Translations under genes and position numbers: made by a program
Assembly: GCA_001600695.1 (NCBI GenBank)
Contig: BCKQ01000019.1
Span: 87,511-151,510 of the forward strand
Reading direction: 5' to 3'
Length of the DNA: 64,000 nt
Origin: Ascoidea asiatica JCM 7603
Taxonomy: Eukaryota > Fungi > Ascomycota
Notes under the pieces: generated by a model
What the model saw: only the letters and a program-made list of their open reading frames with translations
Told to the model about the DNA's origin: nothing
Databases searched by the model: none
Shown: piece by piece, positions 1 through 64,000 of the stretch
Position numbering within the stretch: position 1 is the first letter of the stretch
Layout of the letters: every line of letters begins with the position of its first letter

Positions 1-694
1 TCATTTGAATTACTGGCATACAAATTTGTAATAATGATGGTGTTCTCCATGCCCAATTACTTTGAATTTTTAATGTACCATATGTTGCCCATCCAGAAAT
101 TGTTGAACCAATATTATAACCAGTATTATAAAGTGTACTAACAACAATACGATGTTGAACATGACAAAGTTCTGCAATTATCATTGGTGCTGAACCACAA
201 CAAATTGCATTACCAAAACCCATAATAAATCTTGCTGCAACAAACATTCTAAAATTTTTTGAAAATGTTTGTAATAAAATACCTAAAATTAAAAATGTTG
301 TTCCAACTGCAATACCTGCTTTTCTACCTAAATAATCTGCTATATATGGTGTAACAGTTAAACCACAAATTGCACCAACTGACATTATACAATTAAATAA
401 ACCTAATAATGAACCACCTGGATGATCAAAATAATTTTGCCAATATGATAAAGATTGTAAACCATTCATCATAGAACCATCAAAACCATTAGTTGTTGAA
501 GTTAAAAAACAAATGAATATAAAAAAATATAATTTTCTTAAACCTTTATCTTTATACCAACAAACTTTTGGAAATCTTTGACCTGCAATTTCAAAAGTTA
601 TTTTTTTAACTTCGGGATCAACAGAGTCTACATCATTGTAATTATCATTATCAACAATTGAATCATGTTTCTCATCATTTATAGAATCTGCCAT
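1..694 (-). CDS. MFS sugar porter (lactose permease/cellodextrin transporter LAC12/CDT-like), N-terminal 231 codons; runs off the left edge
   Basis: Not in ORF track. Manual translation from ATG at 694: MADSINDEKH...WYKDKGLRKLYFFIFICFLTSTTNGFDGSMMNGLQSL...ADYLGRK...RFIMGFG...APMIIAELCHVQHR...NWAWRTPSLLQ. The NGFDGSMMNGLQ, D-x-x-GRK and WAWR-x-PSLLQ motifs are typical of the LAC12/CDT clade. Confidence 0.9.
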   Translation of the reverse strand, partial: MADSINDEKHDSIVDNDNYNDVDSVDPEVKKITFEIAGQRFPKVCWYKDKGLRKLYFFIFICFLTSTTNGFDGSMMNGLQSLSYWQNYFDHPGGSLLGLFNCIMSVGAICGLTVTPYIADYLGRKAGIAVGTTFLILGILLQTFSKNFRMFVAARFIMGFGNAICCGSAPMIIAELCHVQHRIVVSTLYNTGYNIGSTISGWATYGTLKIQSNWAWRTPSLLQICMPVIQM

Positions 695-1203
695 TTTTGA
701 ATTAATTGAGTTTTTAAATTAATATTATCAATATTTAACTATTTTTTATACTGTTTGTATAGTTTGAGCTTAAATAAATTGAATAATTGAAATAGAGGAA
801 ATAAAAAAGATAGAGTAGAAATTAGATGACATTTCAGTCTTATTTATACATTTTGAAATATTTAAGGAAATCAAAATTCAAATAAAAAGTAAAGATTTAC
901 AATTATTCTAAACTTGGGATCATAAAGAAAATAAAAACATATTTTTTGTATATGTTTGAATTATATGATAAATTCCTTGTAGATCTTCTGTTAATAGTCG
1001 ACTTAATTAATCTTTAGAATTATTAACGTTAACAAAAAGGAATGAATATAAACCATTTGGATAATGAATGGCCAATGATAATTGAAGCACAGAGAGTTTA
1101 ACTGAATAAAACTGTAGGTAACAGTAAAGCCTTAAACCTTCTTGTCAAAAGTAAAAAACAAATTTGAAGTTTGAAAAACATATATCTTTTCGTTTTCATT
1201 TTA

Positions 1204-1246
1204 CCCCGGAATTACCCTTACATTAAAAGCGCTTTATGTTCTGGGG
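1204..1246. promoter_or_regulatory. Candidate Mig1/CreA glucose-repression GC boxes upstream of the sugar porter
   Basis: CCCCGG (1204-1209) and CTGGGG (1241-1246) match SYGGRG with AT-rich flanks, about 500 bp upstream of a sugar transporter. Confidence 0.4.
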
Positions 1247-3185
1247 TAATTTTTTATTTGAATTTTTCAGTATACTGAATAATTTAGATTAGACAAATTT
1301 TAGATACAAGATGTTCTAATTATTTTCAAGAACTCTTCAATTATGAAAACTGATAGAATGTTTAAAACCGATACTCCACGAAAATGACTCCAAGTGGGGT
1401 TTCAATAATACTTATTATAGCCATATTGATCCAAGTTGATACAATGATTAATGAGTTTTGAATATGTGGGTTCATTTTAAGTTGTGATTTGTTTTTGCAA
1501 CCATTTCAAGTAGTCAATTTCAAATTTTAGCGTATAAATGACTATGACTTGAGTTGAGTAAAAGAGATCGAATAACAGCTATAAACTTTGTTTAGATTGT
1601 TATAGTTTATCGTACAATTATAACATTGGTAAAAACCTCTAAAAATCAGGATTATGGAAATAGCAATTTTTTTCTTAACGAATTGATTGATCAAATATAT
1701 AAATTGAAATTATGAATGAAAAGTGATCAAATTCTAGAAAAAAAAAATGATACATAACTTTCTTTTATTTTTGGAGAAGAGAATCCATTTATGAAGAAGT
1801 GTTAAAAGAAAATTAAGTATGCAGAGTTCTACTTATTATTGTGCACTAAGATCTTAAATTAGTGCTACCTTTAAAAAGAAAAAATGCAAAATACGGAAAA
1901 ATCAATATCAAGAACAACATCAATATCAGTTAGTATAAATACCAATAATAATAGCAATAGCAGTATCCAGATCCATTAAATTCAAGCATTTTTTTCTTGG
2001 AATTAGATAGCACTAATTATGACTTTATCAAAATAGTGTACTGGTAATTATTTAGTAAAAAATTCTAGTATTGAGGGAAAAACCCCAACTATCTTAGGGT
2101 TTCCTATGGCTAAATTTGAACGAATTTTGAGATTTCTATATGTATTAAATGATTTAATTTCATATTTTCTGCCTGTCTTCTTCTTTTACATTAAAGGAAT
2201 CACAAAAAATTGTCGGTGTAAAATAATATCAGGATAAAATAACAATACAACTTAATACACCACAGAATACTGAAGGAAATTGAAGGAGAATAAAGGAGAA
2301 TGACCCTTTTATTTCCCATTTACCGTACTAATCAAAGGGTTTGACTGTTAGGGTTTGGGAAACAGATATTATTCGACCTGAAAACTTTATTTATGTAAAC
2401 CTAAATTTTACATTTGTGAAGTATTGTGTAAAAGCATTTATCTGCATTTCGTAAAATTTTACTGCACTCAAATGCCGATATTTGTCCTAAATCTCAGTTG
2501 ACCCAATCTCTTTTAAGTTGCGGTACAGTTTATAAACATACCCCGAAACTTCCCGGAATTAAATTTTATGCTGGATTCCATTTTTGAAACGCAGTGGCTG
2601 ATATGATGTATGTAACTGTCAGTTGCTGTGTAGCACATACGATCAAAGAAAAAGAGGTGGCGGTGGCGGTGGCAATGCGGAAAATGTCATCTGATTTCTA
2701 GAACCGTGCACGGACTTCCAAATCCACGTGATATCCGGCTGCCATTATCTCAAGAGGACTGTTTACGTTTTGCCGTTTCTGGATGCTGCTGCACAAAACC
2801 ATTCGTTTCGACGATTGGAAGAAGATTTGAAAATTGTACTGTACTGTAAGAAGATAAAGAAGATGTTAAGAAACAGGAACTCAAACTGGAATAGAACAGA
2901 ATAGGAAAAGGAAGTGCTTTTTATGGAAGTTCCGATTGTGCTTATTCTTTTATTTAACCTTCTTTTCAATTGATTATAAGTATTTCTTTCTTTCTCTCAT
3001 TTGGTTTCTGCCTCTTTCTTCTTTCTTTATTGGAAATATACTCTTTATACTGTATATCTGAAATTATAATAAAATATAATACTAAAAAATACAATTTAAT
3101 TCAATAAGATATAATAAAATAAAACATATATAAAAAAAAAAATATATTAAAAAATACTTTTTAAGGAATTCAAAATATATTGAAA

Positions 3186-4838
3186 ATGAAGCTAATCAAT
3201 TCTTTCATAATTCTATTCTATTCGGTTTCAATAATCAATGCTTCTTATATTCCAAATATTAAATTTACTTCAAATGAAGTAACTGATTACTTACATTATT
3301 TAAATGAATTAAAAAATCAATTGAATCCATTTAGATCTAGTTCAATTGATTCTTATGGTGAAAATAATAATATTAATGATGATGATAATAACCAGGCTTT
3401 ATATCTAGATAAATTAGAAGATTTACCTTTAATTGATACAGAAATTTTTCAATCTTTAGTTAATGAAAAAGATTTAAGATTAGGTGCAAATATTTTATAT
3501 AATATATCTTTATCTTCTATCGATGAATATAATCATCCAACAAGAGTTATCGGTTCAAAAGGTCATTATAAAACAATTGGTTTTATTTTAAATACTTTAA
3601 ATAAATTTTCAAATTATTATAGTATTAAAACTCAAGATTTTTTTTCAACTCAAGGTAAAGTTAAGTCATATTCTTTATTAATTGATGGTATAAAACCAAA
3701 ATCTTTAAAAGTTTTCCAATTATCTCCTCCAACAAAAAATAATGATTTAGTCAGTGGTAATTTAATTAAAGTTTCAAATTTTGGTTGTAAACTATCTGAT
3801 TTTCCAGAAAATTCAAAAAATAATATTTTATTAATCGAAAGAGGTCAATGTACTTTTGGTGAAAAATCAGAATTAGCTGGTCAAAATGGTGCTTTAGCTA
3901 CTATTATCTATAATAATGAACCTGGTGATGATTCTGTAAGTGGTACATTAGGTGAACCAACTCCAAATCATGTTCCAACTTTAGGTATATCAAATAATGA
4001 TGCTCTAGTTTTCATTGAAAAATTAGATAATAATGAAATTTTAGAAACCTCAGTTTTTGTTGATTCTTATATTTCAAAAATTAAAACAACTAATGTTATT
4101 GCAACTTCAAGAATTGGCGATCAAGATAATATTGTTATGTTAGGTGGTCATACAGATTCTGTTGAAGCTGGCCCTGGTATTAATGATGATGGTTCTGGAA
4201 CTATATCTTTATTAAATTTAGCTGTTTATTTAACTAAATTTAGTGTAAATAATGCTGTTAGATTTGCATTTTGGGCTGCTGAAGAAGAAGGTTTAGTTGG
4301 TTCAACTTATTATGTTGATCAATTATCTCAAATTGAAAATAAAAAAATTAGATTATTTATGGATTATGATATGATGGGCTCACCAAATTATGCCTATCAA
4401 GTTTATAATGCAAATAATATTGATAATCCTGCAGGCTCTGAGGAATTGAAAAATTTATATATTGATTGGTATATATCAAATGGTTTAAATTATACTTTAA
4501 TTCCATTTGATGGTAGATCTGATTACGATGCTTTTATTAAAAATTTGATCCCTGGTGGAGGTATTGCAACTGGTGCAGAAGGTATTAAAACTGATGAAGA
4601 AGTGAAATTATTTGGTGGTAAAGCAGGGGATTGGTATGATCCTTGTTATCATCAATTATGTGATGATTTATCTAATCCGAATTATGATGCTTGGGTAATT
4701 AATACAAAATTAATTGCTCATTCAATTGCTATATATGCAAATTCTTTAAAAGATTTCCCAATTAGAGAAGATTTACTCACTGCAGAATCTAGAAAGATTC
4801 CTGAATTTAAATACCATGGTTCTCATTTAATAATATAA
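3186..4838 (+). CDS. APE3: Aminopeptidase Y (M28 metallopeptidase with PA domain), secretory/vacuolar
   Basis: First ATG at 3186 (track start 3180 is TTG). Signal peptide MKLINSFIILFYSVSIINA, PA domain (LIERGQCTFGEKS), M28 motifs GGHTDSV, GINDDGSG, AAEEEGLVGS, DYDMMGSPN, GRSDY, CYHQLCD. Confidence 0.9.
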   Translation: MKLINSFIILFYSVSIINASYIPNIKFTSNEVTDYLHYLNELKNQLNPFRSSSIDSYGENNNINDDDNNQALYLDKLEDLPLIDTEIFQSLVNEKDLRLGANILYNISLSSIDEYNHPTRVIGSKGHYKTIGFILNTLNKFSNYYSIKTQDFFSTQGKVKSYSLLIDGIKPKSLKVFQLSPPTKNNDLVSGNLIKVSNFGCKLSDFPENSKNNILLIERGQCTFGEKSELAGQNGALATIIYNNEPGDDSVSGTLGEPTPNHVPTLGISNNDALVFIEKLDNNEILETSVFVDSYISKIKTTNVIATSRIGDQDNIVMLGGHTDSVEAGPGINDDGSGTISLLNLAVYLTKFSVNNAVRFAFWAAEEEGLVGSTYYVDQLSQIENKKIRLFMDYDMMGSPNYAYQVYNANNIDNPAGSEELKNLYIDWYISNGLNYTLIPFDGRSDYDAFIKNLIPGGGIATGAEGIKTDEEVKLFGGKAGDWYDPCYHQLCDDLSNPNYDAWVINTKLIAHSIAIYANSLKDFPIREDLLTAESRKIPEFKYHGSHLII

Positions 4839-5185
4839 TTCAAAACTAAATCAAAATCATTTCTATAGATTACAATTAATAAAAAAAATCCCATAATATA
4901 ACTCCTGCTTTTCTTTTATTAAAAGTCTGCCTGTCTCTGCCTTCGGCCGCCGATATTATGGACTAACTTTTTTTCTTACTTTTGAACCGCCAACCTTAAC
5001 CGGAAAAACTTTTCCTTGGAAAACACCTTTGAAAAAAAGAATATTTTTTACAGTTATTCACTCAAGTAAATAAGACAAAATAGATTGAATATTAATATAT
5101 ATGAAATAATATTGAATAAACTGAAGCTATAACGTAGAAATAGATATAAATGAGGTAAAAAAAGAAAAAGAAAGATATAGAGAAA

Positions 5186-6731
5186 TCACAAAGCATATCT
5201 AAATTTTGGATTTTGCAAATCAGTTAAATCTGCAAATTCTTGATTCTCGAATTTTTCATCATTAGATGGACTTTCTTCATCCCTTTTATTTCTTCTTTTA
5301 TTTTCCAACCAATATGAAATATAAATAGCAACTAGACATACCAAAGCAATTGAATAACAAACAACAATTGAAATTTTTGCAGATGTATAATGAGGAGATT
5401 CACTACTTCTAAAAGTTTGAGGTCCAACAACATTTCCTACACAATATCCGATTAAATAAATTGCATTAACTGTAATTTTTTTTTTTTTGTATGACCAGCA
5501 GTATTTGATGCAAAACAACTTAAACAACATATCATACATGTTGGAGTAATGATGATAAATAATACCCAGCTAATCTTGTTTTTTTAGATTCGGTTGCAAA
5601 AGCTAACATACAACTTGCTATTACAGCCATAGAACCTGAAAAACAAGCAATTGATAATCTATGTTTAATATATTTATTTGCATAACCCATTAACCAGCAA
5701 CCAACGATTTCAACGGCACCTGAAGGTAATCCCATCAAAAGTGAATCTAAAGTATTATAGCCAAAATCTTCTGATAATAAAATTGCACTAAAATTTGTCA
5801 TTCCTCCATTTGGTATATCTGTTGAAATTGCAATTATGAAAAAAATCCAAGTTCTATAATCTGATAAAGCTTCTTTAAATTGATCGAGTTTAAAATGTTT
5901 ATTACCAAAGCCTTGATTATTACTTCTAATTCTTTCAATAATCATTAGTTTCTCATTTTCATTTAAAAACCAGGCTTCAGCAGGAGTATTTGGTATATGA
6001 ATACCAAAAATTATGCCAACAACAATTGTCATTAAGCCTGTGATAATAAATAAAATTTTCCAAGATTCAATTCCGTCATAACTATGACTTGCTAAACCAT
6101 AGGCAATTGATGAACCCATAAGTATACCAAACCCATTAAAACAAAACCAAATTGAAGTTCTAATAAATTGTTCTTCTTGTTTATACCATTGAGAAGTAAA
6201 TAAAACCATTGCAGGAGTTATTGCACTTTCCAACATACCTAAAACTGTTCTTAAAAATATGAAACCAGTATAATTTGGAGTTGCGTGAAGACAAAGAATA
6301 ATACCCCAAAATATTATAAAAAAAGAAGTACATTTAGCTAAAGGAAATTTTTGTAATAATCTACTTGCAGGAAATTCAAAAAATAAGTAACCTAAATAAA
6401 AAGAAGATCCAACCCAAGAATATTTATCACCGGTCATATTCAAATCAGTTTTTAAACCCATAATTGAAGCATAAGAATTTGTAACTTTATCCATAAATTG
6501 AACAGAATATAATAAACAAAAAATAGGCATAATATATAAATCAATTTTTCTTAAAAGTTTATCATTAGTTTCTTTATCAATAACTAATTTTTCTTTTCCC
6601 TTTATATAATTTAAAGCTAAATCTGCATCATTTAAATCAATATTAATTTCTTCACCTTTTGGAGAAATTACTGTCACAAGTTCGGTTACTTTTTTCTCTT
6701 TTTCAAGAGAAGAACTACTACTCAAAGCCAT
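5186..6731 (-). pseudogene. DAL5-family (allantoate/dipeptide, ACS-MFS) permease broken by two frameshifts near TM10-11
   Basis: ORF 5532-6731 has LLRKIDLYIMP, QFMDK, WYKQEEQFIR, ERIRSNNQGFGNKHFK. The conserved segment ITPTCMICCLSCFASNTAGHTKK is in a different frame (about 5480-5550). ITVNAIYLIGYCVGNVVGPQTF...FADLTDLQNPKFRYAL resumes in another frame after an A13 run (T13 at 5476-5488). Assembly error cannot be excluded. Confidence 0.8.
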
Positions 6732-7288
6732 TTTTATATAAAATTTTATTTAAAGCAATTAATTGAAAAGAAAATTGAAAAAAAAAGAAAATTCTTGAAT
6801 TTAAAAAAAAAAGAAAACTGATGCTCATTTTATACACTAAAATAATCAATAGGTTTCAGCTGCTTCAAAAAATTTTAAAAAAAATTGGTTCCCTTTCTCA
6901 TAGAAAAAATTCAAATATTGACCCAAAAATTTATTGAATAGATAAGTACAGAAAAAGGAATTCATTCATGAATTAAGATATTATTGGTAGCTTTTACTAC
7001 TATAATTTCTTCTCTTATTCTTTTTTCAAAATTTTGGGAGCTTTGAATTAATTTTATTTCTCGAAAAATACAAATCCTCTTGATAATAATTGAACTATAT
7101 TTTCAAATTTGAATACCATTTTGAGTGTCTTTTTTTTAATAAATTCCAAAAAAACAAGAAAATTTGAAAAATAGCTAAAAAAAAAACGTCTTATAAGTAA
7201 TCAAAGACAGGTTAAAAACATTTTCTCCAATTAAATGGAATAGTTTAAATTTAAATTCCCCTGTATTTATTACAAACACTTGTAAGGT

Positions 7289-7334
7289 GATAATTGCTGA
7301 TAAGGAAAAAACTTCTGATAAGAATTCTGATAAA
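7289..7334. promoter_or_regulatory. GATA-factor (Gln3/Gat1-type, nitrogen catabolite repression) site cluster upstream of the DAL5-like gene
   Basis: GATAAT 7289, GATAAG 7299, GATAAG 7317 and GATAAA 7329 within 46 bp; another GATAAG at 6941. Confidence 0.6.
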
Positions 7335-7852
7335 TAAAAAAGTGCAGGGCCCAGACCATTTTTCCGGAGAATGCTTCTAGACGCAAAACACGGTAGGAAT
7401 AACGTAATATGCATGACAATGCAGATATAGAAATGAAATTCAACCTTTAATTCCGGGAATGCACTTAGGTGCATTTGTTCTCGGAAAAATTAATTGCACG
7501 TGTTAGGGTTCTTAGTTGAAAGTACGCTATTGACGAGCTATTCCAGTTAGTGAACTCTTTTCATTCCTTAATTACAAATGGAAAAGGAGAATTAGCTGAT
7601 TTAACTGATAAAAGTGTCATATACTGCTCTAATATTATATATGATTAAATAAGTAATATTTAGTGTTTTTAACCAAAGCATCCCAAAAATGTGTGATGGT
7701 GATAGAAATATTACTATAAATGGATTAGCTCCCATAGTTTTAAAGGAGACACACCTGAAGGAGCCTCAAAATTTCAACAGATTATAGAAGAAGCAGATCC
7801 TTATAAATTGTGACTTGTTTTATACAGCTTATTATACTGTATGCTTTAGGAA

Positions 7853-8363
7853 TCATAAATGGCTGTTGTTTTTATTGTTATTATTGATATTATTATTATT
7901 GGTGCTATTAATATTTGATTTATTAATTGATTAAATTGAATTTTGATTATTTTGATTATTTTGACTATTGAAAAGTCGTGTTTGTAAATTTTTTTTAACA
8001 TTAGCTATATCTTTTCTATATAAACTATGATTCATAGAAGCTAAAAATAATTTGGTTTCTAATAATCCAATTAGATTTACGAATGTTTGTCGACTATCTA
8101 TTGGAACTTTACTATAACCTAATATTAAAAAAGTTACTACTTTTCATCTTTCTTGTGTTGGAAAATTTTTTTGCCATTCATATTTATAATTTACAGTATT
8201 ACTATTAGTGGAATTAGTATTGTTATTAATACTATTGATAATATTAGCCATTTGTTGATTGATATATGATTGGTAAGTGTTATTGTTATTATTATTGTTG
8301 TTACTAAGTGGAATATTTGGATTGAGGTTATTTGAATTTATATTTCGATTTACCTCTAGACAT
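7853..8363 (-). pseudogene. Interrupted Asn-rich gene with a Gal11/Med15 KIX-like domain
   Basis: ATG at 8363 in strong context (CAAAATGTCT), 1-nt frameshift after MSRG, then one frame reads NRNINSNNLNPNIPLSNNN...YEWQKNFPTQER*KVVTFLILGYSKVPIDSRQTFVNLIGLLETKLFLASMNHSLYRKDIANVKKNLQTRLFNSQNNQNNQNSI*SINKSN...HL*. Stops at 8146-8144 (TGA), 7933-7931 (TAA) and 7855-7853. The KIX assignment is by recalled pattern only. Confidence 0.55.
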
Positions 8364-8824
8364 TTTGATTAATAGTATATGCTAAGATAAGATAGGATAT
8401 AATAAATAGACAAGAAAGTAAAGAATATAATATAAACTGTACTATACTAAGATAGAATAGAAAAAAATACAATAAAATAGACAAAATAAACAAGTTAAAC
8501 CAAATTGAGAATATATATTGTAACCACTTTAATATTATATTGAATGAATGAAATGTATTTGGAATATGAGATATATTATGTAAGGGATGTACTGTATTTA
8601 TATATAGCGAAAAGAGCTATTGATTAATAGGAAATATAAAAATCAATGATATGAATGATATTACTTCAGTTATCTATTATCAATTATCAATTAGAAAATA
8701 AAAAATATATAATTATATAGAGTAGTGACTCTGTCAGAGTACCAGTATCTACCATTTTTTTTGCACCTTATTCATGGTATGATTTGGTTATATAATTTGG
8801 TTAGTTATTCGATTTCATATTTAT

Positions 8825-10189
8825 TCATTTTAATAAGGATAATTCTTTTTCATTTATTGCTTTGGTTACAGCACTTACAATTATATCTATTTCTTCTTTT
8901 GAGACAGTGAATGGAGGAGCAATTAAAATATGATCACCATTTATACCATCGATTGTACCAGAACCAGGATAAACATAAACTCCATTTTTTAGAATATTTT
9001 TTTGAATTTGAGAACCAATATGAATTGAAGGATCAAAAGGTTTTTTAGTTTTTTTATCTTTAACAAATTCAATACCCCAAAATAAACCACGACCTCTAAT
9101 ATTTCCAACAATTTTATTTGATGATAAATTTTTTATTAAACTTTCAGATAAATAAATACCCATTTTTTTAACATTATCTAATAAATTATTTTCTTCAATA
9201 TATTCTGAAACTGCTAAACCTGCAGCACATGAATATGGAAAGGTTTGAAAAGTATGACCATTATTAAAAGAATTAGAACCTTTTTTTAAAACATCTAAAA
9301 TTTTTGGAGTTATAAAAACTGCAGATAATGGAGAGAATCCACTAGAAATTGCTTTACCAGAAGTTGTAATATCAGGAATTATATCTTCTTGTTCCCAAGC
9401 AAAAAAAGTTCCAGATCTTCCACTACCACACATAATTTCATCTAAAATTAATAGAATATCATATTTTTCACAAATTTGTTTAATTTTTTTAAAATAATTT
9501 TTTGGAGCTATTGTACAACCAGTTGCAGCACCAACTATAGTTTCTGCAAAAAATCCAGCAATATTTTCAGAACCAATTTCATTAATTTTATCTTCAAAAT
9601 TTTGAATTAATCTATTAACATAATCATCAGTTGATTCATTTTTAAGTTTATATCTATATTCATTTGCAGAATCAACTTTGTGAAAATTATTTTTATTTAA
9701 AATTTTTTCAAATGGTTTTCTTCTTAATTTATGATCAGATAAAGATAAACATGATAAAGTATTACCATGATAAGAATGATTTCTTGAAATAAATTGATTT
9801 TTATTAAATTTACCTTGTTCATAAAAATATTGAATTGATAATTTTATTGCAGCTTCATTTGCTTCACTACCAGAACTAATAAAATAAACTTTTGATAAAT
9901 TTTTTTTATAATTTTTTAATAATTTATTACTTAAAGTTTCTGCAGCAGAAGTTGTAAAAAAAGATGAATGAATATATGTAACATTTGAAAGTTGAGATGA
10001 TAATTTTTTAATAACTTCAGGATTTGAATGACCAACAGATATTACAGCTGCACCACTACATGCATCTAAAATTTTTTCACCATTTTGAAGATAAATAAAT
10101 GAACCTTTTGCATTTTCAACTACTAATGGACAATCAGATAATGATCTATGTAATAAAGAAGAATCTAAAAGTTCTTGATCTGTTATCAT
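8825..10189 (-). CDS. Class-III PLP-dependent aminotransferase (YodT/BioA-like fungal subfamily), substrate unknown
   Basis: ILDACSGAAVISVGH, SGSEANEAAIKL, SYHGNT, FFAETIVGAATG, LILDEIMCGSGRSG, PDITTSGK (PLP lysine), HTF, IRGRGLFWGIEFV, GDHILIAPP. Confidence 0.92.
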   Translation of the reverse strand: MITDQELLDSSLLHRSLSDCPLVVENAKGSFIYLQNGEKILDACSGAAVISVGHSNPEVIKKLSSQLSNVTYIHSSFFTTSAAETLSNKLLKNYKKNLSKVYFISSGSEANEAAIKLSIQYFYEQGKFNKNQFISRNHSYHGNTLSCLSLSDHKLRRKPFEKILNKNNFHKVDSANEYRYKLKNESTDDYVNRLIQNFEDKINEIGSENIAGFFAETIVGAATGCTIAPKNYFKKIKQICEKYDILLILDEIMCGSGRSGTFFAWEQEDIIPDITTSGKAISSGFSPLSAVFITPKILDVLKKGSNSFNNGHTFQTFPYSCAAGLAVSEYIEENNLLDNVKKMGIYLSESLIKNLSSNKIVGNIRGRGLFWGIEFVKDKKTKKPFDPSIHIGSQIQKNILKNGVYVYPGSGTIDGINGDHILIAPPFTVSKEEIDIIVSAVTKAINEKELSLLK

Positions 10190-10385
10190 TATAATGAAAT
10201 TGACTTTATTATGATTATTATTATTATCCTTAACTAACTAACTAACTACCTTACAAATTAGCAAAGTATGATCATTGTTTGATTTATAAGGAGATTTCGA
10301 GTACTTTAAATAAATAGAAGAACCATTTTTATATACAGTATATTAAGTAAGATGAGTTTGGATCTATTAGAATATCTGCTCTCTC

Positions 10386-10587
10386 GATAAGCTCAATCGA
10401 AGTCTCGAAATAATAGTAACACTCTTAGATAAGAGAACAAGCTTCATTTTGCTGTCAACTGCTCGGTTAGATGAAACGCAGGTCACGACGGGCAACTGCA
10501 TGCCAATTGCCGAAAGGAGAAGATTAACCGATGATATTGACCTGGGGTTTATCCGAGAATGTCTCGTTTAGCTTATCCTGGCGGCTA
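10386..10587. promoter_or_regulatory. GATA sites and URS1 (Ume6)-like core in the aminotransferase/small-ORF divergent promoter
   Basis: GATAAG at 10386 and 10428, CTTATC at 10572, GGCGGCTA at 10580-10587. Confidence 0.5.
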
Positions 10588-11203
10588 AAAGTGGCCATTT
10601 GAATTAGGAAATATAAAGTAAATGAATTCCGGTTATATCCACTGAGGTGGTAGTACCAGCAACATGGGTAATGCAAGTTGAATTACTTCAATGCAGTAAT
10701 GTCTGCGGAGTGGAACCGTAATATTTTTTATCCATGCATGGATTAATCCGGAACATAATCCAGTTCTGGAATGCACATCCATGTTTATTTTTTCCAGGCT
10801 TACGTAATTCTGAGTTGTCACGCGTTCCAAATGTAGACAAGCAATGAAATTGGGATGGCAAGCAACAAAAAACATAAAAACAATTTTGGCTCATGAAGAC
10901 AGAAGAAATAAATCAAAAAAGAAATAACAAGAAACAACAAGCAATGACAAGAAAAGAAAGGGGATTATTGAAGTGAATTGAAGCGAATTGAATTGAATTG
11001 AAATGAAATGACTTGAAAGAAAAAGAATTGAAAATGTGCATTGAAAACAGTTTGTATAATAAATATGAAAGAGAAAGACAATTGAATTGTTTTTAATTTG
11101 ATAATGTAATAGAAATCCATATTTTAAATCTAATACAAACTAGAATATAATTCAATAATATAACCAACCATTCAACAATATACTCACACTCAATAATAAA
11201 ACA

Positions 11204-11488
11204 ATGTTTGAATTGATTAAAAAAATATATTCCATTTCAAAAACTGGAAAAAATTTAATTTCAATGACTCCACAATCTCTATTATTGAAATATAGTTATA
11301 AAAATATTGGAAATTTAACAAAATTTTCAACTGGTTTATTTGGAACTATTACTACTTTTTATTATACTTTTAATAAATTTATTTTAAATAAAAATAATAA
11401 AAAATCAAATAATAATAATTCTACAAATAATCAATCTGAACAATTAAAAGATAAAAGAAAAGATAAAAGTAAATTTAAATCTTCTTAA
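11204..11488 (+). CDS. Orphan 94-aa basic protein with one moderately hydrophobic segment
   Basis: A-rich start context (ATAAAACAATG), codon usage like real genes here, segment FSTGLFGTITTFYYTF, Asn/Lys tail. No family recognised. Confidence 0.5.
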   Translation: MFELIKKIYSISKTGKNLISMTPQSLLLKYSYKNIGNLTKFSTGLFGTITTFYYTFNKFILNKNNKKSNNNNSTNNQSEQLKDKRKDKSKFKSS

Positions 11489-11748
11489 TTTTAGAAACAC
11501 TGCATAAATCACTGTTATTACTGTTTATAAAATAGCTTTAAAGTTATCTTTACCCGAAGACTGGCGTTTTTTATCTGCTTTCAAACCTATTTTTTCAAAT
11601 ATTATTTATTATTATTATATTATATTTTTTAATATATTCTTAAATAGTAAATAAATAAATAGGAAAATAAATTAACTCCTATTTAAATGAGCTTTATTCC
11701 TGGATTTTTTTAGTAGAATTACAAATTTTAATATTAATATAATAAAAA

Positions 11749-14700
11749 ATGTCATCAAAAATTTCAAATAAAAGAAAAAAAGTTTGAAAAGCTTGTAATT
11801 ATTGTAGATTAAAAAAAATTAAAGGTAATGGTAAAAATTCTTGTTACAATTGTAAAGAAATTAATAAAGATTGTATATATTCAATAAATAAAAAAAAAAA
11901 TCAATTTTTTCAAATTTAAAAAATGAAATTAATAATATTAAACAAATTATTAAAATTTTAATTAATATTCCAATTTTAAATAATTCTAAAGATATTAATA
12001 ATAATATTAATAAAAATAATGACTGGAGACTGAAAATTTTAATGATTTTAAATAATAAATTTGATATAAATTCAGGTTTAAATTCAAATTTAAATTCTCA
12101 ATCAATTGATTTATTGAATGATAATATTCTCTCTGATATTGAAAGTGATACAAATGATGATTATGATATTGATATTGATAATGAAATTGAAAATGAAATT
12201 GAAATTGATAATGAAATTAATACAGAAAATGAAACTAATATTGAAAATAATAGTTATCAAGAAAAGGATAATAATAGTGGTAATAATAATAAAAAAATCA
12301 ACCACAATCACAATACTTTTGGTGCAAATAATTTGAAAGAGCATTTCAATAATAATAAATTGATTATCAAAGATATTAACAATAAAGATAATAAAAACAT
12401 ACCTTATTCAATCGAAATTAATAAAATATCACAAAATTTAGACTACAGTTGTGAAGAAAATTGTAATAAATCTATTACATTACAATTAAAATTTTTAAAA
12501 AATAAAAATAATGCTTTTTTTGGTGCTCATCAAGCTTCTTCTTCATTATTTACATATTCTGATATAACTTGGTTAAATAATAAATGTGAAGAATTAAATT
12601 TACAAAGTTATATTAATTAATTAGAAATCTTTTTATTTAATTTCAGAACTATCAATTTAAATTTACCAGATTCAAATAAATTCACTTATTTTAATAAAAT
12701 TACAAAATAATAACTTTGAATTTCAAAATTTAAATTTCGAAAAGATCATTGAAATTCATTTATCAAATGCAATCTATTGTTTTCAAAAAATTCAGATTAT
12801 TTTCTTATCAGTAAGAAACTCAAATATTAGTTTAATTTTCAAATCAATTTAGGGTATAATTTTACTTTTAGATTATCTTGAAAATTCAGTCAATTCAACA
12901 TTCTCAAAAGTTTTATTACAAACTTTATTCAGATTATTGATTGATTTAGGTTTAAATTAAAAAAAATCATATCTTAATTTACCAATTGAAGAAAAAATTA
13001 AAAGAAAAAAATTTTTTTTAATATTTTATTTTTTTGAAAATTTTATCAAAATTTAAAAAACAGAATTAATTTCAAATTTTGATATAACTTCAATTGATGA
13101 AAATGATAATCAAGAATTTATTTTGGATTCTCTTCAAACTAATAATTTAAATAAACTAAACTCAAATTCTTTTTAGAAAATTAAATATTTTCATAATTTA
13201 AAAGATAAATTAAGTTTTTTAATTGAATTGAAAGAAATTTCAAGAATAAATGATGGATTTTTTAATCTTTATTTAAATTATATCAATTCAAAACTTTCAA
13301 AAATTGGATCAAATATATATATTCAATTACTTTCACCAAAATCGATGTTAAAATTCAATTCAGAGAAAAAAATTCAAGCAGAGTTGATTTTATTTGAATT
13401 GAATGAACTAAAACAAAATACAATTATTTCAGGATCTGAAATTTTTTGAAATTTTTATTAGATTATTCAAAAGAACCATTAAGAGATTTTGGTGATGATA
13501 ATTCAGAATATTTAATTTTTGAAAAACATTATAAATATTTTATGCTATTAATTAATTATTATTATTCTATTGCAGTTGTTAATAGATTTGCATGTATTAT
13601 TCTATGGAATGAAAAATCGAATTTTAAAAATAAAGATAAAAATAAGAAAATAATTAAAAATGATGAGAAATATATCATAGATTGCTTAGATTCATGTTGT
13701 TCAATTCTTAAATTATCAAAACATGGAATAAAAAATAAATTATTAATTGGATTTCCATTTATTTTCAAAAGTTTAAGTTTTTTTATAAATTTTTCATTGG
13801 TTTCAATATTTTCATGTTGTATACAGTTTAAAAATTTATCAAAAAGAGATAATTATTTAATTGTTTCAATGGATTACGTTTCATCATTTTCAGAAAGATT
13901 CAAAAATGAAGAATCTAATACAGTTATTGTAATTTTACCAATTTCAGGACATCAAGCAATAATGAGAATTATGATGAGAATTTTATTAAAAATTTATGAA
14001 CCTATTTATATTAAAAATAATAATTTATATGTTAAAAATTTGATTGAAGAATATTTCAAAAAAAATTTTATTTATGAAGAAATTGATAAAATGAAATTGA
14101 GGGAAAAAGCAAAATTGAATTTAGATTCAAAAAAAAGACATGAAGAAGAAGAAAAAATAATAAGAAAAAAGGAAATCGGAGAGAAAATTAAAATTAAAGA
14201 ATCAATTATTAAACTTTTTCTAAATAAAAATGATATTGTAAATAAGAATATTAATGACATAAGCAAGATAGTCGATACAAATATTAACAGAACAACAATT
14301 AACAATAGTATCGTTCATAATGTCAACAGTATCAATAGAAATATAAATAATAATAATATAAGTGCAAATAATATTAACAATAATATTGTGAGTGAAATTT
14401 ATCCAAAAGAGATTAACAGTTTGAATAACTATAACAATATCAGTACTTTAAACAATCTGGTAAATCCGAATAATTCCAATAGTATCAATTTACTTAGTAA
14501 TACTAATCATGTTAACAATCTCAATAATCTCAATAGTTTCAACAATTTTAATAATTTTGGTAGTTTTGGAAATAGTCTGAATAACTCAGGAAATAACTTT
14601 TGTAATTTCAATAATTCAAATGCTGAAATAGCTGGTATCAATGCAAATGGTAATACAAACAATTCGGCTAATTTAAATATTAATAGTGAAAATATTTTCC

Positions 14701-14786
14701 AGGATTATTTTTCTGATTTTGATTTTAATTCTGGAATGTTTGATTTAAATTCACTTAATTTCTTTGAAGACTTTTTAAATCCATGA
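11749..14786 (+). pseudogene. Zn(II)2Cys6 transcription factor pseudogene (Hal9/Tac1/Pdr-like architecture)
   Basis: ATG at 11749 gives MSSKISNKRKKV*KACNYCRLKKIKGNGKNSCYNCKEINKDCIY: TGA at 11785-11787 and the third Cys replaced by Gly. Frameshift near the A/T runs at about 11890-11910, then ORF 12042-12620 (FFGAHQASSSLFTYSDITWL), further stops and frameshifts at 12620-13450 (remnant LPIEEKIKRKKFF), and ORF 13446-14786 ending in an acidic-aromatic activation-like tail (IFQDYFSDFDFNSGMFDLNSLNFFEDFLNP). Confidence 0.85.
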
Positions 14787-15480
14787 ATGTTTGATTTTGA
14801 AACTAGACCGTTGTATATAAATATTCAGATTAGTTTTACTCAGAATGATTTTTTGATAAAATTGCAGTAATTATTAAAGAAATTGTATTACATATTTTAG
14901 ACGTATATTTTTTCGGCTATAGCTCCGGGTGAGTAACGGAACAACTCTGGACCTGCTAATTAAGGTTTCTAGCTTGCAGTTTGAAGTTTTCGGAGCCAAA
15001 GCTTATTTTGGGTTTTGTGTTTTTGTTTTTCCGGGAGCAGAAATTCCTGGAAAACAAAAACTCGAGCCGTAAAATTATCCCAGAGAAACAACAGAAATAT
15101 ATCTTCTTTTTTCTTGGCTCAGTTAAATCAACTTCTTCTTTTTTTTCTTCTCTTTAAAATAATAAAAGTCAACTCCAAATCAAAAAAAAGTGGAATATTT
15201 TTAGTGCCCGGAATGAATTTGAAAAATTTTAAAAAAAAAGACCACAAAGATTATGTAAGCACATTTTAGCACGTGCTTTGTTAAGATTTACCTCGGATAT
15301 AAAATTTCCCTTTTAATAGCAGGGCTGTAAAATTTTTGTTTTGGTTTTGATTTTAGAATTGAAATTGGTTTGAAAGAAGAAGAAGTTGAGCTTTTGGACA
15401 AGCATGAACTCTAGGGCTTGAAGAGATCAGAGATTATTTATAACTTATTAAGTATAATAGAATATTATTTACTTTTGAAA

Positions 15481-18400
15481 ATGATTTTTGACCAAGACTT
15501 ATTGGATATTGTTGCAAGATCCACTTCTGATTCTTCTTCCAACAACAATAATAAGAGACCTAGAAGTGATTCCGAGAATGATAATAATAGTAATCCATAT
15601 ATCAATTCTCAAATAATTGAAATTGAAGGAGGAAATCAAGAAACTGATCTAAACCTAAATCAAAATCAAAATCAAAATCAAAACCAAAACCAAGATCAAG
15701 AATTAAATTTAGATTTAGATTTAGACGCAAATACAAAAGTCTCCAATGATATTCAATATCACAATATTGAAAATGAAAATGAAAATGGAAATGAAAATGA
15801 GAATGAAATTGAAATTTCAAATCAAAATCAAAATCAAAGCCAGGATGGTGAGAATGAATCTAGAAAAGATGAATCTTCAAAAAAAAGACAAAAGATATCT
15901 CAAGATTCAGAATATTTTAACTCGAATATTGATAATGAATTAATTGAAGCTGATTTAAATAATGTTGAAGCTCTTAATCAAGCTTTAACTAATAATATTT
16001 CTGATCAAATAAATAAGGAAGTTCAATCTGATACTATTAATATTGTTCCTCTTACTAAATCTGATAATGATAATGATAATGATGATAATAATGGTAATGA
16101 TAATGATGATAATAATAATAATATTGAAATAACAAATAGTCAAAAACATTTGGACATAAAAAATTTATTACAATCAAAATTTGGAACTTCAATAATAGAT
16201 TTATTAAATTCAAATTCAGTTTCCAAAAATGGGTTTTCATCTAATTCTTTTTTAAAATTACCAAAAATTTCTGATTCTAAAACTCAATTAGGTGGTTTAC
16301 CTTTACCATTAATTGCCCCTTCAATTTTACCACCGAATTTACAATTTAATATTCAATCAATTCCAATTTTAGATAATATCTCAACTCAATTTTTAAGAAT
16401 TATAATTTCAACTAACTTTTTTAAACTTTTAGATTTAATTTTTAGTAAAGATTCATCTCCTGAAGGTTCCACTTTTACTAATATTTGTGGGATATTATAT
16501 TATGTTAAATCATTTTATTCTTCCGATAATCCTTTTTTAACAATTCATGATGTTTTACCAGGATTTTGGAAACCTGGTAATGTAGCTCCAACAATTTTAA
16601 GAGGGAAAGAAGATATAATTGAAACTGCTTTAAGAAAATCAAATTTAGCTACTTTTGTTTTTTGTACTTTAGGTATGATGGAAGATGTTACTTTAAGTGA
16701 ATTAGATGAAAATTTCTTAGATGTATTTTGTCCTCCTTCAAATTCTTTAACTTTAGATACAAAATTACTTACAAAAAGAGTAAATGAAACTGATCAAGAT
16801 ATAATGGCAACTGCAAATACAACTGGTGTTGGAGGTTCTGGAAAATTATTAAAATCTCAAGCTGTTTTATTCTTAGAATTAAAAACCCAAGTTTATATTG
16901 CTGCTTTATCTGAAACTGAAAAACCAAAAGAAGATATTGCAGAAGAAACTTTTCCAGAAAATTTTGGTGAAACTTTAATGAAAAGAAGAGGTGTATCCAA
17001 AAAAAATAGACAAAATTATAATCAATATTTAACTCCTGCAGAAAAAGATTTTTGTAATAGATGTCGTTCAAGAAAAGAAAATCTATTAAAAGAAAATGAA
17101 ACTGAAAAATTAATTGAAAAATATGGATATTTTTTATTTATAAAGGAATTAATTGAATACATTAAAAAAAATTTAGGTTTTATTATTTATGGAAGACGTG
17201 GTAGAAGTTTCAATTTAGAAGTAGAGCATGCTTGGAACGATATTACTTCAGAATCGAATTCTCCATTGGAAATTGAAAATGATATATCAGAAGTAAACAA
17301 ATCTCTCTCTAATTCAGTTGAATTACAAACTGAAAAAATTCCTTTTGATGGAAATAATCTTGAAACTAATTTAAATACAGATAAAAATTATATTAACGAA
17401 AATTCTAATAATGGATCAAAACATTCTCCCAACTTGGTTGAATCTAATGATAACGAGTCATCAAACGTAATTGAAACCACGAATGAAAATAATAATATTG
17501 AAAATGATAATCAAATTCAAAATCAAGAGGAAATTGTAGATGGGAATGGAAATGTAAATGAATTACAACTTCAAATTTCCACTGAAAATATTAGTAATGA
17601 TAATAATAGTAATATTAATATGGATAGTGGCTTAAAAACAGTATCTCAAGATAATTATGATCCTAATTTAAGTAGGATTGAAAATCAAGAAGTTCAAACA
17701 ATTGAAGGTAATGATCGTCAAAATCAAGAAAATGAAAACAATACCGATATTAATAACAATGACAATGATAATAATAATATCAATAATGATGGCATTGATA
17801 ATAACACTCATAGTAATGAAAATCCAGAAGAAAATTCTCTTGATAAGAGTGAGGAAGCTACTATACTTGAGAAAATCAGTCAAATAAATATGGAAGCTTC
17901 AATGATTGCAGATTCTAATGAAACTCAAAATCTTGGACAAGAACAAAATTTACAATACTCAAATTCATTGGATCAAAATTCAACTAATGAAGATTTAACT
18001 CAAGATCACATTTTTGCTCTAACTCAAACTCAATTGATGAATTCAAATATTAATTCTAATTCAGATAATCAAGTACAAGTATCAAATGTAAATAAAAGAA
18101 AAAATCAAAATAAGCATTCAGCCTCGAAGAAATCTAAAGTTAAAACAATTGTTCGTCGTCCATGGTCCAAAGAAGAAGAAAGTGCATTAAAAGATGGATT
18201 AATGTCCACTGGACCTAAATGGTCAAGAATTTTAGAATTACATGGAGCTGGTGGGAAAATGTCAGAATATTTAAAAAATAGAACTCAAATTCAACTCAAA
18301 GATAAAGCAAGAAATTGGAAAATGTATTATTTGAAAAGAAATATGGAAGTTCCAGTTTACTTGGATAAAGTTACTGGAGACATCGATAGGGAAGACAGAG

Positions 18401-18537
18401 CAATAAAGAGTAGAAGAAAAATTATAAATAATGCTAATGTTAAAAGAATAAGAAAAACTGCTGCTCCAGATGATGTTCCAGTAATATGGTCAGAAGGAAA
18501 TGGAACCGAAAGTCCATCAGGAGAACCCAATTCTTAA
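15481..18537 (+). CDS. TBF1: Telobox/Myb-domain general regulatory factor Tbf1
   Basis: First ATG at 15481. TRF-like region (IPILDNISTQFL, LRKSNLATF, LDENFLDVFCP, KLLKSQAVLFLELKTQVYIAAL) and C-terminal telobox RRPWSKEEESAL...GPKWSRILELHGAGG...LKNRTQIQLKDKARNWK. Confidence 0.92.
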   Translation: MIFDQDLLDIVARSTSDSSSNNNNKRPRSDSENDNNSNPYINSQIIEIEGGNQETDLNLNQNQNQNQNQNQDQELNLDLDLDANTKVSNDIQYHNIENENENGNENENEIEISNQNQNQSQDGENESRKDESSKKRQKISQDSEYFNSNIDNELIEADLNNVEALNQALTNNISDQINKEVQSDTINIVPLTKSDNDNDNDDNNGNDNDDNNNNIEITNSQKHLDIKNLLQSKFGTSIIDLLNSNSVSKNGFSSNSFLKLPKISDSKTQLGGLPLPLIAPSILPPNLQFNIQSIPILDNISTQFLRIIISTNFFKLLDLIFSKDSSPEGSTFTNICGILYYVKSFYSSDNPFLTIHDVLPGFWKPGNVAPTILRGKEDIIETALRKSNLATFVFCTLGMMEDVTLSELDENFLDVFCPPSNSLTLDTKLLTKRVNETDQDIMATANTTGVGGSGKLLKSQAVLFLELKTQVYIAALSETEKPKEDIAEETFPENFGETLMKRRGVSKKNRQNYNQYLTPAEKDFCNRCRSRKENLLKENETEKLIEKYGYFLFIKELIEYIKKNLGFIIYGRRGRSFNLEVEHAWNDITSESNSPLEIENDISEVNKSLSNSVELQTEKIPFDGNNLETNLNTDKNYINENSNNGSKHSPNLVESNDNESSNVIETTNENNNIENDNQIQNQEEIVDGNGNVNELQLQISTENISNDNNSNINMDSGLKTVSQDNYDPNLSRIENQEVQTIEGNDRQNQENENNTDINNNDNDNNNINNDGIDNNTHSNENPEENSLDKSEEATILEKISQINMEASMIADSNETQNLGQEQNLQYSNSLDQNSTNEDLTQDHIFALTQTQLMNSNINSNSDNQVQVSNVNKRKNQNKHSASKKSKVKTIVRRPWSKEEESALKDGLMSTGPKWSRILELHGAGGKMSEYLKNRTQIQLKDKARNWKMYYLKRNMEVPVYLDKVTGDIDREDRAIKSRRKIINNANVKRIRKTAAPDDVPVIWSEGNGTESPSGEPNS

Positions 18538-18910
18538 TCGAAAAGTTTATTGTTTTCTCCATTTCTTTTATTCTTATTTTTTTCCTCTATTATTTTTAGT
18601 GTATTTTATAGTCCCAAAATTTTATCAATTTTTTAAAATAAATATTTATTTACTTCAACACTATTCAGCTTACTTGTAGAAATACTTTTTATTCGATTTT
18701 CACTGTTCAGAGTGGATGTTGGAAGATTCCCTCTTTCGGAGCCTCGAAGTTAGTGCAAGTCGAAAACAAATGCGATGGCAACAAAACGAAGCTGGAAGCA
18801 TTTGTAATAAATAAACCAACAAATAAATCAATAAAAGAATCAAGACAAAAATTAAGAAGCATCTTGGATGAACTATAGAAATAAAGTATAAAGGCAAAGT
18901 TAATTTGAAA

Positions 18911-20056
18911 ATGTTCAGGTATTCCAATCGTATTGGCCCTGGTAGAGCAGCTGCTCAAAGTTTTTTTAGATTCTACTCTTCCAAGAATGAGAGTCCAACT
19001 GCTATTGTTTTCTTAAATATGGGTGGTCCAGCTAAAATTGAAGATACAAGAAAATATCTTCATCGAATCTTTTCTGATTCTGATATGATTCCATTTGGCT
19101 TTTTTCAATCCCAATTGGCTTCATTCATTACTGCTAGAAGAACTGCAATGGTCGAAAATAATTACAGAGAAATCGGAGGTGGCTCTCCAATATTGAAATG
19201 GTCAAAATTACAAGCAGAAAAAATGTGTGAAATTTTGGATAAAACAAATCCAGAAACTGGTCCCCATAAACCTTATATTTGTTTTAGATATACAGATCCA
19301 TTACCTCAAGAAGTTATTCCTCAAATGCTAGAAGATGGAATTAAGAAAGCTGTTGCATTTTCTCAATATCCTCAATTTAGTTTCTCAACTTCTGGTTCAA
19401 GTATAAATGAATTATATAGAAATTGGATAGAAATTGACAAAGAAAAACAGATTGATTGGTCAGTGATTGATAGATGGCCTTTACATCCTGGACTTTTGAA
19501 AACTTTTGCTTCTCATATTGATACTAAAATTGAAGAATTTAAAAAAGAAGGTACTGATCCAAAGAAAATAATGGTTTTATTTTCAGCTCATTCATTGCCT
19601 TTATCTGTTATCAATAAAGGTGATTCTTATATAAGTGAAGTGGCTGCTACTACTCATGGAGTTATGAAAGAATTGAACTCTAAAGTTCCTTATAGATTAT
19701 CCTGGCAATCAAAAGTTGGACCAAAAAGATGGATGGGTCCTTCAACTTTAGATATGGTTAAAAATTTAGAAAATTTATATGATGGTATAATTCTTGTACC
19801 AATTGCTTTTACCTCAGATCATATTGAAACTTTACATGAATTAGATATTGAATTAGTTGGCGAATTAAAAAATCCTAAGAAGCTAAAAAGAGCAGAATCC
19901 TTGAATGTCGACCCTCAATTTATTGAAGCTTTAGCTAATATTGTATCAAATCATTTCAAAAATGGTCGTAAACACTCTAGACAACTTGAACTTGAATATA
20001 AATTATTTAAATCTAAAGGAATATTTTCTGATTTATCTGAGTTTTTTAAACACTAA
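18911..20056 (+). CDS. HEM15: Mitochondrial ferrochelatase
   Basis: ATG at 18911. Arg-rich presequence, NMGGP, YREIGGGSPI, SQYPQFSFSTSGSS, IDRWP, LFSAHSLP, WQSKVGP, PIAFTSDHIETLHELD. Confidence 0.93.
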   Translation: MFRYSNRIGPGRAAAQSFFRFYSSKNESPTAIVFLNMGGPAKIEDTRKYLHRIFSDSDMIPFGFFQSQLASFITARRTAMVENNYREIGGGSPILKWSKLQAEKMCEILDKTNPETGPHKPYICFRYTDPLPQEVIPQMLEDGIKKAVAFSQYPQFSFSTSGSSINELYRNWIEIDKEKQIDWSVIDRWPLHPGLLKTFASHIDTKIEEFKKEGTDPKKIMVLFSAHSLPLSVINKGDSYISEVAATTHGVMKELNSKVPYRLSWQSKVGPKRWMGPSTLDMVKNLENLYDGIILVPIAFTSDHIETLHELDIELVGELKNPKKLKRAESLNVDPQFIEALANIVSNHFKNGRKHSRQLELEYKLFKSKGIFSDLSEFFKH

Positions 20057-20380
20057 GCAGACAAAAACTACATTACCAATATTCAAATATTTTCAATAGT
20101 TGCACTTTTTTTTAAATTTAGTTATTTTTTTTTTCTGTATATATTTTTTATGAATAAAAATAAATGTTTTATTTGAAATGAATGAGCAAGATCCTTTATT
20201 GAAAAACAATTCTCAGCAAATTTTTCATGTTTAATAATTATATTGTTATTGCTTTCCAAAAAAACTTGAGACTGAGTTTACGGGTTCGTTATAGAGCTTC
20301 GGGAATTTTTTTTTCAATAATGGGACCCGCATCATGACCGCGGGGTTCCGGTTTTGAAAAAAAAAAATAAAAAAAATATT

Positions 20381-20389
20381 TGAAAATTT
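20381..20389 (+). promoter_or_regulatory. RRPE-like element upstream of NOP9
   Basis: TGAAAATTT about 110 bp upstream of a ribosome-biogenesis gene. Confidence 0.45.
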
Positions 20390-20497
20390 AGTGAAAAGAA
20401 AACAAAATTTCTTTTCATTCTCGAAGAACTCTTTTTAATTTAAAATTAAAATTTTAAGAGAAATAGTAAAAATTATTATCGCTGAAACTTTATAGAA

Positions 20498-22906
20498 ATG
20501 GCTAAAGTTAGAGGTAGAAGAGAAAGCAAAAAAAAAGAAAAAGAACTTAAAAATGAACAAAAAATAAAGAAGGATTTCAAAAATACCATTGAAAATGATC
20601 TAAAAGAAAATAATGCTGAGAATGAGAAATCTACCAAAAAGAAAATAAATTTGAATGAGAAGGAATTGGATGTAGAACTAATCGAACAAAAAAATACAAT
20701 AGAGGAAATTCCAACAACCTTTTATGGTTTATTGGATTCCACCGAAAAAGAATTTTTCAGTCAGGCAGAAATGACATTAAATGCAGATGTATTTGATAGT
20801 CAAGAAGATAAAGACCTTTATATAAAATCAATATTCAATGAAGCCAAAGGAAAAGAGTTAAAACTAGTTACTAATCAAATTTGCTCTAAATTGGTTGAAC
20901 GTTTAATTTTAAGTGCAAAAGATTTTGAATTGAAAGAATTATTTGGATCTTTCCAAGGAAATTTTGTTAAACTAGCTCATCATAAATATTCTTCCCATTG
21001 TATCGAAACTTTATTTGTTAGATGTGCTGCACAAATTCATAAAGAAATCTCGAATCCAAGTTTAGCAAATCTCAAGAAAAGAGATGCTGACAATGATAGT
21101 GATGGTGAAGAAGAAATCGAGTTTGCTCCAATGGAGACATTATTTATCTATATGTTAAATGAATTTATACCTTATCTTCAAGAAATGATATCTCATCAAT
21201 ATGCTTCTCATACTTTAAGATTAATACTTTTAATATTGGGAGGGAAAGAATTACCCTCAGCTGTTGTTGCAGACTCAACTTTAAGGTCAAAAAGATCTAA
21301 AATTGCAAGAAATATGATTGAAATTAAAGATAATGAGGACTTTGCTAAAAAATATCAAATTCCAAAATCATTTACTTTTGAATTAAAGAAAACAATATTC
21401 AATTTATCTCAAAATTTATCTGTTACAAAGTTAAGAGAATATGCTATAGATAAATTATCTTCCCCTGTTATTCAAATATTAATTCAAATTGAACCTATAG
21501 TTGACAAAAAAAGATCTATATATTCATGTATATTCTCTGAAAGTGAAGAAATTGACCAAAAAGAGTCTTCGTTTATGGAATATTGTCTTTCAGATTCTGT
21601 TGGATCTCATTTTTTGGAATTTGTTATATCACATTCAAATCGTAAGCTATCAAATAGATTATATAATTTGTATATGAAAGAAAAAATTATGAAATTAGTC
21701 AATAGATCAACAACAGCAATTTATGTCGTCAAAGCTTTATTAGCGACATTGAAAAAAGATGTGGTAATAGAAATTTTAGACGTTTTAATTCCTAATATAG
21801 CCAAAATAATAGATTTAAGTTTAGATTTTGCTGGAACTGTTTTAGAAAAAGATATAGAAAGAAATTCATATAAAAAAGATGAATTAGTAACAGGTATTTT
21901 GGATAAATTTTCTGGTGTGGTGAAGAAGCCTGCAAAAACTGTTGAATCATCAATTGCTTTCGCTGAACCCAAGGAAGAACTTTCTGACGATTCGTCACCT
22001 AAAAAGATTAATTTATTAGAAAGTATATTGAAATTATCATCTTCCACTTTAGGTAATACTAGAGGTGATTGGCCAACTGCAGAAGAAAGAAGAGATTCAT
22101 TTTTTTTAGAAAAGTTGATAAGTTTTGATACTAAGTTTCGTGATCTAGTTCTTGATGCCTTATTAGAATTGCCAACTGAAAGGTTTGATCAAATGTGCTA
22201 TCATGCTATATTTTGTCATGTTATTGAAATATTTCTTGAAAGTCCAGAGTTATTATCCACTATGCAAAGGAGAAGATTACTAAATAATTTTGAAAATAAA
22301 ATTCCAGATTTATGCTGTAATGTCTATGGCTCTCATTTAGTTGATAAATTATGGTGGTTTACATCGAAACTTGCTCTTTATAAAGAAAGAATTGCTAGGG
22401 AAATGTTAACTAACAGCACCCAAATAAAAAACAGTAGCTATGGGAAAATTGTGTGGAGGAATTGGAAAATGGAATTGTGTTCTAGAAAATGGTCAGACTG
22501 GAAATATGAAGTAAAAGAAACAGATCAGAAATTTGAGCAGCTTGTTAATGAAGTCGATGGAAAAATAGGAAAAAGCACTAAACCAACAATAACGAATAGT
22601 AAAAACTATCAAAATTTTGCTCTTCAGAAAAAACGTAATCCAAATAGAATTGATCAAGGAAGAAATGATCAAGGAAGAAATGATCAAGGTAGAAATGATC
22701 AAGGTAGAAATGGTCGAAATAGTAATTTTGGAAGTCATAGTTTTCAGGATCGAAACAGCAGCAATAATTTTTCTCATGACAATAGCTTTGCCAAACCAAA
22801 TAATAAAAGAAGATTTGGTGAAGAAGGAATAGCTACTTCTAATCAAGATTTTTCTAAACCTCACAAAAAAGTCAGAGGTCGTAATTACAAAAAATTTAAG
22901 GATTAA
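20498..22906 (+). CDS. NOP9: Nucleolar Pumilio-repeat protein Nop9 (18S rRNA maturation)
   Basis: MAKVRGRR start, EAKGKELKLVTNQICSKLVERLIL, HKYSSHCIETLFVR, HQYASHTLRLILLILGG, STLGNTRGDWPTAEERR, CNVYGSHLVDKLW. Confidence 0.93.
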   Translation: MAKVRGRRESKKKEKELKNEQKIKKDFKNTIENDLKENNAENEKSTKKKINLNEKELDVELIEQKNTIEEIPTTFYGLLDSTEKEFFSQAEMTLNADVFDSQEDKDLYIKSIFNEAKGKELKLVTNQICSKLVERLILSAKDFELKELFGSFQGNFVKLAHHKYSSHCIETLFVRCAAQIHKEISNPSLANLKKRDADNDSDGEEEIEFAPMETLFIYMLNEFIPYLQEMISHQYASHTLRLILLILGGKELPSAVVADSTLRSKRSKIARNMIEIKDNEDFAKKYQIPKSFTFELKKTIFNLSQNLSVTKLREYAIDKLSSPVIQILIQIEPIVDKKRSIYSCIFSESEEIDQKESSFMEYCLSDSVGSHFLEFVISHSNRKLSNRLYNLYMKEKIMKLVNRSTTAIYVVKALLATLKKDVVIEILDVLIPNIAKIIDLSLDFAGTVLEKDIERNSYKKDELVTGILDKFSGVVKKPAKTVESSIAFAEPKEELSDDSSPKKINLLESILKLSSSTLGNTRGDWPTAEERRDSFFLEKLISFDTKFRDLVLDALLELPTERFDQMCYHAIFCHVIEIFLESPELLSTMQRRRLLNNFENKIPDLCCNVYGSHLVDKLWWFTSKLALYKERIAREMLTNSTQIKNSSYGKIVWRNWKMELCSRKWSDWKYEVKETDQKFEQLVNEVDGKIGKSTKPTITNSKNYQNFALQKKRNPNRIDQGRNDQGRNDQGRNDQGRNGRNSNFGSHSFQDRNSSNNFSHDNSFAKPNNKRRFGEEGIATSNQDFSKPHKKVRGRNYKKFKD
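22652..22711 (+). repeat. 15-bp coding tandem repeat x4 (GATCAAGGWAGAAAT; DQGRN) in the Nop9 tail
   Basis: Four consecutive units read directly; the first two use GGA and the last two GGT. Confidence 0.95.
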
Positions 22907-23140
22907 TGATTTGGTAGAATTATTATATAGAAGGCATATAGGTTTTAAATAAAAAATTAAAGACATCTAATATAACGTATACTAAATGAGCAATAGAAAG
23001 TCTTGATGTAAAACTATATATTAGTAAAAATGTTTTCATGAGCTATGTGAGAGAAGAATTGAAGGAAAAAAAAACTATAACTATAATTATAAATAAAAAA
23101 AAAACTAAATAAAAATGAAAATGCATAACGTTTAAAACTT

Positions 23141-26100
23141 TCAAGGCCTTTGCTCATTAATTATAGATTCTCTATCGGCGTTGAGTGCTTTACTAGCACC
23201 AGTTTGATTTTCTTCAACGTCAGGATCTACGCTATTAACATCGTTATAACTAGAACGATCATCATCTTCCTCCTCTTCTTCTTCATCAGAATCCGTTTTA
23301 GGGTCCAGAGCATGATCAACAGAAACTCTTCTTTGGAAATCTTTTATATGAGCACGAGTGATAACTCTGCTTATAGTTCTTATTAGACGAGCTTTTGAAG
23401 CAAATGATGCATTACTTTCGGTTTCATGAGCTCCTTCTTCAGCAGTTGCACCATATTCACCATGATGAGATGGAGCTCGGGATCTTGTAGAGAATCTACG
23501 AGGATGTAAACCTTCCTCCATATTTGAAGAAGAATCAATGACTGCTTCATCATCGTTAGGAGCAAAATAACGAGAAGATTTGATTGAAAATCTTGGAGAT
23601 TTGATAGGATTTGGATTCTTTATACTAGATTGAGAAAGGAATTGTGAAGCCTGAGCTGGCTGAGTGAGATCATTTTCATTCTCTTCTAATATAACATTAA
23701 TTTCATTGATGCCATTATCAGCAAATTTCTTGGCAGGAATATTAACTCTTCTAATAATAGGATAAGGTAAAGGTGTTTCTCTATAAGCTTTTAATAAATG
23801 AACATTAGTACAATGCTCATTTTCCATTCTAAAAAAAATCCAAATAAATCTTCTTATTACTTCTGCAAGTCCAACAAAAAAACTTGTGATTGGACTAAAT
23901 CTTATTGATTCGGAAAAAAAAGCATAAAAAATCCATTGAAATCTCAATATAACATCTTCAATAATAGCAAAATAATAAAATAATGGATTTTTATAGGCTA
24001 AATCATCTCTTAGTAAAAAATTTTTGGAATCTAACTGAAAAAGTGACCAGTCCATAAGAACATCCCAAATTGAAGAATAAACAGAATTCAAAGCGGCAAA
24101 GAAAATAAAAGTAGTTCTATTTGTATGTGTTCTATCAATTCTATAAACTGACATCATCATATAATACAATGTTGAAACGAGATATTTTAGCATATTTGCA
24201 ATATGAGGAAATTTATCACCAGTATCAGCATATCTTCTAAAACATTGTAAAAGTCTCCAAATACTTGGTAAAGCCTGCATAAAACCCAGAGCTCTTGATT
24301 TTGAAGATCCACATGGAGCACAATCACAGCCATCTAGAACCCCTTTGAATTCAGTAGAATATGTGCAAAGTACGAAAGCAATATTACCCAATGCATACGT
24401 CAATGAACAAAATATATCTCCTAGGAAAAAATCTCTGAATTCAACAGGATAAAAGCCTGACCATAATAATCTCCAGATTGCAATTTGACACCATCTTCTT
24501 GAATGAAAATAAAAAATTTTAAATGGCATTAAAAATAAAAATAAGAAAAATCCAATAAAAAACCAAGGTAAATATCTACCTGGGATTATAGTATTTGGAT
24601 AATTGAAATTTTCAAAAGACAACCAAGAAATCAAACAACCGAAAAATAAAAAAAAAGAAGGAAAGAAAAAAAATTGTCTGAAATCTAGAACATTAAAACT
24701 ATTAAATTCAAATATAAATTTATAATTAATCTTATAATAATACCAAGCTAAACAATTGATACCAAAAAATAAAGACATAATAATTGGTTGTAAAAACCCT
24801 CCCCAAATTTGAAATAAAGTTTTTGATTCAGGTAATGAATTATTAGAATAATTTTTTGCACCAATATATATAGATAATATCAAAATTGGTAAACTTAATC
24901 CTAAAAATAAACCAGAAGAAAAAAGAGATAAATAATAAGTTTGAGGTATTTCTTTTTTCCTTAATTTTTCAACAGCTAATTTTCTATTACCTTTTAAAAA
25001 ATGTAATGAATACATATCTTCAATTTTTGGTATTAAATTATCTAATACATCACTTGTTGAGAAATAACAATTATTAACTTTATCCATATACCATTGAGAC
25101 CATTTTGAGTTAGTTTGTTTATCAAATTTCTTAATCATTTTTCTAAAACCAGTTCTATTCAAAGCTCTATAGTTTTTTAACAATTCTGTAAAATTATAAA
25201 ATTCTAATAAAGCTAATTTTAATTGTCTTTTAGCTTGTTGATACGGTATACTTGAACTATTATTATAATTAAAAGTTTGAGGTTTTTTTCTTCTATAATC
25301 TTTTTTATTGAATCTTGGATCATCTTTACCCTTTTTATTATGATTATTATTATTATTATTTATGTCATTATTATTTCTTTGATTGTCATCATCTTCTTCT
25401 TCTTCGTCGTCATCTAAATAATCATTATTATTTGTATTGTTATTATTTTGAGTATCTTGATCATTATCACTTGAATCATCAGAATTATTTTTTTCAATTG
25501 AATTTTTATTTTTTAAAAATCTTAGTTTTGGTAAAGTTGGTAGTTCAAATTTGGAAATTGTTCTTGTAGTTAATCTTGAAGTTTTTTGAAATAAAATATT
25601 ATTACTATTATTTTCAATAAATTTAGGTTTATTGTTTTTATTATTTGTGTTATTATTATTAATTGAATTAGAGTTAAAATTAGAAATAATTGAATTTAAA
25701 TGAATGGAATTATTTGATAATTCTTTTAAACGTAATTTTTGTTCATGTAATTGAATTAATTGATCTTGTAAAAGTAGAAATCTATCAAGACATTGAACTT
25801 CTTTTTCTTTATAAAATAGATCAACTTTAATTAGTTGTAAATCTAACCATTTAATAAAATCCACTTTAGATTTATAATTTTGTTGAATAATAAGTAAATT
25901 ATTATCGATATTATTTTTGGTTGAGTTTGCTTGATTAATAGAAAAAGAGTTATTATTATTATTATTATTATCATTGATATTATTAATTGAAGTTAAATTA
26001 TGTAAATGAATTTGATTTGTGATATTATTAAAACTTGAACGTTTTTTAATATTTTTAAGAATTGAATTATTTGTATTAATATGTCTTAAAGAATTTATAG

Positions 26101-26729
26101 CTTTTTTAAAAGAAGAAGTTTCTGGAAATATATCTGGATTATTGTTATTATTGTTGTTATTACCATTTGTTTTTGGTTTTGATTTTAAATTTAATTTCAA
26201 ATTTGATTTTGGTTTAAGTGAGTTAGATTGTGATTGTTGTTGAGATTGTTGTTGAGAGTGCAGATTTAATATGGAAGGTAAAGGTTCTAATAAAGGAGTC
26301 TTATCATTTACTTCATCAGTATTATTTATCTCATTATTATTAATGTTGCCATTATTATTATTGTTGTTTGTGAGATTAGGAAGAATTGCAGGAGGAGGTA
26401 AAGCAAAACTAAAAGAATTATTTGAGTATCTTCTTTGTTTTTTCTTTGAGCCAGTTGAATATGGAGTTGAAGATAATAATGGACTTACAATTGGATTATT
26501 GTTATTATTATTATTGTTGTTATTGTTTATATTAATATTATTTACGTTACTTATATTATTTTCTAAGTCAAATTGATTATTATATTGATTACTGAATTGA
26601 TTATTAAATTGGTTGTTATCTTGATTAATATCTTGAATATCATTTTCAACTGGAGTATAATTAAAAGGATATGAATTTTCTAATAATTCAGTTGGAATAA
26701 TATATTCATTAAGCTCATTGTTATTGTTA

Positions 26730-26762
<33 letters not shown>

Positions 26763-26941
26763 GAATTAAGAGATTTTAAACTATTTTGATTATTATTCTT
26801 TAAACTAAAATTATAAATTGATTTTGAAGTTGATTGTAAATCAGGAATTTTTTTAAGTAATTTTTTACCTTGTTTATAATTTAAATATTTATCTTTCCAT
26901 TCAGGAATTAAATTTTCATTTAAATTTTGAGCAAATTTCAT
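23141..26941 (-). CDS. SYG1: SPX-EXS domain protein (Syg1/XPR1/PHO1 phosphate-exporter family)
   Basis: SPX: MKFAQNLNENLIPEWKDKYLNYKQGKK and LNRTGFRKMIKKFDK. EXS: INYKFIFE, PVEFRDFFLGDIFCSLTY, WRLLQCFRRY, WDVLMDWSL, RRFIWIFFRMENEH. Large Asn-rich insertions in the SPX domain. Confidence 0.93.
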
Positions 26942-27737
26942 TTTGATATATAGTATAGTATATGATATATGGTATATGATATATGATATATGATAGATAA
27001 TAAAAGATTTAATGAAATTTGATTAGAATAATTGTAAATAAATGAAAAAAAGCTTAGATTAATTCAACCACATAACTTTTGTTTTAAAGAATTATGAATA
27101 AATAATAGTTGTTTTTTGTATATTATTTATTTATGACTAATGGATAATAGATAATGGATAATTTATGATAGGTTGATTATCCAATTTAATCAATCTCCTT
27201 AATTGATGGATATAATAGAATTGTCTTTGAGTGCTTTGATTATCTAAATGTTTGAATACGATTTGGAATATGATTTGGAATATGTCTTGTGATATGTTGA
27301 AATAAAAAGATTGAGAAATAAAATAAAATAAAATTCAGTCTTAGACTTTGTAAATTGATATCAGTATTTATTTAGGAGTCAATTGATTACAATAACTGCA
27401 TTTCGATATGTAAATAAATATATTCAAATAAACATTCACTAAAATATTTTCGTTGGAATTGATTCTTTATTTGTTTGTTTATTTTTCAGTATTATTTTTT
27501 AGTTTCCTCTGAATTTTTATTTTCAATTTCACTTTCACTTTCACCTTTATTTTTATTTTTATTTTTTTTTTATTTTTATTTAGACTCGCAGCCGTGTAAA
27601 GCGTTGATTGCAAAGTTAATCATTTCTTAACATATAAAAAATTCCGTCAAATTTCAGATGCTATGTACGGACACAATTCAGAAATATTCAGGGCAGAAAA
27701 GTAGGGAAGCATATGCATACGCAAACATATAGGGCAA

Positions 27738-27745
27738 CACGTGGG
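27738..27745. promoter_or_regulatory. Pho4-type E-box CACGTGGG in the SYG1/DFG10 divergent promoter
   Basis: Exact CACGTGGG within a GC-rich island upstream of a phosphate-homeostasis gene. Confidence 0.4.
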
Positions 27746-28109
27746 CTAAGCAAGAACACCCACAAAAATGGACTCGTCGGTTATTTTTTTATTTATTTCC
27801 GAAAAAAAAAACTGGATTTTATTTTCCGATGCATGGAACTTCAAACAAATAATGTAACCATATCCATACCCGCTAACATTTCGGATTTATCAAAATCCGC
27901 CGTGTTTACTATTTTTTCGCCAGTTCTGCGGGTTTTCTTTTTTATTTCGTATTTTTTTAGCGAGTTTAAAATTGAAGCTTTAAAATCTCAATTTGGAATG
28001 GATGAGAATAAACATGAAATAAATATGAAATATGAAATATAAGAAATAATTAAGAATTAAATAACAAATATAGATGTAAAATAGACGTTGATATATTCAA
28101 TAACTAACA

Positions 28110-29081
28110 ATGATCATATATCTAGATCTCATATTATCCATTGGCTTTGTAATTGAAATATTTGCTGTTTTAACTGCTTATTTATATCCTCCTTTTAATC
28201 CATTTTTAAAATATGGTAAAACACTTAATCAAAAGAATAATAACAATAATCAAAATGAGATCAAACATAAAAATTACAATAATTTTCAAAAATTAATTCA
28301 ATTTATATTAACCTTAACTTTACCAAAATATTTCTTTTATCATTTTTATCTTTTATCTTCTTTCTTATCAATAATCAATATATTATTACTAGCTAATCCA
28401 AATCTAATTCAAAATTTATTAATATTATTTTCCAATTTCACTTTCACTTTCAATTTATATTTTGAATTTAAGTTGAATTATTTCAATTATAATTTAAACA
28501 ATATAAATGAATTTAATAATTTTAAAATTTCTTTAATTTTAATTTTTATTCATTCAATTAGAAGATTATTTGAAACTTTATTTATTTCAAAATTTAATAA
28601 ATTTTCAAAAATTAATTTATTTCATTATTTAGTTGGAATTTATCTTTATTTTTCAATCAATTTTAATTTCTTTGTATATCTATTCATAAATAATCTCAAT
28701 CATTATAATATCTACAATAATCTAAATTCATTATCAATTAAACAAATTATAATAATTATAATAAATTTATTAAATCAATTTGATCAATTTAATAATCATT
28801 ATTATCTTTCAACTTTAAATAAAATTCAATCATCAAATTCACTTAATTATACAAAACCAAATAAATATCATTTTAAATATAATTTAAATGCTCATTATTT
28901 TAATGATATTATAATTTATTTTTTAAATATTTTTTTATTACCTTTAAATTTATTAAATTATTTAATCTTTTTTTGGACTTTTATAAATTTATTAATATCT
29001 TCAATTCAAAATTATAATTATTATTATAATAAAAATAGTTCAATTAATAAGCAATATAAGTTAATCACTTTTATTTATTAA
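28110..29081 (+). CDS. DFG10: Polyprenol reductase (steroid 5-alpha-reductase family), highly AT-biased
   Basis: FLKYGKT, LTLPKYFFYHFY, HSIRRLFETLF, KINLFHYLVG, DQFNNHYYL, HYFNDIIIY, NLLISS; multiple TM segments. Confidence 0.8.
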   Translation: MIIYLDLILSIGFVIEIFAVLTAYLYPPFNPFLKYGKTLNQKNNNNNQNEIKHKNYNNFQKLIQFILTLTLPKYFFYHFYLLSSFLSIINILLLANPNLIQNLLILFSNFTFTFNLYFEFKLNYFNYNLNNINEFNNFKISLILIFIHSIRRLFETLFISKFNKFSKINLFHYLVGIYLYFSINFNFFVYLFINNLNHYNIYNNLNSLSIKQIIIIIINLLNQFDQFNNHYYLSTLNKIQSSNSLNYTKPNKYHFKYNLNAHYFNDIIIYFLNIFLLPLNLLNYLIFFWTFINLLISSIQNYNYYYNKNSSINKQYKLITFIY

Positions 29082-29246
29082 GTAATTAGAAATAAAAAAA
29101 AGTAAAGAAATAATCTATTTACAAGTTGCTTTTTTTTTTTATTTCTTAATTATTATATATGTATTATTACTATATTTTATATCATTTTATATCATTTTAT
29201 ATTAGTTTATATTAGTTTATAAGTTAATTTAAATTTTTTTAAAACA

Positions 29247-30332
29247 TTAATTTTTATCATTATCATCATCTTTTTTAATAAAAGATTTGAAAATATTTTT
29301 CTCAATCTCTTTTCTTTTATGTTTTATAATTAATTTACTTGGACGACCTCTTATTCTACCAATTTGATTTGAAGAATTTTTTAAACTTAAACTTTTCTTA
29401 TTTGCTTTTAATTTTAATTCTTTTAATTCTTTTAACTCTTTTAATTCATCTGGTGACATTAATGGTTTTAATTCTTTAATTTTTTTATTTGGTATATTTT
29501 CCCATTCTGGATAATATTCTAATCCAGTTGAAGAAAATGACCAAATTGATTCAAAATTATCATTATCATTATTAAGGATACTATTGTTATTATTACTATT
29601 ATTATTATTATTATTAAATGTTGAATTTGGTGATGTTAAATCTTTTAAAGTTACTCTTTTTTTTGGTTTTATAAAAATTGGTCTATAACCTGCAAATAAA
29701 TTTGAAATTCTTAAATCATCAAAAGGTATAATATAATCATCTATTGGAGCTTTTGGTAATGAATCATAACTCATTTGTTTTGATTTTTTATTTAATTTAT
29801 TCTTTGCAATTAATCTTGGTTTATTTAAAGTTCTTTTAATTTTATTATCTGTAATATTAGTAGTGTTATTATTATTATTATTAGAAGTACTAGAAGTACT
29901 AGAAGTGGAAATAGAATTTGAATTAGAATCAGAAATAGAATTAGAATCATTATTTAAATTTAAATTATTTTTAATATTAATATTATCATTTTGATTTTGA
30001 TTTTTGTTTTTAATATCTAAATCTTTTAAATTTAATTTCAAATCAGAATCTAATTCTAATTTCAATTCTAAATTTAAATTTGAATCATTTTTAAGATTTT
30101 TAGAATCTTCATTAATTAATTTATCATTTAATTTTTTATCATTATCATTTCCATTATTATTAGTTGGTTGTTGTTTTAATAAAGGTTTGACTTTTGTTGG
30201 ATTTGAATTTAAATTTATTAAACTTGATGAAAGACATCTTTTTGAATTAAATGAAAGATTTGGTAAAATAACATTTTGATTATGAATGAAAGTAAGTTTT
30301 GTAGTGTTTAAAAGCACTGATCTTGATAACAT
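29247..30332 (-). CDS. Pet20/Sue1-family mitochondrial protein
   Basis: Presequence-like N-terminus (MLSRSVLL...KRCLSSS). Conserved blocks LPKAPIDDYI...LFAGYRPI and W-x-x-SSTGLEYYPEWENIP...IKELKP. Confidence 0.65.
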   Translation of the reverse strand: MLSRSVLLNTTKLTFIHNQNVILPNLSFNSKRCLSSSLINLNSNPTKVKPLLKQQPTNNNGNDNDKKLNDKLINEDSKNLKNDSNLNLELKLELDSDLKLNLKDLDIKNKNQNQNDNINIKNNLNLNNDSNSISDSNSNSISTSSTSSTSNNNNNNTTNITDNKIKRTLNKPRLIAKNKLNKKSKQMSYDSLPKAPIDDYIIPFDDLRISNLFAGYRPIFIKPKKRVTLKDLTSPNSTFNNNNNNSNNNNSILNNDNDNFESIWSFSSTGLEYYPEWENIPNKKIKELKPLMSPDELKELKELKELKLKANKKSLSLKNSSNQIGRIRGRPSKLIIKHKRKEIEKNIFKSFIKKDDDNDKN

Positions 30333-30655
30333 TTTTTTATATAAATGAGTAACGTTGAAAGTGATGAAACCTGCTTTTGCAATAGTTCAAGCAGTGATAT
30401 ATCAATAAAAGTAGTTGTTATTGAATATCAATAGAATAAATGATATATTGATAATAGATTTGAATAAATAATAGAATATAAACCTGAGCAGAGGTGATAA
30501 CTTCGAGTCTTATCTCGTTTTGCTTCTTGTCATTCAGTCAAATCAAATCAATCTCAAACAGATCCACGTAAATTCAAAACGAGCTGGGCTTCAAAACTAA
30601 AACTAAAACCAAAATCAAATTCAAAATTCAAATTCATTCGAAGGCAAAAAAAAGG

Positions 30656-30663
30656 GTCACGTG
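30656..30663. promoter_or_regulatory. Cbf1-type site GTCACGTG
   Basis: Exact match in the GC island upstream of the PET20-like gene; a second GTCACGTG lies at 54426-54433. Confidence 0.5.
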
Positions 30664-30945
30664 GATAAATCACGTTTTTATACAAGACCATAAATAAGGT
30701 ACTACCAACTAAACGGGTTCAATAAATTGAGACCGTTTTTAAGGATTTCCTTTTTTTTTTTTTTTAAATCCGTAATCCCCGTGAGTCCAGTTTTATGGTT
30801 TTTATTTTATTTTGCTGCTTCTGCTGTTTCTGCTGCTTCTGCTGTTTCTGCTGCTTCTGCTGCTTCTGCTTCTGGTAAATAAACCTATATTCAACTATAA
30901 CTTATATAACTTATAAAACAGATACAGTCCCCTAATCAAGAATAA

Positions 30946-33906
30946 TCAAGAGTAACAAAAGGAAGTAAAACAATTCTGACATTGAAGAGGAACCTCAAAT
31001 TTAGAAGAGTATTCATAATTCTTATTCATTCCTTTACTAATACGATCAAATTCTCTTTTCATTGTAGCACAAGCAATACATTGATCAAAATATGTTGAAT
31101 TATTATTTGTAGCAATACTATATCCATTTTCAATCATTTTACATTTTTCTTCATGATTATAAGTTAATTTAAATGTAGATTGATTACTTTCAAAAATTGC
31201 ATTATAATTTGGATAATAAACAATTAATGGTGGAAGCCAAGTATCTTCTTCTTGATCTTCATCATTGTTTCTATTTACATCTTCTTGATTTAAATCATCC
31301 AATATATCTTCACTATTACTTTCATTTTTATATCTAATTGGATAAGATTCATCCAAATTACAACCTAAAAAAATCGGTCCTTTATTTAAATTAAAATTAA
31401 CCATTTCATCTAATGTTGGAACTTTTGGAAAAATTTCATGTTCATAAACTATATTTCTATTATTGTTATTATTACTATTATTACTATCATAATAATTACT
31501 AATATTATTAAAAGTTAAATTATTTTTTTTAATATTATCAAAATAATTACCATGAATATATTTTGCTGTTGGCATTTTCCATAATGATTTTTTATTACCT
31601 TTTTGATATCTTTCACTTGTAAATTTTAATGTTGTACCATTTGGATAATTATATTTATCAGAAGTTGAATCAATTGCAAAAATTATATCTGATTTTCTAT
31701 CTTTAACTAATAATGGTTGAAAAGGTATATTTTGTCCATCTTCACCACCATCAACTAAAAATAAATGTCCAAATTCACTTATATTATTATATAAAGGTAA
31801 ACCATAAAATGGATTTGGTGTATAAATTGCATAATCTGGATGATTATTTCTTTTATTTTCATTTAAATTTAATCCAAAAACTTTTAAAATTGTATCAAAT
31901 GCTTTTAAAGTTTTTTCTTTTTTACTATTTGCAATTAATTCCCAAACAAATAATAATACACTATTAAATAATGATGATGATGTACCTGTAATAAATCCAA
32001 TATTATCAAAACCAGAAATACATTTATTTTTAAAAATTGGTTTACCATTTTTTAACATTGTACCTAAATATTTAATTTTTATAAAACCATTAATATAAGA
32101 TTCAAAACTACCAAATTCAAAAGGATTAAATTCAATTAATTGAGAATTTAAATTATTATTAAATTTATCATCTTCTGGCCATCTTAAATTTGAAATTAAT
32201 ATTGGAAATGGTTGATCAAAATTTTTAAAAGAATTTAAATTTTTAATATTTGAAATTGTTAAATTATTACCTAAATTTTTTGGTAATAATCTATTTGCTA
32301 AAGCTCTACCCCAATAATCTGTAAAAGAAATATGAAAACCAGCTTTTTTTTTTTCTCTTACATCTAAATGTAATTTATAATAAAAATCAATAATTTTTCT
32401 AAAATTTAATTTAATTAATCCATCTTTTTCTTCAATTTCATTTTCATAATCTTCATTATCTTCATTATTTTCATTACTTGAAGTTTGAGATTGAGATTGA
32501 AATTGAAATTGAGATTGAGATAATGTTAAATTTTGATTAATTTTATTATTTTGAGAAATATTTTTAATTGATTTAATTTTTTCATTTTCATGAGATAAAT
32601 TAAATAAAGGATCTTTTTTATTTGATTTAAAGAATTTTTTAAAATTGAAATTAAATTTAAAATTAAAAAAAGTAAAATCATTATAATAATTTTCTTCAAA
32701 TTCATTATTAATATCTTGTTTAACATCTTGTTTAATATCTTCTTTAGTTAATTTTGATTTTGATTTATAAAAAGTAGAAGATAATTTTTTTCTTAAATTA
32801 TAATTATTATTATTATTATTATTAAGTTTTTTATGATTTCTAATTTTATCAAAATTTAATTTTGGTATACCTTCTAATAAAGGTATATTTAAATCCCAAT
32901 AAGTTGGATGATCTCTTAAAGAAATAATTGAATTAAAATCATGAGAAATTAAAGAAGATAATAACCAAGTACCACCAGAAACACCAGAAATATAAGTTGT
33001 TGATTGTAATAAACCACCAAGATTACCATTTAAAGAAATATTTGAATTTTTAGTTCTTAAATCAAAAGCGCTTAAAATTCCAGAAGCTGTTAACATTGAT
33101 CTATAACCGCCACCAGAAATTGAAATTGAAATTATAATTTTTTTTGAAGAATTTTTTAAAAAATTATCAAGATTAAAATTTTTTAAATTTATTCTTTTTA
33201 AAAAATTTATATAATTTAATTGAGTTTTTAAATTTCTATTTTTTATATAAATTTTTTCATCATTTGAAATTAAATTATTTGAAAATCTAAATAAATTATT
33301 TGAATTTGAATTTGAATTATATATTGGACAATTTGTGATATATGGAGCATAATTTGAATTAAAATTTGATAAAAGATTATTTTCTATTAATTTATTTTTT
33401 ATTGAATTTTTTATATTTTGTTTTAATAAATTATTATTTTTATTTAATTTATTAACTTTATTGAAAAAAGTATTTACTGCCGAAGTTATAATATAACTAT
33501 TATTATTGTAGTTATTAATATATGAAGGAATTGAATTTGAAATTAATATTTTTGTTTTAATTTCAGTTTCTAATTTAGTTTCAGTTTTAGTTTTAGTTTT
33601 AGTTTTAATTTTAATTTGAGTTGAAATTAATATTGAAGTTAAAGTTTTAAATTGAATAGATTGATAAGTTGAATTATAAGATGAATTTGAAGATAAATTT
33701 AAAGATAAATTTGTAGTTAATAATGGAAATGATTTGATTCTTATTGGAACTCTTGTTGGAATTATAAAAGATGATATTGGTATCGAAGATAATGTTGGAG
33801 ATAATGTTGGAGATGGAGATGGAGATGGAGATGAAGAATATATAGAAATTGAAGAAATAATAAATGAAAATAAAAGATATAATAATTTAATATTAGAAAT
33901 ATGCAT
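30946..33906 (-). CDS. SPO1: Phospholipase B/lysophospholipase, Spo1-like, with long Ser/Thr/Asn-rich N-terminal extension
   Basis: Signal peptide, YAPYITNCP, ISISGGGYRSML, GGLLQSTTYISGVSGGTWL (catalytic Ser), AGFHISFTDYWGRAL, EFNPFEFGS, LVDGGEDGQNIP, C-terminal CQNCFTSFCY without a GPI tail (Spo1-like rather than Plb1-like). Confidence 0.75.
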   Translation of the reverse strand: MHISNIKLLYLLFSFIISSISIYSSSPSPSPSPTLSPTLSSIPISSFIIPTRVPIRIKSFPLLTTNLSLNLSSNSSYNSTYQSIQFKTLTSILISTQIKIKTKTKTKTETKLETEIKTKILISNSIPSYINNYNNNSYIITSAVNTFFNKVNKLNKNNNLLKQNIKNSIKNKLIENNLLSNFNSNYAPYITNCPIYNSNSNSNNLFRFSNNLISNDEKIYIKNRNLKTQLNYINFLKRINLKNFNLDNFLKNSSKKIIISISISGGGYRSMLTASGILSAFDLRTKNSNISLNGNLGGLLQSTTYISGVSGGTWLLSSLISHDFNSIISLRDHPTYWDLNIPLLEGIPKLNFDKIRNHKKLNNNNNNNYNLRKKLSSTFYKSKSKLTKEDIKQDVKQDINNEFEENYYNDFTFFNFKFNFNFKKFFKSNKKDPLFNLSHENEKIKSIKNISQNNKINQNLTLSQSQFQFQSQSQTSSNENNEDNEDYENEIEEKDGLIKLNFRKIIDFYYKLHLDVREKKKAGFHISFTDYWGRALANRLLPKNLGNNLTISNIKNLNSFKNFDQPFPILISNLRWPEDDKFNNNLNSQLIEFNPFEFGSFESYINGFIKIKYLGTMLKNGKPIFKNKCISGFDNIGFITGTSSSLFNSVLLFVWELIANSKKEKTLKAFDTILKVFGLNLNENKRNNHPDYAIYTPNPFYGLPLYNNISEFGHLFLVDGGEDGQNIPFQPLLVKDRKSDIIFAIDSTSDKYNYPNGTTLKFTSERYQKGNKKSLWKMPTAKYIHGNYFDNIKKNNLTFNNISNYYDSNNSNNNNNRNIVYEHEIFPKVPTLDEMVNFNLNKGPIFLGCNLDESYPIRYKNESNSEDILDDLNQEDVNRNNDEDQEEDTWLPPLIVYYPNYNAIFESNQSTFKLTYNHEEKCKMIENGYSIATNNNSTYFDQCIACATMKREFDRISKGMNKNYEYSSKFEVPLQCQNCFTSFCYS

Positions 33907-34035
33907 TTTTTAATTTATTCTTATTTATTCTTTATTCATTTTTATTTTGATTAGATTGAATTGAATTGAATAGAATAGAATTGAACTAAGTAGAATTGGA
34001 ATAAGTTTCAGATAAAGAATAAAGAATAAAGAAGA

Positions 34036-34065
34036 ATTGAATTGAATTGAATTGAATTGAATTGA
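34036..34065 (+). repeat. (GAATT)n pentamer microsatellite upstream of SPO1
   Basis: About six units; similar arrays near 10985, 33955, 38096 and 38625. Confidence 0.8.
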
Positions 34066-34701
34066 ACTGTCAGGTCCATTTCTGTTGTTCTTGATCCTGA
34101 AGATTCTTTTGCCACTGCTGTTTCTCAACCATAGCGCCACTTCATCGCTGGCTCCTTTGAAGATTTTCACGCAGCAGAAACAGCAGCTCTTTGGTCACTT
34201 TCCTCTCTTGCTTCCATCATTGTCACCAGCCACAACTCACAGCTTCTCTCGTCTTCTCTCAACTTCTCTTCTCTTCTCTTCTCCTGTCTTCTCTGGCAAT
34301 GCTTCTTCTTCTTCTTCTTCTTCTTCTTCTGCTTCTTCTGCTTCTTCTTCTTCTTCTTTAACTTCAACATCAACAACAAACAACAAAATACGCGGCTGAA
34401 GGTGTTCCGTGGTCCGTGTTCCACTGGTGTGGTTTCATTGCGGTGTTGTTTCTTCCGTGTTCCGCCCATCGCTGATTATTCGCATTACTCTCGTTACTCT
34501 CGTTAATCTCGTTATTCTTCTGTTTCTTCTGTTTCTGCTTCTTCTGAATTTAATTTAAGGGGTATTTTTTTATTGTTTGATTTGAAAAAAGTCATTGAAC
34601 TGAAAATCTATAAAAGAAAAAAGATAAAAGAAAAAAGAAAGACACTGTAAAAGATATTAAAAAAAGAGTAAAACTAAGACTAAGAATAAGACTAAGAATA
34701 A

Positions 34702-35412
34702 TTATTGAGGAAATAATTTAATATAATCATAATATGTCATTGAAGATTTATCACCTTTATATTTAATTAAATTTAAATTTAATTTTTCAATATCATTAAA
34801 ATCATTAACTAAAGGTCCACCAGCTTTTTTTATAAGATATTTTAATGTTGTAAATTTATCCCAATTTTGTTCAATTGATACATCTGGTAAAAATGTTGAA
34901 TTTAATTTTAAATTATTAAATTTAAAATTAATTTTTAAACCATTTAAACCAATTTTCCAATCTTTTAAATTTTTACAAAATTTAAATTCTTTAAGTAAAT
35001 TTATTGAAACTTTTAAATTTTTAATTTCTTTAATTTCAATTTTTTTAAATCTTGGATCTTTAAATGCTGCAAGTTTACAATATTCTGAAATTCCATTTGA
35101 TAAATTTAATTCTGAAAAACATCCAATACATCCCCTTAATTCACAATCTTCATCTTCATAATCATCTTCATCTTCATCTTCATCGTCATATTCATTTTCT
35201 TTATTATTGAGATTATAAATAGTATTCCAAGTTACAAATAATGGAAATTGATCATTTAAATTAATATCATCTTTATAATTTAATTTCTTCTCAAAATATT
35301 CTTTATAATATTTTAATGAATATTTACTATCATTTTTAATTCCATTTAAATTAGAAATTAATACATCAAATGCATATGCTGTATATGGTGATTTAATATA
35401 CTTATTCTTCAT
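34702..35412 (-). CDS. AMMECR1-family protein (YOR289W-like)
   Basis: PLFVTW, LRGCIGCF, AAFKDPRF, DWKIGLNG, STFLPDVSIEQNW, LIKKAG, YKGDKS. Confidence 0.9.
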   Translation of the reverse strand: MKNKYIKSPYTAYAFDVLISNLNGIKNDSKYSLKYYKEYFEKKLNYKDDINLNDQFPLFVTWNTIYNLNNKENEYDDEDEDEDDYEDEDCELRGCIGCFSELNLSNGISEYCKLAAFKDPRFKKIEIKEIKNLKVSINLLKEFKFCKNLKDWKIGLNGLKINFKFNNLKLNSTFLPDVSIEQNWDKFTTLKYLIKKAGGPLVNDFNDIEKLNLNLIKYKGDKSSMTYYDYIKLFPQ

Positions 35413-35555
35413 TTTAATCTATTTACTTTCTTCTCTTTGCTCTTTACTCTCTATATATTATTTTATATTAGAATAAAGATAAAGATAAGAATTTGATAAG
35501 AATATGATAAGAATATGATAAGGATAAGGATATAAAGGGTTATTTATACTAGTAG

Positions 35556-35597
35556 TACTTAAGTACTTAGTACTTAATACTTAATACTTAATACTTA
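35556..35597 (+). repeat. (TACTTAA/TACTTAG)n heptamer microsatellite
   Basis: Degenerate tandem units in the PRS3-AMMECR1 spacer; further copies at 35651-35710. Confidence 0.7.
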
Positions 35598-35808
35598 GTA
35601 ATTAACCGTGGTGGTAGTAAATTAACTCTATTTCCGATGTCAGCAATCAATACTTAACTACTTAACTAGTAAAGAACTTAACTATTGCTTTTAACTACTG
35701 TACTTAATTAGAAATAGAATTGATTGTATAAATATGTATGAAATTTAGAGAATATAAAGAATAAGAACATAAAGATAATAACATAAAGAATAAGAAAATA
35801 AAAATTAT

Positions 35809-36771
35809 CTAGAGAGGAGAATTTCTGAATAAATATGAAACAGATTCACCATTATGTAATCTTCTAATAGCTTCTGCTAAAACTCCAGATATATCAATTG
35901 TATCTAATTTTGGACATAATAATTTTTTATCATTAAATGGTACAGTATTTGTACAAACAACTTTATCTAATTTACTTTGATTAATATTTTTAATTGCATT
36001 ACCTGATAATATACCATGAGTTACAATTGCAATAACTAATTTTGCACCATTTTTAATTAAAATATCTGCAGCTTTTGATAATGTACCACATGTATCAGCC
36101 ATATCATCAACAATTATACAAATTTTATTTAAAACATCACCAACTAAAACCATTCTTGAAACTTCATTAGCAATTGCTCTTTCTTTATGAATTAAAGCAA
36201 AATTTAAATCTAATCTATCTGCTAAAGATGCTGCTCTTTTTGCACCACCTGCATCAGGTGAAACTAAAATTGAATTTTTATAATCAATATTTGATTTTAT
36301 ATATCTTAAAACACTTGGTTCAGCATATAAATTATCTGCAGGTACATCAAAAAATCCTTGAATTTGAGATGCATGTAAATCCATAGTAATAATATGATTT
36401 GCACCAGAAGTTGTTAACATATCTGCAACTAATTTTGCAGAAATTGGAGCTCTACTTTTATCTTTTCTATCTTGTCTTGCATATGGAAAATTTGGTATAA
36501 CAGCAGTAATTCTTCTTGCACTTGCAGTTTTACAAGCATTAATAATAATTAATAATTCTAAAATTCTATCATTAACATCTCCAGAAGATATTTGAGAAAT
36601 TATATAAATATCTTCATCTCTTACAGATTCTCCAATACTAAAAGAAACTTCACCATTTGATTCTCTTTTTAAATCAACTTTACATAATGGTAAACCTAAT
36701 CTTTTTGAAACTAATTCTGCTAAACCACGATGAATATCTGAAGAAATTAATTTTATATTATTCGAAGCCAT
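35809..36771 (-). CDS. PRS3: Ribose-phosphate pyrophosphokinase (Prs3-type)
   Basis: [82 protein letters not shown]. Confidence 0.93.
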
Positions 36772-37264
36772 TTTTTTATTCTATAATTTATAATGAAATA
36801 TTTATCTTTATCTTTATCTTTATCTTTATCTGTATATTTATATTTATATTAATATTTATATTTATATTTATATTTATAAGTTTATATATTTATATTTATA
36901 TTTATATGTGAGTAAGTTACTAGTAACAATAATAATTATAATTGATTTGATTTTAATTTGAGTAATATCTATTAAAGAACCATGATTAATTAATATTTAT
37001 TTAGGAAAAAAAGAAGAGAAAATAAAAGAGATCAATAAAATAGAAAGTAAATTCTAAAAGAATTCTAAAATTCGAAATCAAAATAAACTGAAACGAAAGT
37101 AAAATTTAAAAAAAAAAAAGAAAGACATAAAAAAATTTAAGATATTTAAATATTTGATACTTTTAATAATATTTATACATAATAAAATATTGAGATCAAA
37201 ACGGTACAGTATTGGTTTAGTTACTACTGAACAGAACTGAACTGTGGAAAAAAAAAAGATGGAT

Positions 37265-37365
37265 AAATTTTTTAACGATGAGGATAATTCTTTAGCAGAC
37301 TGAGCGAGTGGTAGTTAAGACTTCAGCTGCTCGGCTTCATCCAGCAATGGCAAAGAACGATGAGC
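37265..37365. promoter_or_regulatory. RRPE/PAC-like elements upstream of PRS3
   Basis: AAATTTTTT at 37265, CGATGAG at 37276, CGATGAGC at 37358. Confidence 0.4.
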
Positions 37366-39011
37366 AGATGCAACACCAGCAGCAGCACGGCACGGCAGCC
37401 AGCAAGGCCCCCCGGGAGCACCAGCCAATCACAGAGCAGAGCCGTAACATGTCAGGTGCAGGTCACGAGAATATCAGCTTTAAAGGTATCCCTATTATTG
37501 GTCTCTAATAAGTCAGCTGTTTTAATGATCTTGTGACTGATTACTCCTTGATTACGTACTTCATACCAAAAACACGGGTTTAAACATTAGTGCAGTTACT
37601 AGCCTGAGACAACATACAATGGTTGCATGTTTCCCCCTGCAACACGGAGCGGGCTTTTTTTGTGAAGCGTCTAAAAGTAGGCGTCTGCTGAAACTTTCTG
37701 TACGCTGCACTCTCATCCTTTTCTTGCAGTGCCACCAAGACGCCTGCATACTCCGGTTCCGCGGCTTTCCAACTATCCGAAACTCGACCACAACCACCAC
37801 AAACAGCAGAAGCAGCAGAAGCAGCAGAAGCAGCAGCAGCAACAACAACAACAACAACTTCATGACCCTTAGCCTCAGTCTCTTTGTCTTTGTCTTCTTC
37901 TTCTCTTTCTGCTGCTTCAATTTCTGGCTCTTTGTGCCCATTTCCCTTGCCTGGGCTAGTTCTGTTTCTAGGCTGGTACGAACGAATGTAACTGCATCGA
38001 TCCCACTTCTGCCCACCATTTTTATTCTTTTATTCATTGTATTAACACCTTACCAGAAATAAACTAACTTTTCTTTTCTTTTCTTTTCTTTTTATTTCAA
38101 TTTAATTCAATTTAATTCAATTCAATCTAATTCTTTTTAATTCCAAATCGATTTATTTCATTTAATTTCATTGTAAATCTCATAAAAACCACAATCTTTT
38201 TAACATTCCATTTATTTACAAAATTTTCACTTAAATGTATTCTAAATCCACCTCTCAACAATTATTAACAGATCAACTGAATATGAAAACTGTAACAAAA
38301 TTATTCTTTGTTTTTTTTTTTGGATCTTCGAATTTCAATAAATTTCAATAAATAAATAAAAGTGAATAGAAATGTTATGTAACGTATGAGATAAACACCC
38401 ATTTTTTTAGTCTCATTTTTAATATTCACCAAGTATTAATACTAATAGTAATACTAATAGTATTAGCTAATTGTAATTTAATAATCATCCATTGTTACTT
38501 TATTTCAAATAATTATTATAAAATATCTAATTTTGCTCAATTTATAAATATTTCTTTCACTATTTATATTCTAATCTTTTAATCAATCTTTTAATCAATC
38601 TATTAATCAATTTTATTAATACTTCAATTCGATTCAATTCAATTCAATCTAATTCTGATTCTTCTCAGATTCAGATTCATCTGAGACATAGATTCATTTT
38701 AACACTCACATTCACATTCAACCCAATTATATACTCAAATATATATATCAAATATTCATTCTTGGATTCATATTAATACCAATATATCTCTTATTACCGT
38801 ACTTGAAAAAAACTTCCCTTTTTTTTATCATCTCCAATTATATTAATTATCTTAATTAACCCCTAGATTTCTTTATCAATTTTTCCATTTTATATAAATT
38901 ATATATCTTATAAAATACTTATTATTCATATGTAAATGATTGCATTCAATTCATAATATAAGTAAAATATAATCCAATATAATAATAACATCAATAGTAT
39001 AATAAAAAGAC

Positions 39012-42000
39012 ATGCCTTCTTATCATTATAATTATAATAACAACATTATTTCAAATAGTAATAGTAATAATAATAACAATAACAAAAGACATTCAAAAAC
39101 AAGAGAATTATTCGATCAATTCAATAATAGATTTTCATTATCTTCTTCTTTATCAAATTCAACAATTTCAAATTCAGTAATTTCTTCAAATTCTTCAAAT
39201 TCTTCAAATTTATCAAATTCATTCTCTAATTCATATTCAAATACTTTCTCAATTCATTCAAATAATTCTTTAATTTCTTCAAATTCTTCAAATAATTCAA
39301 TAAATAATTCAATAATTAATAAAAAAAATATTAATAATAATATAAATAATAAAAGAAAATCAAGAAATATGATTATTTCAAATCCAATTTTAACTAATTC
39401 AACAAATTCAACAAGTTTAAATAATATACAAATTAATAAATTACATAACTCAATCTCAAGAAATTCTTCAAAAAGTTCAAATTCAACTTCAAATTCAAGA
39501 AATACTTCTTACATTAACACTAATAATATTAATAATAATAATAATAGTAATAATAATAATAATCAATTTCAATCAATTTCAATACCTAATTCTTTATCAA
39601 CTCCAAATTTAAACTTAAATTCAAATTCAAATTCAAATTTAAATGAAATTAATTCTGCAATTATAAAATCTAATACCAACTCAAATATAGATTCAATTAA
39701 AGAATCAAATAATGACTTAAATAAAGATTTAAATATTGAAGCTAATATTGAATCAAGTATTGATTCTGATGAATTAAATGATAACTCAAATACAGAGTCA
39801 AATGAACTTAAATTTGAAAATAAACTTGAAATTGAAATTAATGAAAATAAAAAAAAAAATAGAAAAAGTATAATAATTAATAATAATGATCTTGATTTTA
39901 CTTTACAATTATCAAAAAATCTTGCAGTTCAATCAAGAAAATTACAAATTGAAAATTTAAAATATATTCAAAAAATTAATAATTTAAAATTAAAAATTAA
40001 AAATTTAAAAATTCAATTAAATGATAATAATCAATTAAATAATAATGAATCAAATAATAAAATTAAAATTTTAAATGAAAAAATTACTAATTTAAATAAT
40101 TTAATATCAAATTTAAATCAATCAATTTTAGAAAAAGATAATTTACAAAATTTAACTCAAAATGATTTAAAAATTTCAAAAGATTCATATATTTTTTTAA
40201 ATTCTCAATTTAATCAATATAAATTAAAATCTATTCAAATTATTGAGAATTTAAAAAAAAATCAATCTTTGAATTTAAATTTAAATAATTCTTCTCCTTC
40301 AATAAATTCTATAACTTCTTTTGCAACTATTACTAATAATAATTCAAATTCAAATATCTCAAGTATTTCAAATATCTCAAATCCAAATAATACAACTAGA
40401 TCTTCCTTTGATATTCAATTTCAAGAAAATAATAATAGTTTATCTTCAACTTCTTCAAATTCAACTCAATTTGTTTCTTTATTATCAGAAAATAAATCTT
40501 TGAAAAATAAAATTATTCAATTACAAAATTTGAAAAAAATTGAAAAAGATTCAATAAATTTAGAAATTCAAAATTTACAAGAAAAATTAATTAAAATTTC
40601 AAATGATTTATCAATTAAAGATTCAAAATTAATGAAATCTGAAAATGCTCTTCAAAATTATAAAAATTTTGATAATGATCCAAAAAGCTTAAGATTAAAA
40701 TTAGAAAATTATATTAGAAAAAATAATTTAGTTTTATTAGATTTAACTGAATACAAATCTTTACAAAAAATGTCAATAATTTCAACAAATTCATTTAATT
40801 CAAATACAAATTCTCAAACTTCAAATACTTCAAATAATTTAAGTACAAATGCTTCAATAACTAATAGTTCATTGAATTCAACTACAATGATTTCAAATTT
40901 TGATGAAAATTCTTTTATTTCTAATTTAAATTCAAATTTTAATACTTTTAGAGATAAACTTTCTGATAAAGTTTCAAATAGATTATCAACTTTTGATCCA
41001 ATTAAGGATACAAATAGAGATTCAATTATTGATATTGAATCTTCAACTTCTTCATCAAAAAGAGATTCAACTATTTCAATTGATCAAAAATCAAAAGTTT
41101 CAAGATTACAACAAATGTTATATAATCATAAAATCCTAGAAAAACATACAAATGAATTAAAAGCTGAAGTAGAAAATTATAAAGTTAAATTAGAAACTGT
41201 TTCAAATGAATATGATCAATTATTAACATCAAATACTGTATTAAAAACTGGTAAAGAAAAAATTCAAACTGAATTAAATGATTTAACAAATAAATTCAAC
41301 TCATTATTTGAAAGAAATGTTGCTTTGAAAAAAGGAAATAAATCTTTATCATTAGAAAATTCTGATTTAAATAATCATTTATCTAAAATTCAAATTGAAA
41401 ATAATGAATTTCATTTTAAAATTGAAGAATTAGATTTGAAAGTTGGTAATTTAAGAAATCAAATTAATGGTCTTGAATCTGAAATTCAAGAATTATCAGA
41501 AAATAATTCTATAAAAACAAAAGAAAATGAACATTTGAAAACAGATATTAATCGTTCTATTTTAGAAAAAATTAAATTATCTGATGAAATTAAAACTCTT
41601 AAAAAGAAATTACAAGTTGAAAAAGAAGAAAAAAAAATTATACATGAAAAATCTTTAACAAAATCTTCAATGATTCATCAAGTTCAAACCATACTTGGAA
41701 CAAGCTTAATATCATTGACCAGCCCTAGTAATGATAGATTCCCTCAGAGTTTGAAACAGGATCCTAAAAAAATATCATCAGTTTTAACAAAAATTAGCAC
41801 CAATGAAACATTATCTGAAAAAGTTGTTAATCTTGATATCAATGCTTATAAAGATAAAAGCATTGAAAATAAAGTAAGAGAAAAGAATGATGACATGCAA
41901 AGTGATACTGATGTTAGTAGTATTGGTATTATAGAAGCTGATAGTTCAGATAATGATACAGACTCTGAATCTGGATCAATTTCTGATGAAAGTTTGATTA

Positions 42001-43739
42001 AAAAAGCTTCTGAACGAGGATTAGTCGTAATTGATCAAGAAGAATATTCAACTTTAAAAGAAGAGTCAGTTTATTTGTCAACAGAAGATAGAATTAGAGA
42101 TAAAGCTGCAAAAATTGGATTAGTTGTGTTAACAAGATCTGAATATGACCAAGTTGAAAAAGGTTCTAAAGTTAGAAGTATAGATGAATTGAATTCCGAA
42201 GCAGCTTCATTAGGATATCATTTACTTAGAACTTATAGAGAAAATGATAACTTAAATGATTATTTGGAAGAAGATAAAATTATTTTGGAAAGAGATCAAT
42301 TTCTTCAACTTAAGAAAAAAGCTGATAATAAATTAGTTTTAACTAGAGATATAATATCTAGAAATGCATCTGATTTTAATTTGGTTGTGAAACCAGTAAA
42401 TGAATTCGAGAAAATTTTGGAAATGGCAAAGATAAATGAATCAGAACTTTCTAAAGAACGTTTAATGAATCTTTGTAAAGATCAAGATTTACTTTGTATT
42501 TCTGTTACAAGATACATGAAAGATCCAAAACATAAACTGTTGATTAGTCCATATTTTGAAGATAATGTTGCAATGTCTAGAAAGACATATGATAATTTCC
42601 TAAGACTTGAAAATTTAAATATTGAAACTATGGCTTTGGATAAATTACGAGAAAATGTTAAAAAACGTGGATATGAGATAACAGAAGTTGATTATGATAA
42701 TGGTATGGCTTTATCAAGTTCATTTAATAAAAATGATTCATCATTGAACCTTTATGGAGAAACAATAGATGAAGATGAAATTACTATAAATGATGATTCA
42801 TCTCTGTCAAGTGTGACGGTTAATTGTTTGAAAAGATCATCTACTACAATTTCAAGACCTTCAGATATACAACATCAATCTCATTTAGGACCAGAAGAAG
42901 CTCGAGCATTATTGGCTAATATGAAATCATCGTCAAGATCCTCTATTGCTACTGGATCTACAGAAGAACCTGCATCCATAATTATTGATTCATCAGTTAG
43001 TAAAAGATTAAATGATTCAGGATTATCATTAAAGGGTAATCCTTTTAAAAACCCAACAATTAGTGCCATAACTCAAACAGTTATTGGTGAATTTCTTTAC
43101 AAATATTATAGAAGTCTTGGACCATTATCAGTTATTTCGGAAAATCGTCATGAGAGGTATTTTTGGATTCATCCATATACTTTAACATTATATTGGTCGG
43201 AAGTTAATCCAGTTTTTGGAGATCCAGCTAGTAATAAAACTAGAGCTATTGCAATATGTGATGTTGAAAGTGTTGAAGATAATAATCCATTACCTCCAGG
43301 ATTATATCATAAAAGTATAATTATTTATTCTCAGAATAAACAAATTACATTAACATGTCCATCAAAACTTAGACATAATATTTGGTATAATTCTTTAAGA
43401 TATCTTGTTGATAAAAGTAAAGAAGGTATGAAATTTGATACCTCAGTTTCAAGAGTATTTCAAGATAATAATATTGCACGATCTTTAGATAATGGAAATC
43501 ATTTCATAAAGAATAATGCAGAGTTTGAAAGAAGTAGAACTAGAAAACAATTTTTTCAAAATAAAAACAATACTTCTATGGGATTTAGTAGAGGAATGTC
43601 TTCTAAATTTCGAACAACTTTGGATTATATTCCTGAAAATCAGAGTCAAAGTACAAGTCAAATAAAACATGGTGGATTTGATAATGAAGGTCGAAGAAGA
43701 TCACATTCATATAATGAACTTGACTTTTCATATAACTAG
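39012..43739 (+). CDS. NUM1: Num1/Mcp5-like cortical dynein/mitochondria anchor (coiled coil, degenerate repeats, C-terminal PH domain)
   Basis: LDFTLQLSKNLAVQSRKLQ coiled-coil start, repeats of KA-x-x-x-GLVV-x-x-x-x-EY, PH domain AITQTVIGEFLYKYYR...RHERYFWIHPYTLTLYWS...DNNPLPPGLYHKSI...RHNIWYNSLRYL. Confidence 0.85.
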   Translation: MPSYHYNYNNNIISNSNSNNNNNNKRHSKTRELFDQFNNRFSLSSSLSNSTISNSVISSNSSNSSNLSNSFSNSYSNTFSIHSNNSLISSNSSNNSINNSIINKKNINNNINNKRKSRNMIISNPILTNSTNSTSLNNIQINKLHNSISRNSSKSSNSTSNSRNTSYINTNNINNNNNSNNNNNQFQSISIPNSLSTPNLNLNSNSNSNLNEINSAIIKSNTNSNIDSIKESNNDLNKDLNIEANIESSIDSDELNDNSNTESNELKFENKLEIEINENKKKNRKSIIINNNDLDFTLQLSKNLAVQSRKLQIENLKYIQKINNLKLKIKNLKIQLNDNNQLNNNESNNKIKILNEKITNLNNLISNLNQSILEKDNLQNLTQNDLKISKDSYIFLNSQFNQYKLKSIQIIENLKKNQSLNLNLNNSSPSINSITSFATITNNNSNSNISSISNISNPNNTTRSSFDIQFQENNNSLSSTSSNSTQFVSLLSENKSLKNKIIQLQNLKKIEKDSINLEIQNLQEKLIKISNDLSIKDSKLMKSENALQNYKNFDNDPKSLRLKLENYIRKNNLVLLDLTEYKSLQKMSIISTNSFNSNTNSQTSNTSNNLSTNASITNSSLNSTTMISNFDENSFISNLNSNFNTFRDKLSDKVSNRLSTFDPIKDTNRDSIIDIESSTSSSKRDSTISIDQKSKVSRLQQMLYNHKILEKHTNELKAEVENYKVKLETVSNEYDQLLTSNTVLKTGKEKIQTELNDLTNKFNSLFERNVALKKGNKSLSLENSDLNNHLSKIQIENNEFHFKIEELDLKVGNLRNQINGLESEIQELSENNSIKTKENEHLKTDINRSILEKIKLSDEIKTLKKKLQVEKEEKKIIHEKSLTKSSMIHQVQTILGTSLISLTSPSNDRFPQSLKQDPKKISSVLTKISTNETLSEKVVNLDINAYKDKSIENKVREKNDDMQSDTDVSSIGIIEADSSDNDTDSESGSISDESLIKKASERGLVVIDQEEYSTLKEESVYLSTEDRIRDKAAKIGLVVLTRSEYDQVEKGSKVRSIDELNSEAASLGYHLLRTYRENDNLNDYLEEDKIILERDQFLQLKKKADNKLVLTRDIISRNASDFNLVVKPVNEFEKILEMAKINESELSKERLMNLCKDQDLLCISVTRYMKDPKHKLLISPYFEDNVAMSRKTYDNFLRLENLNIETMALDKLRENVKKRGYEITEVDYDNGMALSSSFNKNDSSLNLYGETIDEDEITINDDSSLSSVTVNCLKRSSTTISRPSDIQHQSHLGPEEARALLANMKSSSRSSIATGSTEEPASIIIDSSVSKRLNDSGLSLKGNPFKNPTISAITQTVIGEFLYKYYRSLGPLSVISENRHERYFWIHPYTLTLYWSEVNPVFGDPASNKTRAIAICDVESVEDNNPLPPGLYHKSIIIYSQNKQITLTCPSKLRHNIWYNSLRYLVDKSKEGMKFDTSVSRVFQDNNIARSLDNGNHFIKNNAEFERSRTRKQFFQNKNNTSMGFSRGMSSKFRTTLDYIPENQSQSTSQIKHGGFDNEGRRRSHSYNELDFSYN

Positions 43740-44349
43740 AAATAAAATTTTTGAGCCTTTTTTTTTCTTTCATTTTTTTTAATTTTCTTCTTTCAATTTT
43801 TAAAATCCAATTATTTGTTTACTCATTTATCAATTCTGTTGATTTTGGACTTTTTTTTTTGTTTTTTTTATACTTATTAGTTTATGCTAATATGATTATT
43901 TTTACTCTGTATTAATATTTTGTTCATTCAGTTCTTTATCCTATTTACTATCGTTAATTTACTTTTTTTTATCATTAATTGTGTTTTGAATTTCTAATAA
44001 CTAATATTTTTTTGTTCCTATTGTTTATTTATCTATTTTAGCTTAAGTGACTAATCTTCATTCCTTTATCCATTTCAAATTCAATTTCACTTTCTCTTTT
44101 TTCGTCTTTCGTTTTCTCGTTTGTTCTGAAGCTGTGTTGTTTTATATTTCCTTCGTTTGATAATTCTATATAAAATAGATTCTATTATATTTACAATAAA
44201 TACTTTTTTCAGTGAATTGAATGAAAAACAATATAAAAATAAGAAATTTCCTATTCTGGATTTTAAATTTCGGCCTAGCATCAAAGTTGACACGTGGGCA
44301 CCGGCCCTCAAATACAACTTCCGACCACGCAGCTAGAACTTTTTTTTGG

Positions 44350-44410
44350 AAAATTTTCATAGCAATTCTAATAGGGGAAAAAATATAGCAATAGAAATAA
44401 ATGAAAAATT
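44350..44410. promoter_or_regulatory. RRPE elements upstream of ARB1
   Basis: AAAATTTTCA at 44350 (TGAAAATTTT on minus) and TGAAAAATT at 44402. Confidence 0.5.
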
Positions 44411-44597
44411 GGAGTTTAATTTTATTTTATATTTGAGTAAATCATAAATGAAGTATTTAAAGTATTCTTGATTCTACATTTATTTATTATAATATTTGTT
44501 TTATGTTAGTTTTTCTTATTAATTATTATATTATCTTATATTGTATTAAAGGAAAGTAAGAAAAAAAGTCAAATAATTAATCAATTACTTATTAATC

Positions 44598-46421
44598 ATG
44601 GATAGAAAAGTTAGTGCCTCAAAGGCTAAAAGAGAAGCTAAAAAAGCTGCTTCTGGTAAAAAACCAAAGAAGCTTTCCAAGAAACAATTAGCAGCTCAAG
44701 CAGCTGCTGAAAATGGTGATACTGATGAAGTTTCCAAACAGATCAATAATTTGAAATTACAACAAGATAAAGATGGTATATCAGATCGTGTTACAACTGG
44801 TGTTTTAGATTCTTTACAAACTTCAAGAGATATAAAATTATCATCGGTTTCATTATTATTTCATGGTAAAGTTTTAATTCAAGATTCTACATTAGAATTA
44901 AATTATGGTAGAAGATATGGTTTATTAGGTGCTAATGGATGTGGAAAATCTACATTTTTAAGAGCAATAGCTGCAAGAGAATATCCAGTACCTGAATCAA
45001 TTGATATTTATTTATTAAATGAACCTGCAGAAGCTTCTGAATTATCTGCTTTAGATTGGGTTGTAACTGAAGCTAAAAATGAATTAAAAAGATTAGAAGA
45101 TTTAGTTGAAAAAATTTTAGTTGAAGATGGTCCAGAATCTCCAGTTTTAGAAGATTTATATGAAAGAATTGATGAAATGGATCCTGATACTTTTGAATCA
45201 AGAGCTTCAATAATTTTAATTGGTTTAGGATTTAATTCAAAAACTATTAAAAAGAAAACAAAAGATATGTCTGGTGGTTGGAAAATGAGAGTTGCTTTAT
45301 CAAAAGCTTTATTTGTTAAACCAACATTATTATTATTAGATGATCCAACAGCACATTTAGATTTAGAAGCTTGTGTTTGGTTAGAAGAATATTTAAAAAG
45401 ATGGGATAGAACTTTAGTTTTAGTTTCTCATTCTCAAGATTTTTTAAATGGTGTATGTTCAAATATGATTGATATGAGAGAAAATAAAATTATGATGTAT
45501 GGTGGTAATTATGATTCATATATTAAAACTAGAACCGAACAAGAAACAAATCAAATGAAACAATATGCAAAACAACAAGATGAAATTGTTCATATTAAAA
45601 AATTTATTGCAAGTGCAGGTACTTATTCAAATTTAGTTAGACAAGCAAAATCAAGACAAAAAATTTTAGATAAAATGGAAGCTGATGGATTAATTAAACC
45701 TGTTCAAGCAGAAAAAGTTTTTAGTTTTAGATTTCCAGATATTGAAAAATTACCACCACCAGTTTTATCTTTTGATGATATTAATTTTGCTTATGATGGT
45801 AAACCAGAAAATAATTTATATGAACATTTAAGTTTTGGAGTTGATATGGATTCAAGAATTGCATTAGTTGGACCAAATGGTGTAGGTAAATCAACATTAT
45901 TAAAATTAATGACAGGAGAATTAAATGCTCAAACAGGTAGAGTTTCAAAACATACTCATATTAAAATTGGAGTTTATTCACAACATTCTGCAGATCAATT
46001 AGATTTAACAAAAACTCCATTAGAATTTGTTCGTGATAAATTCAGTAGTATATCTCAAGATTTTCAATATTGGAGAGGACAGTTAGGTAGATATGGTTTA
46101 ACCGGAGAAGGACAAACATCTCAAATGGCAACATTATCAGAAGGTCAAAGATCAAGAGTTGTATTTGCATTATTAGCATTAGAAGCACCAAATATATTAT
46201 TATTGGATGAACCTACTAATGGTTTAGATATTCCAACAATTGATTCATTAGCAGATGCTATAAATGCATTTAATGGTGGTGTTTGTGTAGTTTCACATGA
46301 TTTTAGATTATTAGATAAAATTGCAAAAGATATTTTTGTTGTTGAAAATAAAACTTGTACAAGATGGGATGGATCAATCTTAGATTATAAGAAGAAATTA
46401 GCTAAAAACATTGTTTTATAA
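44598..46421 (+). CDS. ARB1: ABC-F ATPase Arb1 (ABCF2)
   Basis: VSASKAKREAKK N-terminus; two NBDs (GANGCGKST, MSGGWKMRVAL, LLLLDDPT; GPNGVGKST, LSEGQRSRV, LLLDEPT); no TM segments. Confidence 0.96.
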   Translation: MDRKVSASKAKREAKKAASGKKPKKLSKKQLAAQAAAENGDTDEVSKQINNLKLQQDKDGISDRVTTGVLDSLQTSRDIKLSSVSLLFHGKVLIQDSTLELNYGRRYGLLGANGCGKSTFLRAIAAREYPVPESIDIYLLNEPAEASELSALDWVVTEAKNELKRLEDLVEKILVEDGPESPVLEDLYERIDEMDPDTFESRASIILIGLGFNSKTIKKKTKDMSGGWKMRVALSKALFVKPTLLLLDDPTAHLDLEACVWLEEYLKRWDRTLVLVSHSQDFLNGVCSNMIDMRENKIMMYGGNYDSYIKTRTEQETNQMKQYAKQQDEIVHIKKFIASAGTYSNLVRQAKSRQKILDKMEADGLIKPVQAEKVFSFRFPDIEKLPPPVLSFDDINFAYDGKPENNLYEHLSFGVDMDSRIALVGPNGVGKSTLLKLMTGELNAQTGRVSKHTHIKIGVYSQHSADQLDLTKTPLEFVRDKFSSISQDFQYWRGQLGRYGLTGEGQTSQMATLSEGQRSRVVFALLALEAPNILLLDEPTNGLDIPTIDSLADAINAFNGGVCVVSHDFRLLDKIAKDIFVVENKTCTRWDGSILDYKKKLAKNIVL

Positions 46422-47400
46422 GTAAAGTTATATTTAAAATTACTTATTCAAATAATTTTCATAGAAGTTTTCAAAATCCAGCATCATTATTATCATAATC
46501 ATATAAATTTCTGGTTCTTGACAGTTTAATTTTTTTTTGTCTGTTTATGTTTATGTGATATCATTAATTTTGTTTTGAAAGCCAGTGATTTATTAATTTA
46601 TACAAATTTATACAAATTTATACAAAATATATTCATTTCCTTAATTCATAAAATAATAATCTGTTATTATCTATAAAGATAACAGATAATGAAATTTAAT
46701 CTCATATTTAACATATTTAACTATTTTACGTCACTACAGTACTCTGAATGCGCAAAAGAAAGCTACACGCGAAATGTCTGCGCGAAAGTAAAAAAAAAAA
46801 AAAAACTTGAAGCCACAAATGAGGTACTGCGTATGTAAAATCCGTTTTTGGAAAATAACTAAAAAAGAACATCCGCAGTCGGATTTCAGGAAATAAACCT
46901 ACGGAAAAAGAATTTATTTAGTACTTCAAACGGAGAGCATGTGACTGGTTTTATTATCGGTTTTCGGAAGAACGTCGCAGCCGTGTTCCGCGGGCCTGGA
47001 GCTGTCAGAATGCACCGGAAACCAATCAAAAATACCGAAAACGGCAATCGGACGGCAAATGACTATCGCAAGCCACTATGAAATTGAAGAAACTGATGAA
47101 GGAAGTAGCTGTGATTTATCTATCACGGAATTTGGTGATTTGTTTGCTAAAAGCCCATTCAAATAGGAGAAATTTAGACTGGCTTTGCCTTATTGTTTCA
47201 ATCAATGAATGAGAAATAGAAGCAGCAGTAGATTAAATCAACACACATAAATAAATAAATATTTACTTTTTTATTGAATCCAATACTAATTCTTATTGTT
47301 AATTATTGTTAATTTACGTTTTTTTTTTTATTTTTCTCAAGTTCTTATAGAGAGCTCTTTATTTAATTTTATTAATTAGTTTTTTTTTTTTTTACCAAAA

Positions 47401-48542
47401 ATGAGTTTTAAAGGGTTTACTAAAGCTTTAACAAGAGCTCCAACAACAATAAGACAAAAATTCAATAATGGTACTCAAACAAAAGATTTAGTTTATGTTG
47501 ATGCAGAAAGAAGATTTACGGAATTAGAAACAGAAACAAAAAAATTAAGTGAAGAATCAAAAAGATATTTTGCAGCTGTTAATGGTATGTTAGATCATCA
47601 AATTGAATTTTCAAAAGGAATTGAAGAAATTTATAAACCAATTAGTGGTAAAATTAGTGATCCAAATTCAATTATTCAAGAAGGTAATCCAGAAGGTATT
47701 AAAGCTTCAGAATCTTATAGAGCTGTAGTTGCAGAATTAAAAGAAACTTTAAAACCAGATTTAGAATTAATTGAAAGTAGAATTATTGGACCTGCAAATG
47801 AATTATTAACAATTATAAATAGAGTTAAAAAAATGGCAACAAAAAGAAATCATAAACAACTTGATTTAGATAGACATTTAAATTCAATGAAAAAATATGA
47901 AAATAAAAAAGAACAAACTGCAAAAGATATTGAAAAATTAAGTAAAGCTCAAACTAATGTTTCTATAGCTCAAGAAGAATATGATTATTATAATAATTTA
48001 TTAAAAACAGAATTACCAACATTATTTCAATTACAAGCACAATTCTTACAACCATTATTTGTTTCATTATATTATATGCAATTAAGTATATTTTATACAT
48101 TATTTAATAGAATGGAAGAATTAAAAATTCCATATTTTGATTTAAATTCAGATATTCTTGAAGCTTTTAATTTTAAAAAAGGTGATTCTCATGAAAAAGC
48201 AGATTCTATTGGTATAACACATTTTAAATTAGGTCATGCAAAATCTAAATTAGAAGCAACAAAAAAAAGATTTGGACAAACTAAAGCAGAAGAAGCAAAT
48301 GCAAATTCTATTGCAAATTCAAATTCTGCTCAATTACCACCATATTCACCAAATAATCAATTACCTCCATATTCTGCACAGCAGCCCGTTGGTTATCAAC
48401 AACCTACAAATTATGGAATCCCTCAACAACAAACTCAACAACAACCAATGGGTTATGGAATTCCAGTTCAACAAACTGCAAGTCCTGTTTATGGTCAACA
48501 ACCACAACAAGTACCTCAGCAAGCAACAGGATATGGAATTCC

Positions 48543-48573
<31 letters not shown>

Positions 48574-48879
48574 ATTCCATTAACTGCTCAAAGTACTATA
48601 AGTACAAGCAGTGGAGCAGATATGAGTTATGGAACTAATATGACATCAACATCAGCATCAACTTCAACACCAATTCCAGGACAGTTTATGAAAGTTGAAA
48701 CATGTACAGCATTATATGATTATACAGCTCAAGCTCAAGGAGATTTATCTTTCACAGCTGGTTCAATGATTGAAATTATTCAAAGAACTCCAGATGTTAA
48801 TGGATGGTGGACAGGTAAATTAGTATCTAATGGTTCAACTGGAGTCTTTCCAGGTAATTATGTTCAATTAAATCCATAA
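47401..48879 (+). CDS. RVS167: Amphiphysin-like BAR-SH3 protein
   Basis: [36 protein letters not shown]-rich linker, SH3 [15 protein letters not shown]...WWTG...GVFPGNYV. Confidence 0.95.
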
Positions 48880-49955
48880 AATATTTTACTTTTTGTATAT
48901 TTTTTTGTTTTGTATATCCATATAATTTTTATCCTCTTCTTTCTCTATACTTTTTTCTTATATTTTATAATATATATTTTTGAAGCATGAGCAAGGAGCA
49001 TAAAGCAAGAATCAAGTGGTAAAATCATCATCACCAGCCACATTACAACATTTTCACACTCGCCACATCTAAACTTCACTTTTTACTAAAGCCACCACCC
49101 TCGTAACTTTTAACATCCGACCATTGATCATCTGACTTACACGGCTTTCCGGTGGTTCTGGTTCTGGTTCTGGTCCGCCGCTCGCTCTGTTTCCGTTTCT
49201 TCGCTTTCTTCGCTTTCTTCGCTTTTCTCCTCGCTGCTCTGGAATTAGTGCCATTGTTTGTTTTGTATTACTACGCTCAATACTCACTTCCAATACTCAT
49301 ACTCACTCTATGCAATATATTCAATGTTCTATTCAATATATATATATTAATGTAATTAATTCAAATATAATTCTGTATATTCATTAGTATTTTGTATTTA
49401 GTATTTAGTATTTAGTATTTTGTATATTATATATCTAGTATATTATATATATATTTATCATATATTTATCATATCTTGATATATCATTTCTTTAATGGAT
49501 AGTCATTACCATAAACACTCTTCTTCTATTTGAATCTTATATATCTAATCCAGCTAATTCAATCAGTCTCTGCTATTCTACAAAATCTAAATATTTATAT
49601 TTATCTATCAATATTATACCTCAGCCACTGCTATTCATTAATAAATATCATTAATAATATCATTAATAATATCATCAATAATATCATTATCACTCTTCAT
49701 TCTTTTTATCAAATATATTCAGGTCAATTCTATTAAAAAAATATTATAGAAACTTTTAAGACTCTATAAATTATACATTATACTCAAGTTTACTCTCGCT
49801 TTTTAAAATAACAATTTCTTCTCTTGTTCCTTTTTCTTTTTCTTTTTGTTTTTGTTTATTCTTTTTCTTATATCAATTACATATTCAAAAAAAAAATTTT
49901 TAAATTTATAAATATAATTTATCAATAAAATTTTAATTTTTTAATTTTTACATTA

Positions 49956-50585
49956 ATGACTACCAATTCATCAACAAATATTGATTTAAATCTTGAAATT
50001 TCAAATAAAAATCAAATTAATATTGATAATTATTTAAATAAAGCTGGTTTTCATATAACTTATTCAAATTTAAAAAAATTAGATCAATTTAATAAAGATA
50101 AAAAAATGACTAAAGATGATTTTAATTCAATCAATTCTTTAAATCAACTTCAATCTCAATCTAAATCTCAATCTATATCACAATCACAATTACAATCAAT
50201 ATCTAAATCTCAATCTCAATCAAATTCCAAGTTTATTTCTTTATCAAAATCAAATGATGAATTATCTTCAAATAATAATATAAATAATAATAATAATAAA
50301 AATAAAAATGTAATTTTAACAATCAGAGCTCAAACTACAAGCTCAAATGATAATATAAACAATCATATCAATAATAATAATAATAATCATAATAATAATC
50401 ATAATCATAATCATAATCATACAATAAATCATAATATTCCAAGATCTTTACATACAACTCCAGATTTAACCGCTCATACTTCAATACCTGATAATCTTAT
50501 AAATTCACCAACTTCTTCTACTACTATTTCTACTACTAATCATTCAATTACATCCAATAATAATATTGATAATATCATTGATCCC

Positions 50586-50624
<39 letters not shown>

Positions 50625-52430
50625 CAAAATGAAGATGATAACTCTTTCACTTTCGAATCAAAATTAGATGATAATCAACCTATATCCCAAAATAATTTCA
50701 AAAATAATTCACAGATATTAAGCACCAATACAAATATTATTCAAAATGATATTCAAAATATTAATCAAATTACTGCCATTAATACAAATACAAATACAAA
50801 TAACAATAATAATAACAATAACAATAACCAAAATGATACTGCTGCAAGTTTGGAAATTGATAGAATTAGAGCTTCATTTTTATCAAAAAGAGAATTAAAA
50901 AAAAAGACAACAACAACTTTAATTAATAATGTAAATATTGATCCAAATGATCAATCTATTGTTAAAGAAGGTCATAGAAATTATATGATGGCTTATAATA
51001 TGTTAACTGGTATTAGAGTTGCTGTTTCAACTTGTAATGGTTTAATGTTACCTTTAAAAGATGAAGATTTTTATAATTCAAGAAAATTAACTTTTGATAT
51101 AATTGGTAATGAATTAACTCCTTCATCAAAATATGATTTTAAATTTAAAGATTATTCCCCTCAAGTTTTTAGAGAATTAAGATCAATTTTTGGTTTAGAT
51201 CAAGCTGATTATTTAATGAGTTTAACTGCAAAATATATTTTAAGTGAATTAGCTTCTCCAGGTAAATCAAGATCTTTTTTTTATTATTCAAGAGATTATA
51301 GATTTATTATTAAAACTATTCATCATTCTGAACATAGACAATTAAGAAAAATTATTAAAGATTATTATTTACATGTTAAAAAATATCCAAATACTTTAAT
51401 TTCTCAATTTTATGGTTTACATCGTTTAAAAATGCCATTTAATGGTATTAATGGTGTTAGAAAAGTTCATTTTGTTGTAATGAATAATTTATTTCCACCA
51501 CATAAAGATATTCATAAAACTTATGATTTAAAAGGTTCAACATTTCAAAGATTTACTGATGAAGAAAAATCAAAAAAAAGGGGTAAAAAAACAATTGTTT
51601 TAAAAGATAAAAATTGGTTAAATGATAATTCAAGAATTAAATTAGGTCCTGATAAAAGAAATTTTTTTTTAAATCAATTAAATGCTGATGTTGAATTATT
51701 AAAAAGATTAAATATTATGGATTATTCTTTATTATTAGGTATTCATGATGTTAATATTGGTAATAGAGATGATTTAACTGGTCAAAAATTAAGTGTTTTT
51801 GCTCCACCTGATAATGCAACTAAATTTACAATTAAAAGAACAAATCCAACTCAAATTAATAGATTTGAAGATTTACCTGTAACTGAATTTCCTGATAGAG
51901 CTAAATTCTTTTTTTATGGTGATGATGGTGGTATTAGAGGTACAAATGAAAATAATGATAATAATGATGAAATTTATTATCTTGGTATCATTGATTGTTT
52001 AACAAATTACGGTCTGATAAAACATATGGAAACATTTTGGAAATCTTTAAGTCAAAATAGAAAAACTATAAGTGCAGTACCTGCTAATGAATATGGTGAT
52101 AGATTTTATAAATTTATAATTGATGCTGTTCAACCAAAAACTGAATCTGTTAAAAATAGAATTAGAAGTTTAAGTAGGTGTAGTAATACTGATCTTCGTA
52201 ATAATTCAAATGAAAATTTAAATGATAACTCAAATTTAAATGAAAAACAAAGTTATAATAATAATAATAATGAAGATAATAATAATAATAAAAGTAATAG
52301 TAAGAATAAAATTAATGAAAATTCTCAGAACTTATTAGTAAACAAAGGTAAAGAAAAGGAAAATGAAATAATACTGGATGATACTAATGAAAAATCAAAT
52401 TATTCAGATTTTAAGCCATATAAAGACTAA
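49956..52430 (+). CDS. MSS4: Phosphatidylinositol-4-phosphate 5-kinase
   Basis: AYNMLTGIRVAVS, FKFKDYSPQVFRELR, RFIIKTI, YDLKGS, LKDKN, IMDYSLLLGIHD, YYLGIIDCLT. Confidence 0.93.
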
Positions 52431-53308
52431 ATTTAAACTAAAATAAAAAAATATTACATTCTCAATTTTGTAAAGGATTTATAACTTAAATACTATTCTT
52501 TTTCAAAAATTTCCTTATTTCAATCAACATCACATATTTATTAAATTTTTAAATGGTTTAATTATTTCAATAATAAAACAGATAGCTTTTTGCTTTTTAA
52601 TGGTTTTATATTTAAGAAAATATATTGTTCAAACTTCCTGCAATAGTTTTAATTATCTAATATACAATATAAAGCTTAGGATTTTAAATTTAAATTATAT
52701 TATTTATGCTATTTATACTATTTATACTATTTATACTATTTATACTATTAGTTTTTTATTCATTTCTAAATGACAGAATAAGATCTGTCATTATTATTTT
52801 TGGTTCTATAATTTACCTTTAGTAATAATTTTTTTTTTTTTTTCTGTTTTTTTATTTTGCTTTTTAATTTTATTTACAGAACATTTAATATATCATTTAG
52901 TTAATTTGGATAATAATCAATTTTCATTTATTTTAATTTTCTAGTTTAATTTCCAGTTTCTTGTTTTTTTAATTCTCTTTCATAGATATAGTATATAGTT
53001 TTATTGGTATATAAACTATTTAATTATAAATTAAAATTTTATAAAAACAAAACAAAAGTATTTAATTAAAATAATATATAAAAAGTAAATAAGTAAATAA
53101 ATAAGTATATAAGTATATAAATAGACAAATTATAAAGATAAAGAATGATATAAAGGAGAGAAAAAAGTTTATTTATAAAAATAGAATAATAATTGATAAA
53201 GATTATTAATATATTGATTGAGTTATGAAATTATTGAAAGAGATTATTTTAAATTATTTTAGTAATTGATTGATTGTATTAAGATATATATATATAATTA
53301 AAAAAAAA

Positions 53309-53926
53309 TTAACAACAATTAGATTTTGAATTTGGTTGATCAATTGATAGACCATTATTTGAATTTTGATTTAATTGATCATTATTAACTTTTTCTTGAA
53401 TTAAACCAGCTAATTGAAAAAAAATTTCATCAACATTTTGATTACTTTTTGCACTTGCTTCTATAAAAGGTATACCTAATTCTTTTGCTAAATTTTCACC
53501 TTGTTCTTTTGAAATTACTCTTGAATCAGTTTCATCAGATTTATTACCAACTAACATTAATTGAGCATCATCATTAGCATGTTGATTAACAGTATTAAAC
53601 CAATTTCTAACATTTTCAAAAGTTCTTTCATCAGTTACATCATAAACTAAAATAATACCCATTGCACCTCTATAATAAGCAGTTGTTATAGTTCTAAATC
53701 TTTCTTGACCTGCAGTATCCCAAACTTGTAATTTAATTCTTTTACCATTTATTTCTATAGTTCTAATTTTAAAATCAATACCAATTGTTGTAATAAATGA
53801 AGGATTAAATTTATCTTCAACAAATCTTAATAAAAGACATGATTTTCCAACACCAGAATCACCAACTAATAATAATTTCATAATCATATCATATGATCTT
53901 GAAGGAGTATTTCTTGGAGCAGCCAT
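53309..53926 (-). CDS. SEC4: Rab GTPase Sec4
   Basis: [66 protein letters not shown]-terminal CC. Confidence 0.95.
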
Positions 53927-54449
53927 TATGATATATTATATTATATTATATATATATATATATATTATATTTGATAGATTATAATTATTTTAAGGATTAA
54001 TTCTATGAAAGGGCTTATATTGAATATAGTAAACTAATTTATGAATTGATATTGAAGTAATATGTGATTCTTGTAGATATGATTGTTATTGATATATATG
54101 TGAATATAATTCTTCTGGTTATCCAAACTTGATTCTAATTTAATTCTGATTTAATTCTGATTTAATTCTGATTCTGATTCTGATTCTGATTCTAGTTCTT
54201 CAATTGAATATCTTATCAAAAAATAGATGAATTTCTCTGTTGATAATTGAATGAATCTGAAACTGAAAGGGAAATCAACGAAGGGAAACGAAGCGAAGTG
54301 GAAGAAGTTGAAAGTGCCGCTGTTAAAAGGTGAAAGTGCGAGCAGTGCCAAAAGTGCCACTGCTGCTGTTTTCAACGCCGGCAACGCGAGCCACGCGAAA
54401 TGAAAAAAAAACAGAAAACAGAACGGTCACGTGGCGGTGGTGCCAAAGT

Positions 54450-54619
54450 GGGACAGGGACGGCAATCAGGGACACGGAGTGTCATAAATGGGTCAGTGGG
54501 ACAACAGTTGCAACAATCCAGGACCAGTAGGACAGCGGGACACGAAGGTGGTTTTTCCAGTGCAGCTAGGACACGGGACAGTGGGACACCTAGGTCAACC
54601 GGTGTCAAAACACCGGACA
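54450..54619 (+). repeat. Dispersed same-strand GGACA array in the GC-rich SEC4/F-box divergent promoter
   Basis: GGACA at 54451, 54470, 54499, 54530, 54538, 54569, 54576, 54584 and 54615, plus GGACG/GGTCA/GGACC variants. Confidence 0.8.
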
Positions 54620-55336
54620 GACCGTCCTGTTCTTGGTATATTTCCTCCATTGCTCCTTAAGCGCATATTTCCGCATGCTTCCGCCGCGGCGCCCCTTTCG
54701 CGTGCGTCTCCTATCTGGACCGGCGCCGTTTCTGCGGGTCTTCTTCTGCCTCTACGCAAAGTGCACGCTCTTCCAAACTTATCTCAAACTCAAATCCCCA
54801 GAATTCCCCAGAATTATCAAGAATTATCAAGAATAATCAAAAATAATCAAGAAACATTAAAAGATATAAAACAAATTCTATAAAAGAAGTTTAAGATCTT
54901 CAATATATTCATCATGCTTTTATCTCACTCATGATCTTAAATGATTTATTAAATATTAAAATATTGATAAGATATACAATAAAAGAGAAATATTTTAAAT
55001 ATAAAAGCATATTCATCAATTTAAAATAATATCAATTATTTTATTATCTTTATTCATCTTTATTCATCTTTATTCACCTTTATTGTCCAATAGTGGGTAT
55101 CTCTTTTAATACATTTAAATAATATTACTTTATTAAATCCCCCACAATTTTAAAAAAATTAAAAAATGATTATTAAATAATTAGGGGGAAAATATTAATA
55201 ATATGTAAAATAATATAAATACTTCTCTATTTCATACTCTTTTTTTTTTCAATCAAATCTTTAATTTTAATATCTTCACTTTTATTCTTATCATCTTTTT
55301 CTTATCTCTTTCATATCACTTTATTTATATATAAAA

Positions 55337-55644
55337 ATGTCAACAAATTCAAATTTATTAATTAAAAAATTTAATCTTTTACCAATTCATATTATTAAAC
55401 AAATATTTAATTATATTCCATTATATCAATTAAATCAATTATCAAATTCTTCAAATTTTATTATAAAATATATCTCAATTTTAAAATTATATAAATATTT
55501 ATCAATATTTAATATTAAAAATAATTTATCTTTAATAACAACTGAAAATATAAATAAAAAATCATTTGGTACTTTAAATATAAATTTAAAAAATTTTAAT
55601 TTAATCTCCTTATCTAAATCTTTAAATTTAAATCTTGATTTCTC

Positions 55645-55698
<54 letters not shown>

Positions 55699-56683
55699 AT
55701 CAATTGATTTAATAAATTTAATTGAAAATTTTAAAAATTCTGATTTTAAAAATTTAATCTCAATTAAATTCATTAATAAATCAAATAATTGGAAAATTTT
55801 TGAAAATTTTTTAAATAATTCAAATAATTTTAAAAATCTTATTAATTTAAATATTTCTGAAAATTTTTTAAAATTAAATAATTATAATAATTTAAATTTT
55901 AATAATCTTAAAAATTTTATTAATTTAAAATTCTTAAATTTATCAAAAAATAAATTTAATTTATTTGATTTAAATTTTTTAAAAAATTTAATAAATTTAA
56001 AATATTTAAATCTTTCTAAAAATTATTTTTTCTTATATAATAATAATAATTTTCAATATTTCTCAGATTTTGATTTTTTAAATAATTTAAAAAATTTAAA
56101 TTATTTAAACCTTTCAGATAATTATTTAAATAAAATTCCAATGAATTTAAAATTTTTAAAAAATTTAAAAACTTTAAATTTATCTCATAATAAAATCTCA
56201 ATTTTAGAAAATTTAAATAATTTAGAAAATTTAGAAAATTTAAATTTATCTTCAAATTCTTTTAAAGAAATTTCAAATAATTTAAATAATTTAAATAATT
56301 TAAAAAATTTAAAAAATTTAAAAATTTTAAATTTTTCAAGAAATAAATTAAAAAATAATATTAAAAATTTATTTAATTTAATTAACTTAAAAAAATTAAA
56401 TCTTTCATATAATTCAATTTCAATTATAAATTATAAACATTCTTTTAAAAATTTAATTTATCTTAATTTATCTTTTAATCCAATTAAAATCCTTGATATT
56501 AATAAAATTTATTTAAAACATATTAATTTAGTTAATTTAATTAATGTTAAATTAAATGATAATCAAATTAATCAAATTTTAAAAATTAATTCAAATATTA
56601 AAATTATTAAAAATGAAACATATTTCAAAAATCGTTCAAGAAGATCTTCAAATGTTGAAAAAAAATCTTTAATTTGTCATTGA
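55337..56683 (+). CDS. F-box plus SDS22-like leucine-rich-repeat protein
   Basis: N-terminal LLPIHIIKQIFNYIPLYQL fits the F-box consensus LP-x-x-I-x-x-x-IF-x-Y. About 9-10 repeats of NLK-x-LNLS-x-N-x-I/L. AAAAATGTCA start context. Confidence 0.75.
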
Positions 56684-56987
56684 TTTAACTACCTACTCCT
56701 TAAATGGGGTTTCAGATGATATTTTGATGAAGATAATGATTAATCAAAAAGTTAAAGAGGAATTTATGCTCATATATTTGCATATAGTAAATTTGCTGTG
56801 ATTTGTGATTAAGAATCTTATATTAATTCATACAAGATTTAGTGAGAAATGAATTAGAATATAATGGATGAAGATTTAATTGAGAATTGAAATGTGGATT
56901 GAAGTATTAAATTCAATGACATAAACTTATATATAGTAATTTTTAATAAATGAAATGAAATGAAATGAAATAATAGATAAATTTATA

Positions 56988-58046
56988 TTAATTTTGATTT
57001 CTTAAAATTTGATTAACTTTATTTTTTATTGAAGGATCAAAAGGATGTCTTAATAAAAGAGTATAAATATTTTCAGGTAATTTAGCTATGAAACTTATTG
57101 ATAATTTTATAATTTCTTTACTTTTTAAATTTGGAAATTTTCTTAATAATTGCATTGGAGAATTTGAATTCATAATTTGATTTCTAATTAAAATTAATTG
57201 AGAAATTATAAATAAAATATTCATATGAATACCATAAGCAAATAAAAAATCCCATAATATTAAAACTTCAGATAATGGTGGTGTACAAGCACATAAAGTT
57301 AATACAGATGGAAATGCATAAATTTCTGGTTTTAATAATTTTAAAGATAAATATGAATGTAATTTTGGATCAATAATTTTTAAAATTATATCAACTAATA
57401 TTGAACCTGTATGAACACCATCAATTGTTGAAGTTATATATAATGGAGAAAAATTTGTAAGTAATGAATAAAAAAGACTAAAAGCTTCAGGTTCAGATTT
57501 TGAGATATATAAGAATGGAGCAGCAATTATATTCATACCTTGAACATAAGGAGATAAAATTATTTTATTTTTTTTTATATATGATAAAGATTGTGATTGA
57601 AATTGAGATTGTAATAAATTATTAAAATTTAAAGAAGGATTTTCAATACAATGAGCAAAAACTGAAAGTAATCTTATTAAACTTGATTCAGAAACTTTAT
57701 TTAAAAAATCTTTATCTTTTGTTAAAGTTCTAAAAGAATCATTTTTAATTTTTGAATAAGATAATGGAAATTTTTTTGAATTAATTATATTTAAATAATC
57801 TTTAGTATTAATTTTTGAAATTCTTAATAATATTGACCAAACATAAACTCTATATGGACATTGATCATAACCTTGAGGAATTTGAAGTCCATCAACAAGA
57901 ATCATATATCTTAATTGAGATAAACCAGTTTTTATCATAATTTGATTTGAGCTTAGAAATTGTTCAATTGAATCTTTTCTTCTACTTCTTTTATTTGAAG
58001 AAATTGGTCTCAGAAAACTTTGAGGAGTTTGTAAAGAATCAGACAT
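56988..58046 (-). CDS. BUB2: Mitotic-exit-network GAP Bub2 (TBC domain)
   Basis: LSQLRYMILVDG, RVYVWSILL, KIKNDSFRTL, YVQGMNIIAAPFLY, EIYAFPSVLTLCACTPPL, LWDFLFAYGIHMNIL. Confidence 0.93.
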   Translation of the reverse strand: MSDSLQTPQSFLRPISSNKRSRRKDSIEQFLSSNQIMIKTGLSQLRYMILVDGLQIPQGYDQCPYRVYVWSILLRISKINTKDYLNIINSKKFPLSYSKIKNDSFRTLTKDKDFLNKVSESSLIRLLSVFAHCIENPSLNFNNLLQSQFQSQSLSYIKKNKIILSPYVQGMNIIAAPFLYISKSEPEAFSLFYSLLTNFSPLYITSTIDGVHTGSILVDIILKIIDPKLHSYLSLKLLKPEIYAFPSVLTLCACTPPLSEVLILWDFLFAYGIHMNILFIISQLILIRNQIMNSNSPMQLLRKFPNLKSKEIIKLSISFIAKLPENIYTLLLRHPFDPSIKNKVNQILRNQN

Positions 58047-58607
58047 TTGAGTAATAATATTAATAATAATAAGAATAGTAATTGATGGATATAAGAATGT
58101 GATATATGAAAATAGATAATCTATTTTATTTCATCAATTGAATTTGTATATGATTTCATTTATAATTTTCTGAATAACTCTTGAATGAACTTCTTTTATC
58201 AATTCAAATCAATTGATTCTCATTTTCATTTTATTTTTGATTTTGATTTTGATTTTGATTTTGTTGTCATTTTCAATTCTTTTCTTTTCTTCAGCGCTTA
58301 AATTCAAATTTGGACCAGAAATGGAAATATAAACAACGGATAGAGCACCGGAAATGTTTCAAGGATGGTATGCGGATATGCGGATACTTTGGCAAGGAAA
58401 AATATAAAATATCCCGGAAGTGTGCGGAAATTAAATCCAGGGACGGATTGGAAAAAGACGAAAAATAAAAATAAAAATAAAAATAAAAACAAAAACAAAA
58501 CACAGCAAAAGTGAAAAGAAGAAGAGGAAAAGAAGCAGAAGAAGAGAAGAAGAGAAGTAGTGAAATAAGTAAGATAATTAAACAATACTAAGATAATAAT
58601 AACTGTA

Positions 58608-58640
<33 letters not shown>

Positions 58641-58659
58641 TGGAATATTTGGAATAAAA

Positions 58660-59010
58660 ATGAAATTAACTAGATTTCTTATGAAACTTTCCATGGAAAC
58701 AGTTCAAGTTGAACTTAAAAATGGTACAATTGTATCTGGAACAATATTAAATGTATCACCATCAATGAATATATCTTTAAAAAATGTTAAAATGACAATA
58801 AAGGATAGAGATCCTCAACTTTTAGAATTTATGAATATAAGAGGTAATAATATTAGATTACTTATATTACCAGATTCTTTAAATTTAGATACACTTTTAA
58901 TTGATGAAATACCTAAGAAACATAAATCTAAAAGTCAGAATCAGAATCAGAATCAGAATAAATCTGGTGGAGTTTCTAAACCTGTAAGAAGACCTGGAGC
59001 CAGACGATGA
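58660..59010 (+). CDS. SMD1: snRNP core protein Sm D1
   Basis: [10 protein letters not shown][13 protein letters not shown], [13 protein letters not shown][14 protein letters not shown]. Confidence 0.95.
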
Positions 59011-59204
59011 AGCTTTCACCAGAGTAAAATGAAGTGAATCAGTTTCAATTAAATATCTATATAGAACACTAGCTATAATATAACAATCAAGTAACAATCA
59101 AGGAACAATCAAGGAACTACACTATAAAGCATCGAGACAGATAAGTAAATAACTAAATAACTAAATAACTAAATAAAAATAATAAAAAAGTTGAACAAAA
59201 GAGC

Positions 59205-59210
59205 AAAAAA
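59205..59210 (-). terminator. RNA polymerase III terminator (T6) for tRNA-Ile
   Basis: TTTTTT on the minus strand, 4 nt after the discriminator base. Confidence 0.8.
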
Positions 59211-59214
59211 GAAG

Positions 59215-59333
59215 TGGTCCAGGAGGGGTTCGAACCCACGACCGTCGCGTTCCTCACACGACCGTGACATTAACACAAACGTTTGTCATGAACGGTTATA
59301 AGCACGAAGCGCTTACCTCTGCGCCACAAGACC
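59215..59333 (-). tRNA. tRNA-Ile(UAU) with 46-nt intron (59251-59296)
   Basis: Minus strand: GGTCTTG TG GCGC AGAGGTAA GCGC T TCGTG CT TAT A [intron] A CGCGA CGGTC GTGGG TTCGAAC CCCTC CTGGACC A. Canonical 37/38 intron; the anticodon arm matches my recollection of S. cerevisiae tI(UAU). Confidence 0.93.
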
Positions 59334-59584
59334 AATTCTTGTAAAAACAACATTAAAAACTGGTTTTATTCAGTATACGACTAATTTAAAATTTTTTATA
59401 TATGAAGTTAGTTATACTGTCAGATATTGTTTATTAAATTATGAAAGTCATTGAAATATTATTATATAAAGTATTTGTTTTGGATTGATTGAGAGATTTT
59501 GATAAATAAATATTATAAGAAAATACTAATGGAAAAAGAAAAGTATTATTAATCAATTTCAATTATAGGAATCTAACATCTTTT

Positions 59585-59620
59585 TTTGTTTGTTTGTTTG
59601 TTTGTTTGTTTGTTTGTTTG
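59585..59620 (+). repeat. (TTTG)9 microsatellite immediately after the SPS2-like stop codon
   Basis: Read directly. Confidence 0.9.
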
Positions 59621-61222
59621 TTAAATGAATGAAATTATTGAAGTTAAGAAAAAAAGAGATAATTGAATTTTATAATTTGAAAATTTTAAAATTTCAGAAC
59701 CATTTGAAATATCTTTAATACCTCCATTTGATTTTTTCGATTTATCATCTAACATATTTTCTGTTTTTTTTAAAGTACCTTTAACATCATGATAATCATA
59801 ATTTATAATTTCATTTTTTAAACCTGAAGTACAATCAATTTTACCACCTCTAATAATTGAAGTATTATCTTCCATTCCAATCCATTTATTACAATCAAAT
59901 AAATCTGATGAACTTTTAATAATTGCAGATCCTCTAACTAATTTTAATTTATTTAAACTTGTTTCTTTAAAATTTCCAATAAATTCAATTGCTCCACCAA
60001 TTGTAATTAATTTTGGTAAAAAATTAATTTTTGAAATTCCAGTATTATTTAAAATCATTAATCCACCATTAATTTCAGTTATTGAAGGTAATTCAATATC
60101 TTTTAAATTAAAATTTTCAATAATACTTAATGTACCACCAATTGTTTTTAATTTTGGAATTTTTAATGATGAAAAATTATTTTCAATAAATCCTGCAGAT
60201 GAATTAACATATTCAATATTTGACATATTTATTGCCATTGTATCTCTAATAGTAATATTATTTGCCCAATTTAATTGTGATAAATTAACTATAACATTTT
60301 TTGCATTAGCTTGAATCATTAATTCTTCATTAATTTCATTAACATTTGTTGAAATTGATTCTAAAAATCTATTATTATTAATATTTAAAATATTTAATTT
60401 TTTAACATCATCTTTTAAATTAAATCCAACTAATGAAGTATCTGAAATTATAATATTATTAATTTTATCAATACCAGAATCAAAAGAAATTGTGGATAAA
60501 ATTGGTAAAATTTTCCAATTAATTGTATCAACATTTTTTAAATATGGAAATGAAATTGATGTTAAAGATGTTAATTCTTTTAAATATAAATTATTACCAA
60601 TTTTATTTAAATGTGGAGCAATAATTCTAACTAAATTACTAACATTTTTTATAATTAAATCACCAGAAATTGATTGTAAAGTACCTAAATCAATTATTGG
60701 ATCTTGAAATTCATTAATTATTAAAGAACCTTGAATTTTTGTACATTTATCAATAATTGAATTTAAATCACCTTGATGTTTAATTGAATAATCTTTTCTT
60801 GTACAAATTTCATTAATTGCTTCTTTTTCAAAACCATTTGGTACATCTTTTATATTGGTATTTGTATTAGAATTTGAATTTGAATTTGAATTTGAATTAT
60901 TTTTATTATTAAGTTGTTTATTAATATCTTTATCATCTTCATCAGTTGCATAAGTATATTCAGTTGAATATTTTGGATCATTATAAATGATTTGTTCATT
61001 ATTATTAATTTGATTTAATCTTTGATGAAAATTATTTGAATCATTATCATTATTATTATTATTGATATTAATATCTGAATTTGAATTAAGATTTGAATTA
61101 AGATTTGAATTAATATTTGAATTAATATTTTGATTTACATTATAATCAGATAATTTTAAAGAATGATTTAAATTAATTAAATAAGTTAATACAAAAAGTA
61201 ATTTTACTTTTGATAAAATCAT
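59621..61222 (-). CDS. Ecm33/Sps2-family receptor-L-domain cell/spore-wall protein, probably Sps2/Sps22-like, GPI-anchored
   Basis: Signal peptide, CTKIQGSLII...DPIIDLG, ISDTSL, NINNNRFL, WANNITIRD, IGGTLSI, TIGGAI, VRGSA, FDCNKW, IIRGGKIDC, hydrophobic C-terminus. Confidence 0.85.
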   Translation of the reverse strand: MILSKVKLLFVLTYLINLNHSLKLSDYNVNQNINSNINSNLNSNLNSNSDININNNNNDNDSNNFHQRLNQINNNEQIIYNDPKYSTEYTYATDEDDKDINKQLNNKNNSNSNSNSNSNTNTNIKDVPNGFEKEAINEICTRKDYSIKHQGDLNSIIDKCTKIQGSLIINEFQDPIIDLGTLQSISGDLIIKNVSNLVRIIAPHLNKIGNNLYLKELTSLTSISFPYLKNVDTINWKILPILSTISFDSGIDKINNIIISDTSLVGFNLKDDVKKLNILNINNNRFLESISTNVNEINEELMIQANAKNVIVNLSQLNWANNITIRDTMAINMSNIEYVNSSAGFIENNFSSLKIPKLKTIGGTLSIIENFNLKDIELPSITEINGGLMILNNTGISKINFLPKLITIGGAIEFIGNFKETSLNKLKLVRGSAIIKSSSDLFDCNKWIGMEDNTSIIRGGKIDCTSGLKNEIINYDYHDVKGTLKKTENMLDDKSKKSNGGIKDISNGSEILKFSNYKIQLSLFFLTSIISFI

Positions 61223-61546
61223 TTTAAAAAAAAAAGAATTTAGAATTTAGAATTTAGAATTTAGAATTTAAAATTTTAATTGAAATTGAATAGAATAAGA
61301 ATAAGAATTGATAAAATTTATAAAATTTTATTTGATTCTAATGAAATTCTTATAAAAATTTCATAAAATTTAATAAATTATTATAAAATTATAATAAAAT
61401 TATTATAAAATTATAATAAAATTATAATAAAAGTATTATAAAATTATGATAAAATTAAAAGGAATTGAAACTGACTTAATAAGGAATAAAATATCAATTT
61501 TATTATCAAAAACACATCTTTTTTTTCAATTTCCTGATAGTTGTTA

Positions 61547-61847
61547 CACAAAACTACTCAGCATTCATAAATTCAATATATGGACATTTTCAAGAGGAAT
61601 AAAAATTGTAATGAAATTACACAATGGAAATCATAATCCAGTTGAAATAACTTGGAATAACTTGAAATAACCTGGAATAAACTGACGATTGAGGATTCAA
61701 AAGCAGCAAAAGCAGCGAGAGCAACGAAAGCAGCAAAAGCAAAAACATCAGAAGAAATTCCTAGAAGCCATGAAGAAAAAAAGCTGTTTGATCATTTTTG
61801 TGAATGAAGATTTGAAGAAATTGAGACTTCAATAAAAGGTTTTGTGT
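61547..61847. promoter_or_regulatory. Three MSE-like (Ndt80) cores upstream of the SPS2-like gene
   Basis: CACAAAA at 61547 (+), TTTTTGTG at 61795, TTTTGTGT at 61840. Confidence 0.45.
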
Positions 61848-62762
61848 TTTATTCAGAAGCAGAAGAAGCAAAAACAGCAGAAATAAAAACAAAACAAAAC
61901 AAAACATTAAAAATCTAAAAAAGGAAATAAAAATTGGAAATGTCGAAAGTGATTGAAAAATAATAATCATGTGATTTTATGGTCGGAACTGAAAAAAGAC
62001 CCGTAAATCTGGTCTCTTTAAAAAAAAAAAAAAAAAAAAAAAAGACCCACAATTCTGGCGTTGGTTTCAAAACTTAAAAAATATATAAAATATTGTAAAA
62101 TTATAGAATAAATGAAATAAATGAAGAATGGAGAAATAATCTATATTTATATTTGTATTTTATTTATATTTGTAATCTGATATGGTGAATATATTTCAAT
62201 TTAAGGGAATAAAGATTTCTTAAAGGGTTGATATAGATAATGGCATGTTGAGTGAAGGTCATAACTCAAGTTAATGAATAGTGATATATAATAAATGATA
62301 TAAATGATATAACAAATGATAAAAAAGATAATTGATAAATGAAAATAGTATATAAAAACAATCAATAAGTGTGATAAAAAAGTAAATAATTTGGAATAAC
62401 TAACCACCCAGATAATCAATACCCAAATACTAAACAAAAACTAAACAAAAAGTAAACAAACATAGAAAAAATACTAAGATTATATTCGTAATTCACTAGT
62501 TAAAATAATTTTTTGAAACAAAAACTAGAGAAATAAAACCAAACCGAGATAGAATAGAAACAACATTAAACCAAAAAATAAAGAATAAAGAATAAAAAGA
62601 TAAAGATTAAAAAAAGAGTAGATAATAAAATATACTACATACAAAAAACAAAATACAAAATACAACAAACTCATAATATATAATAATATATAATATCAAT
62701 AATAAAATCAAACATTAACATTATTTAATCAGATAATAAATGAATATTTTCTTTTATTATTA

Positions 62763-62909
62763 TTATTTTTTTGATCTTCTAAAGAAACTTCTTCTTTTTT
62801 TCTTTTTTAAATCTTTATTAACTGTTGGAGCTTTATAAATTGCCTGTTCAATTGGTTTTTTACCATTCATATTTATATTCATATTCATATTTTGATTATA
62901 TTCTGAAGG

Positions 62910-62947
<38 letters not shown>

Positions 62948-63476
62948 GAATTGGTTTTGCAAAAGAGTTTATACCATCTTCTTCTTCAATTGTATCATTT
63001 GCATATGGATTTTGATAATTATTATAATTATTATTACTAGATGGATAATTATAATTTGAAGTTAATTGATAATATGATGGTCTTGGTTGCCAACCATAAA
63101 TTGGAGTTTCAATTGAATCTTTTAAATATGAATCACCATAAATTGCATATTCAAAACTTCTTATAGTATCTAAAGGTCTTTCATCTCTTGATCTTGCTGG
63201 ATTTGAAATATCTGGTTTAATAATTGAATTACCAAAAATATCTTTTGATAAATTACCATTTAAACTTAAATTATTTAATGACTTTTTAATTTCAAAATCT
63301 TTTGCTTGAGATTGAGCTTGTTCAAAAGGTTGATCTTCATTAACTGCAGATAAAATTGGATCATTTAAATCATTTAAAGTTCTAATTTTTAAATGTGCTC
63401 TATCCTTTTCAGTTATTTTTCCCATATTTTTTTTCGCAGAATTATTTGAAGATGTTGATGATCTTCTGAAATGCAT
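62763..63476 (-). CDS. DUF2406-family protein (YMR295C/YGR273C-like)
   Basis: DPILSAVNEDQPFEQA and DIFGNSIIKPDISNPARSRDERPLDTIRSFEYAI; poly-Q; basic KKKKRRSFFRRSKK tail. Confidence 0.85.
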
Positions 63477-64000
63477 TTTGGACTATATTTTTTATTTTTT
63501 TAATCTTTTATTGTATGTATATATATTAAAGTATATAATAATATACTTGAATATAATTGAATGAAATAGAATATAGTTGAATGAATAATATAAAATTTAT
63601 TACTATATAAAGTTAATAAGAAATAATAAGTTAAGTGAATAAATAAATTATATATTATATAAAGAATGAATTACAAAAATAAAAAATAAAAACAGGGAAT
63701 CACTAAATATATATAACAAACTAATAAATAAATAAAGTATGTGTAGTATTCAAAGTGTATAATTACTTTAAAGTATTATTAAATCAACCAATTTTTTTTC
63801 AAGGAACAAACCTGTATATTTAAGAAAATTCATATTTTTATTTTATCAATTTATTTATTATTGATAAAAGTATGGTGGAATCTTTGAACTAGATGGATAA
63901 ATTTATGATGAAATAAATCAGATACGAGTAATGGTTAAGATATTCATTTTTAAGCTGATAGAATTCTTAGACTAAAAAAACAATAATAAAGTAAAGCCAG

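Follow-up and report, generated by a model that had tools for sequence, protein, structure and literature searches.

Duplicated Mediator tail genes in yeasts

Mediator subunit 15 (Med15/Gal11) is laid out as a KIX domain, one or more activator-binding domains and a C-terminal Med15_fungi region. Genes for subunits of the Mediator tail have been duplicated in other yeasts. The TLO (Med2) family of Candida albicans, founded on a duplicated piece of a tail-subunit gene, comprises many intact, expressed genes, mostly subtelomeric, and Candida glabrata possesses Gal11A and Gal11B, both full-length and functional. The Gal11 KIX domain of Saccharomyces cerevisiae and C. glabrata docks Pdr1 and Oaf1, and the Gal11A KIX of C. 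glabrata is mentioned in the same source (PMC3936767).

Here we describe a locus of Ascoidea asiatica JCM 7603, in a 64,000-nucleotide stretch of contig C19 (BCKQ01000019.1; C19:87511-151510, hereafter the window), that retains the KIX part of this layout alone. It shares with the TLO genes a descent by duplication from part of a Mediator tail-subunit gene and, like Gal11A and Gal11B, consists of duplicated MED15 sequence with a KIX domain. Unlike the former, it is one broken fragment, lies at least 87 kb from a contig end and bears no sign of selection; unlike the latter, it is a defunct 5' piece and not a second full-length gene. From Med15/Gal11 KIX domains proper (KIX_2, PF16987) it differs in being untranslatable, in lacking the Mediator-anchoring region and in going unrecognized by the Pfam model when presented alone. 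The locus is an ordinary unprocessed pseudogene fragment, a known kind of element, with which it shares a DNA-level copy that includes the promoter, an intact parent, a frameshift and nonsense codons, truncation and neutral divergence. Its sole peculiarity is that repeats of Asn/Gln codons mediated an internal deletion that keeps the frame.

The intact MED15 gene

Translation of the minus strand of the window from 8362 to 7853 yields an Asn-rich frame of 170 codons with just two internal stops, TGA at 8146-8144 and TAA at 7933-7931, while the ATG at 8363-8361 (minus) lies one base out of phase with it. An earlier note on this DNA had reported an Asn-rich frame with two internal stops and a 1-nt slip, which the translation bears out, and the core that it quoted (WQKNFPTQER*KVVTFLI...NVKKNLQ) recurs there without change.

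A six-frame search of the genome (20.3 Mb in 71 contigs) with the 70 codons following the TGA returned two places, the relic itself and C7:54300-54506, the latter with 67% identity (E=2.4e-19) inside an open frame of 1433 codons. Another comparison of the relic with the C7 region gave 62% identity over 66 amino acids. At the DNA level, the relic matched the same C7 place with E ~1e-93, including approximately 350 bp 5' of the common ATG. Judged from these alignments, the frame and its match to C7 are far beyond chance.

The C7 open reading frame encodes 1424 amino acids (L004:471-4745, equivalent to G000:C7:53970-58244). A Pfam search with the whole Asn/Gln-rich protein found no match, and domains emerged only after it was cut into pieces. 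KIX_2 then aligned to residues 99-166 (E=0.03, model positions 3-75 of 83) at 14.7 bits, below the cut-off of 25.6; Gal11_ABD1 was likewise below its cut-off (E=0.02), and Med15_fungi, at 30.3 bits, exceeded its cut-off of 25.2. The three follow one another as KIX_2, Gal11_ABD1 and Med15_fungi, the canonical fungal Med15/Gal11 order. Among PDB sequences, the KIX region matched best to the KIX domain of Arabidopsis MED15a (9zjn_C), aligned end to end with E=0.06, and this entry ranked first again in a small-profile PDB search. The top language-model neighbors shown for this region were KIX families, as was every one of the ten best-ranked neighbors with a family assignment. The genome has no second Med15_fungi locus besides the C7 frame. 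From the three ordered Pfam matches, the PDB and language-model neighbors and the single Med15_fungi locus, we conclude that the C7 frame, to judge by homology, is the single true MED15/GAL11 of this yeast, in highly divergent form, and that the segment copied into the window is therefore its KIX domain.

AlphaFold2 modeled the parental KIX region with helices at H20-31, H39-59 and H63-84 and an N-terminal helix, at a mean pLDDT of only 56.5, and Foldseek comparison of this low-confidence model with the PDB gave nothing at E<=0.001, with CBP KIX entries appearing at E 2-5. Word-index protein searches with the KIX and Med15_fungi regions found no relatives, and an exhaustive phmmer search of 1.84 billion representatives with the 85-amino-acid KIX region returned solely a spurious ankyrin-repeat protein; both blanks reflect sensitivity and not absence. 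Several C7 open reading frames (in L003 and L004) contain X residues, which stand for ambiguous assembly bases, and neither the MED15 frame nor the relic region contains any.

Pfam searches of the pieces of the relic between stops, each searched separately, found no match even at E<=10, so that the KIX_2 gathering score was not reached; a six-frame genome scan with the KIX_2 model found nothing, and a language-model search with the 70-amino-acid piece of the relic did not recover KIX. The pattern W-x7-ER-x-K-V/A-V ... L-E-x-K-L-F ... Y is kept and aligns with the KIX domain of Arabidopsis MED15a. On the strength of its 62-67% identity to the species' own MED15 KIX region (E=2.4e-19), the relic frame is a derivative of the Med15/Gal11 KIX region, as the earlier note had held. 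The note had also drawn a loose analogy to the TLO expansion. No expansion of that kind is seen here: the KIX core occurs at two places in the genome, one of them broken, there is one Med15_fungi locus, and the search of this genome with the core, which the note had advised, found the C7 MED15 as the single other place and no intact short KIX-only copy.

Anatomy of the copied segment

Homology to MED15 runs along the minus strand from window position 8716 (L004 55, approximately 350 bp 5' of the ATG) to about 7866. The first part, 8364-8716, is non-coding and corresponds to the MED15 promoter and 5' leader (L004 55-470), with 81% identity in aligned columns and 10 indel events. It is followed at 8361-8363 by an ATG that the DNA alignment pairs with the start codon of MED15, both standing in a TCAAAATGT context. 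A run of AAA at 8349-8351, one A more than the AA of the parent, precedes the Asn-rich, low-complexity N-terminal tract (8187-8348), which is 82% identical to its counterpart and, through changes in repeat length, 111 nt shorter. The KIX-domain core (YEWQK...NLQTRLFN), equivalent to MED15 codons ~96-170, occupies 7967-8186 and aligns without indels at 80% nucleotide and 62-67% amino acid identity.

Beyond the core, an NNQ-coding 12-nt repeat at 7940-7966 marks a junction, identified both by alignment and by the genome DNA search. After the repeat, the relic resumes at L004 1713-1816 (MED15 codons ~414-448), to which it is 87% identical without gaps; genome-wide, this is the best match of window 7866-7969, at 125 bits, with the runner-up among many Asn-repeat matches at 79 bits. 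Since the relic continues there and not with the next MED15 codons, an in-frame deletion of ~720 nt lies between two in-phase NNQ repeats, removing MED15 codons ~177-413 (~240 codons), the ABD1-like region included. The tail (7866-7939) is homologous to MED15 codons ~424-448 (L004 1740-1816) and its homology stops inside Asn-codon repeats, so that the terminal TGA of the frame in the earlier note (7853-7855, by translation) falls past the end of homology.

Since promoter DNA is part of the copy, it arose by partial duplication at the DNA level and not through retrocopying. As for an unprocessed pseudogene, an intact parent exists elsewhere and homology reaches into the non-coding flank for approximately 350 bp. 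A larger segmental duplication was rejected: window positions 1-20000 contain no relic of any of the genes neighboring MED15 on C7. A search around the relic for flanking repeats, target-site duplications and mobile-element ends found none.

A promoter and start codon of its own, together with a deletion after the KIX core that preserves the frame, are features that a once-functional stand-alone KIX-only paralog would have. Such a gene would have served as an adaptor or decoy for a local Zn2Cys6 activator, and would be either recently dead or still expressed by means of frameshifting and stop read-through. The lesions, the pattern of divergence and the state of the adjacent genes all bear on this explanation, to which we return below.

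Lesions in the reading frame

Three lesions separate the relic from an open frame. The first is the additional A in the run at 8351-8349, where the relic reads GGTAAATC and the parent GGTAATC, shifting the frame by +1 after codon 4. The second is the change of a parental AGA to TGA at 8146-8144, which falls where KIX helix 1 begins and replaces the second of the two Arg residues in ERRK. The third converts a parental CAA to TAA at 7933-7931. These disabling lesions (+1 A, AGA>TGA, CAA>TAA) are real in the DNA. Contigs built from short reads of three runs in two studies, whose DNA may have come from the assembled strain itself, extend over 6483-8628 or 6715-8628 without a single difference or gap. 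They show no variant at 8349-8351, 8144-8146 or 7931-7933; given this identity between the window and the contigs of all three runs, assembly errors do not account for the lesions, which are properties of the sequenced strain. The read check at 8144-8146 and about 8350 that the earlier note had called for thus came out in favor of a genuine TGA and a genuine extra A.

An assembly or sequencing artifact that masks an intact gene might be suspected in a homopolymer-rich genome of 25% GC (the window itself is ~25% GC), with a frameshift that falls inside a run of A. Against this stand the identity of the read contigs of three runs and two studies across the whole element and the nature of the lesions, two of the three being base substitutions, and we regard the chance of such an artifact as negligible.

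Two routes by which the frame might be rescued were examined, and neither holds. A variant genetic code in which TGA is sense does not apply, as TGA terminates 6 of the 22 long open reading frames here, an ordinary stop, and the parental codon is AGA. A 5' intron bypassing the frameshift (GTAAAT...TTAG, 8353-8304) would yield the wrong frame upon splicing, and the intron-less parent reads straight through. Read-through of the KIX stop, on which continued expression of a KIX-only paralog would depend, is disfavored in the same way, with an A following the TGA and TGA serving as a normal terminator in this genome. The three lesions are independent and two of them precede the KIX domain or fall where it begins, which further argues against such a paralog.

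Sequence divergence of the copy

Relic and parent are equally diverged throughout, with identities in aligned columns of 81.2% for the upstream part, 82.4% for the N-terminal tract and 80.0% across the KIX core. Over 102 aligned codons, differences at codon positions 1, 2 and 3 number 17, 23 and 17, and within the 73-codon core 26 codons carry amino-acid-changing differences while 7 are synonymous only. The NG86 dN/dS, with the stop codon left out of the count, is 0.78 for relic versus parent (bootstrap 95% range 0.35-1.9; below 0.3 in 0.6% of replicates), a pairwise value that takes the relic and parent branches together. A ratio of ~0.8 is what a neutral copy compared with a constrained parent would give, and not what two constrained genes would. 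Given this ratio and the equal divergence of promoter and coding sequence, there is no sign of coding constraint on the relic; in this pairwise comparison, as for an unprocessed pseudogene, the relic frame shows no purifying selection.

The distribution of indels is uneven, with 0 in the KIX core (220 nt) versus 10 events in the 457 columns upstream. An indel-free core is what a KIX-only paralog would be expected to leave and is suggestive, at most, of past constraint, since flanks rich in repeats would also lead one to expect this contrast. The ratio near 0.8, the match between coding and non-coding divergence, the failure of Pfam and language-model features to recognize the 70-amino-acid piece as KIX and the lack of a further copy in the genome all speak against the paralog, which the earlier note had favored. 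What the locus contains instead is a truncated duplicate of the MED15 promoter and 5' coding region, with an internal deletion and three lesions.

As regards base composition, the relic has a GC content of 21.3% versus 17.9% for the parent over aligned columns 7940-8730, and columns pairing a parental A/T with a G/C of the relic number 57, versus 31 of the reverse kind, which is the opposite of a simple AT-biased decay of the relic.

The surrounding genes

The relic sits between an intact class-III aminotransferase gene (8825-10189) and an MFS permease. The latter (DAL5/MFS-type; 5186-6731, minus strand; L005:2025-3584) is split into 399 and 117 codons by frame changes near 5480-5540, which the identical read contigs confirm, and an intact paralog of 519 amino acids, 83% identical in DNA, is found at G000:C1:619604-621083. 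In the reads, 6046-6483 is also represented by a further sequence of equal depth that differs at 13/117 and 26/281 positions and resembles a heterozygous allele; this reading was rejected, as the sequence is exactly the C1 permease paralog.

On the plus strand at ~11749-11900, approximately 3.5 kb from the relic, lies a frame of Zn2Cys6 type (MSSKISNKRKKV*KACNYCRLKKIKG...CYNCKEINKDC) with a stop in frame ahead of the cluster and with Gly where the third Cys should be. This frame is probably what is left of a dead zinc-cluster factor. The 446-amino-acid open reading frame downstream of it (13446-14786) has no Pfam match. Of the Zn2Cys6 gene that the earlier note had placed nearby, the Zn2Cys6-type frame stands, ~3.5 kb off, but as a broken frame, with a stop and the third Cys changed to Gly. 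With both this frame and the permease broken, the block looks like redundant copies in decay, and their presence beside the relic makes it less credible that the block works as a catabolic cluster.

A Zn2Cys6-type frame 3.5 kb away would suit a KIX-only paralog that binds zinc-cluster activators; this neighbor, though, is stopped in frame and without its third Cys, and the permease neighbor is frameshifted. The proposal in the earlier note that the relic acted as a cluster-specific adaptor or decoy is accordingly unsupported, there being no sign of coding constraint and the Zn2Cys6 neighbor being itself broken. Taking the evidence on both sides, we consider it very unlikely that the relic was once a functional KIX-only paralog of this kind, whether recently dead or still expressed.

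A non-coding role could also be imagined, in which the duplicated MED15 promoter fires and gives rise to a non-coding transcript or to read-through into the permease, altering local expression. The permease lies downstream on the same strand as the relic, and blocks of the promoter are well kept, such as 32 nt around the TATATATA motif with one mismatch. By our estimate, however, a block of this kind is expected by chance somewhere in ~850 nt at a background identity of 80%, identity upstream (81%) is on a par with that in the dead coding sequence, and the permease is itself a pseudogene. We therefore view such a role as very unlikely.

Origin and significance

We consider window 7866-8716 (minus strand) to be an unprocessed, truncated MED15 pseudogene that has drifted neutrally and from which no KIX protein would be made, and assign this reading a probability of about 0.88. 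Observed directly are the homology with its limits, the presence of the lesions in reads, the existence of one intact parent and an absence of coding constraint. The following course of events would produce such an element. A segment of C7 comprising ~350-400 bp of the MED15 promoter and leader and roughly the first 450 codons would have been copied into the aminotransferase-permease spacer on C19, possibly by ectopic repair or recombination, with its 3' end in Asn-codon repeats, so that the Mediator-anchoring part of MED15 would never have been in the copy. A further ~240 codons, including ABD1, may have been lost through recombination or slippage between the in-phase NNQ repeats. The +1 frameshift at codon 5, the TGA at the start of KIX and the TAA after it would have come later, and neutral drift would have brought the copy to ~80% identity. 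Such a relic would have no present function. That it was born with a working promoter and served for a time as free KIX, a soluble decoy for zinc-cluster factors, or that its promoter still drives a regulatory non-coding transcript over the permease, are ideas to which we attach very little weight.

The pseudogene explains a 1-kb stretch that had appeared intergenic, and the label that it should carry in the annotation is that of a MED15 pseudogene fragment and not of a new regulator. As a by-product, the true MED15 of a very AT-rich yeast is identified on C7, with KIX and ABD1 regions too divergent for the Pfam thresholds.
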